Positions 1-64,000 of a stretch of 64,000 bases of DNA are shown here, one piece after another. This DNA comes from an uncultured Planctomycetaceae bacterium (GTDB taxonomy: Bacteria; Planctomycetota; Planctomycetia; Planctomycetales; Planctomycetaceae). The translations under genes were made by a program, and so were the position numbers. The notes below the pieces were generated by a model. That model was not told the DNA's origin and made no database searches. It saw only the letters and a list, made by a program, of their open reading frames with translations. The DNA lies in the NCBI GenBank assembly GCA_963813715.1, contig CAWFAK010000005.1, forward strand, positions 704,001-768,000, written 5' to 3'. Numbering within the stretch: position 1 is the stretch's first letter; each line of letters opens with the position of its first letter.

Positions 1-1
1 C

Positions 2-247
2 AAGCCGGCGGTTGGCACTCCGCTACCAAGCGGCGGAACGGCGGAAGAGTCGCCGGAGAGCTTTGAATATCGTGGCGTCAGCGTGCGCCGCATTCGTCGC
101 GGCGCGTTCTCCGGCGACCAAAAGTCCAGCAATCGCTATGCGTGGAGGGCGCGGGTTGAGGCCCACGACAATGCCCGCTCCGTATCGGCCGAGAGCGTCC
201 CGGAGATCAAGGAAAAGATCGACGCGATCCTGGACGTCGGCAATTGA
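2..247 (+). CDS. 3' end of hypothetical protein (runs off the window start)
   Basis: Frame from base 2 is open and reads ...ESFEYRGVSVRRIRRGAFSGDQKSSNRYAWRARVEAHDNARSVSAESVPEIKEKIDAILDVGN*, with TGA at 245-247. Not in the ORF track because it has no start codon. Confidence 0.55.
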   Translation, partial: KPAVGTPLPSGGTAEESPESFEYRGVSVRRIRRGAFSGDQKSSNRYAWRARVEAHDNARSVSAESVPEIKEKIDAILDVGN

Positions 248-353
248 AGCGAGGCGCCCGACGGATCGGCGTCGGCCGCCTCGGAAACCGCCTGCTTTGC
301 CCAGCACATAACTTCCGTCGATGTTGCGGCGGTCGTGCGGGCCGGTGCCGCGA

Positions 354-659
354 TCAGCCTTCCGAGGCGATCTTATTCACCGCGCCTTCGATGGCTTTGC
401 AATACTCGGAGAGCTCCTCGAAGACCCTGTCGGTGAACGTTTCCGTCTCGAGGATGCGGGCGGTCTGGGTGCGGAGGGTCACGTCTTCCAGCGCCCGGAC
501 GTCGGGCGGTTCGCCGTTGATCGGACGCACCAGCCGCGTCAGCTCCAGGCACTTGGGAATGAAGGACTGATCGAGGTGCTCGCCGAGTTCGCGACTGTGG
601 CGCTCGGCTTCGACGAGCATTTCGCGAAGCGTCTGGCTTTGAATCGAACGCTCGACCAT
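354..659 (-). CDS. hypothetical protein, predicted helical
   Basis: ORF 354..710 has protein-like composition (MVERSIQSQTLREMLVEAERHSRELGEHLDQSFIPKCLEL...). ATG at 659 chosen; 710 is the alternative start. Confidence 0.6.
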   Translation of the reverse strand: MVERSIQSQTLREMLVEAERHSRELGEHLDQSFIPKCLELTRLVRPINGEPPDVRALEDVTLRTQTARILETETFTDRVFEELSEYCKAIEGAVNKIASEG

Positions 660-749
660 GGAATGTTCTCGCCTGCGCGGCTCGCTTGCCCCGTGTGAGT
701 GTTTGTTCATTACAGCCGACCGAGCGCGATGCAGTCAAGCTGCTGAACA

Positions 750-838
750 GTCCAAGGCCCGAAGTCCAGGGTCGAAATTCAAATGAACCGCGAGAACGTC
801 GCCTCTCGACTTTGGACCTCAGACTTTGGACCTTGGAC
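750..838. repeat. inverted repeat built from degenerate 7-mers
   Basis: GTCCAAGGCCCGAAGTCCAGGGTCGAAA (750-777) is an imperfect reverse complement of TCTCGACTTTGGACCTCAGACTTTGGACCTTGGAC (804-838). Confidence 0.6.
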
Positions 839-872
839 CAGGCACATCCCCAAACGGCAAATCCTGCCGATG

Positions 873-888
873 TGGCACGAGCCGTGCA
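873..888 (+). promoter_or_regulatory. candidate sigma54 (-24/-12) promoter
   Basis: TGGCACGAGCCGTGCA versus consensus TGGCACG-N4-TTGCW: one mismatch, correct GG-GC spacing, intergenic position. Confidence 0.35.
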
Positions 889-1271
889 TAAATGCGATCC
901 GCTCCTCGGATGATCGGATTGGGCCAGCATGGCGAGGGGCAGTCGAGGACGCGGAGCGTCTTTGACAGTAACAGCTTGCGGCAGACGGCTGCCGAGAGAG
1001 ACCGCAGGGAGCGCGGGCTTTCGGTTGTTACAAAAGCGCCACGCGCTTGAAAGATTTACAAGGCAGGCAGGGAGGCCTGAATCGTGTTGCGTCGGAATCC
1101 TGGGATCGGGATCAACCGAGCGCCTTTCTCTGGCGGACATTCTTCGTCCGGTTTCTTCGCGCACACGTCACGTCTCCCCGCGGGCTCTGCCCCCGTCCTG
1201 ACCCTTCAATCGGCCCTCCTTCCTGGGCGATTCCGCATTTGCTGCGTCTCGCAGCGTTCTGGAGCCCCGTC

Positions 1272-3005
1272 ATGAATGCGTCCCTGCTTATCCTCAGCCT
1301 GGCCACCGCGGCCGCCGCTCCCAACGACGTGTTGTACGACTTCTACAGCACTCACTGCGGCCCCTGCCAGATGATGATGCCGATCGTCGAGGGGTTGCAG
1401 TCGCAGGGATATCCGGTCGTGAAGATCAATATCGACGAGCGGCCCGACCTGATGCAGCGGTTCGGCGTTCGATCGTCGTGCCCACCTTCGTGCTGATCGT
1501 CGGCGGCCAAGAATGGCAGCGCGTTACGGGCATGCAGGAGGAGTCGACGCTGCGAGCCATGCTCGCCCAGATCCCGCGAGCACCCCGCGAGAGCCATCCG
1601 GCCCGTCGCTCGGTGCCGGTGCACCTGGCCGACGACGAGAACAAAAAGTTCGATTTCCATCTGCCGCTGCCGCCGTTCGCTTCCAAGAAGTCCAACTCGA
1701 ATTCGGGCATGGTGCAGATCGACGCTCCGAACTCCGGCCCGGCGCGCCGGCCAATTCCGGCACCCTGCTGGCCGACGGTGGCGACTCGACCGGCGCGGGA
1801 GCCCGGCCCTCGACCCGACTTCCGTCCGATGCACCGCTGAGCACCAGCGACGCCGACGGCTCGGTCGCGCGGGCGCCGCTCCCCATGGCGCGGGTGAGCC
1901 CGAAGCCCTTCCCGACCCCACCGTGCAACCGATGCTGGCTTCGAGCGCTCGGATCCGCGTCACCGACGAAGGGGGCATCTACTTCGGCTCGGGCGTCGTC
2001 ATCGACGGCACGCCGGGCAAGAGCATCGTGCTCACCTGCGGCCACATTCTCCGCGACGTCAAACCCGAGAGCCGGATCGAGGTCGATCTCTTCGAAGGCA
2101 AGAACTTCCACTCGTTCGCCGGCAAGATCGTGAAGTTCGATCTCGATGCCGACGTCGGACTGGTGTCGCTGCAAACGTCGGCCGCCGTGGCGGCCTCGCC
2201 CGTGGCCGGCGCCGAGGACAAAGTCGCCCGCGGCCAGAACGTATTGAGCATCGGCTGCAGCCGCGGCGAGCTGCCGATCCTCGAGCGGCTGCGAGTCACC
2301 ATGCTCAACCGCTACGAAGGCCCCGACACGATCGAGTGCACCGGGGTGCCGGTGAAGGGACGCTCGGGCGGCGGACTGTTCACGACGAATGGTCATGTCG
2401 TCGGCGTCTGTACCAACGCCGATCCGCAGGAAGGCCGCGGCGTGTACGCGGGACTGAAGCCGATCCATCAGCTGCTCCGCAATGCCGGTCTGGAAGAGCT
2501 GATTCCGCGTGGATCGCGACGCGACCGGCGCCGCATCGTCGACGTCGCGGCGGCCACCGCCCCGCCCTCCACGGCGCCCGCCGAAGATCCGTCGACCAAG
2601 GCTGAGCTGGAATTGGCCCAGCTCAAGCAGCCTCACGGCAAACCGCCAGCGTCAGAAACGGTTGCCGAAGAAGCGACCACGCACAATGACGCGGCAGCGG
2701 CGGCCCTCGCCGCGGCCGGCAGCGAAGACGCGGAGGTGATCTGCATCATTCGACCCGTTCACCGCACGGGAAACAGCAAGGTGGTGATCATCAACCGCGC
2801 TAGCCGCAAATTCATGGCCTACCTCACCGGCGAAGCCAAGGACCAGCTCCAACCGACGATGGGCCAGACCGACGCTCCGCCCGCCGCGCCGGCTTCGGCG
2901 GTGACGGAATCAACGAACGCCCCGTCATCGATCAACACGGCCAGCACGCAAACGACCTCCGCCTGGAAGCCGACCTCGGCCTCCGCCCGCTTACAGGCGC
3001 GCTGA
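1272..3005 (+). CDS. secreted thioredoxin-like domain + trypsin-like serine protease (joined across apparent indel errors at about 1470-1925)
   Basis: Signal peptide MNASLLILSLATAAAA. Thioredoxin motif YDFYSTHCGPCQMM continues as PTFVLIVGGQEWQRVTG in another frame. Protease triad motifs LTCGH, DADVGL and GRSGGGL lie in ORF 1923..3005. Confidence 0.75.
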
Positions 3006-3338
3006 TCGCCCGCAACGACCGGCGGCCGACCAAGATCGGGTGGCTCGCGGGTTCGGCTTCTCGCCAGCCGCCAGTCCCGCTGTCGAGCGAAGCCCGGCGA
3101 AGAAAGCCGGCTTGGGAAAGGTGTGCGAGATCAGCTGCCTTCGTTTTGCAGTCCGCGTCGTCGTTATCGTGCGCTGCCCTGGTCGTCTCGCCCTGTTGGG
3201 GCTTTGCTCGCACACCCGGCGGCGTTGGATTCCCGGGCCTCTCGCCGACGCTCTCAACGACACGGGCTATCGAATCTCGCCAACACTTCAGGGCTCACAG
3301 CCGACGGTACAGCCCGCCCTACAGTCGGGCTAGCGACG

Positions 3339-3617
3339 CTATTGGGCAAACAGCTCCAGGTATCCGCAGGCTTCGCAACGAAATCCGTTGATGACAAGGC
3401 CGCCACCGTAGAGCTCGATGCCTTGATCGGGTTCGGGCCGATTCGTTCCCGAATCAAGGGCCGGGTCGGGACTGCCGAAGTGCCATCGCAGGAGCGTGAC
3501 TTGGTCCTCGCCCCTGAGTTCCGGAATGAATCCGAAATACATCGTGCCCCGGCACTTCGGGCACAGTCTCGGCGGCCGCCCTGCTGATTCGTTCGGTTTG
3601 TCGGTTTCGTCGCTCAT
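3339..3617 (-). CDS. small zinc-ribbon protein (two CxxC motifs; DUF6487-like)
   Basis: CPKCRGTMYFGFI ... GFRCEACGYLELFA: paired CxxC motifs near the two termini. Confidence 0.7.
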   Translation of the reverse strand: MSDETDKPNESAGRPPRLCPKCRGTMYFGFIPELRGEDQVTLLRWHFGSPDPALDSGTNRPEPDQGIELYGGGLVINGFRCEACGYLELFAQ

Positions 3618-3847
3618 CCTCGCATTCTATCGTCAACGAACGTGCGCTACCGGACGCTGCCGATCCCAAGATGAGGCGGGCGCGAGTGATGCCGATCGGA
3701 AGGCCCGCTGCTGCTAAATCTCTGCGCCGCCCTATGCGGCTACAAAATCCCGGCACCGCCCTATATAGAAGAGAGTGTCGTGTCGGCCGTCTCAGCTCTT
3801 CAATCCACAGCTTTGAGAGCCCGCCTCGATCGACTGGAATTCTGAAG

Positions 3848-6800
3848 ATGCTGCAACCGAAAACGGCCCGATTGCTTCTGTCGCTGATGTTGGGGCTGAC
3901 GACATTTGCCGGCGGGAAGTGCGTTCGCAACGTCCGCGCCGACGACGAATCGGTTCTGTTTACACCCCCCGGCTTTCACAAACCGGGGCAGGCGGTCGTC
4001 AAAGCTCCAGTGAACTCCGGCCGGCTGAAGGTCACGGTGCGCGACGCGCGGACGGGCGCGGCAGCTTTTTGTCGTGTGAATGTCGTTGGCTCCGATGGCA
4101 ACTTCTACTACCCCAAGCAGAACTATCTCACGCCGTACGCGCTGACCGGTCGCTGGCCAAAGACGGGGATGGGCAACCGCGAGGGGAAGGCGCCGATCCG
4201 CTACCTGGGTCGGTTCTTTTATTCGTGGGGCGACTTCGAGATCGAGCTCCCGCCGGGAACCGCGCGGGTCGAAGTCTGGAAGGGACTCGAGTATCGGCCG
4301 GAAGTCGCCAACACGACGATCGCCACTGGGCAGGACAAGTCGCTTGAAATCAAGCTGACGAACGAGACGGGCCTGGCGCTCGACGGCTACGCTCCCGGCG
4401 ATTCGCACCTGCACTTCCGCCGCCAAACCGACGCCGACGATCAGGCGATTCTCGACCTGATGGAGGCGGAGGACATCCGCTACGGCAGCATCCTGGCGTA
4501 CAACGAACCGGCCGGGCCTTACGCGGGAATTATGGAGACGCTGGCCGCGCCGCAGTTTCGCGGATTGGGAGCCGCGTCCGAACGGTCGCGCGGCGATTTT
4601 CACATCGTTTCCGGCCAGGAGTATCGCAGCACTTACGGCCATCTCAATCTGTACTTCCGCAAGGATCTGGTGCTGGGCAACAAGCGGGTGAACGCCAACG
4701 ACGGCCCGCTCTACGGCCTGTTGGCCCGCGAGACCCGTGAACACGGCGGCTTCGCGTTTTACTGCCACGGCGGCTACGCCCAGACGATGCCCTACGCGAC
4801 GATTTATGCCGACGCCGTGCAGGGGAACGTCGACGGGGTCGAGCTGTTGCAGTTCGGCATCTATCGCGAGCTGGGTTTGGAGGATTGGTATCGTCTGCTG
4901 AATATCGGCTACCGCTTCCCCTGCCTGGGTGCGAGCGACTATCCGGCGTGCCGCTTTCTCGCCGATTGCCGCACGTACGTGCGGATGCCCGGCGCGAAGA
5001 ACAGCAAGGCCTGGTTCGACGGCGCGGCGGCCGGACGGAGCTTCGTCACCACGGGGCCGCTGCTCCTGCTGGAAGTCGACGGCAAACCGCCGGGCGAGCG
5101 GATCGATATCGCCGGGCTCCGGTCCGCACACGGTGAAGGCCCGGATCCGCGTTCGCAGCGAGGTGGCTCCCGTCAGCGACGTGAACTTGATCGTGAACGG
5201 CAAGGTCGTGTCGACTTGGAAAGTCCCCGCCGATCGGGCCGAGGGGCAATGGCTCGAATTCGAGCACAAGCTCGAGTTGCGCGAACCGGCGTGGATCGCG
5301 GCCCGCGCGTTCGGCACAGCGCCCGCCGGCAGTCCGAACGCCGAGGCGCACACGAACCCGGTCTACGTCTCGCTCGACGGCCGGCTGCCCTACGATCGGG
5401 CTTCGCTCGACGCGCTCGTCAAAAAACTCGATACCGAGCTGCGGGCGCAGAAGCGGCGGCGATTCGACGAGAAGACGGCGCTCGTCGATTACTTCGAGCG
5501 CTCGCGGGACATCTTGCTCAAGATTCGCGAAGACGGCGGGCTGCGCAGCGATCAGGACGTGCACAAAATCGCCGCCGAAGAGTTGCCCGAGTTGAAAGAC
5601 CCGGCGCGCGGACGCACACCGACGCCGAGCTGAAGGCCTACCTCCGGCCCGTTCCGCCGAAGACGCCGGCGCAGGCGCTCAAAACGTTCGAGACGATCCC
5701 CGGCTTCCACATGGAGCTGATCGCCTCGGAGCCGAACGTCCGCAGCCCCATCTCGGGGGCCATCGACGAGCACGGCAATCTCTACATCACCGAGATGATC
5801 GACTACCCGTATTACCCCAAGCCGGGCGACAAGCCGCTGGGCTGCGTGCGGCTGTTGCGGGACACCGACGGCGACGGCGTCTACGACACGGCCACCGTGT
5901 TCGCCGAGCACTTGCTCTGGGCCGGCGGCGTCGCCTGTTGGAAGGGGGGCGTGTTCGTCGCCGCTCCGCCCGACATCTGGTACTTCAAGGACACCGACGG
6001 CGACGGCGTGGCCGACATCAAGCGGAAGGTGTTCACCGGCTTCGGCACGCAGAGCCAGCAATACATGGTGAACAACCTCAAGTGGGGCCTCGACCACAAG
6101 ATCTACGGCTCGACCGCGGGCAACGGCGGCACGATCCGCCACGGCGACCGGCCCAACGAGAAGCCGATCTCGGTCAATCGACACGATTTTCGCTTCGATC
6201 CGGTCACCGAAGAGTTCGAGCCGATCGTCGGCACGGTGCAGTTCGGCAATTCGTTCGACGATTGGGGCAATCGCTTCCTCTGCGACGAATCCGAACCCAT
6301 CCTGCAAGCGGTGCTCGACACTCGCTATCTCGAACGCAATCCGTATCTGCCCGCCACGTCGGGCGTCTACAACGTGGGCGGCGGCAGCGTGCCCATCTTT
6401 CGCATCAGCCCGATCGAACGCTGGCGACACATCCGCTCCAGCCGCCGGATCTCGCTCTCGACGCGCAATCCGCTCAACGCGGGCGTCAGCCATCACGTGA
6501 TCGACGCGGGGGCCGGCGTCACCATTTATCGCGGCAACGCCTATCCGCCGAGTTTTTACGGCAACGCGATCGTCGGCGACGCGCAGAACAACCTGGTCCA
6601 TCGCATGCTGCTGTCGCCCGACGGCGTGACGTTCAACGAACGCCGGGCCGACGCGGGGACTGAATTCGTCCGTTCTTCGGACAACTGGTTCCGGCCGGTG
6701 AATTTCATCAACGCGCCGGACGGCACGCTCTATTGCCTCGACATGAGCCGCGAGATTCTGGAGTCGATTCATATTCCGTTCGACGTGCTGAAGTTCATCG

Positions 6801-8619
6801 ACCTCAAGGCCGGGCGCGATTCGGGGCGCGTGTATCGCATTGCTCCGGACGGCTTTCGTTATCCGGGACCTCCGCAACTGGCTGCGAAGAGCACGGCCGA
6901 ACTGGTGGCGCTGCTCGGCGATGCGAACGGCTGGCACCGCGACACGGCCCAGCGGCTGCTCTTTGAACGGCAGGACAAATCGGCCGTCGCTCTGCTCAAA
7001 GCCCTGCTCCGCTCCGCCCCGACGCCGCAGTCCCGGCTCAACGCGCTCTGGACGCTCGAGGGGCTCGACGCTATCGACACTGCCGATTTGAATGCGGCGC
7101 TCGGCGATTCGCACTTTGCGCTTCGCGCGCACGGCGTGCGTCTGGCGGAATCGCGCCTCGACCGCGAGCCGGTCCTCTTCCATCGCGTGCTGGCCTTGGC
7201 CGACGACAAGGACGCCCGCGTTCGCTATCAGGTCGCCTACTCCCTCGGCGAAGTGCACGGCCCCGGGGCGGCCGAGGCTGTGAACGGACTTTCGCGTTTG
7301 CGCGCCGCGACGGTGACGATCGCTGGATCCGCACGGCGGTCCTCAGCTCGGTGGCGCACACGTCGCACCAACTGCTGATCCGGCTGCTGGAGGATCCGAA
7401 CTTTGTCAGCTCGGGCAGCGGCGAGGAAATGGCCGCTCAGTTGGCCGCGATTTCGGGCGTCCGCAATCAGTCCGAGGAAATCACCCGTCTGCTCGATGCG
7501 GTGGCGGCGCTCGACGCCGGCAACAATGGCCCAGCGAAGAATTATCGTGGCAAAATTGGCGGGCTGCAGGCCGAGATCGTGCTCGGCATCGCCAAGGGAC
7601 TCAAACAGGTCGATGGCCGCCTGCCGTTTCATCCTGCGTCATCGCGAGCGGGCGAGCGGATGCTGGTGCGGTTGGCGGAGGCGGCCAAACAGACTGCGGC
7701 CGACGTCCACCGCTCCGAGCAGGAGCGTGCCGAGGCGATCCACCTGCTCGGCTGTTTCGACCGCGATGTGGCGGATGCGACTTTGCGCGAACAGCTCTCG
7801 CCCGCTAATCCCGAGGGGGTGCAGTCGTCGGCCGTCGACGCGCTGTCGCAGTACGGCAATCCCGAGATCGCCCAGGAACTCTTGGAGCGGTGGAAGGAAT
7901 ACACGCCGGGGGTGCGCACCGAGGTCGTGCGGGCCCTGCTTTCGCGCGAGCCGTGGACGATCGCCTATTTGCGTCGGCTGCAGGCGGAGCCATCGAGCAC
8001 GGCATTACTGTTGCCGTTGCAGCGGACGCGGCTGCTGGAGCATAAGAGCCCGGCGATTCGCGAGCTGGCCAAGACGCTGTTCGGTTCGCAGGCGGCCAGT
8101 CCGCGTTCGGCCGTCATCGCCGACTACAAATCGTGCCTCCGTCTGAAAGGGGAGGCGGGGGCGGGCGAAAAAGTGTTCGTGCGAGAGTGCTCGCTCTGCC
8201 ACCAGATCGGCCGCGTCGGTCATGCGATCGGCCCGAGCCTCGCGGCCTCGTCGAATGCCCGCGAGCCGGAGGCCCTGTTGACGCACATCCTCGACCCGAA
8301 TTTCTATATCCCGCCGCAGTATGTGCAGTATGTGGCCGTCGACCGCAACGGCCGCACGTACACAGGCATCCTGGCGGACCAGACGTCGACGAGCATCACG
8401 CTCAAGCGGGAGAAAGAGGCGACCGACACGCTCTTGCGAGCGAATCTCGAGGAGCTGTCGAGCACCGGCAAATCACTGATGCCCGAGGGGCTCGAGAAAA
8501 AACTCTCGCAGCGCGACATGGCCGACCTGATCGCCTACCTGCAAACCGTGCAAGCCTCGGTTCCCCCCGCGCCGCAGCCCCTCGATATCGGCACGCGGCC
8601 GGGGTTGATGGAACCGTAG
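3848..8619 (+). CDS. large secreted fusion: CehA/McbA-like (PHP-type) metallohydrolase + PVC-type membrane-bound dehydrogenase beta-propeller + HEAT repeats + C-terminal CxxCH cytochrome c (joined across indels at about 5115, 5605, 7300)
   Basis: Signal-like N-terminus; GDSHLH, GQEYRSTYGHL, YCHGG, GASDYP, GRSFVTTGPL and EAHTNPVYV; then GFHMELIASEP, DTDGDG repeats, FGNSFDDWG, WFRPVN, HEAT-like repeats, ECSLCHQ and SLMPEGLE. Confidence 0.75.
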
Positions 8620-8639
8620 ACGATTGCTCGGCAACTCCA

Positions 8640-8846
8640 TCAGCAGGGCGGTCGGCTCGACCAGCGGAACGATTGGCCCCCGTCGATCGGCGAGGGCGAG
8701 TTGGCCCGCGACTGCAGGATGCGGTCGGCGGAGAGCGCGAACGTCCGGCGGGTCATCAAGGCCACCGGATAGTCGCAGTGCATCGGCTCGTAGTTTCCGG
8801 CAAGGTTTTCGGCGCGGAGCGAGCGAATCAAAGGATAGTTCGGCAC
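8640..8846 (-). CDS. possible small hypothetical protein (68 aa)
   Basis: GTG at 8846 preceded by SD-like GAAGGGGGA; no recognisable motif. Confidence 0.3.
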   Translation of the reverse strand: MPNYPLIRSLRAENLAGNYEPMHCDYPVALMTRRTFALSADRILQSRANSPSPIDGGQSFRWSSRPPC

Positions 8847-9269
8847 GGCAGGTCCCCCTTCATCTTGAGAGAGGCATCGCGCGGATCGAGCGTCCGCGGC
8901 ACGCAATCCTGCGCGATTTGGGCGAACATGCTTCAAGCGATTTGCGTCTAGGGTCTAGAAAGCCGCGAGAATGCGCGGCCGACACGGCGCACTCGTCCCA
9001 CGGCACAGTCTCCCCGCGGAAGGACCAGGCGTTCGTGGCCGCGTCCTCGTTGCGGGTAGAAGAGTCGAAGCACTCAGCGCGAGTGAAGCGTCGGCTCAGG
9101 CCGAAAGGTCGCTCCCGTTCCGCTCGGACGGGGCCGATTGGAGAAAATTTGCGAGCTTGCGGATCGGCATTTGGTCAACGACGATAAGGCAGACGCAGTT
9201 CCCCGTTCGGGATAACGACGACTTTCTGCGACAAGAGCTTTGCGACAAGAGCTTCGGCGACACGGGCAC

Positions 9270-10116
9270 ATGGCCGCGACCGACCTCAACCACGAAGAAT
9301 CGGCTCCCTCGGCCAGCGAGGCCTTTTCGCCCGCCGAAGTCGCCCAGTTCGAGCGCGACGGTTACTTCATCGCGCGGCGGATGGTGAGCGACACGCTGCT
9401 CGCCCGGATGCTCGAAGTCACCCGCGACGGTCTCGCACCGCGAGGTGCCCCCGGTCGAGTACGAGGCCGACCTGCATTACCCCGGTGCCCCTCCCTCGCT
9501 CGAAGCGGCCGGCGGCCACACGATCCGGCGCCTTAAGCAGGCGCTGTCGCGCGACTTTTGCTTCGTCGAATGGGCGGCTTCGGCCCCGCTCGTCAATCGG
9601 CTGCGGCAGCTGTTGGGGCCGAGCGTGGTGATGCCGCTGGCCCATCACAACTGCATCATGACCAAGGAGCCGCGACACTCGAGCGACACGGGCTGGCACC
9701 AGGACATCCGCTACTGGTCGTACGAGCGGCCGGAACTTGTCAGCGTGTGGCTGGCCCTGACGCCGGAGACGACCCAGAACGGCTGCCTGCGGCTGATTCC
9801 CGGGTCGCACCGCTTGCATCTCGATCGCGACCGCTTCGATCGCGAGATCTTTTTGCGTCTCGATCTGCCCGAGAATCAACAGTTGATCGAAAAAGCGGTC
9901 TGGGCGGAGCTGGAGCCGGGCGACGTGCTGTTCTTTCATGCCCGCACGTTTCACGCGGCGAGCCGCAACCACACCGACCGCGCGAAGTTCTCGGTGGTCT
10001 TCACGTTCCGCGGAGCCGACAGCCCACCGAAGCCGGGCTCGCGATCAGCTGCGTTGCCGGAATTGATCTTGCCTGCGCCGAATAGTCCCGGCGCCGAATT
10101 AGACGAGTCGAATTAG
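9270..10116 (+). CDS. phytanoyl-CoA dioxygenase (PhyH) family Fe(II)/2-oxoglutarate oxygenase (indel at about 9440)
   Basis: QFERDGYFIAR, TGWHQD (HxD), SVWLAL, NGCLRLIPGSH, PGDVLFFH and FHAASRN. Confidence 0.85.
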
Positions 10117-10124
10117 ACGTCGTC

Positions 10125-12605
10125 TCAGTGTTTGCCGGCGACTGCCAGCGGTTCTGCGGCGGCGGTAGTCGTGTGGGCCCCCAACAGCGGTCCCAGAGGG
10201 CCGAAGAAGCCTTTGTTCAGCAGAATCAAGTAGGCGGGGACGAGGATCGGTCGCACGACGAACGTATCCAACAGCACGCCGAACGCCAGGGCGAAGCCGA
10301 GCTGGGCCAGTCCCCAGAGGGTGCCGAACATCAGCGAGCTGAACGTGCCCGCCATGATGATGCCGCAGCTCGAGATGATTCCACCCGTTTTGTGCAGGCC
10401 GGTGATGATGCCCGCGACGGCACCGTGGGCCTTCTGCTCTTCTTCGATGCGGGCCATGAGCAGAATGTTGTAGTCTTCGCCGACCGCCACCAGGATCGTG
10501 AACAGGAACATCGGCACCTTCCAATCGAGGCCGTTGAACCCGTGCGGATCGATGAGATAGAAGACCGTGAACGTGACGCCCAGCGTCACCAGGTAACTGA
10601 AGAGGACGGTCACAATCAGATAGGCCGACGTGGCGATCTTCCGGAGCAGGACCACGAGAATCAAAAACACGACGGCGGGGACCAGAACAATCATCCGCCA
10701 CTGGTCGCCGTTGGTGACGGTCTTGAGATCGCGGAGGCTGGGCGTGCCTCCCAGGTAATCGAGCTTGGTGTTTTCGGTGTCGAGCAGGGGAGGGAGCAGG
10801 TCGTCGCTCTTGCCGCGGCTGGCCAAAGTCGCTTTGAGATGATCGAAGCCGGACATGCTTTGCGGCGCGAACGGATCGTAGGCCAGCACGACGTCGACCC
10901 GGGCGACCTGGCCCGTGTAACCGTCCTTATCGCTCACGTAGCGGGATTGAGCGCGCTTCATCAGCGCGCGATGCTGGAAGCGGTTGGTTTGCACGCGCTC
11001 CCCCATCCCGAGCGGAAAGGCGACCGAGCGGACGTCGTCGATCCCCAGCTTGTCTTTGTTGGCAAGCAGCGTTTCCGAAAAAGTCTGGATCTGCTGCCAC
11101 CCGGGCTTCTTGTCGTTTTCCTCCGAATCGGTGCGGAAGTCGGCATCGCGATTATTGACCAGAATCGTGATCGGACCGGTGATTCCGGGCGGAAAGTGAG
11201 CCTGCACGTCGGCCGCCCCCACCACGCAGGCGTCGGTCTTCGGCAGCTCGGACAGCAGCCCGTAGCTCAGCTTGTCCTGGCAGAGGACGGCGATGACGGC
11301 GAACGGGGTCATCAACAGCACGGCGGTGACGAAGATCGTCCCCGGCCGCTTGAGCAGCGCCTCGCCAATGTTCCCCCAGAAGTTGCCGAACCAGTCTTTT
11401 TGCAGGAGCCGCGACACCATGCTGGTGGGCGACACCCAGCCTTGCGCGGCCGACAGACGCGCGGTCTGCACGCTCGGCCAAAATGCCCAGCGGCCGACGA
11501 GCATCAAGAGGGCCGGCGTCATCGTGAGCGATGCGGCCAGCACGAAGATCAAGCTCGACGACATGGCGATGCCGGCGTCCTGAAACTTCCCGAAACGACA
11601 GAAGATCATCATGCCGATGCCGAGCATCACCGTGCCTGCGCTGGCCGCCAGCGCGTGCCCGACCTTGCTCACCGAAGTCGCGATGGCCTCCTCGAAGGTA
11701 GCGCCGTTGTCGAGTTCTTCCTTGTAGCGGGCCATCAGGAACATGCAGTAGTCGATGCCCGCCCCGTAGAGCACGACGGTGACATACACTTCGATTCCGG
11801 CAAACAGCGTGACGTATCCCTTGCCGGCCAGAATGCAGAGGAGGTGCATCGCGATCTCGACCGACACAAACACCGTGAGCAGCGGGATCACCGCCAGGAT
11901 CGGCGCGCGATAGATGGCCAACAGCAGGATGATGACCAACACGACCGTCGCCATCTGGGTCGCCTCGGCACTCTTTTGGGCGGCGTGCCGCATGTCGCGG
12001 CCGACCGTGGCCAATCCGCTGAGCGAGAGTTCCAGTCCGCGCGGGAAACCTTTTTCCTGCTGCAACTGGCCCGGCTGTCCGGGCCGACCGATCGTTTGTT
12101 CGATCTTGTTGATCAGCGGATCGTTTTTGCGCTCGGTGAACTCGGTCTTCAGCTCCATGATCACCAGCGTCGCCTTCTGATCGTCGCTGATCAAAAGCGG
12201 GCCGATGTCTTTGTCGGAGAACGTGCGGATATCGGCGACGATGGAATCGCTGTCGCGTGCGTTTTTGGAAGAGTCCGGCATTCCGGCAAGCTGCGCAAGT
12301 TTGGGCACAAGCTTGTCGTCGATGAACGACTTGTCATCGTCCGTGAGGCCTTCGGCAGAATTCTCGCGATGCGCCACGACGACGATGCTGCTCTTGAGCA
12401 AGTCGCTCTCGAAGGCGCTCTTGAAGAGCTTCTCCGCTTGAACGCTCGGCAGTTCCCGCGGCAGAAACTGGAAATCGCCGTCCTGGAGAACGCTTTTGAG
12501 AGGGGGCGCGATGATCCACAAGCCCGCCAGCGCGAGAATCCAGCCCACCAGCAGCGGACGCCAATGGCGCGAGACGAATCGGCCCAGGCTGTCGAAAAAA
12601 ATCAT
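10125..12605 (-). CDS. MMPL (RND superfamily) transporter
   Basis: Two repeats of TM + soluble loop + TM block; GAGIDYCMFLMARYKEE, AVGEDYNILLMARIEEE, TGGIISSCGIIMAGTF and LLDTFVVRPILVPA. Confidence 0.9.
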   Translation of the reverse strand: MIFFDSLGRFVSRHWRPLLVGWILALAGLWIIAPPLKSVLQDGDFQFLPRELPSVQAEKLFKSAFESDLLKSSIVVVAHRENSAEGLTDDDKSFIDDKLVPKLAQLAGMPDSSKNARDSDSIVADIRTFSDKDIGPLLISDDQKATLVIMELKTEFTERKNDPLINKIEQTIGRPGQPGQLQQEKGFPRGLELSLSGLATVGRDMRHAAQKSAEATQMATVVLVIILLLAIYRAPILAVIPLLTVFVSVEIAMHLLCILAGKGYVTLFAGIEVYVTVVLYGAGIDYCMFLMARYKEELDNGATFEEAIATSVSKVGHALAASAGTVMLGIGMMIFCRFGKFQDAGIAMSSSLIFVLAASLTMTPALLMLVGRWAFWPSVQTARLSAAQGWVSPTSMVSRLLQKDWFGNFWGNIGEALLKRPGTIFVTAVLLMTPFAVIAVLCQDKLSYGLLSELPKTDACVVGAADVQAHFPPGITGPITILVNNRDADFRTDSEENDKKPGWQQIQTFSETLLANKDKLGIDDVRSVAFPLGMGERVQTNRFQHRALMKRAQSRYVSDKDGYTGQVARVDVVLAYDPFAPQSMSGFDHLKATLASRGKSDDLLPPLLDTENTKLDYLGGTPSLRDLKTVTNGDQWRMIVLVPAVVFLILVVLLRKIATSAYLIVTVLFSYLVTLGVTFTVFYLIDPHGFNGLDWKVPMFLFTILVAVGEDYNILLMARIEEEQKAHGAVAGIITGLHKTGGIISSCGIIMAGTFSSLMFGTLWGLAQLGFALAFGVLLDTFVVRPILVPAYLILLNKGFFGPLGPLLGAHTTTAAAEPLAVAGKH

Positions 12606-12969
12606 CGCTTGCCGTTTTTCCGCAGGAACGCCGGCGTGAGGAAAGAGCGCGGCCCAACACGTTGCCCAATTTCCCCGCGCCCCGCGGGCGCTCTCGCACA
12701 CGACTCACCGGTGTTTCTCGATGCGAACGTGCGTTTGCAAATCGCAGGCCGCCGAGTGGCGAAAAAGCCGATGTGAAACGTCCTCTCGGCTTGCAAACCG
12801 GTTTTGGGCAGCGGCCAAACTGAAACGACAGCACAAACGTGGAGGTCGCCCGGCGAATTGTGCAATCCTTGCGTTCCACCGCCACGGTCCAGGCTGGTCG
12901 CAACACTAGGCTAATGACGCCGTTAGAGATCGTCAAGAAATGCGAACAGGCGGGAGACGACTCGCGCCG

Positions 12970-13977
12970 TCAAGGCGCGAGCGCGTGTTGGACGGCCGTC
13001 CGCATCTTTTGCAGGCCAGTCCTCGCGACGAGATGGGCGTCCTGCCGCCAGTAATCGCGGTTGAAGACTTCGAGCGAGAGGAAGCCGTTGAAACCGTTTT
13101 CGTGCAGCGTGCGGAGCATCAGACCCAGCGGCGCCACGCCGTCGCCGGGGAAGACCCGATCCCCGTCGGAGATCTCCGACCGCGGGGGCCGAGCCGGGTA
13201 GTCGTTCATGTGCACGACCGGCAGCACGCGGCCGCTCAAAAACCGCAGGTCGTGGAAATCGGAGCCCCCTTTGTAGATGTGGAACACGTCCAGGAGCAGG
13301 CAGGCCTGCGGATGGCCGCTTTGGATGGCGATCATCGCGGCTTCGCTCACGTGAGAGAAGACCTTGGAGAACCCCCACAGTTCCAGCTCGGGCACGATGC
13401 CGAGCGACACGCCCAATTCGACGAGCGTCCGATAGCGCTCGGCGGCGGCCGACAGGCTGATCCGCTCATTGTCGCGAGTGCCGGCCGGCGGCGCGGCGAT
13501 CCGCGTGGCTCCGATGCGTCGGGCCAGATCCATTTCCCGCTTGGCCTGCTCCAGACCGCGGGCCCGCTGGTTGGCATCCTCGACGATCCAGGGGAAGAAG
13601 GCGATCGCGCTGGGGACTTCCAATCCGCGATCGCGAAGCTGCCGCGCCAGCTCTTCGGGCGATCGGCCTTTGTCCGCGGACTCCTTCACGTCGCTCACCC
13701 AGGGTTCGATCGCCTGGTAGCCGGCGTCGGCCGCGACCTCGATTTGCTGCGGCAACGACAGTTTTTGTCCGCGGATGGTGGCCACGTTCAGGCAATAGCG
13801 AAAGCCGTGGTCGCCGGCGGCCGCGCCGGCTGGACCGCCGGGCCTTCGTTGCGGTTGGGCCGCCCAGAGCGCGTGCCCGCCGGAGGCGGCAGCCGCCGTC
13901 GCGCCGGCGCTCAGCGTGAGCCAACGACGGCGGGTGAGCGCCGCATTGTCGGAGGACGAAGAGGACACCGGTGACAT
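12970..13977 (-). CDS. Tat-exported sugar phosphate isomerase/epimerase (xylose-isomerase-like TIM barrel)
   Basis: Twin-arginine signal LTRRRWL...AAAA; motifs GYQAIEPW, ELELWG, LLDVFH, VHMND, RVFPGDG and LSLEVF. Confidence 0.85.
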   Translation of the reverse strand: MSPVSSSSSDNAALTRRRWLTLSAGATAAAASGGHALWAAQPQRRPGGPAGAAAGDHGFRYCLNVATIRGQKLSLPQQIEVAADAGYQAIEPWVSDVKESADKGRSPEELARQLRDRGLEVPSAIAFFPWIVEDANQRARGLEQAKREMDLARRIGATRIAAPPAGTRDNERISLSAAAERYRTLVELGVSLGIVPELELWGFSKVFSHVSEAAMIAIQSGHPQACLLLDVFHIYKGGSDFHDLRFLSGRVLPVVHMNDYPARPPRSEISDGDRVFPGDGVAPLGLMLRTLHENGFNGFLSLEVFNRDYWRQDAHLVARTGLQKMRTAVQHALAP

Positions 13978-14172
13978 CGAAACTCCAGAACGAAACTCGC
14001 GCGGCTCGACACGGGCCGCGGCGTTGGCGCGCAGCTCCCCGACCATTCCGGCCATCTTCCCAGGAGGTTGGAGCGTTTCCAACCGACTTCGCCAATCGAA
14101 GGATCGATAGGTCAGTCAGGGTTAGAGGAATTCCCGTCGACCACAAGAGCGGGCCGGCGTTAGAATGGCGGG

Positions 14173-14412
14173 ATGAGACGCGGAGGCGGGAAAACGCTTT
14201 GGAAGGGCCTAGTCACCCGGGTGGCGATCCTCGCGCTCGTGGTGTTCGTGTTGCAGGTTTTGAAGATGCTGGCCGGGCCGCCGAATGTGCGCGTCCAGCC
14301 GCGCAAGCCGGCCGTCCAACCGCAGAATGCTCCGGCTCCGATGCGGCCCGGTTTCGACCGCGACCTGACTAAGACCGGGTCGGCGACACCGACGGGCTTG
14401 CCGCGGACGTAG
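14173..14412 (+). CDS. small single-TM hypothetical protein, possibly leaderless
   Basis: Hydrophobic stretch VAILALVVFVLQVL; TAGAAT at 14161-14166 just before the ATG; 3' end overlaps the convergent gene. Confidence 0.45.
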   Translation: MRRGGGKTLWKGLVTRVAILALVVFVLQVLKMLAGPPNVRVQPRKPAVQPQNAPAPMRPGFDRDLTKTGSATPTGLPRT

Positions 14413-16248
14413 ACGACGGGACGTCCGATTTCGCTGCGGAACCGCCGGCTGAGGCGGTGCGAGTCGACTCTTTATGTGACGCCGCTTCCGGCTGTCCCAA
14501 TTTGTGGCGGAGCACTTCGATCCCCGCGGCCTTGAACTGCAGCTGGGCGCCAGCCGACACGCGGCCCAGCGTGGCCAGTTTTGTCGGCACCGCCGTGAAC
14601 GAGCTGCGGTAGGCGGCGATCATCTGCACCGTGCGCGGCGTATCGACCAGGTAATCGGCGGCCGTAATGATGATCTGCGATCCGTCGTCGAGCGTCAGCA
14701 CGGGGACGCCGATGAAGATGGCCCGCACCAACGGCTGCGTGTGGCGAAGGTCGACGATCAGCTGCAGCTCGCGAATCGAGGCCAGGGCTTCGCACTCGTT
14801 GTGCGTGTCGGCCGCGCCGTCGACCAGCGAGGCCAGGTTCTCGATGCCGATCAACATCTTCAGGTAGTAGACGAAGGCCATCCGTTGCGTCGTCGTGTAG
14901 CTCTGCGAGGCGAAGAACCGCGTGCGGCTGGCTTCGGGAACGCCCAGGTCGATCAGGTCCCGGTCGAGGTCAGCCTGGATTTCGAGCGTCGAGCGGTGCT
15001 CCATCATCTTCTTGAATTCGGTGTTGGCCGGCAGAAAGCCGAGGCCGGGCAGCCCGAAGTTGAGACCGACTTCCACGGTCAGCCAGCCGCCGCCGGCGTT
15101 GATCGACATTTCGTCGAGCAGGCAGCTGAGGGGCTCGTTGCGCGTTTCCGGATCGCAGCCCACCAGGCACGCCAGCCGTCGCCGCGGTTCGCAGTTCGCT
15201 TTGCAGCCGCCGGGCATCTTTTTGGCGAGGGCCCAACGCTTGAGCGCCTGGGCCGTCCGCTTGACCGAGCCGATCGGGTCGGTGGCGAAGATGTAGGCTC
15301 CCTGCGGTGTGTGGCAGATCGCCTCGGCGAATCCCTCCGAGAACATCGGATTCTTGTCGGCGATGCGTGACGCGTATTCGAGTGCGCACAACTCGCGGAG
15401 GCGGACGTCGAGCATGGCCATGCCGTGGGCGGGAATCGTCCCCCAGGGCGTTTCGATCTCGAAGCGAAAGTTGTAATCGACGAGCGGCGTGTATTCGGCA
15501 AGGCGGTAGTACTTGCCGCGGAGCAGATCCGGACGCACGATGTCGCGCGTGCGATACACGAGCGACGCCGGAATCGGCTTCAGGGCTTCGTCGGCGACCT
15601 TCGCGTCTTTCCCGGGCTCTGGGCTCTTCTCTTTTTCGTCCGACATCCGCAAGCGTGGCGGACCGGGGTTCGGCGGCGGCCCGGAGCCATCGGGGACGGG
15701 CGTGGGCGAATCGGGCAGCGGAGTGCCGTCCGGGTTGAGCACGGGAGAATCGGGGAACGCTGATCCGCCCGGCCCAGGACCGAAACCCGGACCAGCACCG
15801 GGGAATGGCATTGCTGGTGCCGTCGGATTGGTGCTGGTCGGATTGCCACTGGGTGGCGATCCCGGGACTTGAGGCACCGGCAGCAGCGGAATCACTGGGG
15901 GCGCGGACGAGTTCGTTGGTGCCGCGGGGAATGGTGTCGTCGGCACGGGGGTCATCGGCAACGGCGGAGTGGAAATCATCCGCATCGACGGGCCGCCCGG
16001 CGCCGGTGGGCCGAGTTGGGGGCTGTCAGTCGGGCGTCAGTCTGTGGGACGCCGGGGAGCGGTGGCAGCGCCGCGGGAACGCTGAGCACAGGACCGGCGG
16101 GTGCTGGCAGTGCCGACGCAGGGGCGGGAGGCGGACCGAGGATCGGTTCTTCGTCTGCCGAAAGCGTCGCAGCCGAGAGCGCAACGGCACTCAACACCGT
16201 CGTCCAGAGCGGCTTGGAGAGCGCAGCCCGCAGCGTCCCGCGTGTCAT
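14369..16248 (-). CDS. secreted hypothetical protein with long Pro-rich N-terminal region (indels at about 15990-16040)
   Basis: Signal peptide (...LSAVALSAATLSA-DEEP) in ORF 15976..16290 continues into Pro-rich and then globular sequence in ORF 14369..15985. Confidence 0.7.
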
Positions 16249-16510
16249 TCGCAGCGAATCCTTTCGCTTGCCGTCCGTGCGTTTCGGCACGTCGTCGATC
16301 GGATCGATGGCTCACGCCGATAACCTCTCGACGACGGACTGGCTCTATCGGTATCGGTCGTAAGAATTCGCGGAATGCGAGTGGTTGCGGTTGGACGGCG
16401 GGTCGCACGCGCGCGGCGCCAGCCCGTTTCCGTCTGGGCAAGGTCGGCGGGAGCTAAGGCCGGGCGCGGCCGGAATTCGCACGCGGGGAGCGCGTGAAGC
16501 TGGGAGGGGT

Positions 16511-17555
16511 TTACTTCCAGTAAACCTGCACGACCCAAACAATGACGAAGATTGGGACGAAAAAGCTCAAGAGAAACTGGTCGAAGGGGAAGCTGTTGAA
16601 GATCGAGCTGCCCGACCCCCAGGGAATGAGCCGCCCCTTGAGGATGAACTGATCGATCATCACCGAGCCGACGGCGCCCCAGCACATGATGATGTAGCCC
16701 ATCTGCGTCCGCTCGTGCTGTTCTTCGGGTGACAGCTTATCGAAGCGGACCCGCCTTTTCTGCCCCTTGGTCCGCGCCTGGGATGCCGATCGCTTTTTGC
16801 TCACTTCTTCCGCCGCCGACTCGTCCCGCGCCGGGGGCGTAGTACTTGGCGATGCCCTGGTTGATGGCCAGGGGCGTGGCGATCACGGGTCGCATCGGCA
16901 CATCGAACCGCAGGCGGATCTCGTCTTCCAGCTCTTGGTCGGGCTCGTTGACGCAGGCGACCAGCAGCGTTTCATCGTCGAGGAAAAGCGGCAGAATCGA
17001 GTGCCGCTTGACCGTGGCGCGGGGCACTTTGTCGAGCACCGAGTCGTCCGGAGTGACGTCGGCCAGATCGATATAAGAGCGGCCGAGTTCTTCCGCCAGC
17101 GCCTGGGCGGCCGTGTTCGCGTCGGTGAGCTTCATCTGCACGACTGCGTCACGCAAGGTCAGGCCGCGGGCCTCGGCGAATTCTTCGGCTTGCTTGACCT
17201 GCACGTCCGTCAGCACGCCGCGATCTTCCAAGATACGGCCCAGCGTCCGCGGACCGGAGGAGCCCCCTTCGTCTTTGAAGACTCGCCCGAGACTTTCGTC
17301 GTACTCGCGCTTGGCGGCCGGATCGGTGAGGCAGAGCATGGCCTTGGCCAGCTCGTTGAGCAGCTCTTGCGAGCGGACCGAGTACTGTCCCGAGGCGTAT
17401 TTCCGAACGTGCCCGTTGAGCTTTTTGTAGTTGCCGCGGATCTTGTCAGTGCTGTCTTCGAACTTAACGAGCCGCAGCAACTCGTAATGGTTGGGGGGCC
17501 GCGGTCCGTCGGGGATCCCCAGCCATTCCTTATAGACGTCGAGAGTCGTCGTCAT
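16511..17555 (-). CDS. membrane-anchored protein: N-terminal J-domain-like module lacking HPD + MshEN/T2SSE_N-like domain + two C-terminal TM helices (joined across indel at about 16830)
   Basis: NHYELL...KIRGNYKKL...ELLNELAKAMLCLTDPAAKREYD aligns by eye to J-domain helices I-IV. LGRILEDRGVLT...YIDL...VPRATVKRHSILPL...LVAC...MRPVIAT resembles the GspE/PilB N-terminal domain. ORF 16511..16804 supplies the TM tail. Confidence 0.75.
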
Positions 17556-17615
17556 AGGTGAGCCCACGCAGCGTTGGCCACGGGCGAAACTGCGGCGAGG
17601 GATCCATCCTTGGGG

Positions 17616-19193
17616 CTATTCGACGTGATAGTCTCGCGCGATCGCTTGGAACGAATCCACACCTTTGGCGTCCAATCCCTGGCTGCGGATGATCTCGATG
17701 TTGGCGGCTTTCTTTCCGGTCAGGTCGACCGCCGTGCACTGGATGCGGCCGCTGTTGTCGTAGCTGTAGGTCACGTCGACCGGTGAGCCGGCCGGCAGCC
17801 CCGCAGGCAGGCCGACGATCTGAAACTCGGCAATCTGCGTGCAGGCTTCCGGATCGGCGACTTCGCCCTCGAGCACGTAGACGTGCACGCGCTGCTGGTT
17901 AGGCGTCGTGGTGACGAACCGTTGCGTCGCCTCGTAGGGGATGGCCGTATTCCGCGGAATCATAATGTGATTGCTCTTGCGGCTCGGATTCATCGGGTCG
18001 GTGATCTTGACCCCCAGCGAGTGCGAATTGACGTCCGTCGTGTTGACCGAACGCAGCCGGTCGACCACGGCCTTGCCCAGTCGGCCGCGGCCGCCCGTTT
18101 CCTTCGCTTCGAGGATGGCGGCGTGAATGGCAGCCCCCTGGGCGACGGCTTCCTCGGGGATCAGGTCCCGCGAGGGCGAACGCTTGCACACTTCTTTGAG
18201 CATTTGCTCGACGACGGGCATGTAGGTCGAGCCGCCCGCCATGATCACGTCGTCCAGCTCGCGCGGGTCGACCTTCGCCTGTTGCAGCACGAGTTCGCTC
18301 GTGTCCTTGGTCCGCTGCAGGAGGTCGGCCGTCATCCGCTCGAAGTCGCTGCGGGTCATGGAGACGGTGAGGGTCTTGCCTTTGTAATACAGGCTGATCG
18401 GCACCTGAGACCGCTGGCTCAGCTGCCGCTTGGCGTCTTCGCACTCCTGGATGAAGGACCGCAGGGTCTCGGGGTTTTCGCGGGGATCCTCAGCGAACTT
18501 GCGTTTGAACTGCTCGCAGACGTGGTCGACGATCCGCTGCGTCCAGTCCAAACCGCCCAGCATGACGTCGCCGTCGGTGGCCAGCACGCGGAAGTTCGTG
18601 GGCGTATAGCGGACGACCGTCACGTCGAACGTGCCGCCCCCCAGGTCATACACCAGGATGGTCTTTTCCTTGGCTTTGAGGTCGCCGCGCCCGAGTTCTC
18701 CCTTGGTCCAGGCGTAAGCAAGGGTAGCGGCCGTCGGCTCATTCAGGATGTCGACGACGTTCAGACCGGCGATCTGGCCGGCATCCTGCGTCGCCTTTCG
18801 GCGAATATCGTTGAAGTAATACGGGACGGTGATCACGGCGTTGGCGATCGCTCCAATCCGCTTTTCGCAGTCCTGCTTGAGCTTCTTCATGATCAAAGCG
18901 GAGATAAATTCGGGCGTCAGCCGCTTGTTCTGGTAGACGATGTAAAAGTCCTTGTTCCCCATCTGCCGCTTGATGGCCTCGACGATGTGGGACGGATCTT
19001 CGATCGAAATTCGTTCAAACGAAGGGCCGACAAGCACATGGCCGTCCTCTCCCAGGAGCACCACCGAGGGCGTAATTGGCTTGTCGTCCGCGTTGTGGAT
19101 CGTCACCGGCTGGCCCTCGACATTGACTTGGGCCAGTGCCGAATACGTGGTCCCCAGGTCGATGCCGATCGTGTTGCCTTCGAGGAACGCCAT
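17616..19193 (-). CDS. atypical Hsp70-family protein (DnaK paralog, no C-terminal lid)
   Basis: GIDLGTTYS, AVITVPYYF, NEPTAA, VYDLGGGTFDVT, LGGLDW, GGSTYMP and AVAQGAAI; about 525 aa, ending shortly after the substrate-binding beta domain. Confidence 0.92.
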   Translation of the reverse strand: MAFLEGNTIGIDLGTTYSALAQVNVEGQPVTIHNADDKPITPSVVLLGEDGHVLVGPSFERISIEDPSHIVEAIKRQMGNKDFYIVYQNKRLTPEFISALIMKKLKQDCEKRIGAIANAVITVPYYFNDIRRKATQDAGQIAGLNVVDILNEPTAATLAYAWTKGELGRGDLKAKEKTILVYDLGGGTFDVTVVRYTPTNFRVLATDGDVMLGGLDWTQRIVDHVCEQFKRKFAEDPRENPETLRSFIQECEDAKRQLSQRSQVPISLYYKGKTLTVSMTRSDFERMTADLLQRTKDTSELVLQQAKVDPRELDDVIMAGGSTYMPVVEQMLKEVCKRSPSRDLIPEEAVAQGAAIHAAILEAKETGGRGRLGKAVVDRLRSVNTTDVNSHSLGVKITDPMNPSRKSNHIMIPRNTAIPYEATQRFVTTTPNQQRVHVYVLEGEVADPEACTQIAEFQIVGLPAGLPAGSPVDVTYSYDNSGRIQCTAVDLTGKKAANIEIIRSQGLDAKGVDSFQAIARDYHVE

Positions 19194-19602
19194 GATTGAT
19201 TGTGCTTTCAAGAGGGAAGCGACGGGAATATGTCTGATTCTGACAGTGGCCTAGAGTGGAATCAAGCGCCTGATCAGGGCGGAGGCCGAACCCCGCGGCG
19301 TACGTTAACTGCGGCCGAAATTGGCTGCGAACGGCCAATCCGCGAGGCGTTTCTCGTGTCGCGAACCTCCGCGAACGTCTGGCCGTCGAGTTCGCGCCGT
19401 GCGGCCGTCACCGATCGAGTGGTCGCTCCACCAAGGTGTACTTTCCGCTCGGACGAGCGCTATAATGAATGTCCCACCACTGTAGCGCCGCCGCGCCGGA
19501 GTTGGAACGGACGTTCAGGTTGCGCGGTCCCGCCACGCTGCAAATTACTGCTCAAGTGCTTTTCGACGTTTGCGCTTCAGCGCTGGTGATGAGACTTCCG
19601 CG

Positions 19603-21888
19603 ATGGCCCGTCCGAAGCTGATTCACCCCGGCCAACCGCTGGTTGTCCGCGCGATCCTGGGACTCTACGAGTTCTTCGCCTCGCTCAAGCTGGCCGTGGT
19701 GCTGATTTTGCTCTTGGCGATCGTCCTGGGGACGGCCACCTTCGTGGAGGCCAACTATGGGACGGCGGCCGTCGGCTTTTTGATCTACCACACCTGGTTT
19801 TTTGCCGCCCTTCTCTCGTTGCTGGCTCTCAGCATCTTTTGCGCGGCGGCCATTCGCTTTCCGTGGAAGCGGCACCAAACCGGCTTTGTGATCACGCACA
19901 TCGGCTTGCTCACCCTGTTGGCCGGCTCGGCGATCAGCGATCGGGGGAGCGTGAACTCGCAGATGCCCGTCTATCTGGGCGACTCGAATCAGGCGGCCGT
20001 CGATATGGACCAGTCGCTGATCTCGATCAGCAACATTCCGGGACATCCCGAGCAGCTCGACGTCAGGTTCCAGCCGGGACCTTTCAACTGGAGCGACCTG
20101 GCGCCCTATCCGATCACGCGGCGCCTAAAGTCCTGGGTGGGAATCGACAATTCGAGCCAGACGTGGCGGCACCCGCCGCAGACGCTCTACAACGACGGCA
20201 AAACCAAGCTCGAAGTCGTCGATTACTACTCGCGGAGCGCGGTTCATGGCACTCCCTACCTGAGCCTTCGGTTCTACCAGCCCAAGTTCAAGATGGAGAT
20301 CCCCGTCGAGCTGTCGACACGGCACGACAAGCCCGTTGCCGAGGCTCCGCTGGGCATGGTGGGCGACGTTTTCATGTGGCGCAGCGACGAGCCCGACGCG
20401 CTCACCGCCTTCAAAGAATGCAAACCCGACCGCACCGTCGAAGGTGATGGGATGGTCGCCTTCTGGTGTAAGGGCGAAACGATCTGCGCGTCCGTGAAGG
20501 AACTCAAGAAGCTCAAGGCCCAGGGCAAACGCTTCGAGCTGCCCGACGGGTTGAGCGTCGAGCTGGCCGGCTACTCCGATTCGGTCGACCTGCAATCGCT
20601 GATCCACGGAAAAGGCCTGATCCCCGCGGGCTCCGACGGCGAAGACCTGGGGCCTACCGTCGAGCTGTTCGTGTACGAGAAAGGCGCGGCGGCTACCTCG
20701 CCTGCAAAGGTGGATGAGAAAGAGAAAGCGGACAAAGCGAAGGCGGACAAAAAAGAGGCCCCAACCGCTCCGGAACCCCGGTCGCACGTGCTGCGGTTCG
20801 CCCAGTATCCCTACATGCCGGGAGGCAAACAGCCGGCCGGATTTCAGGCGGAGTTTTACCATCCATCGACCAAAGGCCGCGTCGAGATCCTGATCGGCCC
20901 GGGCGACAAGCTGGCCTATCGGGCCTGGCAAAAGGCCCTCGGCCGGGTCACCGCCTCGGGCGATTTGGAGATCGGAAAAACGGTCGATACGTTCTCGATG
21001 GGAGGAGGCGGCGACGCGTCGGGAAGCGAACGGTCCGTGATGACGATGACGCCCTTGCGTTACATCGGTCCGGGCCAGGAAGGGACCGAGCGCATCGGGC
21101 CCAACCAGGTCATCGTCTCGCTCCCCTTCGAAAAGTCCGAGGAGAAGTCGGAGCGCGGCCTGACGAAAGCCGCGCGGATGCGGCTCACCTGGACCGATTC
21201 CTCCGGGCAAACCAAGCAGGACGACTTCTGGCTCACGCAAAACCTGCCCTCTCAGTGGCCCGGCGCGGGACGCCGCCAGGTGCACCAAACCGACATCGGG
21301 GCCGACAAGCCGGTCCTGGCCTCGCTCAACGTGCGGGAAACGAACGTCGGGTTCGCGATGAAGCTCGTCAATTTCGATCTCGAAGTCGATCCGGGCACCA
21401 AGATGGCCAGTAATTACACGAGCCACCTAGTGCAGGTCGACGTCCGCCACGACCCGGAAATCGAGCAGCTCCGCCAGCGGCTGGCTGAAGCCTCCGATCC
21501 CGCCAGCAAGCAGGCGGCCCGCGTCGCGCTCGATGAAGCGCTCAACGCGCGGATCGAGGCCGAGCTGCAAAAGCTCAAGGGCAAGTCCGACGCCGAGGCG
21601 AAAAAGATCGTCGAGAACAGCTCCGACATGTCCAACATCGTGGTGACGATGAACCGGCCGCTCGATTATCCCGACCTCGACGGCCGCAGTTTGCGATTTT
21701 TCCAGGAAAACTACCTGGCCCCGGACAAAGAACGGGGCACGCCGCTGGGTTCGGTCTTCCGCGTGAACTATGATCCGGGACGGCCCGTGAAGTACCTGGG
21801 TTCAGGACTGATCGTCTTTGGGATCTTCCTGATGTTTTACATGCGGGCTTACTTCTTCAAGCGGCCTGCTCAAGGAGCCGTGTCATGA
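19603..21888 (+). CDS. ResB/CcsB-like cytochrome c biogenesis protein (System II)
   Basis: N-terminal TMs FASLKLAVVL...GTATFVE..YG...IYHTWFF, GFVITHIGLL (conserved His), NYTS, MNRPLDY, FFQ and C-terminal DPGRPVKYLG..LIVFG. Confidence 0.8.
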   Translation: MARPKLIHPGQPLVVRAILGLYEFFASLKLAVVLILLLAIVLGTATFVEANYGTAAVGFLIYHTWFFAALLSLLALSIFCAAAIRFPWKRHQTGFVITHIGLLTLLAGSAISDRGSVNSQMPVYLGDSNQAAVDMDQSLISISNIPGHPEQLDVRFQPGPFNWSDLAPYPITRRLKSWVGIDNSSQTWRHPPQTLYNDGKTKLEVVDYYSRSAVHGTPYLSLRFYQPKFKMEIPVELSTRHDKPVAEAPLGMVGDVFMWRSDEPDALTAFKECKPDRTVEGDGMVAFWCKGETICASVKELKKLKAQGKRFELPDGLSVELAGYSDSVDLQSLIHGKGLIPAGSDGEDLGPTVELFVYEKGAAATSPAKVDEKEKADKAKADKKEAPTAPEPRSHVLRFAQYPYMPGGKQPAGFQAEFYHPSTKGRVEILIGPGDKLAYRAWQKALGRVTASGDLEIGKTVDTFSMGGGGDASGSERSVMTMTPLRYIGPGQEGTERIGPNQVIVSLPFEKSEEKSERGLTKAARMRLTWTDSSGQTKQDDFWLTQNLPSQWPGAGRRQVHQTDIGADKPVLASLNVRETNVGFAMKLVNFDLEVDPGTKMASNYTSHLVQVDVRHDPEIEQLRQRLAEASDPASKQAARVALDEALNARIEAELQKLKGKSDAEAKKIVENSSDMSNIVVTMNRPLDYPDLDGRSLRFFQENYLAPDKERGTPLGSVFRVNYDPGRPVKYLGSGLIVFGIFLMFYMRAYFFKRPAQGAVS

Positions 21889-24855
21889 TCCGGACGGCCG
21901 TCGGTTCTTGCGGTGCTGTGCCTCGCGCAGCAGTCGGGCCTCGTTTTTCTTCCCGTCAGCCTCGCGGCCGATGCTCCTGGGGCCAATGCTCCTGGGGCCG
22001 AGAAATCAATCTCCACCGCGACCACCGCCGCCACACCGAGCGCAACCGCTACGCGCATCGCCCATCCGAATTTCGATTGGTCCGGCTGGCAGCGAATCCC
22101 CGTCTTCAGCGACGGCCGCCTGAAGCCGCTGGACAGCCTGGCGGATGAAACCGTCAACGTCGTGACTGGCCGCTCGAAGTGGACGGACCCCGATGCCGAG
22201 GCGGCCGAGAGCAAAGAGCCGCACGTCTTTTTGGCCCCCGAGCTGCTCTATGGCTGGATCACCCGTCCGGACGAATGGATCGACCGGCCCATCTTCCGTT
22301 GCGAGTACCGTCCGCTCCGCGAAATCCTCAATACCGACACGATCAAGATCCCCGTCACTGGGACGTTCGTTTCGCTCGGGCAAATCCTCGACTGGAAAAA
22401 ATCGCAAGAGACCGGGCGCCCCGCCTACTGGTCGAAGAACCTGGAAGAGCGGCTGATCGCGCTCGACCGCGCGAACGGCAAGTCGCCGGACAGCGTGGGA
22501 GACACCGCCGACGATCGCGCGATCAACGCCAAGGTGGCCGAGCTGTTTCATCACGTGAAGGCCTTCCTCGACATTCGGCACGGCAACGACGTCTACGTCG
22601 TTCCCGGTCTCGATCCGCGTGCCCTCTCCCGCCAAACCGATCCCGATGAGCGGATCAACGCCTGGGTCGCGTTGGGCAGCCTGCTCGAGGTCGACAAGTG
22701 GCGAGGCGGCGACGACGTGACGATTGCCGCCATCATGGCGACCGATCGCGACGACCTGGCCCGCACGCTGCTCGATCCGCGGCGGGCGGAACGGGAGGCG
22801 GAGGCCAGTCCGAACAACCCGCGTCACCTGGTGACCATGCTGCCGCAGCTGGCCCAGGCGCAAAACGTCAAAGGCGATCTGCAGACCGAAATCGCCAATC
22901 TCAAGAAGACACTCGGAGAGACGCGGACGGCTTACGACGCCAACGACCAGAAGGCCTTCGACAGCTCGATGCACGCCTTCGTCGAGCAGTTGCGGCGGTT
23001 GGCCAAGGCGCTCGAAGTGGCCCGCACCAAAATGGTGCCGCCGGAAGCCAAAGCCTTCAAATTCGATCTGGATGACAAGCTCAACGACATCATCTGGAGC
23101 CGCTACGAGCCGCTGCCGTTGTTCGAGCCGCAGATGGAGTTCTCCGCGTACCCGGCCGCCGGCTCGCTCGACACGGAGATTCTCTACAACAAGTATCAGC
23201 CGTTCCGCCAGGCGTGGATCGTCTTTCTGATCGCGCTGTGCGTGATGGTCGTTGCGGGAATGGCCAAATCGTCGCGGCTCGTTTATGCCTGCGGTCTGGC
23301 GATCACGGCAGCCGCCATTCTGTACGCGGCTTGGGGCTTTTCGCTGCGGGTTGCCATCGCTGGCCGGCCGCCCGTCACCAATATGTACGAGACGGTGATC
23401 TGGGCGTCGTTCGTCGTCTCCGTGCTCGGTTTTTGGTTCACCCTGCTGCCGCTGACTTGGCCCGGACTGAGCTGGGCCTGGCGACTGTCCGGAATGCCGA
23501 TCCGTCGCCGCGAAAACGACTCGTCGGTGCCGCCGCGTCTGGAGCTGGATCGGCCGAAGCCCGAAGACGCCGGCAAGATCTTCAGCCGCGCGATGGCCCC
23601 CGTGCAATGTATCGCTTCGCTCGTGCGGCTGAGCGCCTTCGCCGGCGTGGTCTGGTTTCTCACTCGCAGCGACACGTCGTTTCGCATCATCAAGCTCACG
23701 CCGCCGATCTTCGGCAAGGCCGTTTCCCTGTCGTCAGTGGGGACGTGGCTCGTGGGGATCGCCGTCGTCTGCGGGTGCGCCTGGTTCGGCTCACGGGCGG
23801 CGATTGCCGTGCTTTTGACGCCGTTCACCCTCATTCCGGAGGCGGCTCGCAACCGGGGCGAGCTGTGGCAGCAGACGTATCAGCGCCGCTATTTCCTGAT
23901 GGGTGCGCTGCCCGTCGCCTGCTTCGGAATGATGCTGGCCCACTTCGTCGGCATGACCAGCCCCGACATCTTCAATCCGCGGATCGGCTCGATCACGGCC
24001 GTGCTGCGTAACAATTACTGGCTGGCGATCCACGTCCTGACGATCGTTTCGAGCTATGGGGCCGGGGGACTGGCCTGGGGCCTGGGCAACCTGGCCATGC
24101 TCTATTACCTCTTCGGCAAGTACCGTGCGCCGGGACAGACATCGTCGGTGGCTCTCGCGGCCACCGGTGCAGGCCCCGCGCACAACGGCGGCCCGATCTT
24201 CGATCTCGACGCGCATTACCGCGGTGGCGAACCGTCGCTGGCCGCGCGGCTCAAGAAGGCGGGCGAGGCGCTCAAGCCGGCCATGCTGACCCGCACGATC
24301 AAGGCCGGCTTCGAGGACTTCGGCACGGGCGACGAACATCTGGCGGCGTCCCACGCGCGGCCACCCAAAGAAGTCGCCACGCTGGCAAGTTACACCTACA
24401 AGGCCCAGCAAGTGGCCGTGCTGCTGCTGGCGGCCGGCACGATCCTGGGCGGATTGTGGGCCGACGTCTCCTGGGGTCGCTTCTGGGATTGGGATCCGAA
24501 AGAAGTGTGGGCGCTGATCTCGCTGTTGGCCTATCTCGTCGTGCTCCACGGCCGCTACGCCGGCTGGGTCGGCACTTTCGGCACCAACGTGGGCGGCGTG
24601 CTCTGTTTCTCGGCGATCTTGTTCTCGTGGTACGGCGTCAACTTTGTGCTGCCGATGGTGAACGGCTGGCTGCAAGGAACGAACATGCCGACGGAAGTCG
24701 GCCTGCATGCGTACGCGGTTGGGTCGGGCGGACTGGGTTACGTGTCGACCGCGGTGGTGCTGAACCTGCTGTTGGTTGCCGCCGCTTGGGGTCGCTATGC
24801 CGCGGAGACCACCGACTTGCTTTCGCGATCGACGGCCGCCAAGAGCGAAACGTAA
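21885..24855 (+). CDS. ccsA: CcsA/ResC cytochrome c biogenesis protein (System II heme lyase subunit)
   Basis: GRLKPLDS, GRPPVTNMYET, VLRNNYWLAIHV..IVSSY, GTILGGLWA, WWD motif SWGRFWDWDPKEVW and GLHAYA. ATG at 21885 overlaps the resB stop (ATGA); indel near 21910; main ORF 21913..24855. Confidence 0.88.
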
Positions 24856-24908
24856 CCGGTCGCCGCGGGCACGTCGGCCCACTGATTTGCGGCAAACACC
24901 ATCCTACG

Positions 24909-25691
<783 letters not shown>

Positions 25692-25784
25692 GATCGTGAT
25701 GCCTCAAAGCAGATTGGTCAGAGAAAAGCAGATTGGTGAAGGACCGGCAGGATTAGGCGGCAACCCGTTCGGCGAACGCCCCAG

Positions 25785-26633
25785 TCAGCGAACACCGTCG
25801 CGCGGCGCGGTCTGAACAATTTCGGGGTCGGAGTGGGAAGTGCCGCGGCCCGGTCGGAAGTATCTCATCGATTCCTTGACGACGACGCTCCGCGGGGCCA
25901 TGCGCACCAGCATGGTCACGAAGTAGTTCCGCCACCCCGGGATATAGCACTGTTTGCGTTTTTCCAGCGCACGCAGCGCGCCCTTGGCCACTTTTTCGGC
26001 GGAATGAGAGGGGCGCCGCTTGAGCCAGCCGGGCACTCCGGCGACGTCGAAGAGTTCCGTCCGCGTCGTGCCGGGGCAAACGGCCATCAGGCTCACACCT
26101 CGTCCGCGGACCTCGGCCCAGAGGGCCTCCGTAAAGTTCAAGATGTAGCTTTTGCTGGCAGCGTAAGCGGCCATGTAGGCCACAGGCTGAAACGCGGCGA
26201 CCGACGAGACGTTCAAGATGGCGCCGTGGCCGCGGGCCAGCATTCCGGGCAGGAATCGGTAGGTGAGGTCGGTGACCGTCATCACGTTGAGCCGCAGCAT
26301 CTGTTCGATCCGCTCGCTGTCGGTCTTTTCGACTTCGCCGACGACGGCAAATCCGGCGTTATTGATGAGTAGCTCGATCGTGATGCCCCGTTGGGCCACC
26401 TGGTCGAAAAGGGCCGCTGGTTCGCGCGGATCCGATAGGTCGCTGGAGATGACTTCGCAGTTGGAGCGGTGCCGGGCGTGCAATTCGGCGGCCAGCTCGT
26501 TGAGGCGATCGGTCCGGCGCGCCGCCAGCACCAGATGCATGCCGCGGGCTGCGAGCAAGCGGGCGAATTCGGCACCGATCCCTGATGACGCGCCGGTGAC
26601 GAGTGCCCAGCGTTCGGCATATTGATCGAGCAA
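25785..26633 (-). CDS. SDR family oxidoreductase
   Basis: TGASSGIG, INNAG, NVSS and YAASK; TTG start at 26633 after SD-like GGGGAG. Confidence 0.9.
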   Translation of the reverse strand: MLDQYAERWALVTGASSGIGAEFARLLAARGMHLVLAARRTDRLNELAAELHARHRSNCEVISSDLSDPREPAALFDQVAQRGITIELLINNAGFAVVGEVEKTDSERIEQMLRLNVMTVTDLTYRFLPGMLARGHGAILNVSSVAAFQPVAYMAAYAASKSYILNFTEALWAEVRGRGVSLMAVCPGTTRTELFDVAGVPGWLKRRPSHSAEKVAKGALRALEKRKQCYIPGWRNYFVTMLVRMAPRSVVVKESMRYFRPGRGTSHSDPEIVQTAPRDGVR

Positions 26634-26866
26634 CGCACTCCCCCCGCGAGCGAATCCCGTTCGTCGCCCCAAAATCCTAGCAGATCCCCCAACAAACCAA
26701 AACGAGCCGCGGCGAGGCAGCAAGCGAGGCCCCGCAGAGCCGTCGGATCGTTTCGTCCAAAGCTCTTTTTCGGTACAGTCGGGTTCGGGAAGCGAGGTTG
26801 GAGCCGAGCGCGAGCGGAACGAAAATCGAGCCCCAAATTTCCCCTGACAATCTGCGTTGCAGTTTC

Positions 26867-26895
26867 TTGACAAAGAACACAAGCCTCACTACTAT
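26867..26895 (+). promoter_or_regulatory. sigma70 promoter of the S10 operon
   Basis: TTGACA (26867-26872), 17 nt spacer, TACTAT (26890-26895), about 70 nt upstream of rpsJ. Confidence 0.8.
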
Positions 26896-26962
26896 CACGG
26901 GTTTCCCGCGTTGCGGGAGCTAGGGCGAAGTTGACGTAAATCCTTTGTTGGGGAGACTTTGA

Positions 26963-27295
26963 GTGGCGGGCGGGAGCCAAGAACGGATTCGGATTCGGAT
27001 GGAGGCGTACGACCATTCCGTTCTCGATCAGTCGGCATCGGAAATTGTCGACACGGCGAAGAGGACGGGTGCCGTCGTGCACGGTCCGATTCCCCTGCCT
27101 ACTCGCATCGAACGGTACACGGTGCTGCGCAGTCCGCACATCGACAAGAAATCCCGTGAGCAGTTCGAGATTCGCACCCACAAACGATTGATTGACATCA
27201 TCCAGCCGACGGGAAAGACTATCGACGCGTTGAACAAGCTGTCGCTGCCTGCGGGCGTCGACATCAAGATCAAGGCGTCGGCGGGGGGAGGTTGA
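26963..27295 (+). CDS. rpsJ: 30S ribosomal protein S10
   Basis: [12 protein letters not shown]...GPIPLPT...[23 protein letters not shown]. Confidence 0.97.
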
Positions 27296-27672
27296 GGACG
27301 AACAACGTCGAACGTCTGAATGATGATTGCCGCGCCACAATCTGAGGCGCGGTCTTTCGTCAAAACTGACGTCGAACTGCAAATCGTCGGGCCGCTTGAA
27401 GCGTGCCCGCTGGCTGAGTCGCTTGGCAAAAGTGGACTCTGGCAAGCGCGATCGATTGCGGTGCTCGTCCCGTGTCCCCGAGCAGGATTCACATCGGCAG
27501 CCTCTCGGCTCTGCCGCGAAAAATCACCAGTGCAGTCGCACGTGTGCTTCGCCGCCCGTGCCGCCACACTGCCGTTACAGTTAACGAATCACAGTTTCGG
27601 CTTGTCGACTTTTGCTCGTCGCCACGTCGATGGAACTTGCGAATCGAATCGCATCGTTGGGATGTTTCCGCC

Positions 27673-28389
27673 ATGCGAATGGGAATACTGGGCCGCAAAG
27701 TCGGCATGACGCAGGTGTACGACGCGGAGGGAAACCTCCACGCGGTGACCGTCATCGAGGCCGGCCCGTGCACCGTGCTGGCGGTACGGACCAAGGAGCG
27801 TGACGGTTACGAGGCGGTGCAGCTGGGCTTCGTCGACAAGAAGCGTAAGCAGGCCAGTCGCGCCGAGCGCGGACAGGTTGCCAACCTCGAGGGGCGCCGC
27901 CAGAAGCGGCGGGTCTCGCTCGGTCAGCCGGCCGTTGCCAAGGCCAACTGCGAGCCCAAGCGTTACATCCGCGAGTTCCGAACCGAGGGGGACGAGCACG
28001 GCCTCGAGGTCGGCGGCGAAGTCAAACTGTCGATTTTGAGCGAGATCAAACGCGTCGACCTGATCGGCTTGACCAAGGGCCGTGGACACACCGGCGTGAT
28101 GAAGCGGCACAACTTCCAGGGGCAGGGTGCCACTCACGGCGTCAAGCGGATGCACCGCCACGGCGGCTCGATCGGTGCCAGTGCCGACCCGTCGCACGTC
28201 GTTAAGGGCAAGCGGATGCCGGGCCGTTACGGCGGCGAACAGGTCACCATGCGGAACATTTCGGTGTTTAAGGTGGACGCGGAAACGAACATGCTGTTGG
28301 TGGAAGGATCGGTTCCCGGTCCGACCGGCGGCTGGGTCGTGATCCGGCCGACCAAGAAGCACGGGAAGAAAGAACAACCGACGAAGTAG
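27673..28389 (+). CDS. rplC: 50S ribosomal protein L3
   Basis: GILGRKVGMTQ, DGYEAVQLG, TKGRGHTGVMKRHNF and KGKRMPGRYG. Confidence 0.97.
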   Translation: MRMGILGRKVGMTQVYDAEGNLHAVTVIEAGPCTVLAVRTKERDGYEAVQLGFVDKKRKQASRAERGQVANLEGRRQKRRVSLGQPAVAKANCEPKRYIREFRTEGDEHGLEVGGEVKLSILSEIKRVDLIGLTKGRGHTGVMKRHNFQGQGATHGVKRMHRHGGSIGASADPSHVVKGKRMPGRYGGEQVTMRNISVFKVDAETNMLLVEGSVPGPTGGWVVIRPTKKHGKKEQPTK

Positions 28390-28412
28390 TCGCTGACTGG
28401 TGGACCAGAGTC

Positions 28413-29078
28413 ATGGCCGAAGTGAAATCCAAAATCACCGTCGCAGTTCGCGACAAGACCGGTCAGTCGGTCGGCAGCGTCAATTTCGACGCTGACGAAC
28501 TGGCGCCCGGTATTAACAAGCAGCTGCTGCACGACGTGGTGGTCATGTACGAGGCCAACCGTCGCGTTGGCACCGTCCAGAACCGCAACCGCGCCCAAAC
28601 CGAGGGCAGCACCAAAAAGCTTTATCGGCAGAAGGGGACAGGCCGGGCTCGCGCCGGAACGCTGCGGACGGGCACACGTCGCGGCGGCGGTCGCGCCCAC
28701 GCTCGCTACCCGATCGATTACAGCTATCGCCTGCCCAAGAAGGCCGTGCGCCTGGCGACCCGGATGGCCCTGTTGAGCAAGTTCATCGACGAGCAGGTGA
28801 CGTTGCTCAACGAGCTCTCGATCGCCGAGCCCAAGACCAAGGCGATCGCCGGCATGCTGAAGTCGCTGGGGCTCTCGAAGACGAGTTGCCTGCTCGCGAT
28901 CGAAGCGCACGACGGCAAGGTGTGGCGCTCGGGACGCAACATTCCGACGCTGCAGATCTCCAGCTGCGACGATCTCAATGCCTACGACCTGTTGCACCAG
29001 CGGCAATTGATTTTGACGCGGGGCGCCCTCGAGCGGCTGCGGAAGGGCTCCAAAAAGCCGGCCGCGGCAAAAGGATAA
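28413..29078 (+). CDS. rplD: 50S ribosomal protein L4
   Basis: KKLYRQKGTGRARAG, RRGGGRAH, YRLPKK and RNIP. Confidence 0.97.
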   Translation: MAEVKSKITVAVRDKTGQSVGSVNFDADELAPGINKQLLHDVVVMYEANRRVGTVQNRNRAQTEGSTKKLYRQKGTGRARAGTLRTGTRRGGGRAHARYPIDYSYRLPKKAVRLATRMALLSKFIDEQVTLLNELSIAEPKTKAIAGMLKSLGLSKTSCLLAIEAHDGKVWRSGRNIPTLQISSCDDLNAYDLLHQRQLILTRGALERLRKGSKKPAAAKG

Positions 29079-29084
29079 CCAATC

Positions 29085-29393
29085 ATGGCCGAGGCAACTG
29101 CTCCCAAGATCAAGTTGGAACCGTACCAAGTGGTGCTGCACCCCCTGGTGACGGAAAAGGGAACGCACATTTCCGAGCGGCACAACGCCTATACGTTCAG
29201 CGTCGCGCCGATGGCGACCAAGACCGAGATCAAGCACGCCGTCGAGGAATTGTGGAGCGTTCGCGTCCTCAAAGTTCGCACGCAGAATCGCAAGGGGAAA
29301 GTTCGGCGTCACCGCCTCAAGGCGGGGCACACGTCCGCTTGGAAGAAGGCGATCGTCGAGCTGAATCCCGAAGATCGGATCGTGTTCTTCTAA
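29085..29393 (+). CDS. rplW: 50S ribosomal protein L23
   Basis: PLVTEKG, ATKTEIKHAVE and WKKAIVEL. Confidence 0.97.
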   Translation: MAEATAPKIKLEPYQVVLHPLVTEKGTHISERHNAYTFSVAPMATKTEIKHAVEELWSVRVLKVRTQNRKGKVRRHRLKAGHTSAWKKAIVELNPEDRIVFF

Positions 29394-29455
29394 GGATTCT
29401 TCGCAGGCGTCTTCAGGGCGACATTGCTCCCCGTTGAATCGTCAGGACTGTTCCG

Positions 29456-30313
29456 ATGGGCATACGAAAATACAAGCCGACCTCTCCCGGACGCCGCGCG
29501 GGCTCGGTGAGCGATTTTTCGGAGATCACCGATCCGAAAAAGGAGCCGGAGAAGCTCCTCTCGTTCCGGATGAAGAAGAAGGGCGGCCGCAACTTCCAGG
29601 GTCGCATCACGGCCCGGCACCGCGGCGGCGGGCACAAGAAGATTTACCGGATGATCGACTTCGACCGGGACAAGGACGGCGTCCCCGCGAAGGTGGCCTT
29701 CATCGAATACGATCCCAATCGCTCGGCCCGCATCGCGCTGTTGCATTATGCCGACGGCGAGAAGCGATACATCCTCGCCCCCGAGGGGCTGAAGGTCGGC
29801 GACAAGGTCGAGAGCGGACTGGCAGTTGAGCCCAACGTCGGCAACGCGATGCCGCTGGAAAAGATTCCGCCGGGCACGCAGGTCCACTGCATCGAAATGC
29901 AGCCGGGAAGCGGCGGCCAGCTGTGCCGTACGGCCGGCGTGCACGCGGTGATGAACGCCCGCGAAGGGAAGTGGGCCCAGATCACACTGCCGTCCGGTGA
30001 AGTGCGGCGGCTCCCCAGCGCGTGCCGCGCGACCGTGGGCGTGATCGGCAATTCCGACCATATCAACGTTTCGATCGGCAAGGCGGGACGCAAGCGATGG
30101 ATGGGACGGCGTCCCCATGTCCGCGGCGTCGCCATGAACCCGGTCGCTCACCCGATGGGCGGCGGCGAAGGCCGCAGCTCGGGCGGACGGCATCCTTGCA
30201 GCCCGACCGGCGTGCTCTCCAAGGGAGGCCGCACCCGCAAACGTCGCAAGCCGTCGTCCAAAGCCATTATTCGCCGTCGCAAGTCGCGCCGTTACGGCCA
30301 ATTGAAAATCTGA
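29456..30313 (+). CDS. rplB: 50S ribosomal protein L2
   Basis: [26 protein letters not shown] and [18 protein letters not shown]. Confidence 0.98.
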
Positions 30314-30353
30314 CGCCAGACCACCGCCAGGAAGACCTCCGCCAGGAAAAGTT

Positions 30354-30623
30354 ATGGGACGTTCACTCAAAAAAGGTCCGTTCGTCGACGAAAAGCTCCT
30401 CAAGAAGGTGGAGCGGCTCACGATGTCGGCCAAGAAAGAGCCGATCAAGACCTGGGCGCGCCGCTCGACGGTGTCGCCCGAGTTCGTGGGCCACACCTTT
30501 TTGGTCCACGACGGTCGCAAGCACATCAGCGTCTACGTGACCGAAGAAATGGTCGGACACAAGCTGGGAGAGTTCGCCCCCTCCCGCACGTTCCGGGGCC
30601 ACGGGGCCAAGGGTAAGAAGTAG
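30354..30623 (+). CDS. rpsS: 30S ribosomal protein S19
   Basis: [12 protein letters not shown]...[15 protein letters not shown]. Confidence 0.98.
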
Positions 30624-30699
30624 CGCGCGGTCTGGAAGCAGCCGCGTAAGTAACGAGCCAGCGCAAACAAGAAGAGCCGGAGAAAGAGGAGAATCGCCG

Positions 30700-31044
30700 A
30701 TGGCCCGCATTATGGCCAAGCACCGCTTCGCACGCATTGCGGCGACGAAGGTGCGTCCCTTTGCCGACCTGATCCGGAATCAGCCTGCGGGGGACGGTCT
30801 GCTCTTGCTCAAGTACGAGCCCAATCGCGGCGCGCGGATGCTGGAAAAGGTGCTCAAGAGCGCGATTGCCAACTGCGAAGATCGCGGGGCTCGCAACGTG
30901 GACAGTTTGAAGATCGTCGAAGCCTGCGTCGACGGCGGCCCGATGTTCAAACGGATGCTGCCCCGGTCGCGGGGCATGGCCAACGTCATCCGTCGCCGTT
31001 TCGCTCATATCCGCGTCGTGATCGACGTGCCCGAGCTGGCCTGA
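30700..31044 (+). CDS. rplV: 50S ribosomal protein L22
   Basis: KVRPFADLIR, KVLKSAIAN, VDGGP and PRSRG; alternative start at 30712. Confidence 0.96.
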   Translation: MARIMAKHRFARIAATKVRPFADLIRNQPAGDGLLLLKYEPNRGARMLEKVLKSAIANCEDRGARNVDSLKIVEACVDGGPMFKRMLPRSRGMANVIRRRFAHIRVVIDVPELA

Positions 31045-31085
31045 CAGAAAACACCAAAGACCGAACCGGTCCGCGAGACGAACTT

Positions 31086-31787
31086 ATGGGACAAAAGATC
31101 AATCCAACGGGCTACCGCATCGGCATCGTCGAGCCGTGGCGCAGCCGCTGGTACGCCGGCAAGAAAGACTTCGGCGATCTGTTGATCGAGGACTACAAGA
31201 TCCGCAACTTCGTGAAGACGAAGTATCAGTTCGCGGGCATTCCGAAGATCGAGATCGAGCGGACCCGTGACCAGGTCGTCGTGCATCTGTATACGGCCCG
31301 GCCGGGCATCATCATCGGCCGCAAGGGGCAGGAAGTCGACCGGTTGAAGGCCGAGCTCGAGGACCTGACCGGCCGGCGGATGGAGCTGAAGATCGTCGAA
31401 ATCAACAATCCGCACCGCAGCGCGGTCCTGGTGGCCGAGGATGTTGCCCAGCAGCTGATGAAGCGAGGCAGCTTCCGCCGGACGCTCAAGCGAACGCTCG
31501 ACCAGGTGATGGATGCCGGCGCGTTCGGAGTGAAGCTCGAGCTGTCGGGTCGGTTGGGCGGCGCGGAAATGTCGCGTCAAGAAAAAGCGAGTCGAGGTTC
31601 GATCCCCCTGTCGACGCTGCAGAGGCACATCGACTACGGCTTTGCCGTGTCGAAGACCTCCGTCGGGTCGATTGGCGTCAAGGTGTGGATCGATTTGGGT
31701 GATTACGCAACTGAGGAGTCCGGCGATGGCACTCATGCCAAAGCGGGTCAAGTACCGCAAAAGCCAAAGAGGGCGTATAAGAGGTAA
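31086..31787 (+). CDS. rpsC: 30S ribosomal protein S3
   Basis: MGQKINPTGYRIG, ARPGIIIGRKG, SGRLGGAEM and IPLSTL. Confidence 0.97.
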   Translation: MGQKINPTGYRIGIVEPWRSRWYAGKKDFGDLLIEDYKIRNFVKTKYQFAGIPKIEIERTRDQVVVHLYTARPGIIIGRKGQEVDRLKAELEDLTGRRMELKIVEINNPHRSAVLVAEDVAQQLMKRGSFRRTLKRTLDQVMDAGAFGVKLELSGRLGGAEMSRQEKASRGSIPLSTLQRHIDYGFAVSKTSVGSIGVKVWIDLGDYATEESGDGTHAKAGQVPQKPKRAYKR

Positions 31788-32145
31788 CGCCGTCCGTGGC
31801 AACAAGGTGTCCTTCGGCGACTTCGGACTGCAGTCGCTCGACGCGGGACACATTTCGGCGAATACCATCGAAGCCTGCCGCGTGGCCGCGAACCAATACA
31901 TTCGCGGTGAAGGGAAGCTCTACATCCGTATCTTCCCGCAAAAGTCGGTGACGGCACGCCCTCTGGAAACGCGAATGGGTCACGGCAAAGGCGAGCCCGA
32001 CCACTGGGTGGCGGTCGTCAAGCCGGGAACGGTGATGTTCGAGTTGGGCGGCGTCCACCAGGATACGGCCCGGGAGTGTTTTGCGCGGGTGGCCTACAAG
32101 CTGCCCGTCCGCGTGCGGTTGATGGGCCGCGCCCGAACGATCTGA
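31726..32145 (+). CDS. rplP: 50S ribosomal protein L16
   Basis: LMPKRVKYRKSQRG, IRIFP and RMGHGKG; ATG at 31726 with SD GAGGAG inside rpsC. Confidence 0.97.
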   Translation: MALMPKRVKYRKSQRGRIRGNAVRGNKVSFGDFGLQSLDAGHISANTIEACRVAANQYIRGEGKLYIRIFPQKSVTARPLETRMGHGKGEPDHWVAVVKPGTVMFELGGVHQDTARECFARVAYKLPVRVRLMGRARTI

Positions 32146-32200
32146 CGAAGGCCGGTAGCCAGAGGCCGGGTGACGAAGGCAGGCGACGAAGGACGATGCG

Positions 32201-32419
32201 ATGACCAAGGCGACCCACCTCCGCGAAATGAGCCCCGATCAACTGGAGTTTTCGCTGACCGAGGCAAAGAAGGAGCTGTTCCGGTTGCGGTTCCAGGCCG
32301 CTACCGAGAAGTTGGACGCGCCGAGCAATCTCCTCAAGCTCCGTCGCGAGATTGCCCGGATTTACACGATCCAGCACGAACGGGCCGCGGACGCGGCGAA
32401 GAAGACGAAGAAGGCATAG
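32201..32419 (+). CDS. rpmC: 50S ribosomal protein L29
   Basis: KKELFRLRFQAAT...RREIARIYT. Confidence 0.96.
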   Translation: MTKATHLREMSPDQLEFSLTEAKKELFRLRFQAATEKLDAPSNLLKLRREIARIYTIQHERAADAAKKTKKA

Positions 32420-32473
32420 CCCACACGACAAATTGAACGAGCGACCAATGAACGACCGGTTTGAGGCGAGGCG

Positions 32474-32743
32474 ATGAAGAAGCGGTTGACGGGTTTAGTC
32501 ACCAGCGACAAACGAAATAAAACGCGGCGCGTCGAGATCGAGCGGCTGTACCGGCATCCGAAGTACGGCAAGATCGTGCGAAGCCGGACCATTTGCCACG
32601 TCCACGACGAGGAAAACTCCGCCAAGGAGGGGGACACCGTCGAGATTATCGAGACGCGTCCCCTGTCGAAAACCAAGCGCTGGAATCTGGTGCGGATCGT
32701 CAAGGCCGGATCGCAAGCGCCTTCGGTCGATGAGGTTCCCTAG
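32474..32743 (+). CDS. rpsQ: 30S ribosomal protein S17
   Basis: GLVTSDK..KT, HPKYGK, HDEEN and [11 protein letters not shown]. Confidence 0.97.
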
Positions 32744-32745
32744 CC

Positions 32746-33114
32746 ATGATCCAGATGCAAACCATTGTCGACATCGCCGATAACACCGGTGCCAAAACCG
32801 CCCGGTGCATCAAGGTGCTGGGCGGTTCCAAGCGGCGGACGGCCGGGCTGGGCGACGTTGTGGTCGTTGCCGTGCAGAAGTCGATCCCGAGCGCTACCGT
32901 CAAAAAGGGAACGGTTGCCAAGGGCGTGATCGTCCGCGTGCGGTTCTCGACCCGCCGACAGGACGGCAGCTACGTGCGGTTCGACCGCAACGCGGTCGTG
33001 CTGATCGACGACGAAGGCAACCCCCGCGGCACGCGTATCTTCGGCGCGGTGGCCCGCGAGTTGCGCGATCGCAAGTTCACCAAGATTCTGAGCCTGGCCA
33101 GCGAGGTCATTTAA
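32746..33114 (+). CDS. rplN: 50S ribosomal protein L14
   Basis: [15 protein letters not shown] and [13 protein letters not shown]. Confidence 0.98.
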
Positions 33115-33174
33115 GCGTCCAAGATCAGCCTGAAGTGGGATCAGCGTGGCGGGGATCCGCCGAGAGTGACAGTC

Positions 33175-33535
33175 ATGAAAATCAAGCGTGGCGACATGGT
33201 GGTGGTGATCGGCGGCGACCAGGCCAGCCGAACTCCGCACCGCGTCACTCAGGTGCTGGACGGGCGGCAAGCAGCTGCTCGTCGAAGGGATCAATCGCGT
33301 CTTCAAGCACGTGAAGCGCGGCCATCCGAAGAGTCCGCAGGGCGGACGGCTGAACCTCGAGACGCCGATCGACGCCTCCAAGGTCATGTACTTCTGTGGT
33401 TCGTGCAACAAGGGTGTTCGCGTCGGCTTCCGCCGACAGGCCGACGGCGGGAAAGAGCGCTTCTGCAAGTCGTGCGGCGCGGCACTGGGCGTCGTCGGCC
33501 GCTCGAAGGCTGCGCGACGCGCGGCGGCCACATGA
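33175..33535 (+). CDS. rplX: 50S ribosomal protein L24 (extra base at about 33265)
   Basis: MKIKRGDMVVVIGG, then after the indel LLVEGINRVFKHVK...ETPIDASKV; two CxxC motifs near the C-terminus. Confidence 0.93.
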
Positions 33536-33590
33536 CCGGCATTCCCATTCCAGGTTCGCAGTTATCACCGCAAACAATCGAAGCTGAACA

Positions 33591-34145
33591 ATGTCCAGGC
33601 TGCTGACTCAATACCGCGAAAAAGTCGTCCCCGAGCTCAAGACCAAGCTCAAGCGGGACAACGTGCACGCCATTCCCCGGCTGGTGAAGATCGTGGTCAG
33701 CATGGGCGTCGGCAAGGCCCGCGAGGACCGCAAGCACCTGGACGAGGCGATGGAGCACCTGGCCCAAATCACCGGGCAGCGGCCGCAAAAGACCCGCGCC
33801 CGCAAGTCGGTCTCGGCCTTTCGGCTGCGGGAAGGGATGGAGATCGGCTGCCGCGTCACGCTCCGCGGTCGCATGATGTATGAGTTTCTCGACCGGCTGA
33901 TCACGCTGGCTTTGCCGCGAGTTCGCGACTTCCGGGGGCTCAACCCGAAGTCGTTCGACGGTCGCGGCAACTACAGCATGGGGCTGAACGAACAGCTGGT
34001 GTTTCCCGAAATCAACGCCGACAAGGTTCACAACGTTCAGGGTATGAACATCACGGTCGTGACGACGGCCGGCAACGACGACGACGCCCGCGCGCTGCTG
34101 CGCGAGCTGGGTCTGCCGCTGCGAGTGGAAGGTGCGGCGACCTGA
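33591..34145 (+). CDS. rplE: 50S ribosomal protein L5
   Basis: KIVVSMGVG, FRLREG, VTLRG, LPRVRDFRG and FDGRGNY. Confidence 0.98.
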   Translation: MSRLLTQYREKVVPELKTKLKRDNVHAIPRLVKIVVSMGVGKAREDRKHLDEAMEHLAQITGQRPQKTRARKSVSAFRLREGMEIGCRVTLRGRMMYEFLDRLITLALPRVRDFRGLNPKSFDGRGNYSMGLNEQLVFPEINADKVHNVQGMNITVVTTAGNDDDARALLRELGLPLRVEGAAT

Positions 34146-34171
34146 CGCCGACCGCTAAACCGCAGGACGGG

Positions 34172-34261
34172 CCCGAACGGCGTAGGCCGTTCAGGTAAAA
34201 CCCCGAACGGCGCAGGCCGTTCAGGTAAAACCCCGAACGGCGCAGGCCGTTCAGGTAAAAC
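34172..34261. repeat. 3 x 30-bp tandem palindromic (REP-like) repeat
   Basis: CCCGAACGGCG(T/C)AGGCCGTTCAGGTAAAAC three times head to tail. Each unit holds the stem GAACGGC/GCCGTTC with a 4-nt loop; one substitution among the copies. Confidence 0.9.
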
Positions 34262-34279
34262 GCAGAGCAAAGGTTTTCT

Positions 34280-34465
34280 ATGGCCAGTAAAGCCAAGATT
34301 GAAAAAGCCAAGCGCAAGCCGAAGTTCAGCTCACGGCTGGAACATCGCTGCGCGTTGTGCGGGCGGCCCCGCGCCGTCTACCGCAAGTTCAAACTTTGCC
34401 GGATTTGCTTCCGCAAGTTGTGCCACGAGGGGGTAATTCCCGGGGCCAAGAAAGCGAGTTGGTAG
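34280..34465 (+). CDS. rpsN: 30S ribosomal protein S14, short Zn-binding (type Z) form
   Basis: 61 aa; RCALCGRPR...LCRICFR...IPGAKKASW. Confidence 0.97.
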
Positions 34466-34470
34466 CCGTG

Positions 34471-34863
34471 ATGACCGATCCGATTGCCGACATGCTGACG
34501 CGGGTCCGCAACGCCGTGCGGGTCGAGCGGTCGCACGTCGAGATGCCCTCGTCGAAGATCAAGGCGAACATCGCCGCGGTGCTCAAGCGCGAGGGCTACA
34601 TCTGGGACTACGAAGTGCTGGAGGCCAAGCCGCAGAACACGCTGCGGATCCAGCTCAAGTACGGTCCCAACGGCGAGCGCGTGATCCAGCATTTGCGTCG
34701 CGTCAGCTCGCCGGGCCGGCGCGTGTTTGCCCGCGTCGACCAGATGCCCAGGGTGCTGCAGGGGCTGGGGATTAGTATCGTCTCCACCAGCCACGGCGTG
34801 ATGAGTAACCGCGAAGCCAAACAAAAGGGAGTCGGCGGCGAAGTGCTGTGCACGCTCTGGTAG
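34471..34863 (+). CDS. rpsH: 30S ribosomal protein S8
   Basis: MTDPIADMLTRVRNA, LKREGYI, SSPGRR, STSHG and GGEVL. Confidence 0.98.
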   Translation: MTDPIADMLTRVRNAVRVERSHVEMPSSKIKANIAAVLKREGYIWDYEVLEAKPQNTLRIQLKYGPNGERVIQHLRRVSSPGRRVFARVDQMPRVLQGLGISIVSTSHGVMSNREAKQKGVGGEVLCTLW

Positions 34864-34899
34864 AGCCGCCCCGACCTCAGACAGATTCGAGTTGCGATC

Positions 34900-35457
34900 A
34901 TGTCCAGAATCGGCCGAAAACCCATCGTCGTGCCCAGCGGCGTCGAAGTCAAAATCGCCGACGGCACCGTTTCGATCAAAGGCAAGAACGGCGAGCTGAA
35001 GCTCACGCCGCATTCCGCGATGAAGATCGCCTTCGACGCGGGTTCGCGGCACCTCACCGTCGCTCGCCCCGACGATCAACGGCAGAACCGCGCCCTGCAC
35101 GGCCTGACTCGCAGCCTGCTCAACAACATGGTCGCGGGCGTCCAGACTTATTTCGAGAAGCGCCTGGAAGTCCAGGGGGTCGGTTACACGGCCACGGTTG
35201 CGGGCAAGACCCTCAACCTGCAGGTCGGTTATGCCAACACGGTCAAGATGCCGATCCCGGCGGGCGTGGTGGTCGAGTGTCCGGACAATACACACGTCGT
35301 CGCCAAGAGTGCTGACAAGCAGCTGGTCGGGCAGTTCGCGGCGGAAGTTCGCGCCGTGCGGCCGCCCGAGCCGTACAAAGGCAAGGGAATCCGTTACCAG
35401 AACGAAGTCGTCAAGCGGAAGGCGGGCAAGGCCTTCGCCGGCAGCGGCGCCGGTTAG
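34900..35457 (+). CDS. rplF: 50S ribosomal protein L6
   Basis: MSRIGRKPI, HGLTRSL, GVGY and RPPEPYKGKGIRY. Confidence 0.98.
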   Translation: MSRIGRKPIVVPSGVEVKIADGTVSIKGKNGELKLTPHSAMKIAFDAGSRHLTVARPDDQRQNRALHGLTRSLLNNMVAGVQTYFEKRLEVQGVGYTATVAGKTLNLQVGYANTVKMPIPAGVVVECPDNTHVVAKSADKQLVGQFAAEVRAVRPPEPYKGKGIRYQNEVVKRKAGKAFAGSGAG

Positions 35458-35526
35458 TTCGTGACGCGAGCGATTTTAGAAACCGGCGGCGACAGGCTTA
35501 CGGCGATTTTGGGAAGTTGACGAGCC

Positions 35527-35898
35527 ATGACACTTCAAACAAATTTGGCAAACCGGCGCGTCCGACGCACGTTTCGCGTCCGCAACCGGATCAAAGCGTC
35601 GCGGACGCTGCGGCCCAGGCTGTCGGTCTTCCGCAGCAATCGGCACATGTACGCCCAGATCATCGACGACACGACGGGGCGGACGCTGGTGTCGGCCAGC
35701 ACGGCGGAGAAGGCCCTCTTTGGCGCGGGCAAGTACGCCGGCAACAAGGCGGCAGCGGCCAAGGTCGGGCAGGCGCTGGCTGCACGGGCCGTCGAGCAGG
35801 GAATCAAGCAGGTCGTTCTCGACCGCGGACCATACAAATACCATGGGCGCGTGCAAGCGCTCGCCGAGGCGGCCCGCCAGGGCGGCCTGGAGTTTTAG
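35527..35898 (+). CDS. rplR: 50S ribosomal protein L18
   Basis: [30 protein letters not shown] and GGLEF. Confidence 0.98.
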
Positions 35899-35918
35899 CG
35901 AGGACGGGAGCGTGACGC

Positions 35919-36401
35919 GTGTCGAGTGACTTTCGTAACGACAGTCCGGAAAAGGTAATCCAGATTCGACGCTGCGCCTGCGTCGTCAAGGGTGGCCGCC
36001 GCTTCAGCTTCACGGCCCTGGTGGTCGTGGGCGACAAGAACGGCCGCGTCGGCTGGGGCTACGGCAAAGCGATCGAAGTGCCGATGGCGGTCGAAAAGGC
36101 GGCCAAGGTCGCCAATCGCCGGATGATCAGTGTCCCTTTGCACGACAATACGCTGCCGCACCAAGTTTGGGGCCATTTCGGCACGGCCCGCGTCCTCCTG
36201 ATTCCGGCGTTGCCGGGAACGGGCATCAAGGCGGGTGAAGCGGTGCGATCGGTCGTGGAATCGGTAGGCATCACCGACATCCTCACCAAGTCCTTCGGCT
36301 CGACCAATCCCATCAATTTGATCAAAGCGACCTTCGACGGCCTCCAGCAACTGCGAACGCGCGAGGAAGTGGCCCGTCTGCGGGGAGTGTCCGTATCATG
36401 A
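35919..36401 (+). CDS. rpsE: 30S ribosomal protein S5
   Basis: VVKGGRRFSFTALVVVGD, PGTGI and GSTNPIN. Confidence 0.97.
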   Translation: MSSDFRNDSPEKVIQIRRCACVVKGGRRFSFTALVVVGDKNGRVGWGYGKAIEVPMAVEKAAKVANRRMISVPLHDNTLPHQVWGHFGTARVLLIPALPGTGIKAGEAVRSVVESVGITDILTKSFGSTNPINLIKATFDGLQQLRTREEVARLRGVSVS

Positions 36402-36856
36402 TGATCAACGACGTCCATCAGGGAATTCGTAAGAACAAGTCCCGTAAGCGGATCGGTCGCGGACCGGGCTCCGGCCACGGCAAGACCTCGACCCGCGGAC
36501 ACAAGGGTTGGTACAGCCGCTCGGGCACCACAAATCGGCTCGGCTACACGGGCGGCCAGACCCCCTTGGCCCGCCGCATCGCCAAGCGCGGCTTCAATAA
36601 TCGGCAGTTTGCGCCGAGCGTGGTGGTGGTCAACGTGAGTGCCCTCAACGAGGCTTTTGAGAGTGGTGCCACGGTCAATCCGCAGACGCTTTTGGAAAAA
36701 GGCCTTGCCAAGGGTGCCTTCGACGAGATTAAAATCCTCGGCAACGGGGACCTGACCAAAAAGCTGTCGGTCGAGGCCCACCGGTTCAGCAAGTCGGCCG
36801 AGGAAAAAATCACGAAGCAAGGCGGCTCCGTGAAGCGGCTTGGCGTGCCCGGCTAG
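36398..36856 (+). CDS. rplO: 50S ribosomal protein L15
   Basis: RKRIGRGPGSGHGKTSTRGHKG, GGQTPL..R..KRGF and KILGNG; start overlaps the rpsE stop (ATGA). Confidence 0.97.
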   Translation: MMINDVHQGIRKNKSRKRIGRGPGSGHGKTSTRGHKGWYSRSGTTNRLGYTGGQTPLARRIAKRGFNNRQFAPSVVVVNVSALNEAFESGATVNPQTLLEKGLAKGAFDEIKILGNGDLTKKLSVEAHRFSKSAEEKITKQGGSVKRLGVPG

Positions 36857-36900
36857 CGCAGGATGGCCCTCGCGAGCCGCGCGAAAGGGATTGTGCTGTC

Positions 36901-38259
36901 ATGCTTCGAAAGATCATTCTCGTCTTCCGTATTCCCGAGCTGCGGCGGAAGATCCTGCTGACGTTGATTCTCCTAGCCGTCTACCGGCTCGGGTATCACG
37001 TCTATCTGCCGTTCATCGACCAGCGCGCCCTCTTGGAGCAGCGCAAAGACGCGGAGAATCAGCCGGGCGGTCTCGACACGTTCATGCAGACCATCTCGCT
37101 GTTCTCGGCCTCCCAGCTCAACTCGATCTTCGGTCTGGGAATTGCGCCGTACATCACGGCCTCCATCATTTTCCAGCTCTTGGGCACGGTTTATCCTCCG
37201 CTCGAAGCACTACAGAAGGAGGGCGAAGCGGGCCAGCGCAAGATCAACGAATATACGCGCTATGCAACGGTGCTGGTCTGCGTCATCCAGAGCTACGTGT
37301 GGATTCGGGCCGGGATGGGAGGCATGGGGCATATCATCTTGCCCGAATATGACACGTGGTTCCATCAACTGGCCGCCACGATGACAATGACCGCTGGTGC
37401 CGTCTTTCTCATGTGGATCGGCGAACAGATCGACGCCTACGGCATCGGCAATGGGATCAGCTTGCTGATTATGGCAGGCATCATCGCGCGAATGCCCGAC
37501 GCGGGCGTGCAGTTGTTGCGTCCGGCCTTCGAGCACGGCATCCGCCTGGGCACGGAAAGCGGCATCGACCGCTTCATCCTGCTGGCCGTGATGTTCGTGG
37601 TGGTCGTCATCTGGGTAGTGGCGATTACCGAGGGGCAGCGCCGAATACCCGATCCAAAGCGCCAAGCACGTCCGCGGCCGCCGCGTGATGGGCGGCCAGC
37701 GGCAGTCGCTGCCCTTGCGGGTCAATCAGGCGGGCGTCATGCCGATCGTGTTCGCCTCCAGCATCCTGGTCTTCCCGATGTTCGTCTTCCGGCAAATCAA
37801 CGTGATGGTGAAACCAGAAAGCTGGTTCTATCCGGTCACGTCCGGGCTGGCCGACGCGTTCAATTACGGCCGCGGCTACATCTACAACACCTGCTATATC
37901 TTGCTGATCTACTTGTTCTGCTACTTCTGGGTGGCCGTCACGTTCAACCCGAAGGATATTTCCGAAAACCTCAAAGACTACGGCAGCTTCATTCCCGGGT
38001 ATCGACCGGCGCGCGAACGGCGCAGTTCCTCGAGCAGGTGATGACCCGCATCACGTATTTGGGTGCCGCCTTCCTCGCCATGGTCGCCGTCATTCCGACG
38101 CTGATCGCCCACTGGATGGATATTCCGCCCATGGTGGCCAGCTTCTACGGAGGCACGGGACTGCTGATCGTCGTTTCGGTGGCGCTCGACCTGGTGCAGA
38201 AGATCGACAGCCACCTGGTCATGCGGAACTATCCCGGCTTGCTCGATTCGGATAGCTAA
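36901..38259 (+). CDS. secY: preprotein translocase subunit SecY (compensating indels at about 37650 and 38010)
   Basis: SIFGLGIAPYITASII, GIGNGISLLI, alternative-frame PLRVNQAGVMPIVFASS...FIPGYRP, and GGTGLLIVVSV. Confidence 0.95.
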   Translation: MLRKIILVFRIPELRRKILLTLILLAVYRLGYHVYLPFIDQRALLEQRKDAENQPGGLDTFMQTISLFSASQLNSIFGLGIAPYITASIIFQLLGTVYPPLEALQKEGEAGQRKINEYTRYATVLVCVIQSYVWIRAGMGGMGHIILPEYDTWFHQLAATMTMTAGAVFLMWIGEQIDAYGIGNGISLLIMAGIIARMPDAGVQLLRPAFEHGIRLGTESGIDRFILLAVMFVVVVIWVVAITEGQRRIPDPKRQARPRPPRDGRPAAVAALAGQSGGRHADRVRLQHPGLPDVRLPANQRDGETRKLVLSGHVRAGRRVQLRPRLHLQHLLYLADLLVLLLLGGRHVQPEGYFRKPQRLRQLHSRVSTGARTAQFLEQVMTRITYLGAAFLAMVAVIPTLIAHWMDIPPMVASFYGGTGLLIVVSVALDLVQKIDSHLVMRNYPGLLDSDS

Positions 38260-38276
38260 GTGCCCGCGAGGCGCCG

Positions 38277-39065
38277 GTGATCGTCCTGAAGAGCCCCCGC
38301 GAGATTGCGCGAATGCGCGACGCGGGGCAAGTGGTCGCCCGGGCCATCGAGCACGCGGCCCGCCTCCTGCGGCCGGGCTTGGCGACGCGCGAACTCGACG
38401 CGGCCATCGAAGAGGTTTTTCGCCAGGCCGGGGCCGAGGCGCTATTCAAGGGCGTCCCCGGCAAAGTCCCTTTCCCGGCCGCCAGCTGCGTCTCGGTCAA
38501 CGACGAGGTCGTGCACGGCATCCCCGGAAACCGGGTGCTCGCAGCAGGCGACCTCGTCAGCATCGACACCGCCTGCCGCCTGGCCGGCTGGTGTGCCGAC
38601 TCGGCCTGGACCTTCCCTGTCGGCCCAGTCGACAACACCAAGAGCCGTCTTCTGTCCGTCGGTCAGAGCGTTCTGGAGCTAGCGGTGGCCGAGATGGGTC
38701 GCCACAAGCGCTGGTCGGAGGTGGCTGCCCTCATGAGCGAGGCCGTCCACCGGGCCGGCTTTAGCGTCGTCGAGGACCTGGTCGGGCACGGCATCGGTCG
38801 TGAGATGCACGAGGATCCGCAAGTGCCCAACTACGTGAGCCGCTCGTTGCGACAGGGCGATTTTACCCTCGAGCCGGGATTGGTCCTGGCTATTGAGCCG
38901 ATGATCAACGCTGGCTCGAAGCGGACGCAGACCAGCAAAAAGGACCATTGGACCGTCCAGACCGAAGACGGCCAGCCCAGCGTCCATTTCGAGCACACGG
39001 TGGCACTGACGGCCGACGGGCCGGTCGTTTTGACGGGCCCGCCGGTCGCTCCGGTGGGGGCCTGA
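38277..39065 (+). CDS. map: type I methionine aminopeptidase
   Basis: SVNDEVVHGIP, DSAWT, GHGIG.EMHEDP, AIEPM and HFEHT. Confidence 0.95.
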   Translation: MIVLKSPREIARMRDAGQVVARAIEHAARLLRPGLATRELDAAIEEVFRQAGAEALFKGVPGKVPFPAASCVSVNDEVVHGIPGNRVLAAGDLVSIDTACRLAGWCADSAWTFPVGPVDNTKSRLLSVGQSVLELAVAEMGRHKRWSEVAALMSEAVHRAGFSVVEDLVGHGIGREMHEDPQVPNYVSRSLRQGDFTLEPGLVLAIEPMINAGSKRTQTSKKDHWTVQTEDGQPSVHFEHTVALTADGPVVLTGPPVAPVGA

Positions 39066-39154
39066 TTCTGCGGGGGTTTTGGGCAGATTTTTGCCGAGCG
39101 GGCGGCGCAAAGGAGTCGTTTACTCCGCGGCGTCGGAAATCGGGGCGGCTTTAC

Positions 39155-39184
39155 TTGTCGTCAAGTTTGTGCGTGGCTTATAAT
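39155..39184 (+). promoter_or_regulatory. internal sigma70 promoter for rpmJ and the alpha operon
   Basis: TTGTCG (39155-39160), 18 nt spacer, TATAAT (39179-39184) in the map-rpmJ spacer. Confidence 0.6.
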
Positions 39185-39396
39185 CTCCCGATTCCGTCCC
39201 GGGGCAATCTGGGCCGCTCGCGTTGTCGCCATGTGCCGGCTAGGTTCGGGGCGTCACAGCCCAGATTCGGCGCCGCCAGATTAGACATTGGGGATCGGCG
39301 CTGCGGAAATCGGTTCCCCTTGGATGAGCCGGATCGGCGCGTCTGGATCGGGCGAGTTGTTGGGATCGTGCTGGTGTTGGGAAGGGCAGCTCTGTC

Positions 39397-39513
39397 ATGA
39401 AAGTCCGTTCGAGCGTCAAACGCATTTGCGAGAACTGCAAGATCGTCCGCCGCAAGGGACGCATCTACGTGATTTGCTCGGCCAATCAGCGGCACAAGCA
39501 GCGCCAGGGTTAA
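39397..39513 (+). CDS. rpmJ: 50S ribosomal protein L36 (Zn-binding form; not in ORF track)
   Basis: Translated by hand: [38 protein letters not shown]. Confidence 0.97.
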
Positions 39514-39589
39514 CTAGCACAAGCAGCGGCTCAGCCCGGCCGATCCGTCAATCGTCGGCTCCGCGCGAGCCGCATGGAGTTCATCGAGC

Positions 39590-39976
39590 ATGCCTCGTAT
39601 TCAGGGCGTCGACTTACCGAACAACAAGCCCATCTACATCTCGCTCACGTATCTGTACGGAGTGGGTCGGGCTCGCGCGATTGAGATGTGTTTTTCGCTC
39701 GGCATCGAGCCGATGCGGAAAGCCATCGATCTGACCGAAGACGAAATCTCGCATATCAACGCCTACCTCGACAAAGAGATCGTGATTGAAGGCCAGCTGC
39801 GCCGCAGCGTGCAGCAGGACATCGCCCGCCTGCGCGAGATCCACTGTTATCGCGGCACGCGTCATCGTCGCAGCCTGCCGGTGCGGGGCCAGCGGACGCG
39901 GACCAATGCCCGCACCCGCAAGGGCGTGAAGAAGACGGTGGCCGGCAAGAAGGGCGTCAAGGACATGCGCCACTAA
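39590..39976 (+). CDS. rpsM: 30S ribosomal protein S13
   Basis: LTYLYGVG and [26 protein letters not shown]. Confidence 0.98.
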
Positions 39977-40041
39977 TCCATTTTGACGAACAAGGACGCC
40001 GCCGCGATTCGGCGGGTCGTCCGTTTTCTCGGAGAACGCTC

Positions 40042-40422
40042 TTGTCAAAGTCGAAGCGGAAGAAAGTTCGACGCAACGTTACGCGGGCGATCGCCTACGT
40101 GAAGGCCACGTTCAACAACACGATCGTCACGATCACCGACGTCAACGGCGACGTTCTGTGCTGGGCGACGGCGGGAACCTCGGGCTTCAAGGGAAGCCGC
40201 AAGAGCACGCCTTTTGCCGCCCAGCGCGCGGCTGAGACCTGTGCCGAACGGGCGTCGAAGTTCGGCGTCAAGGAACTCGAGGTCCGCGTGAAGGGCCCCG
40301 GCTCGGGCCGCGAAAGCGCGATCACCGGCCTGCAGTCGGCAGGCATCGTCATCCGCGCGATCGAAGATATCACGCCGCTGCCGCACAACGGCTGCCGCCC
40401 ACCCAAGCGGCGCCGCGTTTGA
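40042..40422 (+). CDS. rpsK: 30S ribosomal protein S11 (TTG start)
   Basis: [35 protein letters not shown] and [13 protein letters not shown]. Confidence 0.98.
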
Positions 40423-40631
40423 ACCGAGTGACTGTCCAAGCGTCCTGATTCGCCGCACCAATTCACGACGTTGATTCACCACACTGATTCGCCAAGTTGA
40501 TTCACCTGTGTCGGATTCAAGCAGCCGGTTGGATGCGAACGTCCGCGACTGACCCGCCCCGCGACTTGGCCCGCGCGGCCGCTGTTTGAAGACCCGAGAA
40601 CACAACAGACCCATCGAGCACGGAGACAGAC

Positions 40632-41645
40632 ATGCGAATTCGTTGGCGTGGTTTAGAGCTGCCCAGCCGAATGTTGAACGAGCGCGACGGCGCGAATCCC
40701 AATTATGGCCGCTTCATCGCGGAGCCGTTCGAGCGCGGCTTCGGCGCCACCATCGGCAACAGCCTCCGCCGCATCCTGCTGTCGAGCCTGGAAGGCAGCG
40801 CCGTGACCCGCGCCCGCATTCAGGGCGTGCAGCACGAATTCACGACGATTCCCGGCGTCGTCGAAGACGTCACCGACATCTGCCTCAACCTGAAGTCGCT
40901 GATCGTCAAGATGTCGACCCCCGGCACGCGGACGCTGCGGATCGAGCGGCACGAGCGGGGCGTGGTCACCGGCGCCGACGTGATGACCGACGATCAGACC
41001 GAGGTGATCAACAAGGACCTGATCATCGCCACGATGACCGACGACGTGCCGTTCAACATCGAGTTGACGGTCAAGACGGGCCGCGGCTACATCCCGGCGA
41101 CCGAGCAGGCCGAGCGCGAGCCGGAAGTTGGCGTGATCCCCCTCGATGCGGCCTACTCGCCGGTCACGCGCGTCCGCTACAAGATTGAGGACACCCGCGT
41201 CGGACAGCGGACCAACTACGACAAGTTGATCCTCGAAGTCTGGACCAACGGCACCGTCTCGCCCGACATGGCGGTGGTCGAGTCGGCCAAAATTCTCCGG
41301 AAGCACCTGAACCCGTTCATCTCCTACCGCGAGCCGGGGCCCGAGCTGCCGCCGGAAGGGGGCTTGCGGGGCATGCTGGAAGCGACCGGTTACGCTCCCG
41401 TCGATCTCGAGCTGGAAGAGAAGCTCAACCAGTCGCTGGCCGAGCTCAACCTGTCGGTTCGCGCGACGAACTGTCTCGAGTCCGAAGGCATCAATACCGT
41501 GCGCGATCTCGTGACGCGGAGCGAGGACCAACTGCTGCAGGTTCGCAACTTCGGCGAGACCACGTTGCAGGAAGTCCGCGAGCGGCTGGGCTCGATCGCC
41601 CTGCGGCTCGGAATGAAGCTGCCGCACCAAAGCTCGGTCGGCTAG
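40632..41645 (+). CDS. rpoA: DNA-directed RNA polymerase subunit alpha
   Basis: [54 protein letters not shown] and RNFG. Confidence 0.98.
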
Positions 41646-41762
41646 GGAATTTGGCGATTCGCCCGTCCGCCGCGTGGAAACAACCGGCGGGCGGCGGCTA
41701 AGATACGACGTCTTTACGATCTTTAGATGAGGCGCGGCGCCTGCCGCGTGATTGGATAGACC

Positions 41763-42351
41763 ATGCGACACCGAAAAGCCGGCCGCAAGCTGGGCCGTAA
41801 TGCCTCGCATCGCAAGGCCCTCTTTCGCAATATGGCCGCGCAGCTGATCCGCTCGGTGCGGGTGGACGAAGAGGACAAGACCGGGCCCCAAGGTTCCCGG
41901 CCGCATCGTCACGACGTTGGCGAAGGCCAAGGAGCTGCGGCCCTACGTGGAAAAACTGGTCACGATGGGCGATCCGCGCGGCCGAACACTCGCAAAAGGC
42001 CCACGAGTTCCATAGCACGGCCGAACGAAACACGGCTGAATGGAAAAAGTGGCGCGAATCGGAGCAGTGGCAGAAGTGGAACCAGGCGGTCGCTCCCTCG
42101 GTGGCGCTTCCGTCGCCGCGGCGTTTTCCATCCTCCGCGATCGTGAGGCTGTGAGCGTCCTTTTTGACGAGCTCGCCGAGCGGTTCGCCGACCGGCCGGG
42201 CGGATACACCCGGGTCGTCCGCTTAGCTCAGGTCCGTCTGGGTGACGCGGGCCGCAAGGCCATTATCGAATTCACCGGCGAGCGCGATCGTGTGAAGGGC
42301 GGACGCCGCCGCGCGGCCCCGGTGGTCGCGGACAAGCGAGCCAAGTCATAA
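41763..42351 (+). CDS. rplQ: 50S ribosomal protein L17 with internal insertion (several indels at about 41885-42115)
   Basis: [23 protein letters not shown], alternative-frame [21 protein letters not shown], and C-terminal [26 protein letters not shown]. Confidence 0.93.
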
Positions 42352-42456
42352 CGGGAAGCCCGGAGCTGAATGGCCTTCGGGCCGAAGTGCCGCGGGAGAC
42401 GGCGCACGGCACTGCTTAGAAAAACGCCGTGAACCCAACAGGAAATCTCGCGCAGG

Positions 42457-43050
42457 ATGTGCGTGCCGAAAGGATTCGATTTCACGCGGGCGATGCGGAC
42501 GCTGTGCCACGATGTGACGCAGCGGCTGGACGACTTTCGTCACGTCCGCATCGACGAGGTGGCGATCACTTTCGCCCAAGCCCGCCGCCGCGTCCCGCAT
42601 GGCTTGCAGGCCAAGCTCACGCCGATGCGGTTTGAGGACGGCTCGCTCCTGACCCGCCGCGGCGGTCGCGCCTGGACGCTCGAGCGTCTCTACGACGGCG
42701 ACCGCGAAATGCTCTACATCCTGACCTTCTATCTGCCGCGGTTTCTCGACCATTCGTTCCGGGAAAAACTGATCACAATTTTCCACGAGCTGTATCACAT
42801 CGGCCCGAAGTTCAACGGCGACATTCGCCGCATGAACGGCCGGTACCACGTCCACACCCACAGCCAGTGCGAGTACGACCGGGCGATGGGCACGCTCGTG
42901 AGCGAGTATCTCCGACTCTCGCCACCGGCGGAGTGCGTCGATTTCCTGCGGCACGATTTCCGCGGACTTTGCGCGCGTTACGGGGCCGTGCTGGGCAAGC
43001 GAATCGCCGCTCCTAAATTAATCGAGATCCCCAGCGCCAAGTCGGCCTGA
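42457..43050 (+). CDS. putative zinc metallopeptidase (HExxH)
   Basis: YILTFYLPRFLD...KLITIFHELYHI..KFNGDIRR; start uncertain. Confidence 0.7.
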   Translation: MCVPKGFDFTRAMRTLCHDVTQRLDDFRHVRIDEVAITFAQARRRVPHGLQAKLTPMRFEDGSLLTRRGGRAWTLERLYDGDREMLYILTFYLPRFLDHSFREKLITIFHELYHIGPKFNGDIRRMNGRYHVHTHSQCEYDRAMGTLVSEYLRLSPPAECVDFLRHDFRGLCARYGAVLGKRIAAPKLIEIPSAKSA

Positions 43051-43143
43051 CGGCCGGCAGCTGTCGCGAGGTCGGCATGAGGCGCCTCGATCGTCGAGTC
43101 GCGACCCGCGTCCGTTATTCACGCGGCCCAAGGGCCGATGGCG

Positions 43144-44084
43144 TTACCGCGAGGCGGAGGCTCGCACCGGAGCCGTTTTCCCGACGTGAGCCGCGGCCTT
43201 GGCCTTGATTTCTTCGGCCTTCGAGACCTGGGGGTTGGGAGTGGCGTCGCCGCTCTCCAAGCCGCGAATCCAGCGGACGGCTCCCTCGACCGACTTGAGG
43301 AAGGTTCTTGTTGGTCCAGGTCGTCTCGTTGTGTCCCAGGTTGGTGTAGAAGACCTTGCCCTGGCCCCAGTCCTTCACCCAGGCCAGCGGCATGGCCCAG
43401 GGGGAAGTCGGGTCGTTGCGTGGCTTGAAGTATGCGTTTTTCCCGCCTTTGTCGAGAATCGGCATGCACTTCTCCATATTGAGACCCATCAACAAGTGAA
43501 CCTTGTCGGGCTGCCAGTGGCGGTACCGGTAGATCTCGTCCTTGATCGTGAACTCGCGACCGAACGGCCGCGACGCGGGATGCTCGGTGTCGTAGACGTC
43601 AACGGTCACGAGCTTGCCCGAGGTCCACGGATGGCTGACGAACGTTCCGCCGATCATCTGCCAGTACGTTTCGTTCTCGTGATAGGTGTCGGTCGCGGAG
43701 TGGAAGCCCATGAACCCGTGGCCCTTTTGCTTGAGCCAGTCGTTGATGAAGTAGTCGAGGTTCTCGGGGCTGATCGGCAGATCGCCCGTCGTGTAGAACA
43801 TCACGATGTCGTAGTTCTTGAGGTTGTCCTTCGTGATGTCGGCGGCGCGCGTCCTGCGTGCAATGCAGGTCGTAGAGGCCGGTCTGCTGGCCGAGCTGCG
43901 TCATCGCGATTTCCGCCGGGGCGAGCGTCTCTTTGCGTCGGTTCACCGAACCGTGCACGAACCCTTTGCTCTGCGTGAGAAACAGGGCCTTGACCTTGGT
44001 CGCGGGCTCATCGGCCGACCGCGCGGGCGGCGCCAGAGCGAGCGAAAGGAGAGCCGCACCGATCATCGCGAATCGCAACTTCAT
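43144..44084 (-). CDS. secreted ThuA-like (class I glutamine amidotransferase-like fold) protein (indels at about 43845 and 43300)
   Basis: Signal peptide, TQSKGFVHGS, FYTTG, GFMGFHSATDT, GGTFVSHPW, KDEIY and GQGKVFYTNLGH; corrected stop TAA at 43144-43146. Confidence 0.85.
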
Positions 44085-44447
44085 TGCAGGTTTCCTCCGG
44101 GAAGGGTCGTTTCAGGTCGGGAGGGAGGCGGGGCGGGGTGAAGGGCCGCACGTCGCTGAACGTCGGCCATCATAGCGCACTGAACCCAGCCGCACAAACG
44201 CACGCCACGCGGCGGGAGGCGGTCGCGACTACGGGCGGCGCCCGACTTTATGGCGGGCGGCGGGGAGCGGGCGGCCGGGGTCTCAACACCGCCGGATTGG
44301 GCACCCATCCACGCATCGACACGCGTTGGCGCAGCAGCGGGGAATCGCCGGCGGCGTGGCATGGCTTTGGAAACCGGCCCCTGATTGACATGGCCGTTTC
44401 GACCGGGTTACAACGGATTTCCCGAGAAACAACGAGAGGTACCGGCT

Positions 44448-45610
44448 ATGAACCGCACGATTGGCAGATTTTTGATTCTTGGTGTTGTGGGACTCGCCCT
44501 GAGCCTGGGTGGTCGCTCCACCGCTAAGGCCCAATGGTCCTGGTGGGATGGCGGCTATTACAACTACGGTGTGGGCTACTCCCCCTACGCGTACGGCTAC
44601 GGCTATTCCCCGTACAGTACCAATTACTGGCCCAGCCAGTATTACGTCGGATACGGCAGTTACTCCTCTGTCCACGAGTATGGCCCGGCTCCTGCTGCGG
44701 CGGTTGCGGCAGCTGCGGCGGTGGTTGTGGCAGCTCTTGTGGATCGTGCTGCGGATTCCTCGTGTTGCAGCTCGGGATGCTGCGGATTGGCAGTTGTGGC
44801 GGTGGCTGCGGAGTTGCCAGCTGCGGCGGCCCTGTGGTTCGGGTTGTGGGCTGGCCTGCGGACCGAGTTGTGGCTGCTCCGAGCGGCTGCGGGGTCATCG
44901 GCTCGAGCGGTTGCGGAGCCACGACTGCCGGCTCCCGCAGGAAGCCCAGACCAATTCCCGAGGGCGAATTCCAGCCGCGCACGCCTACGATCCGGACGCG
45001 CCGCCGCGGACTGAACGAGCGTTCGCCTAAGCCGGACTTCGCCGACGTCGGCCAGCGGCCCGGGATCGGCGGGCCCTCCGCTGCCGGAGCCGATGCGGAC
45101 CCGGGCACCGGACGCTACTCGCGCGATCGTGCGGGCGACGGAGCCCAAGCCGGCTCCGACACAGCCGCTGAAAGATAAAGATTTGACCTGCCGGCGACCA
45201 AGCCGAGCACGACGACTCCTCCGCCGGGCGGGGCTTCGAAGGGCGACGACATGCCGTTTGAAACCAAGAAGCCGATTCTGCAGCGCGGAACCGATAAGAA
45301 AGCGCCAATCTCCACTCCGGACGATGCGGTGCCCGAGGACACTTCTTCCAAGAAGAAAGCGAAGCCCGACACCAATCCGGATCTGAAAAAGCCGTCCGCA
45401 GAACTCGAGGACAAGTCGAACGAGCGAACGCGGCAGAATGCTCCTGCGCTTACGCTGCAGGATCGATCGACCTGGCATTTGACGGGCGTGTCGCGACCGC
45501 TCTTTGGTCGCATTGCCAACCGTCCCGCCCCGACTCCCGAGCGGCTGACCTCGTCGAACGGCGATTGGGCCGTCTTCTCGGCCGACGAAGCGCAGGTCGT
45601 TCGTCGCTAG
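44448..45610 (+). CDS. secreted low-complexity protein with Tyr/Gly-rich, Cys/Gly-rich and Pro/charged segments (several indels)
   Basis: Signal peptide MNRTIGRFLILGVVGLALSLGGRSTAKA, YYNYGVGYSPYAYGYGYSPY, and GSCCGGCGSCGGGCGSSCGSCCG...CGSGCGLACGPSCGC spread over frames; tail in ORF 45251..45610. Confidence 0.6.
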
Positions 45611-46119
45611 TTCTGCGAATCGATTTTGCAGTCCAAATCACGAGGCGCCCGCGCTGTTGTGCGGGCGTCTCGGCGTTTGCGGCCGTGGGCCGGTTGCGGC
45701 GAGTTGTTTCGACGTCCCCCTGGCGGTGGTCTGGAAGCGGCCCGAACGGTTTGACTAGATTCGCTGGTCAGCGCATTCCGCGCCTCCACCCTCTTTGCTC
45801 CGTGCGTAACGTGCGAGTGACGGACGCTGGCGGCGAGGTCTCGTTTGGGTCGCAAGTGCCAGCGGCGGGCCGACATTTTGCGACGCCCAGGCGAACGGGC
45901 AAAATCGGCCGTTTTTTGCTGCCCTTTGGCACGCCGGGAGGGTCGCGGCGAAGGGCCATCTTTTCCGGTTTAAAGTGGCCGCAGAACGTATATTTGTAGT
46001 GGCGGATTCGATTCAGTCTTTGCTAGACTTGTTCGATATTAAGCCGTGTTTGGCGCGGTCCGCTGTCGGGCGGGATCGCTCTTTACCAACTCGAAGTTTC
46101 GGACTGGGAAGGGTTACGG

Positions 46120-46299
46120 ATGAGTAGCTCGATGTTGCTCGAGCCTTCGATCGAAGGGGGCTCGGAAGTCGATCCGATTGAGGAGATTCGTCTCCGCACG
46201 TGGGCTCGGAAGAATTACGCTCCGATGCATAAACGCGACGAAACGCTGCATCCAATCATCCTGGACGAGATGAAGCGCAAGGACGAAGAGAAGAACTAA
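46120..46299 (+). CDS. 59-aa small protein (not in ORF track)
   Basis: MSSSMLLEPSIEGGSEVDPIEEIRLRTWARKNYAPMHKRDETLHPIILDEMKRKDEEKN*; SD-like GGGAAGGG upstream and terminator downstream. Confidence 0.75.
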   Translation: MSSSMLLEPSIEGGSEVDPIEEIRLRTWARKNYAPMHKRDETLHPIILDEMKRKDEEKN

Positions 46300-46404
46300 C
46301 GTTCGCCGGCCCCTCGCGCCGGGGTTGGTATCGTGCGATGCGCTCTCGTGGAGTCGGTCGCAAGGTCGCGGCCGCTAACGCGCGAAACTGCTTCACCAGC
46401 GCAT

Positions 46405-46440
46405 AAAAAAACGCCCGGATCATCCGGGCGTTTTTCGTTT
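46405..46440. terminator. bidirectional intrinsic terminator
   Basis: AAAAAAACGCCCGGAT-C-ATCCGGGCGTTTTT: perfect GC stem with A-run and T-run, between convergent genes. Confidence 0.85.
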
Positions 46441-46464
46441 CGAGTCGTTGCTTGTGCGACGAGA

Positions 46465-47160
46465 TCAGTTGGAGCCGCGATACGAGGTCGGCTCGCCGGC
46501 GCCGCGTCCGTTGGTCGGCTGAGTTTCACTCGGCGGCTGTTCCGAGGTATTGGCCCGGCTCTGCGGCATGCTTTCGTTGCCGCGGCTCTGGGCCGGCTTA
46601 GTCCAGTTGGCCACCGACCAGTACGGATAGTTTTCAACCACGGCCGCGCCCAGATCCTGCAGCACTTCACGGAAGCGGGCCGTCGTCATGTTTTCATTCG
46701 AGACGACGCGTTCGAGCACGAAGCGAGTGTTGGCGGGGATGTAGGCGAAGAACTTGCCGTTGCCCAGCGTGTCGTTCTTTGCCAAGAGCCGCAACAAGGC
46801 CGTGCGGGGCACCTCGGCCGCCGTCTTCGGGCACTGATCGAGCCAGGCCATCACCCAGACGGTGTTGCCGTTCTCGCTGAGCACGGCCGACATCGACAGG
46901 GTCCATGGCTCCTTGTTGTAGGTGGCCGGGAAGCTGAAGTCGAAGCGGCGTTCATCCAGCTTCACCTGAATGCCCATCGCCCGAATCAGCGTGCCCAGTT
47001 CCTCCTGGCTCAGGTGGCCGGGAACCGACTGTTCGGCCGGTGCCGCCGCGTGGCCGCCTCCTGGATCGGCGGCCCGCAGCTGATGGGCGGCCGCCAGCGT
47101 GCAGCTTGACGCCAGCACAAACCCTCCGATGATCCACCACGTGCGACTAGGCGTCCGCAT
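46465..47160 (-). CDS. exported hypothetical protein, possible T3SS-chaperone/YbjN-like fold
   Basis: Signal peptide; LSENGNTVWVMAWL...LLRLLAKND..G...F...LERVVSN..MT...FREVL. Confidence 0.65.
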   Translation of the reverse strand: MRTPSRTWWIIGGFVLASSCTLAAAHQLRAADPGGGHAAAPAEQSVPGHLSQEELGTLIRAMGIQVKLDERRFDFSFPATYNKEPWTLSMSAVLSENGNTVWVMAWLDQCPKTAAEVPRTALLRLLAKNDTLGNGKFFAYIPANTRFVLERVVSNENMTTARFREVLQDLGAAVVENYPYWSVANWTKPAQSRGNESMPQSRANTSEQPPSETQPTNGRGAGEPTSYRGSN

Positions 47161-47286
47161 GACACGACACTCCTTTGTCTGGTCAATTCGTCCCTGACAG
47201 CCGGGAGGGCTGCCGCCAAGCAGGCTCGGTCCTCCGAGGCCGGCGGCGCTGCCGAAATGTTCGTTTCGGAGCTTCAGGAAGACTGG

Positions 47287-47889
47287 CTAAAAGAGATGTT
47301 TGAGGCAGATTTGCGACCAGGTCTCGAAACTCTCGAGCTCGCTGGTCAACTTTGCGGGTAAGGCAAAGCCTGTCTCTATAATCGACTCTTCGCGTGGGCG
47401 GACTTTGGGCGCTTCGAGCTCAAAGAGATGCACGATGCCTAAATGCACGCGGCCGACGTCGGTCTGATCGTCGTTAATCAGGCCTACGCAGCTCTCCGTG
47501 AACGCCGACTCGAGGAAGACTTCCTCGTCGATTTCGCGGCGCATCGCGGCCAAATACGACTCGCGGGCCGTGTCGGCGTCGGTGGAGGCGATATGCCCGC
47601 CAATGCCGACCGAACGCAGGCTGTGCAGTCTCGCCTCTCCCTGTGCCTTGCCCCGCTTGTAATGAAACACCTCGCCCTGGCTGCGGAAGATGCAATACGG
47701 AATCAGCTGCTTGTAGCTGGGGTCGGTCTCGACCTCGTCCCGCGGCCGATAGGTCGTGTAGTTGGGGTCGAAGAGGGTTTTAAAGTAGGGCTGGGCGTCG
47801 GCCAGAAACCCCTGAAAGTGTCCGAGTTCGTGAAACAGCAACGTTGGGATGCAGAGCACGCGCTCGGCGGACATCTGGCTGACGGACAT
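47287..47889 (-). CDS. predicted NUDIX-like phosphoesterase
   Basis: [17 protein letters not shown]...[15 protein letters not shown] and GLINDD...VGRVHLG. Confidence 0.85.
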
Positions 47890-47909
47890 GGCGATTGTCT
47901 CCTTATCAA

Positions 47910-48737
47910 TCAGGGGCGTGAGGTTCGAGATTCCGTATGAACGTCGACGGTGGGAACCGGGCCGAGCAAATCGGCGATCGTCGCGGCGACGTTGCCCGAT
48001 CGCATGAGTGTCTCGCCGACCAGGATAGCCCGCACGCCGGCCGCGCGGAGGCGAGCCACATCGTCGCTGGTGCGAATGCCGCTCTCGCTGACGAGGATCG
48101 TCTGGGCGGCGGCGCGGGGAGCCAGTTCCAGCGTGTGATCTAAGTCGGTGGCGAACGTGCGCAGGTCGCGGTTGTTGATGCCGACGATCGCTGGCTCCAA
48201 CTCCAGCACGCGATCGAGATTCTCCGCGTCGTAAATTTCGACGAGCGCGTCCATGCCCAATTCCGACGCGTAGAAGTACAGCTCTCGCAGCCGGCAGTTG
48301 TCCAGGCATTCGGCGATCAATAGCACGCAGTCGGCGCCGGCGGCGCGGGCCTCGAGCACCTGATAGCGATCGATCAGGAAATCCTTCCGCAGGACCGGGA
48401 CCGACACGGCTTGTCGCACCCGCACCAGGTCGTCGAGCGAGCCTTGAAAGAACTTTTCATCCGTCAGCACGCTGAGGCACGCCGCGCCGCACCGTTCATA
48501 GGTCTGGCCGACGGCGACCGGATCGATGTCGCCGCGAATTAGGCCGGCCGACGGCGAGGCCCGCTTGACCTCGGCAATCAATGCCACGGGGCCGTGGGCA
48601 GCCAAGGCGGCGGCGAAGCCTCGCACCGCGGGGGCGTCGGCCAGACGCCGCTGGAGCTCGTGCGGAGGGACGGCCGATTTGGCTCGTTCCAGTTCGCTTC
48701 TCTTGTGTTCGACGATTTCGCGTAGCACGTCCGGCAT
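47910..48737 (-). CDS. trpC: indole-3-glycerol phosphate synthase
   Basis: [41 protein letters not shown] and LVGETLM. Confidence 0.96.
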
Positions 48738-48840
48738 GGCCGTTCGATCATACAGGCCCGCCGCGCGTCGAGAAACCACGGGCCCGGCAAGCGACAACCC
48801 CCGGCATCAGATAAAGTGATAGATCCAGTAGTTATCGATC

Positions 48841-49710
48841 TTGGCGCAACTTTCCAGACTGTCCGCGGACGACCGAGATTCGACGCCTGATCCAACCGAC
48901 ATGCCCGACGCACCCGATCCAATTCCCACCGTTCTGCTCGTGGCGCTGTTCCTGGTGCTGGCCGAGATTGTCCGCGCGTTTTCCAGTGGAACTCTACACG
49001 CGCCGCAGCCCCCCCGGCGAACGCTCCAGTTCGATTGGGTCGTGCTGCTCGCGGCGGCATCCTTCATTCTGCTCAATCTGATTCCAGTTCTTTTGCGTCC
49101 GTTAATTGGCGGCCCAGAGCCGGAGCCCAAACACCCGCCGACGAACTTCCTGATCGTGGTTTCGATTTTCTTCAACTTCGCCATGCTGATGGTGCTGCTC
49201 GCGGTGATTCCCGCCCGACAGAAGAATCGTCTGACTGACTACGGCATCGACCGGCGCGGCTGGCTGGCCGAGGTTCGTTACGGGGGCCTCGGCTTTTTGG
49301 CGTGCTTGCCCTTCGTGATCCTGGTGATGGGTCTGGTCAGCCGTTGGCGGAGCCCGGACACGCAGAACGCGCTCTTGATCCTGCTGCGACAGGCGGGCAA
49401 CGAGTGGACGATCGTTGGCGTTGTGTTTACGGCCGTGGTGTCGGCGCCGCTCACCGAGGAACTGTTGTTTCGCGTCGCCTTTCAGGGATCGCTGGAAACG
49501 CGTCTGCCGCTCCCCTGGGCGATCGGCATTCCGGCCGTGATTTTTGCCTCGGTGCACGGCCGCTACGATGCGCTGCCCCTCCTGCCTCTGGCCATTGTGC
49601 TGGGCGTGCTCTACCACCTGCGCCGCAGCTATGTGGCCTGCGTGACGACGCACGCGATGTTCAACGCCACGTTTTTGGTCCTCGCGCTTTGGCAGCGGCA
49701 AGCCGCCTGA
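48841..49710 (+). CDS. CPBP (Abi/CAAX-type) intramembrane metalloprotease
   Basis: Multi-TM; APLTEELLFR, FASVH and THAMFN. Start uncertain. Confidence 0.88.
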   Translation: MAQLSRLSADDRDSTPDPTDMPDAPDPIPTVLLVALFLVLAEIVRAFSSGTLHAPQPPRRTLQFDWVVLLAAASFILLNLIPVLLRPLIGGPEPEPKHPPTNFLIVVSIFFNFAMLMVLLAVIPARQKNRLTDYGIDRRGWLAEVRYGGLGFLACLPFVILVMGLVSRWRSPDTQNALLILLRQAGNEWTIVGVVFTAVVSAPLTEELLFRVAFQGSLETRLPLPWAIGIPAVIFASVHGRYDALPLLPLAIVLGVLYHLRRSYVACVTTHAMFNATFLVLALWQRQAA

Positions 49711-49866
49711 GCAGCCGAGCGAACGGCACCGGAGTGGTGGTTGCACCCGGGCGAGGCGCGGACGCTGGCAGCCAGGCGCGGCGCCTGATAAGTTCCGTGC
49801 GGACAGCCCATGCGTTCGGGCTCCAACCGCGGCACATCCGGCCGCCCCAGCGAACGAAGGTTGCGC

Positions 49867-51099
49867 GTGGTCGCGTTTTTACCGGTCGACGAACAGTTGG
49901 CGATCATTCGCCGCGGGGCGGAAAAAATCCTGCCCGATGAGGAGCTGGTCGCGCGGCTGAAGCAGAGCCGCGATACGGGCGTGCCTTTGCGCGTGAAGTA
50001 CGGCATCGATCCGACGGGCATCGACGTCCATCTGGGACACACGGTGCCGATGCGGAAGATGCGGCAGTTTCAAGAACTGGGCCACCAGGCCGTGATCATC
50101 ATCGGCGACTACACAGCCCGCGTCGGTGACCCGAGCGGCCGCGATTCGACTCGCGCCCGCCTGACCGGCGAACAGGTCGATCGCAACGCCGAAACCTACC
50201 TGACCCAGCTCGGCCGCGTGCTCGACTTGTCCAAGACCGAGGTCGTCCGCAACGGCGATTGGTTCGCGAAAATGTCGTTCGCGGAGCTGCTCGAGCTTTG
50301 CGGCAAGGTGACCGTGGCACAGCTGCTCACGCGCGACGACTTCGCCAAGCGAATGCAGACCGAGTCGCCGATCTTTCTGCACGAATGCTTGTACCCGGTG
50401 ATGCAGGCCTGGGACTCGGTGATGGTGCGGGCCGATGTCGAGCTGGGAGGCACGGAGCAGCTTTACAGCTTCATGCTGGCCCGCGACCTCCAGCGGCTGC
50501 AGCAGATGCCGTCACAGATCGCCCTGATGATGCCGATCCTGGTCGGCCTCGACGGCGTGCGCCGCATGGGCAAGAGCCTGGGTAACTACATCGGCATCGG
50601 CGAACAGCCGTACGACATGATGAAGAAGTTCATGCAGGTGCCCGACGCGATGATGCCCATGTACTTCGAGCTGCTGACCGATTTTCCGCTCGACGAGGCC
50701 CGGACTCAAATCGCCGCCGACCCCAAACAGGCCAAGCTCACCTTGGGCCGCACGGTGATCGGGCAGTATTACGCCGCTGCCGAAGCGGAGGCAGCAGCCG
50801 ACCAGTGGGAACGCGAAGTCGGCCAGGGAGGCGTCCCCAGCGACGTTCCCGAAGCGTCCTTGCCCGCCGGCGAGCTCGATTCCGCCGGCCAAATCTCCGC
50901 GCTGGGGCTGCTCAAGGCCCTGAAGCTCTGCGCGAGCACGAGCGAGGCCATTCGACTGATCGACGGGGGCGGTGCCTATCTGTACAACGGCGCCGACAAG
51001 ACGCGGATAGAAACCGGCAAACAAATGCTCACGGTGACTAGCGGGATGATCGTGCGGGCCGGCAAGAAGAAGGCGTGTCGCGTGCGAATTGAGCCATAA
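49867..51099 (+). CDS. tyrS: tyrosine--tRNA ligase
   Basis: KYGIDPTG.DVHLGH (HIGH), IGDYTARVGDPSGR, YPVMQAWDS, ELGGTEQ, RMGKSLGNYI and S4-like C-terminal domain. Confidence 0.96.
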   Translation: MVAFLPVDEQLAIIRRGAEKILPDEELVARLKQSRDTGVPLRVKYGIDPTGIDVHLGHTVPMRKMRQFQELGHQAVIIIGDYTARVGDPSGRDSTRARLTGEQVDRNAETYLTQLGRVLDLSKTEVVRNGDWFAKMSFAELLELCGKVTVAQLLTRDDFAKRMQTESPIFLHECLYPVMQAWDSVMVRADVELGGTEQLYSFMLARDLQRLQQMPSQIALMMPILVGLDGVRRMGKSLGNYIGIGEQPYDMMKKFMQVPDAMMPMYFELLTDFPLDEARTQIAADPKQAKLTLGRTVIGQYYAAAEAEAAADQWEREVGQGGVPSDVPEASLPAGELDSAGQISALGLLKALKLCASTSEAIRLIDGGGAYLYNGADKTRIETGKQMLTVTSGMIVRAGKKKACRVRIEP

Positions 51100-51369
51100 C
51101 CCTCTGTCGGGCGCGACCTGTGGTCGAAACCGGCCCAAGTGCCGTCGAGACAAAAACTGGCGATCCAATCGTCCTTTTGGTGTGTCTTCGTTGTCAGGGG
51201 TCTTACGTGGTCGCGGAGAGTCGGGGCTGGGCCGAGGTGGTTGCGGTCTGGCCGGTAAAGGCCGCGATCACGCAGTCCCTGTAAAAGCCAGTCCCTGTAT
51301 AAGGCGGAGGCGAAGGCGCGTATAATGGTCGCAAATCTCGATCGGCTCGTTTGGTCCGCGGTGCTTCCG

Positions 51370-51903
51370 ATGGTGTCGAAAGCCCAACTCGACCACGCCC
51401 GCCGGCTGCAAGCGGCCAGCGGCTATCTCGACCTGGAAATGCCCGACCACGCCCTGCGGGCGCTGGCCGGCATTGCCCACCCGGAGACCACGCCGTTCGA
51501 GTTTCATCTGCTTCGCGGCATGGCGCTGCGCTGTGCGGGCCGATTCGCGGAGGCGCTCGTCGCCCTGACGCATGCCCGGGAAGAACGTCCGGACGATCTA
51601 GACGTGCTGATGGGAATGGCCTGGTGTTTCAAGCGGACCGAACAGCTGCCGCGAGCCATCACCACGATGGAAGAGGCGTACCGGGCGCATCCGAAAGTTC
51701 CGGTCGTGCTCTACAATATCGCCTGCTACTATTCCCTGGCCGGCGACAAAGTGCAGGCCCTGTCGTGGCTGGGTCGAGCGCTGCGGATGAACGCCGATCT
51801 ACGAAAGCTGATCGACGACGAGTCCGATTTCGATTCGCTCCGTCAGGATCCCGACTTTCAGTACATCACGAAGCTGGAGCTCTTGACCGACCGGCCCGAA
51901 TAG
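51370..51903 (+). CDS. tetratricopeptide repeat protein
   Basis: AASGYLDLEM...GMAWCFKR...LYNIACYYSL...DESDFDSLR. Start 51370 preferred because TATAAT overlaps the ATG at 51325. Confidence 0.85.
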   Translation: MVSKAQLDHARRLQAASGYLDLEMPDHALRALAGIAHPETTPFEFHLLRGMALRCAGRFAEALVALTHAREERPDDLDVLMGMAWCFKRTEQLPRAITTMEEAYRAHPKVPVVLYNIACYYSLAGDKVQALSWLGRALRMNADLRKLIDDESDFDSLRQDPDFQYITKLELLTDRPE

Positions 51904-51953
51904 TCGGGCCCGAGCGCCTCCAGCCTCCCGACACGGATGCCCCGAGACGATCG

Positions 51954-52747
51954 ATGCTTGACGAACCGCAGCAGGACGCACCGCCGATCACCGAACTCAG
52001 CAAGGGGCAGCGCCGTGTCCTGGGAACGCTCTTGGAAAAAGCCTTCACGACGCCCGAGGCCTACCCGCTCACCGTCAAGGCCCTGACATCGGGCTGCAAT
52101 CAGAAGAGCAACCGCCATCCGCTGACGGAGTACTCGGAAGACGACGTGCTCGAGGTGCTGGACCAGTTGCGGGAACTGGGGCTCGTGGCCGTGGTCCACA
52201 CCGAGACGGGTCGCACGGAGCGCTTCCGCCACTACATGCGGAAGCGGTTTACGCTGTCCGAGCCGCAATTGGCCGTATTGACGGAGCTGCTTCTCCGCGG
52301 GCGGCAAAGCGTCGGAGACTTGCGAGCCCGTGCCAGCCGGATGGTGTCCATCGAAAGTCTCGACGACCTCCGCGAGGCGCTGCGGGGACTGATGGAGCAA
52401 AAATTCGTTCAGGCCGACGGCGATCTGCAGCGTCGCGGCGTGGAGGTCGATCACAACTTCTACGCCCCCTCCGAGAACAAGAAGCTCGCCTGGAACGCCG
52501 GGCTCGACGAGGATGACGGCCGTCGGACGGAGACGACTGCGCCGATGCGCACGCCGGGCCGAGTTCCCTGGCGTCCGCGTCGCCTCCCAACGCAGCGCGT
52601 GCGACCGAGCGGCAGCCGGACTTTGCGGCCGTCTCCCAGCTCCGTGAGGAGAACGCCGAGCTGCGCAGCCGGGTCGACTCGCTCGAGAGCGAAGTGACCC
52701 GCCTCAAAGGTCTCGTCGACGACCTGGTCCGCGACCTGCGGGGCTAA
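51954..52747 (+). CDS. DUF480/YceH family protein (indel at about 52550)
   Basis: RRVLGTLLEKAFTTPEAYPLT...CNQKSNR.P and ELLLRGRQSVGDLRARASRM; coiled-coil tail in the shifted frame to TAA at 52745-52747. Confidence 0.88.
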
Positions 52748-53017
52748 GCTGGCAGTCGGGGCCACCGACGCACCACCGCGACTTACGGTCCTGTCGGTTG
52801 TGCCGAAGAAACCGCTGCTGTCGTGAGATCTCTGCCGGAGCGAGCGAATTTCCCGTCACCCGCCGGCTGCACTCCGGCATCTGGAACCTATAAAAATGGC
52901 GTCGGGACCTGGCCGGATCTTTCGGCCACAGGTCCAAAGCTGTCCAGGCCCGCCTCTCAGATTCATGCCCGGCTTCGATCGACGCCGTTCGATCGACAAC
53001 CCCACGATCAAGCCACC

Positions 53018-53290
53018 ATGCCGCAAACTTCCGCGCTCGAAATCGCCCAAATGCACGACCTGAGCCGCGCGCACGATTCGCGCCCGCGACTGCATGCCGA
53101 GGTACACCGCGCCTTGGCCAAGAACCCCTACTTCGCCGGCCGCACGCTCGCCGTCGAGCTGCGTGAGAACGAAGTGGTGCTCTCAGGCGAGCTGGGATCG
53201 TACTTCCACAAGCAGATGGCGCAGGAATCGGTTCTCTCGGTGCACGGCGTCGCCCGCGTGCATAACCAGATTCGCGTCGTCAACGCCTGA
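53018..53290 (+). CDS. BON domain protein
   Basis: VVLSGELGSYFHKQMAQESV..VHGVARVHNQIRV. Confidence 0.85.
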   Translation: MPQTSALEIAQMHDLSRAHDSRPRLHAEVHRALAKNPYFAGRTLAVELRENEVVLSGELGSYFHKQMAQESVLSVHGVARVHNQIRVVNA

Positions 53291-53297
53291 GCGTTCG

Positions 53298-55711
53298 TCA
53301 CGACCCGGGATGAATCGCCGGACCGTTGTCGCCGGGCGGATTTCCTGAGGCCGGGCTTTGCCACGTCGGCAGGTCCGACCAACTCGTCGCCGCTGCCGGT
53401 GGTGCCGACTGCGTCGGCTTCGCGGCCGCAGGCTTCTTGTCGGCGCTCGTAGTGTCATCCGGTGCAAAAAGGGGCGGCGGATCACGACGGGGCTGGATTC
53501 GCAGCGACCACGGATCGCTGGCGGCCGCCGACGAATCGCCGGCCGCCGCGTTTGCCGACGCCTGCTGATTGCGCGGCAGAGGTTGAATCGATGGCTTCGC
53601 CGCGATGGCCGCGTTGGACGTGCTCTTTCCCGGCGTGACGTTTCGCCGATTGTTCTGGAGGTCGGACTCGAACTCGTCAAGCGCGTCGGCGGTGCGCAGA
53701 GCCTGCGACGGTTCGGCCGTACGAGCAGTCGGGACCACGGAGATCGGCACAATCCGCGGCGACGGGTTGTTTTGCCAATCGAACGAGCTGGTCGTCGCGG
53801 CCGAGCCGGACGGCGAGCGATCGGCGGTATTGGGGCCGCCCGTTCCTGGCCATTGAGGAGTCGGATCGGGGTCGCGATCCCAGCCCTTGGGATCTGCAGC
53901 CGCCGGACGCGGCAGCGTCGAACCGCTCGAAATCGTGATTCCGCCTGTCGAGCTTTGGTTTTCTTCGGTCAGGCTGGCGGCGGTCCAGCTGGGCCCGGCA
54001 GGCCGTACGGGCGAAGGGCTGTTGGCGTTCGCCGAGGGCACGTTCGGATCCGGAGTCGGGGTCAGGGTTGTCGGCATGGCGGACGTGCCGCTACGCGCCG
54101 CATCCCATTCATCTGCGCCATTCGGGGCGCTCGCTGTGCGAGCCGACGCCGTCGCGCCTGGATTTTGGGACGCGGTAGCGGTTGACGATCCACCGTCCGC
54201 CGACGGCGTTGCAACCGTCGGAAACGGTGGCGACGTCGCATTCTCGACGGGCAGGGGGCGCCGCGGCGAGGGGGCGACCGGGACAGCGTCCTCTCCCGGA
54301 CCCAGGCCGGTCCGCGACGGGGCGGTTGGCTGATCCCAGGGCGAGTTGGTGGCCGTCGGCGTTGCCAGGGGCGTGGAAGTGGGGCGAGGCGGCGCGGTGA
54401 CGGTCTCTGCGGATGACGGCGAACCGGTCGACCCGTCCGTCCCCTCGCGATCGATGGCGGAGAATGCATCGTTGATGCGGTCGTCGGGCACGCGATCGGT
54501 CGGAATCGGACGCGGGGCGACGGCCGCTGCGAATCCGGAATTGGGGACACTCGATACGGACGTGGGCGGCGGTTCGGGTCGCATGGCCGCGGGTGCCGGC
54601 GGATCGCTCCAGTGCGTGACCCCCTGCGATTGGCGGCGATGTTCGATTGCGGGGCGACGGCCGGTTGCGCGACAGGAGCCGCCGGGACCGCGGGAGTCGT
54701 GGGCAAGACAATCGCCCGCCGCTGGGTCCGCTCTTCCAAGGCGCGTTGACGTTCCCGCTCCATCAGGTCGGCTAACTGCTTCTCCAAGGGCGTTTGCGCG
54801 GAAGGCGTAACCGGTTCTGCGGTGCGCGGCGGCAGACTGGCGGCTGGCACTGCGTCGGTCGGAACGATGCTGACGGTCGACGGCGCCGGTTGCTGATCGT
54901 TCGTGTCGGCGATCTTGTGTGCCGGCGCGGCCGCGGCACTGGCTTGGTCCGCCGTCTCGTGTGACTGGAACGGAGTGAATGAGGCGGTGAACGTTTCATC
55001 CTCGGGCGAAGCCCCGCGGTTCGGCGGGAAGAGCTGAGCAAAACGGGTGCGCGCCGCACTCTCGCCGAGCGAACGTTTGAGCACCTCGAACGTTCGTTCG
55101 CCATCGCCCAGCTTGGCGTAAAGCAGGCTCAGATTGTCCAACGCCATCTGGTGCAAAGGATTGGCCCGCACGGCCGCTTGCAGGCATCGCTCGCTCTCTC
55201 GCGTGCGTCCTTGCAAGAAGTACGAGTAGCCCAGATCGCTCAGCAGGTCGGCATTGTTCGGCTCGCGGCTGAGCGCTTTGAGATAGCACCGCTCGGAGAC
55301 CGCGAAGTCGCTGCGACGATCGGCCAGGATCGCCAGGCGATGGTTCGCCAGGGGGTTGTCCGGGTCGAGATCGAGGGCTTTGCGATAGTAGGCTTCGGCC
55401 TCCGCGTCGTGATTCAAAGCGGCCTCCCGATGGCCGCTGTTCAGGTTCTCGGCAATGGCCGACTCGTTGATCGGTCGAGCCTGGGCCAGCGCGTCGGCGC
55501 CCGGCGCAGCGGACGAGTCGTGAGCGGCGGGATGCGCGGGAGGCGGCCCATTATCGACGATGGGCTCACCGCTGCTGTAAGTGCTGGTGCTGCCGTCGAG
55601 ACGATCCAATTGCGTGCTCTGACAGCCGCACGCGATCAGCCACGCAATGCCGACGCACACGAGGGCCGCGGCGCGCCGCTGTCGTCGCTGCATTTTTTTC
55701 GGCAAACGCAT
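53298..55711 (-). CDS. TPR-containing lipoprotein with long Pro/Ala/Ser/Thr-rich tail (indel at about 54615)
   Basis: Lipobox-like LIACGC; TPR motifs AEAYYRKAL, ANHRLAILAD, LLSDLGYSYFLQG and DNLSLLY; tail in ORF 53298..54584. Confidence 0.75.
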
Positions 55712-56105
55712 GCAAGCACCGCCCGACAGTCCGCACAAGTCGCTGCGCACGGCGGCCGCGCGCAGATCGACGCGCGTGGTCGACGCATTTCAGTCAGAAC
55801 CCGGCGACCGCTTACGCGATCGGCGTGCAACGTAGCTTGTGGTGAAAGTTGAGTAGGGGATCGAAAGGCAGGGATGAGAGGGGGCGGGGACTATAGGCGA
55901 TCTTCCAAAACGTGTCGAGATGGGCTGCAGCAGGCCGCAAACGGGCGAAAAACGTGGCGAAATCGGCGGACGAAGGCAGCCTCGGCCGCACCCAAGGTGC
56001 TTGCGACCGGGCCGCGTTTTGCGCATTCTCGGAGCACGACTCGTTCGGAAGGACCTGCCCGAGATGGCTCAACTCTTACGCTGTTCTCTGCTGCGGAGTG
56101 GACAA

Positions 56106-57031
56106 ATGCTTCGATCGTGCGCCTCGATCATGGTTGCGTTCTGTGTTTGTGCGACGGCCCTGCAATCGGTGTCCAGCGTCGCGCTTGGGCAGGCCGCTAG
56201 CCCGCCGGCCGATGCCACCGCCTTGGCCCGGCAGATTCTCGACGACAGCCGCCCCGAGGCCGAGCGTAAGCAGATCATCCTCGACCACCCGCAGCTCTCG
56301 CTCGCACTGCTGAAGGCCCTGGTGGCGGACATGCCCGCGGTCGACTCGAAGGAGGAATACCGCCGCATCCCCTGGATCTGGCGGGTGACGGTGGCGGCCG
56401 GCAAGCGCAATCAGGTCGAAGAGATGAAGCCGATTGTCGACTTTTGCGTGCCCGCGCTGAACGAACCTCTCCGCGATTGGCAGGCGGTCGTGCTGGGGGG
56501 CGGCGATCATCAATGGCATCGGCCTGAGCGGCGGCTGGCCCGACGAGCAGATTCGGACAATGGTCGCCGGCAACTCCGACTTGAGCCAGCGCTGGGCGCG
56601 GCTGCTCGACCGAGGCGGCCGTCATGGCCGACAATCCGCAGGTGTTCAAAGGAACGCGGTACGACGCTCTGCGGATCATCGGTCTCGATACTTGGGACCA
56701 TTGCGGGGCCCAACTCTTCCGCTACAACCTCGTCGGCGTCGACGACGAACTGCAGCAGGGAGCGATCGGCGGACTGTCCGACATGCGCTCGCCGTGCGTG
56801 GCCCAGGCGCTGGTCTCCGGGTTTTCCCACTACGAGCCAGAGAACCGCGGCTTCGCCCTGCGAGCCCTGATGCGGGACCATGACCGCACGCTGGTGCTGC
56901 TCGAGGCGATCGACGCAGGCACGGTCAAACCGGCCGACCTGGGGGCGGAGCGGATCACCCGACTCGTCAACCATCCCGATCCGACCATTCGCAAGCCCGC
57001 CCGGCAGTTCCTGGTCGGCAGCGATCACTAG
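56106..57031 (+). CDS. secreted hypothetical protein with helical repeats (indels at about 56500 and 56615)
   Basis: Signal-like N-terminus; EEYRRIPWIWRV..AAGKRN, WQAVVLGGG, GTRYDALR and ELQQGAIGGLSD across frames. Confidence 0.7.
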
Positions 57032-57086
57032 GAAGGGGTCAGGCCGCGCGAACTTCGGTTTCGGCCCGCGTGTCGAAATCGACAAT

Positions 57087-57114
57087 TTGACCCGGCAAAT
57101 TCGCATGTTAAAAT
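57087..57114 (+). promoter_or_regulatory. sigma70 promoter with extended -10
   Basis: TTGACC, 16 nt spacer ending in TGT, TAAAAT; upstream of the GNAT gene. Confidence 0.55.
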
Positions 57115-57200
57115 CTTGTGAGCATCGCCTCGTCCGACGGACAGGCATGCGCGAGTCGCTTCCCACGGCCCGACTTGGCAATCGCCGCGCCAGGACGTCT

Positions 57201-57762
57201 ATGAGCTACATTCGGCGCTTCCGGATGGACATCGACCTGGTTTCCGCGCCTGCCGCAGCCCGTCCTGCCGGACGGTTACCGCTGGCTCGCCTGGGATTCG
57301 CTGCTGGTCAACCGGCACGCGAGCGTCAAGTATTACAGCTTTCGCGACGAAATCGATTCGCGCGTCTTTCCCTGCCTGGGCGATTTTTCCGGCTGCAAGC
57401 GACTGATGCAGGAGATCGTGCGGCAGGATACGTTCCTCGCCGATGCGACCTGGCTCATCACGTGCGACAACGTGGGTTTCGGCGAAGTGGCCGACTGCGG
57501 CACCATTCAGGGCCTGGGACACTCCCGCAGCCTGGGGGCCGTGCAGAACGTCGGCGTCGTGCCGCAACATCGGGGACTGGGCTTGGGTCGGGCCCTCGTG
57601 CTGAAGGCGCTGCACGGCTTTCGCAGCGCCGGGCTGGAGCGGGTGTATCTCGAAGTTACGGGCGAGAACACGCCGGCCGTCGATCTCTATCGCTCGATCG
57701 GTTTTTCGCTCGTCCGGACGATGTACAAGGCGCTCGAGCGCGAGACGGTCGAGAATTACTAA
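57201..57762 (+). CDS. GNAT family N-acetyltransferase (indel at about 57250)
   Basis: MSYIRRFRMDIDL...SFRDEIDSRVFPCL...QNVGVVPQHRGLGLG...LEVTGEN.PAVDLYRSIGF. Confidence 0.88.
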
Positions 57763-57795
57763 TCGCGCGGCGTTTCCGCCTGCGAGTCGTGCGGT

Positions 57796-58620
57796 CTAGT
57801 GCCCGACTTGCTCTTTGTGCGCGGCGGCCGCCAGCTCTTTCGTGAATCGAGTCAGTTCGTCCAGCACCGTCGCGCGGGACGCGCCGCCGGCACTCAAGCG
57901 GCCGACGTGCCGGACGATGGCTGAGCCCACGATCACGCCGTCGGCCAGACCGCGCAGCGAATCGATCTGCTCCGCGCGGCCGATGCCGAAGCCGACGGCC
58001 AGCGGCAGCTTGGTCTTCTTCCGCAGCGTCTCCAGTTCCGTCTGCAGCTCATGCGGCAGTGCCTCGCGGACACCCGTCGTCCCGGCCACCGCGATGCAAT
58101 ACACAAAGCCGCTCGACGATTTGAGAATCCGCTCGACGCGGTCGGGAGTCGTCGTTGGGGCGACGAGCTGGATCAGATCGAGCTCGTGCGCCTGAGCGAT
58201 CGCGAACAACTCGGCCGCCTGATCGCCCGGCAGATCGGGGACGATCAATCCGGAGAATCCGGCCTGCCGCGCCGCGGCCGCGAACTTCTGCGGGCCGGCC
58301 CGGTAAACAATCGCGTAAGCCACCATCGCCAAGAGCGGCGGAAGCTTTTCACCTTTGAGTGCGGCCAGCCCGGCAAAGATATCCTGCAGGCGGACTTTCT
58401 TGCCGAGGGCCCGCGTGTAGGCCTCTTGGATGACCGGTCCGTCGGCAATCGGGTCGCTGTAGGGAAAGCCGATTTCGATCAGATCGACGCCGCAGCCCGC
58501 CAGCAGGCGGATCAGCTCGACGGTGGTGGAAATGTCGGGATCGCCCGCGGCCAGAAACGGCATGAAGGCCGTCTGCCCCCGCGATTGAAGCGAGGCAAAA
58601 ACTTCGTCAATGCGGCTCAT
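57796..58620 (-). CDS. trpA: tryptophan synthase alpha chain
   Basis: AGDPD, IEIGFPYSDPIADGPVIQ, VPDLP, LVAPTT, GTTG, VGFGI and DGVIVGSA. Confidence 0.96.
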   Translation of the reverse strand: MSRIDEVFASLQSRGQTAFMPFLAAGDPDISTTVELIRLLAGCGVDLIEIGFPYSDPIADGPVIQEAYTRALGKKVRLQDIFAGLAALKGEKLPPLLAMVAYAIVYRAGPQKFAAAARQAGFSGLIVPDLPGDQAAELFAIAQAHELDLIQLVAPTTTPDRVERILKSSSGFVYCIAVAGTTGVREALPHELQTELETLRKKTKLPLAVGFGIGRAEQIDSLRGLADGVIVGSAIVRHVGRLSAGGASRATVLDELTRFTKELAAAAHKEQVGH

Positions 58621-58636
58621 GCCTGAACGCTGCGAT

Positions 58637-59864
<1,228 letters not shown>

Positions 59865-60019
59865 GGAGGGCAAGTCCTTGGAGAGCGTCACGAAGTCGAG
59901 AACTCGATTCTAGGGTGCGTGAGCCAGGACCGCCAAGACAGGGGACTGGTTCAGTCCCCTCAGCGGCTCACCTGAGTCGCCCGAGTCACCGATCCAGCCC
60001 TCTCGGCGCGAGCCCTCGC

Positions 60020-60694
60020 TCATCGCGAGCCAAAGTAGAACAGCACCAGCCCCAGGCTGAAATCTTCGAGGCGGGCCGTGTCGAACCCGCCGACCGAGGT
60101 CAAGCCGGCCAGCTGCAATCCGACGGTCAGCAGGACGATGACCAACGTCAGGCCGGCCTTCAGGTCGACCCACCAGCCGGGGGCCACGGTCTGTCGGTTG
60201 CGGGCGAGCCAGCCCAGTGCGGCTTTCGCCAGGGTACCCAGCAGGTACGCGCCGACGGAGACCAGGAGCGGCAGCGAGTGCGCCTCGAACAGCCGACTCT
60301 CGCGGTACAGGTAGACCCCCAGCCCGGCGAAGGCGGCGATGATCAGCACGCGGACGCTGTGCTTGGGCAGGTAGAGCGGATGCGATTCGCGCTCGATCTC
60401 TCCCAACTCTTCCAAGCGCGAGCGCAGCTCTTTCGACAGCGGCACCATCCGCCGCGACGTGAAGTAGTGGGCCAGCATGATCATCAGCGATTCCTGCCAG
60501 ACCACGGCCACGCCGGCGCCGTGGGCCGTCTGCGTCACGACGAACGCGACCACGATCAAGCACAACAGTGCGCGAACACTGCCCGGCGGCAGTCCGAGCG
60601 GAGGTCGTTCGCGAACCAGCGCGACTCGGTTGGCCTGAGCCGGCAGCAGCAGATTGTTGCGCGGACTCACCGACGGAACGGCAAGCGGTGACAT
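60020..60694 (-). CDS. hypothetical multi-pass membrane protein with internal duplication
   Basis: SD GAGGAG; PPLGLPPGSVRALL and HPLYLPKHSVRVLI each precede TM helices. Confidence 0.75.
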   Translation of the reverse strand: MSPLAVPSVSPRNNLLLPAQANRVALVRERPPLGLPPGSVRALLCLIVVAFVVTQTAHGAGVAVVWQESLMIMLAHYFTSRRMVPLSKELRSRLEELGEIERESHPLYLPKHSVRVLIIAAFAGLGVYLYRESRLFEAHSLPLLVSVGAYLLGTLAKAALGWLARNRQTVAPGWWVDLKAGLTLVIVLLTVGLQLAGLTSVGGFDTARLEDFSLGLVLFYFGSR

Positions 60695-60813
60695 TTGCGG
60701 CTCCTCGCCCACGAGCGGACGCTCGTGGCGCAGAGAGAACGCAAAAAACCACCGCGCGGATCTTCGCGAAAGAGGGCTCTGCCGAAGTTGGGCTGCCGAC
60801 AAATGTTAGACCG

Positions 60814-61675
60814 TCACGCGTAGGACGGCGCCAAGACGGGCTGACGCGTCACACGGCCGATCAGCCCAAGTGAAAAAACGATGAACATCTGGGCCGGCCC
60901 GTAGGTCAGCCAAACGGCGTGCGTCGCGTGGGGGAAATCGCCACGAAACATGCCGAAGGCCAGGATCAGGTCGCTGGCGAGAAAGAGAATTCCGCCCACC
61001 GCTAGCGCGATGAAGCGGCGATCCGCCAGCGCCAGGCTGCTTGCCAGCCCGGTGAGTCCGGCCAACAGCAGCGAATAGGGTAGGGCCGCCCAGACCAGCA
61101 AGTCCAGGTCCGTTCCGTGCGCCGCGGAACACGACCAGGTACCAGCCGACCAGTGCGAAGAGTTGCCAAAAAATGACCGGTCCCCAGAACTGCACCCGGG
61201 AGCGAAAGCGGAGCCGCCCGGCCACCCGCAGGCAGCCCGTGATGTAGCAGATGTGGCCCAGCGCGAACGCGGCAATTCCCCCCAGCACCGGATCCGGGAG
61301 CGGAACAAGATCCTGGAGTGCGCCGCCGTTGAAGAAATCGCCCACGGTCCCCAGAGCGATCCCCGCCGCGAACAGCGCTACTGTCGTCGCCGCTGCCGAG
61401 CGGCTGAAGCCCAGAAACCACATCCACGCCGCTCCGACCAAAAACAGGGACGAGGCGAGGTGCGAAACGAGCAGAATGGTTTTGGGCGGCCACGCGACCG
61501 CTTCCGGATCGGAAAAACTCACCAGCGTGCCGCCGAAGAGCGCGGTCGCCCAGAGCGTCCAAAAGCCAGCCGCCAGGCGGGCCGCCGCCGTTTCGCTCAG
61601 CACGCCGCCGCGCGCATTGGCGGAGGAACGAGGGGGAATCTCCGGGTCGGCCGATGCCGGCGCGGATGCAGTCAT
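60814..61675 (-). CDS. YhhN/lysoplasmalogenase family membrane protein (indel at about 61110)
   Basis: GTVGDFF, GIAAFALGHICYI, alternative-frame GGILFLASDLILA and WLTYGPAQ. Confidence 0.85.
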
Positions 61676-61829
61676 GTCCAACCTTTAGGTCGAGTCGCTG
61701 TGTGGCGGAATTTCGCTGTGTGTCAGAATCTCGTTCAGCATACACGCGGCCGCCATCGGGCAAAACGCCTCCCAATCCCCCGGCGGTCGCTTCCCGCCAA
61801 AGGCGGCCTCGGTGTTCGCGCAACGCCGC

Positions 61830-61858
61830 TTGACGTTTTTTTTGTGGTCCCCTAATGT
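61830..61858 (+). promoter_or_regulatory. sigma70 promoter upstream of sat
   Basis: TTGACG (61830-61835), 17 nt spacer, TAATGT (61853-61858). Confidence 0.55.
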
Positions 61859-62007
61859 CTCCCGAGCAAGAGGCCGCCGGCCCGCAGCGAGCGGAGTTCG
61901 GCACGTCCCCGGGGGTGAGCCCGCGGAGAGTTTCAGTCGCCCGAGCGACCGGTCGCGTGGTCGCTTTTGCTGGGCGCTTCATTTCGCTGCAGTAGAGAAC
62001 AAGAACG

Positions 62008-63265
62008 ATGGCCGATCTGATTCCTCCGCACGGTGGCTTAACCGAGCCCGTTTGCCGCACCGTTCCCACCAACGAGATCGAAGCGTTCAAGGCTGAGGCG
62101 GCCAAGCTGCCGAAGGTGCCCGTCTCGCAGGCCGACTTGTCCACCATATTTCGCATCGCGGACGGTACGCTCAGCCCGCTCACTGGTCCGATGTCGCGCA
62201 AGGTCTACGATCGCGTGCTGGACGAATCGGTGATCGAGCACGGCGGCAAACTCTACGCCTGGACCATTCCGCTGTCGTTCCCCGTGACGAAAGAGGTCGC
62301 GGCCACGCTGGCGCCGGGGAAAAAGGTCGCGCTCACCGCGCCCGATGGCGAAGTCGTGGCGACGCTCGACGTGACCGACGTGTTCGAATGGGACAAACCC
62401 CGCTACATCAAGGGCGTGTACGGCACCGAGCGGACCGATCACCCGGGCGCCAACATGGTGCTCAACGGCGACGCCGACAAAACCCATCTGATCGGCGGCG
62501 AGCTGAAGGCCTTGCCGCAGGCGAAGAACCCGAGCTTTGGCGACGTTGTGCTGTCGCCGCGCGAAGTGCGGGCCCTCTTGGCCAAGAAAGGCTGGACGGC
62601 TGTGGTCGCCTTCCAGACGCGTAACCCGCTGCACCGGGCTCACGAGTACGCGCTCGTCTACGGACTCGAAGCGCTGATTCGCGAAGGCCAGAACGCCGGC
62701 GCCATCCTCAATCCGCTCGTCGGCGAGACCAAGGGGGACGACGTCAACGCGGCCATCCGCATGCAGACGTATCGGGCCCTGATCACCGATCGTGCTCTGG
62801 GCGACGGCGACAGCGACCAAGTCGCTCTGGAAGCCGCGGAACGAAAGCGTGCCCGACCGCGTGCTGCTGGCCGGCGTCGACATCAAGATGTTTTACGGCG
62901 GCCCGAAAGAGGCCGTGATGCACGCCATTTACCGACAGAACATGGGCATCACCAACATCGTGATCGGCCGCAAGCATGCCGACGCTCCCTACGCGGACGG
63001 CACGGCCATCTGGGGCGACTTCGACGCGCAGGAGATTTTCTCCAAGCTCAAGGGCGACCTCAAAATCAAGCCGATCAAGGTCGGCTTTGCGGCCTACTAC
63101 GATTCGATCGGCCGCGTCGACCTGACGGAACGACACCCGGACGAAAAGCCCGTGTCGATCTCCGGCAAAGAGGTTCGCGCGACTCTGATGCGGGGCGAGA
63201 TGGTCGATCCGCGAATCATGCGGCCGAGCACCTCGCGAATTCTGGCCGCTGCGATGAAGCAGTAG
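62008..63265 (+). CDS. sat: sulfate adenylyltransferase (Sat-type ATP sulfurylase; indel at about 62818)
   Basis: [44 protein letters not shown]...IGRKHA and ISGKEVR. Confidence 0.95.
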
Positions 63266-63271
63266 CTGGCA

Positions 63272-64000
63272 CTAAACGCGCAGAAAGATCTTGTTCTTTT
63301 CCAGCGTGCGAACAAAGAGCCAGATCAAGAAGAAATCCAAGCACAACGCCGTGATCACGTACCAGGCGGGCGCGTCTCTGGGGGATAAAACTCTTGACGG
63401 CCCCGCCGATGATTCCGTGCAGCAGGTAGGCCGCCAGGGCGTTGGTGCCGAACGTGCGAAAGACGCCGATGCGGATGCCGAGCATGTCGGCCAACACGTA
63501 AAAGCCGACATACACCAGCAGAGCGAATCCGCCCGCGAAGGTGACGTACGACATCGCACCGCCGCGCTGCGTCATCATCCAGTAATTCCAATAGCGGTGC
63601 ATCATGTAGGGTGGCGGATCGATGCGTGGATCGTCGGCGGGCGGCTGGACGAACGGAGGCTCGGCCAGCAAGCGTCTGCCACGTTCGGCCTTGCCAGGAC
63701 TCTCGGGGCGGGACGACCGGACTGGGGGCCAATTTGGCCTCGCGGAATTTGTGCAGCTCCGCGCGCCATCCCGCGATGTCGCGTTCGAGCCGCGCCGTTT
63801 GGCCGTCTTTCTTCAACGCCTCGAGTGCCGCGGAGAGTTTCACGACGCGCGGATCGGGGGGCTCGGCGGACAACTGCCGTTCCGCCTCGTCGATCGTTCG
63901 TGGTGCGGTCGCGCTCGCTCGAGGCGGGATCGCCGTTCGCGCGCTTGGACGTCAATTCGGCAACCTTGGCTCTCAGTTGGTCCCGCCGAATCTCGGCAAT
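63272..64000 (-). CDS. 3' part of HGSNAT/DUF5009-like membrane acyltransferase (partial, with indels)
   Basis: SYVTFAGGF...FYVLAD...[15 protein letters not shown]...[11 protein letters not shown]-terminal pattern. Confidence 0.7.

Follow-up and report, generated by a model that had tools for sequence, protein, structure and literature searches.

Our data support the view that a lidless Hsp70 and the J-like protein encoded directly downstream of it in planctomycetes are a conserved, co-inherited unit. In the soil planctomycete that hosts the locus, both genes lie on the minus strand of the 64,000-nucleotide stretch of DNA that we analyzed (hereafter, the window; C5:704001-768000), with the Hsp70 gene upstream of a gene that combines J-like and MshEN domains. 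On balance, we lean toward the reading that the two proteins make up a dedicated, membrane-anchored two-component chaperone module, in which the J-like domain docks on the Hsp70 through a remodeled interface that is independent of HPD, and which is insulated from DnaK, DnaJ, and GrpE. What our analysis shows directly is the gene order, its conservation, the residue changes, the clade membership, and the predicted folds.

Organization and conservation of the locus

The two genes are co-oriented and about 60 nt apart, just as the initial annotation described. The Hsp70 paralogue (17616..19193, minus strand) comprises 525 amino acids when counted from the ATG at which its orthologues also begin, and it matches the Pfam HSP70 family with an E value of 1.5e-119. 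A 60-nt spacer (17556..17615, minus strand) runs from its stop codon to the ATG of the partner at 17555; a GTG at 17567 is another possible start and would leave 48 nt. In this spacer, a terminator scan found no minus-strand terminator-like site, the scan having returned two plus-strand sites against 3.0 expected, and a promoter scan yielded no promoter-like sites. One metatranscriptome contig (X9 record 29, 17199-18248) spans the spacer. Since metatranscriptome contigs cover both Hsp70 and partner, it is possible that both genes are expressed.

A relative of the partner was encoded in 357 of 366 candidate stretches from species-representative genomes. Synteny was counted at the best 80 loci, two of which have no room upstream of the partner, leaving 78 that could be tested. 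Hsp70 was found immediately upstream of the partner on the same strand at 77 of these, so the synteny that the initial annotation proposed to survey is evident across related genomes; at the single exception (L073), a peptidase M3 gene takes the place of Hsp70. Similarly, in a sample of 401 Planctomycetota genomes, the pair was present in all 20 genomes of the same family, and each of the 22 orthologous J-like matches has an Asp-167 Hsp70 motif at a distance of 1.1-1.6 kb. Identity between the Hsp70 in the window and its orthologues is 62-98% (tblastn pieces of at least 300 residues). Judged from their sequences, both proteins are under purifying selection.

The pair is the sole conserved part of its gene neighborhood. 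We considered a conserved wider operon and rejected it: the 538-amino-acid protein encoded downstream occurs at just 9 of the 80 loci, TIM-barrel-like neighbors at 11, MMPL-like neighbors at 3, and the upstream genes at 1-2. As first reported, the usual chaperone genes are not adjacent. Neither dnaJ nor grpE was found within the window, and these genes sit outside it, at C5:654459, C18:37115, and C18:35581. HrcA did not appear in a search of the host genome, whose assembly is 82.6% complete.

A lidless Hsp70 with altered J-domain contacts

The Hsp70 is a clear family member, scoring 400 bits against PF00012 (cut-off 20.6), and it falls short of the NCBIfam cut-offs for DnaK and HscA (389 bits versus 648). 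Its architecture comprises a nucleotide-binding domain (NBD), a polar linker, and SBD-beta, without an alpha-helical lid. Alignment to the DnaK proteins of E. coli and M. tuberculosis confirmed the residue equivalences that the initial annotation had put forward. The ATPase motifs are kept, with D12, K75, E152, D183, T188, and D190 corresponding to DnaK D8, K70, E171, D194, T199, and D201. The protein reads GLNVVDILNEPT, which places Asp148 at the position of DnaK R167, and its linker is SVNTTDV where DnaK has DVLLLDV. The loss of the lid is equally clear, given that only 19 residues follow the position of DnaK residue 507, compared with 131-145 in the DnaKs examined. Asp occupies position 167 in 65 of 66 extracted orthologues, and the equivalent of DnaK Q378 is H357.

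Substitutions at the J-domain interface include R167 to D, Q378 to H, E206 to R, E217 to R, D477 to S, and L390-392 to NTT, positions that are named as J-domain contacts in the Mayer 2021 review (PMC8215388), which also describes D35 of DnaJ as contacted by R167 and Q378 of DnaK. By its residues, then, this Hsp70 clade has changed the contacts for DnaJ D35 (R167 and Q378), the acidic docking residues, and the linker. The Asp-167 Hsp70s form a separate clade with 100/100 support in a tree of just 24 rows drawn from a few genomes. We rejected two familiar identities for the protein. Canonical DnaK was ruled out by the score of 389 bits versus 648, by D148 and H357, by the SVNTTD linker, and by the lost lid; HscC was ruled out by residue comparison and by the tree, in which the two clades are separate and each supported at 100/100.

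Domains of the partner protein

The partner's N-terminal domain (residues 1-100; 17256..17555, minus strand) is predicted to adopt a J fold, as had been supposed. The Pfam DnaJ profile matches residues 26-90 below threshold (E 0.014, 16 bits, cut-off 27.8), and the AF2 model (pLDDT 87.4) has J helices I-IV with an additional N-terminal helix. Structural comparison with VIA-align gave a best Z of 9.7 (rmsd 1.9 A, 68 aligned) and, for 5nro_B, a Z of 8.0 (rmsd 1.8 A, 62 aligned). Foldseek alone returned no PDB match at E <= 0.001, with top rows that were all J domains, and all PDB matches listed by either method are J domains or J-domain-bearing chains. Because a Z below about 13 can reflect a common arrangement among helical bundles, this exclusive list and the weak Pfam match both matter. 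Where HPD is expected, the loop reads HVRKYASG (HVRKYASGQ), as the initial annotation noted, and the canonical position aligns with R51-K52-Y53 or K52-Y53-A54. HPD is missing from all 71 partner orthologues, every one of which reads HV[RK][KR]Y[AQ][ST]G. Among 199 J-like domain sequences, HP[DE] occurs three times, once five residues past the canonical loop position and twice outside the loop, and never at that position itself.

The J-like domain is followed by an MshEN (T2SSE_N / GSPII)-like domain at residues of about 105-247 (16815..17243, minus strand), which matches Pfam PF05157 clearly (E 9.3e-18, 64.4 bits versus a cut-off of 23.1) and the N-domains of PilF, PilB, and MshE among PDB sequences. 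With such clear homology, the domain might sense c-di-GMP and thereby switch the chaperone, as MshEN domains of MshE, PilF, and NfrB bind this molecule (PMC5013675). Yet none of 72 family members matches the motif defined in that paper, in either its strict or its relaxed 24-residue form. The second motif has other residues in place of both its glycines, the first shows no conservation of RLG, and the NCBIfam c-di-GMP_motif model gives 17.4 bits where the cut-off is 38. The missing motif led us to rule out c-di-GMP sensing by the domain, and we regard a c-di-GMP-controlled module as highly improbable.

The C-terminal tail of the partner is encoded in a shifted frame (16511..16804, minus strand) and consists of a basic linker and two hydrophobic segments at about 16640-16702 and 16517-16594. 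It is identical with the C-terminus of the in-frame protein P0002. Hydropathy of the partner peaks at residues 288-289 and 322-330, and AF2 places helices in the tail at 277-304 and 329-347. These features suggest that the tail is the membrane anchor of an intact partner of 348 amino acids. The 97-amino-acid tail ORF and the 538-amino-acid neighbor had no match in NCBIfam or Pfam scans.

The initial annotation treated the partner as one J-like/MshEN/TM gene. Its J-like and MshEN domains hold up, and a single open frame does not: in the window, the J/MshEN frame ends at 16737 and the tail lies in another frame, a frameshift that had been overlooked. DNA alignment to a related locus (L006), which differs from the window at 66 of 1068 aligned bases, shows that 2 nt (GC) are absent from the window within the run CCCCCGGCGCG(CG)GGAC. 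This 2-nt (GC/CG) deficit falls in a short GC repeat (16826..16832, minus strand) and is also apparent against other relatives and against contigs from sequencing runs. The partner is in frame in 17 of 17 aligned relatives, at 335-358 amino acids, and contigs from all four public runs have 'CG put in behind 16826'; X1 contigs 2 and 3 stop at 16831 without crossing the frameshift site, and are uninformative on CG. Given that the CG is present in contigs from every one of the four runs, either an assembly error or a rare variant probably accounts for the break. If it were real, the copy in the window would be without its membrane anchor, which would weigh against the module reading.

Predicted complex and proposed mechanism

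Modeling of the pair, one of the checks originally suggested, favors binding. The complex reached an ipSAE of 0.69, the median of three runs, versus 0.00 for the best control. Of 157 solved complexes, 116 attained that mark, as did 2 of 215 mismatched pairs; this calibration is rough because our own alignments were used as input. Moreover, a DnaK/J-domain complex has already been solved (5NRO), and so the result may reflect likeness instead of real binding. The three runs had at least 88% of contacts in common, with a partner pLDDT of at least 85. On the partner, the modeled interface involves helix II, the loop, and helix III (residues 44, 47-48, 51-60, and 63-74); on the Hsp70, it involves Y126 and N128 (DnaK Y145 and N147), 209-212, 289-301, H391, and 442-452. 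Alignments A1 and A2 show no variation at many of these residues. The model sets partner R51 against Hsp70 D209 and D297, and its confident contacts do not include residue 148 or linker residues 383-387, which counts against the module reading. From this model, we infer that the partner binds the lidless Hsp70.

As had been proposed, the canonical Hsp70/J interface has changed on both sides: contact residues and linker are replaced on the Hsp70, and the partner is without HPD. The further suggestion of a charge swap, with Asp at position 167 matched by a basic loop, fared less well. In its strict form, DnaK R167 and DnaJ D35 would be inverted to Hsp70 D148 and partner R51 or K52, and this single inversion would confer specificity. 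The idea draws strength from the near-invariance of Asp148 (65 of 66 orthologues), from an R51 that is nearly invariant and a K52 that is invariant in alignment A1, and from the contacts of DnaK R167 and Q378 with D35 (PMC8215388). However, in the 18 other Hsp70-then-J-like pairs whose position 167 was readable, G and S each fill that position in 7, D in 2, and A and R in 1 apiece, and the basic loops are similar throughout. In addition, an Asp-167 Hsp70 in genome G400 is flanked by J-like genes with the loop LHPDP, and residue 148 is not among the contacts listed for the model, where R51 meets other acidic residues. A strict charge swap is thus improbable.

Under the module reading, the hydrophobic C-terminal tail would hold an intact partner in the cytoplasmic membrane, with the J-fold and MshEN-like protein-binding domains of the partner facing the cytoplasm. 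The J-like domain would dock on the adjacent lidless Hsp70 where the NBD, linker, and SBD-beta meet, using a remodeled, HPD-independent interface. Docking would place the Hsp70 ATPase at the membrane and beside anything that the MshEN-like domain binds, and the partner would probably also regulate that ATPase. The model is what suggests physical binding; regulation of the ATPase, the topology in the membrane, the insulation from DnaK/DnaJ, and the clients are extensions that we propose by inference. The pair is expected to be insulated from DnaK, DnaJ, and GrpE because the Hsp70 has lost DnaJ-contact residues and the partner has lost HPD. Such insulation from the host DnaK/DnaJ system is plausible, since other loci in the genome encode a canonical DnaK, GrpE, and two J proteins that bear HPD.

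Alternatively, though this strikes us as rather unlikely, the J-like protein could be a stable scaffold with no catalytic cycle that permanently anchors the lidless Hsp70 at the membrane, where the Hsp70 would serve either as a holdase or, in the manner of Hsp110, as a nucleotide-exchange factor or co-chaperone for DnaK. Precedents are zuotin, which holds the lidless Ssz1 in the ribosome-associated complex (RAC), and Pam16, a non-stimulating J-like subunit. That Pam16/Tim16, which are HPD-less J-like proteins, are not known to stimulate Hsp70 also counts against the module reading. A scaffold would suit an Hsp70 that is lidless with a polar linker, a partner that has lost HPD, and a modeled interface that rests on helix III rather than on the HPD position. 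A 2026 FEBS J review likewise proposes that linker-altered DnaK derivatives lost activation by J-domain proteins (JDPs) and may be co-chaperones of DnaK (PMC13580251). Nevertheless, a protein with no catalytic cycle would not be expected from the retention of all ATPase catalytic residues, along with the equivalents of allosteric R151, D148, P143, N170, and T173 and, in SBD-beta, F426, Q433, and V436. Nor would it be expected from the loop HV[RK][KR]Y..G, which is conserved like a functional motif in 71 of 71 partners. We continue to favor a dedicated module in which the partner acts on the Hsp70.

Related pairs in the Planctomycetota

Comparable Hsp70-then-J-like pairs occur in several other Planctomycetota families. 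Of 54 testable J-like genes that are not orthologous to the partner, 24 have a lidless Hsp70 within 3 kb on the same strand and 30 have no Hsp70 within 4.5 kb. Furthermore, a 99%-complete genome (G190) encodes at least four J-like genes and no lidless Hsp70 by PF00012. Given these cases, the J-like domain is not strictly dependent on a lidless Hsp70, a point against the module reading. The domain family is large, with 7834 clusters at 50% identity (E <= 0.001), and a large J-like network in the host genome was rejected, as only two J-like domains turned up in its six-frame translation. We likewise rejected the Asp-167 motif as a marker of the clade. As a DNA pattern, it also matches three genomes of family f14, which encode distantly related Hsp70-like NBD proteins without a J-like neighbor in the 14-kb stretches examined, and it misses lidless Hsp70s that have G, S, or A at position 167.

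More tentatively, the Planctomycetota may carry a fourth bacterial Hsp70 lineage beside DnaK, HscA, and HscC, one that lacks a lid, combines a polar linker with the signature VNSHSLG, has R167 and Q378 replaced, and is driven by a large family of HPD-independent J-fold adaptors of its own, most of them anchored in the membrane. This is a possibility that we hold with some doubt. If it is true, the J fold would be coupled to the Hsp70 ATPase independently of HPD, and the pair in the window would be the most conserved member, found in every sampled genome of its family.

Significance and comparison with known systems

Large surveys of JDPs drop sequences without HPD, which is treated as indispensable for J-domain action (PMC10410713), and our literature searches turned up no paper that describes a lidless Hsp70 paired with a J-like protein in planctomycetes. 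With its strong conservation, a J fold that has a different invariant loop, and an Hsp70 in which every DnaK residue used by DnaJ is changed, the pair offers a natural system in which to ask which features a J fold must have to act on an Hsp70. It is also a way to study how two Hsp70 systems stay orthogonal within one cell.

Among bacterial systems, E. coli HscC (Hsc62) with DjlC and DjlB is similar in that a specialized Hsp70 paralogue is present alongside DnaK and encoded beside a dedicated J partner that is membrane anchored at its C-terminus. HscC and the lidless Hsp70 both lack a stretch of NBD lobe I (DnaK 76-101), and both have an insertion in loop L1,2 of SBD-beta (PMC8215388). Unlike the lidless Hsp70, HscC has retained R167 and Q378 as well as a hydrophobic linker (EVILTD) and a shortened lid (83 residues after 507). 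DjlC and DjlB keep HPD/HPE, and in the tree E. coli HscC clusters (100/100) with an HscC-like protein from a planctomycete, separately from the clade of Asp-167 Hsp70s (100/100). HscA and HscB, the Fe-S cluster chaperones, are likewise a private Hsp70/J pair that needs no GrpE and has an adjacent co-chaperone gene, but HscA keeps the R, the Q, the LLLD linker, and the lid, while HscB is soluble and carries HPD.

Eukaryotes provide further parallels in Ssz1-zuotin, where a lidless Hsp70 with an altered linker has a J-fold partner, and in Pam16-Pam18, where Pam16 is an HPD-less J fold. Ssz1, however, contacts the N-terminal segment of zuotin rather than its J domain, and the comparison of these eukaryotic systems with the planctomycete pair extends to family-level homology. 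The 2026 FEBS J review, which mentions RAC and HspA14, also describes 'DnaK derivates' of Myxococcus and Anaeromyxobacter that are DnaK derived, with a shortened or missing lid and a strongly modified linker (PMC13580251). The likeness to our Hsp70 is one of description, and the section of the review on these proteins mentions no dedicated J-like partner gene and calls their function open (PMC13580251). For one class of 'DnaK derivates', the planctomycete pair supplies a concrete and testable partner.

Conservation and layout of the gene pair

The gene pair examined here, a lidless Hsp70 followed by a J-like/MshEN partner with a membrane tail, is real and strongly conserved. A relative of the partner was encoded in 357 of 366 candidate stretches from species-representative genomes, and in 77 of the best 80 loci an Hsp70 lay directly upstream on the same strand. 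Two of the other loci were uninformative, with less than 200 nt of upstream sequence (L078 and L084), and at the third (L073) a peptidase M3 gene stood in place of the Hsp70. Except for a few bins with odd labels, those of the best 80 loci with titles came from organisms or MAGs of Planctomycetaceae type. Identity to the window proteins was 62 to 98% for the Hsp70 (tblastn pieces of at least 300 residues) and 50 to 97% for the partner. We also searched 401 evenly sampled genomes of Planctomycetota, seeking as a DNA motif the Hsp70 with Asp at the position of E. coli DnaK R167 (Asp-167). The J-like domain was present in 48 genomes and the motif in 26; the window's own family was represented by 20 genomes, every one of which had both, and all 22 orthologous J-like matches were located 1.1 to 1.6 kb from the motif. 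The survey of planctomycete synteny proposed in the initial annotation thus found the pair to be conserved. Other neighboring genes showed no conservation across the loci. Downstream of the pair, a 538-aa protein with a proline-rich N terminus (14369 to 15985, minus strand) had no match in Pfam or NCBIfam and was found beside the pair in 9 of 80 loci.

In the window, the Hsp70 (17616 to 19193, minus strand) comprises 525 aa from an ATG. A longer product from a TTG at 19211 is unlikely because orthologues begin at the same point as the ATG, with MKFLEG. The J-like/MshEN frame begins 60 nt after the Hsp70 and extends on the minus strand from 17555 down to a stop at 16737. The two genes are therefore co-oriented and about 60 nt apart as first described, but they do not include a single J-like/MshEN/TM gene, since the hydrophobic tail is in an open reading frame of a different frame (16511 to 16804, minus strand). 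Misassembly at a GC repeat, or else an uncommon variant, is the most likely source of this break. All 17 partner relatives that were aligned are in frame, with lengths of 335 to 358 aa, and the database protein P0002 (348 aa) shows identity with the window product until ...YYAPGA, followed by RDESAAEEVSKK... into the tail. With locus L006 as the reference (66 differing bases out of 1068), the window is short of GC in the run CCCCCGGCGCG(CG)GGAC, at approximately 16826 to 16832. Contigs from four of four public runs compared at this site (three of soil DNA and one of rhizosphere RNA) have CG put in behind 16826. Apart from this insertion, a 218-nt contig from X1 matches the window exactly, and the remaining two X1 contigs stop at 16831, short of bridging the site. 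Because the contigs represent other samples or strains, they are not proof of an intact frame for the window's genome. In the organism, the gene probably specifies a single protein of 348 aa that combines the J-like, MshEN, and membrane-tail parts. A protein from another assembly (P0008, 92% identical) has its frame shifted at the same GC repeat, plus another indel, which suggests an error-prone or slippage-prone site.

Part of the stretch was present in 20 of the 24 runs listed, six of the 20 being recorded as RNA. In the one RNA run compared, from rhizosphere, contigs lay over 28 of 30 bins of the stretch, including one (17199 to 18248) that crosses the gap between the Hsp70 and its partner. 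Such contigs are compatible with cotranscription of the pair; DNA carry-over is another possible source.

An Hsp70 with an altered J-domain surface

We aligned the Hsp70 to DnaK, HscA, and HscC of E. coli along with the genome's own DnaK, and used HMMER for an alignment to M. tuberculosis DnaK. Three deviations noted in the initial annotation were borne out. Asp148 occupies the R167 position in both alignments, the linker is SVNTTDV rather than DVLLLDV as in DnaK, and the helical lid is missing, with 19 residues beyond DnaK position 507 versus 131 to 145 in the DnaKs examined. According to passages of a review (Mayer 2021, PMC8215388), D35 of the DnaJ HPD motif bonds with R167 and Q378 of DnaK, H33 bonds with the carbonyl of L391, and P34 touches P419, while E206, D211, E217, and D477 of DnaK steer the J domain. 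The alignment revealed further changes at this surface, beyond R167 and the linker. DnaK Q378, E206, and E217 correspond to H357, R195, and R202 of the window Hsp70; D211 falls within a four-residue deletion; D477 and D481 are replaced by Ser, L390-L392 by N-T-T, N13 by Tyr, and K155 by Gln. The catalytic residues are retained, as are R151, D148, N170, T173, and P419 (DnaK numbering) and F426, Q433, and V436 of the SBD-beta pocket; Thr replaces both M404 and A429 of the arch. Given the retained catalytic and pocket residues, the sequence looks like that of an active ATPase with a beta-basket, the lid being gone and the J/linker interface rebuilt.

The genome's Hsp70s also include a canonical DnaK and, on contig C8, a second lidless Hsp70 (G000:C8:629837-631918; L094:4838-6919). 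This protein likewise has Asp at the R167 position; its linker, KVKQQS, is polar, and its C terminus is extended by 168 residues bearing a Cys-rich CxxC...CxxC stretch. Relatives that read NEPVAA were found in 9 of 22 pair-holding genomes (G330, the window's own genome, and 20 from the same family as the window). We built a maximum-likelihood tree from 24 Hsp70s of the window, E. coli, and five related genomes. A branch supported at 100/100 has all 14 Asp-167 proteins on the same side; with a small tree and a group defined by the residue, this result indicates clustering of the trait and nothing beyond it. E. coli HscC and a planctomycete HscC-like protein, grouped at 100/100, fell on the opposite side along with DnaK and HscA. 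Because of this placement, we rejected identification of the window Hsp70 as HscC. The planctomycete HscC-like protein (L101, G223:C43; 583 aa) has R167, Q378, and the linker IVMTD, and its grouping therefore means that a true HscC and the lidless clade coexist in one genome.

The J-like partner and the predicted complex

The partner has a clear match to Pfam MshEN (E 9.3e-18), a weak match to Pfam DnaJ (E 0.014; 16 bits versus a cutoff of 27.8), and two hydrophobic segments in its tail. A model of residues 1 to 100 (68 sequences, pLDDT 87.4) has an extra N-terminal helix and then four helices. Foldseek gave no match to this model in the PDB at E <= 0.001, and each row listed was a J domain or a chain containing one. 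With VIA-align, where helical bundles may commonly give Z below about 13, the model aligned with a Plasmodium J domain (Z 9.7, rmsd 1.9 A, 68 aligned) and with the DnaJ J domain of the DnaK complex 5NRO (Z 8.0, rmsd 1.8 A, 62 aligned); all 50 of 50 rows were J domains or chains that contain one. Jointly, the restriction of the listed rows to J domains and chains with one, the weak hit in Pfam, and the LTDP..KR.YD signature make homology of the modelled N-terminal domain to J domains a reasonable reading. The J-like domain originally described lacks HPD, as claimed, and has a J fold in the predicted model only, with a Pfam score under the cutoff. By the offsets of the VIA-align alignment, the HPD equivalent is R51-K52-Y53 or K52-Y53-A54, and 71 of 71 orthologues extracted have the loop HV[RK][KR]Y[AQ][ST]G. 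Control of the MshEN domain by c-di-GMP is regarded as unlikely and is not supported, because the motif as it appears in part of Wang et al. (PMC5013675), strict or relaxed, occurred in 0 of 72 family members and the partner scored far under the cutoff of the NCBIfam c-di-GMP motif model.

Modelling of the pair, also proposed initially, predicted a complex that supports binding. Residues 1 to 100 of the partner and the Hsp70, with our own alignments, were predicted in three runs with three controls. The median ipSAE was 0.69 versus 0.00 for the best control. Of 157 solved complexes, 116 attain this mark, as do 2 of 215 mismatched pairs; a pass supports binding without showing it and may arise from resemblance to a solved complex. 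The runs had at least 88% of contacts in common, with a partner pLDDT of at least 85. The confidently predicted interface involves helix II (44, 47-48), loop 51-60, and helix III (63, 66-67, 70-71, 73-74) of the partner; on the Hsp70, it involves Y126 and N128 (DnaK Y145 and N147), 209-212, helix 289-301, H391 right behind the linker, and SBD-beta loop 442-452. The family alignments show no variation at many of these positions. The model suggests a docking site near the canonical one with different contacts.

A charge swap had been envisaged, in which Asp in place of R167 is matched by the basic loop that replaces HPD. Neither the model nor the covariation survey supports such a single-residue exchange. 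R51 of the partner was placed on D209 and D297 of the Hsp70, and residue 148 was absent from the confident interface. Position 167 could be read in 18 of 21 further distinct Hsp70-then-J-like pairs and varied (G and S in 7 each, D in 2, A and R in 1 each), with loops of a similar basic type, [SN][PTS][KR][HD]K. In genome G400 (L089, G400:C533), an Asp-167 lidless Hsp70 lies between two J-like membrane proteins with FGE-sulfatase domains, in which Pfam DnaJ was not detected. Their loops read LHPDP[ED], so that an HPD tripeptide lies within one residue of the canonical place. Loop and position-167 patterns follow subfamilies, perhaps through nothing more than shared inheritance.

J-like genes beyond the pair

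Among 57 nonorthologous J-like matches from the 401-genome sample, 24 were on the same strand as a lidless Hsp70 and no more than 3 kb from it, nearly always with the Hsp70 first; 30 had no Hsp70 within 4.5 kb, 2 at contig ends were untestable, and 1 was not recovered. In the adjacent Hsp70s, the lid has been lost or replaced, the linker is of a non-LLL type with VNSHSLG after it, and the position of Q378 is occupied by H, W, or Y. The J-like proteins have a membrane segment and then varied C-terminal parts, including FGE-sulfatase domains and WD40 propellers. Genome G190 (99% complete) carries four or more J-like genes, some of which stand in tandem (four in a row on one strand at L162, G190:C3:446300-458200), and PF00012 found no lidless Hsp70 there, only DnaK and two weak NBD-like matches. 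Association with an Hsp70 is therefore frequent, not obligatory. Elsewhere, a Ser/Thr protein kinase domain is fused N-terminally to a lidless Asp-167 Hsp70 (L135:487-3006, G092:C176), with a J-like gene 28 nt downstream.

The window's genome also encodes GrpE and two HPD-bearing J proteins. It has exactly two J-like domains, the partner's and that of a protein on C8 (G000:C8:244370-245539; L093:4371-5540) that has a GYF_2 domain at its N terminus and, following the J-like domain, a hydrophobic segment. The C8 gene has no Hsp70 within 5 kb and does not adjoin the second lidless Hsp70.

Comparison with known systems

Our literature search found no published description of the planctomycete lidless Hsp70/J-like pair. 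As part of one article indicates, surveys of JDPs dropped sequences without HPD (PMC10410713). Portions of a 2026 review describe lid-less, linker-modified "DnaK derivates" of unknown function, for which loss of activation by JDPs was suggested (PMC13580251). The favored interpretation of the pair is a private Hsp70/J-like module, tethered to the membrane, with a putative HPD-independent interface. Its closest described counterpart, going by passages of the Mayer review, is HscC with DjlB and DjlC (PMC8215388).
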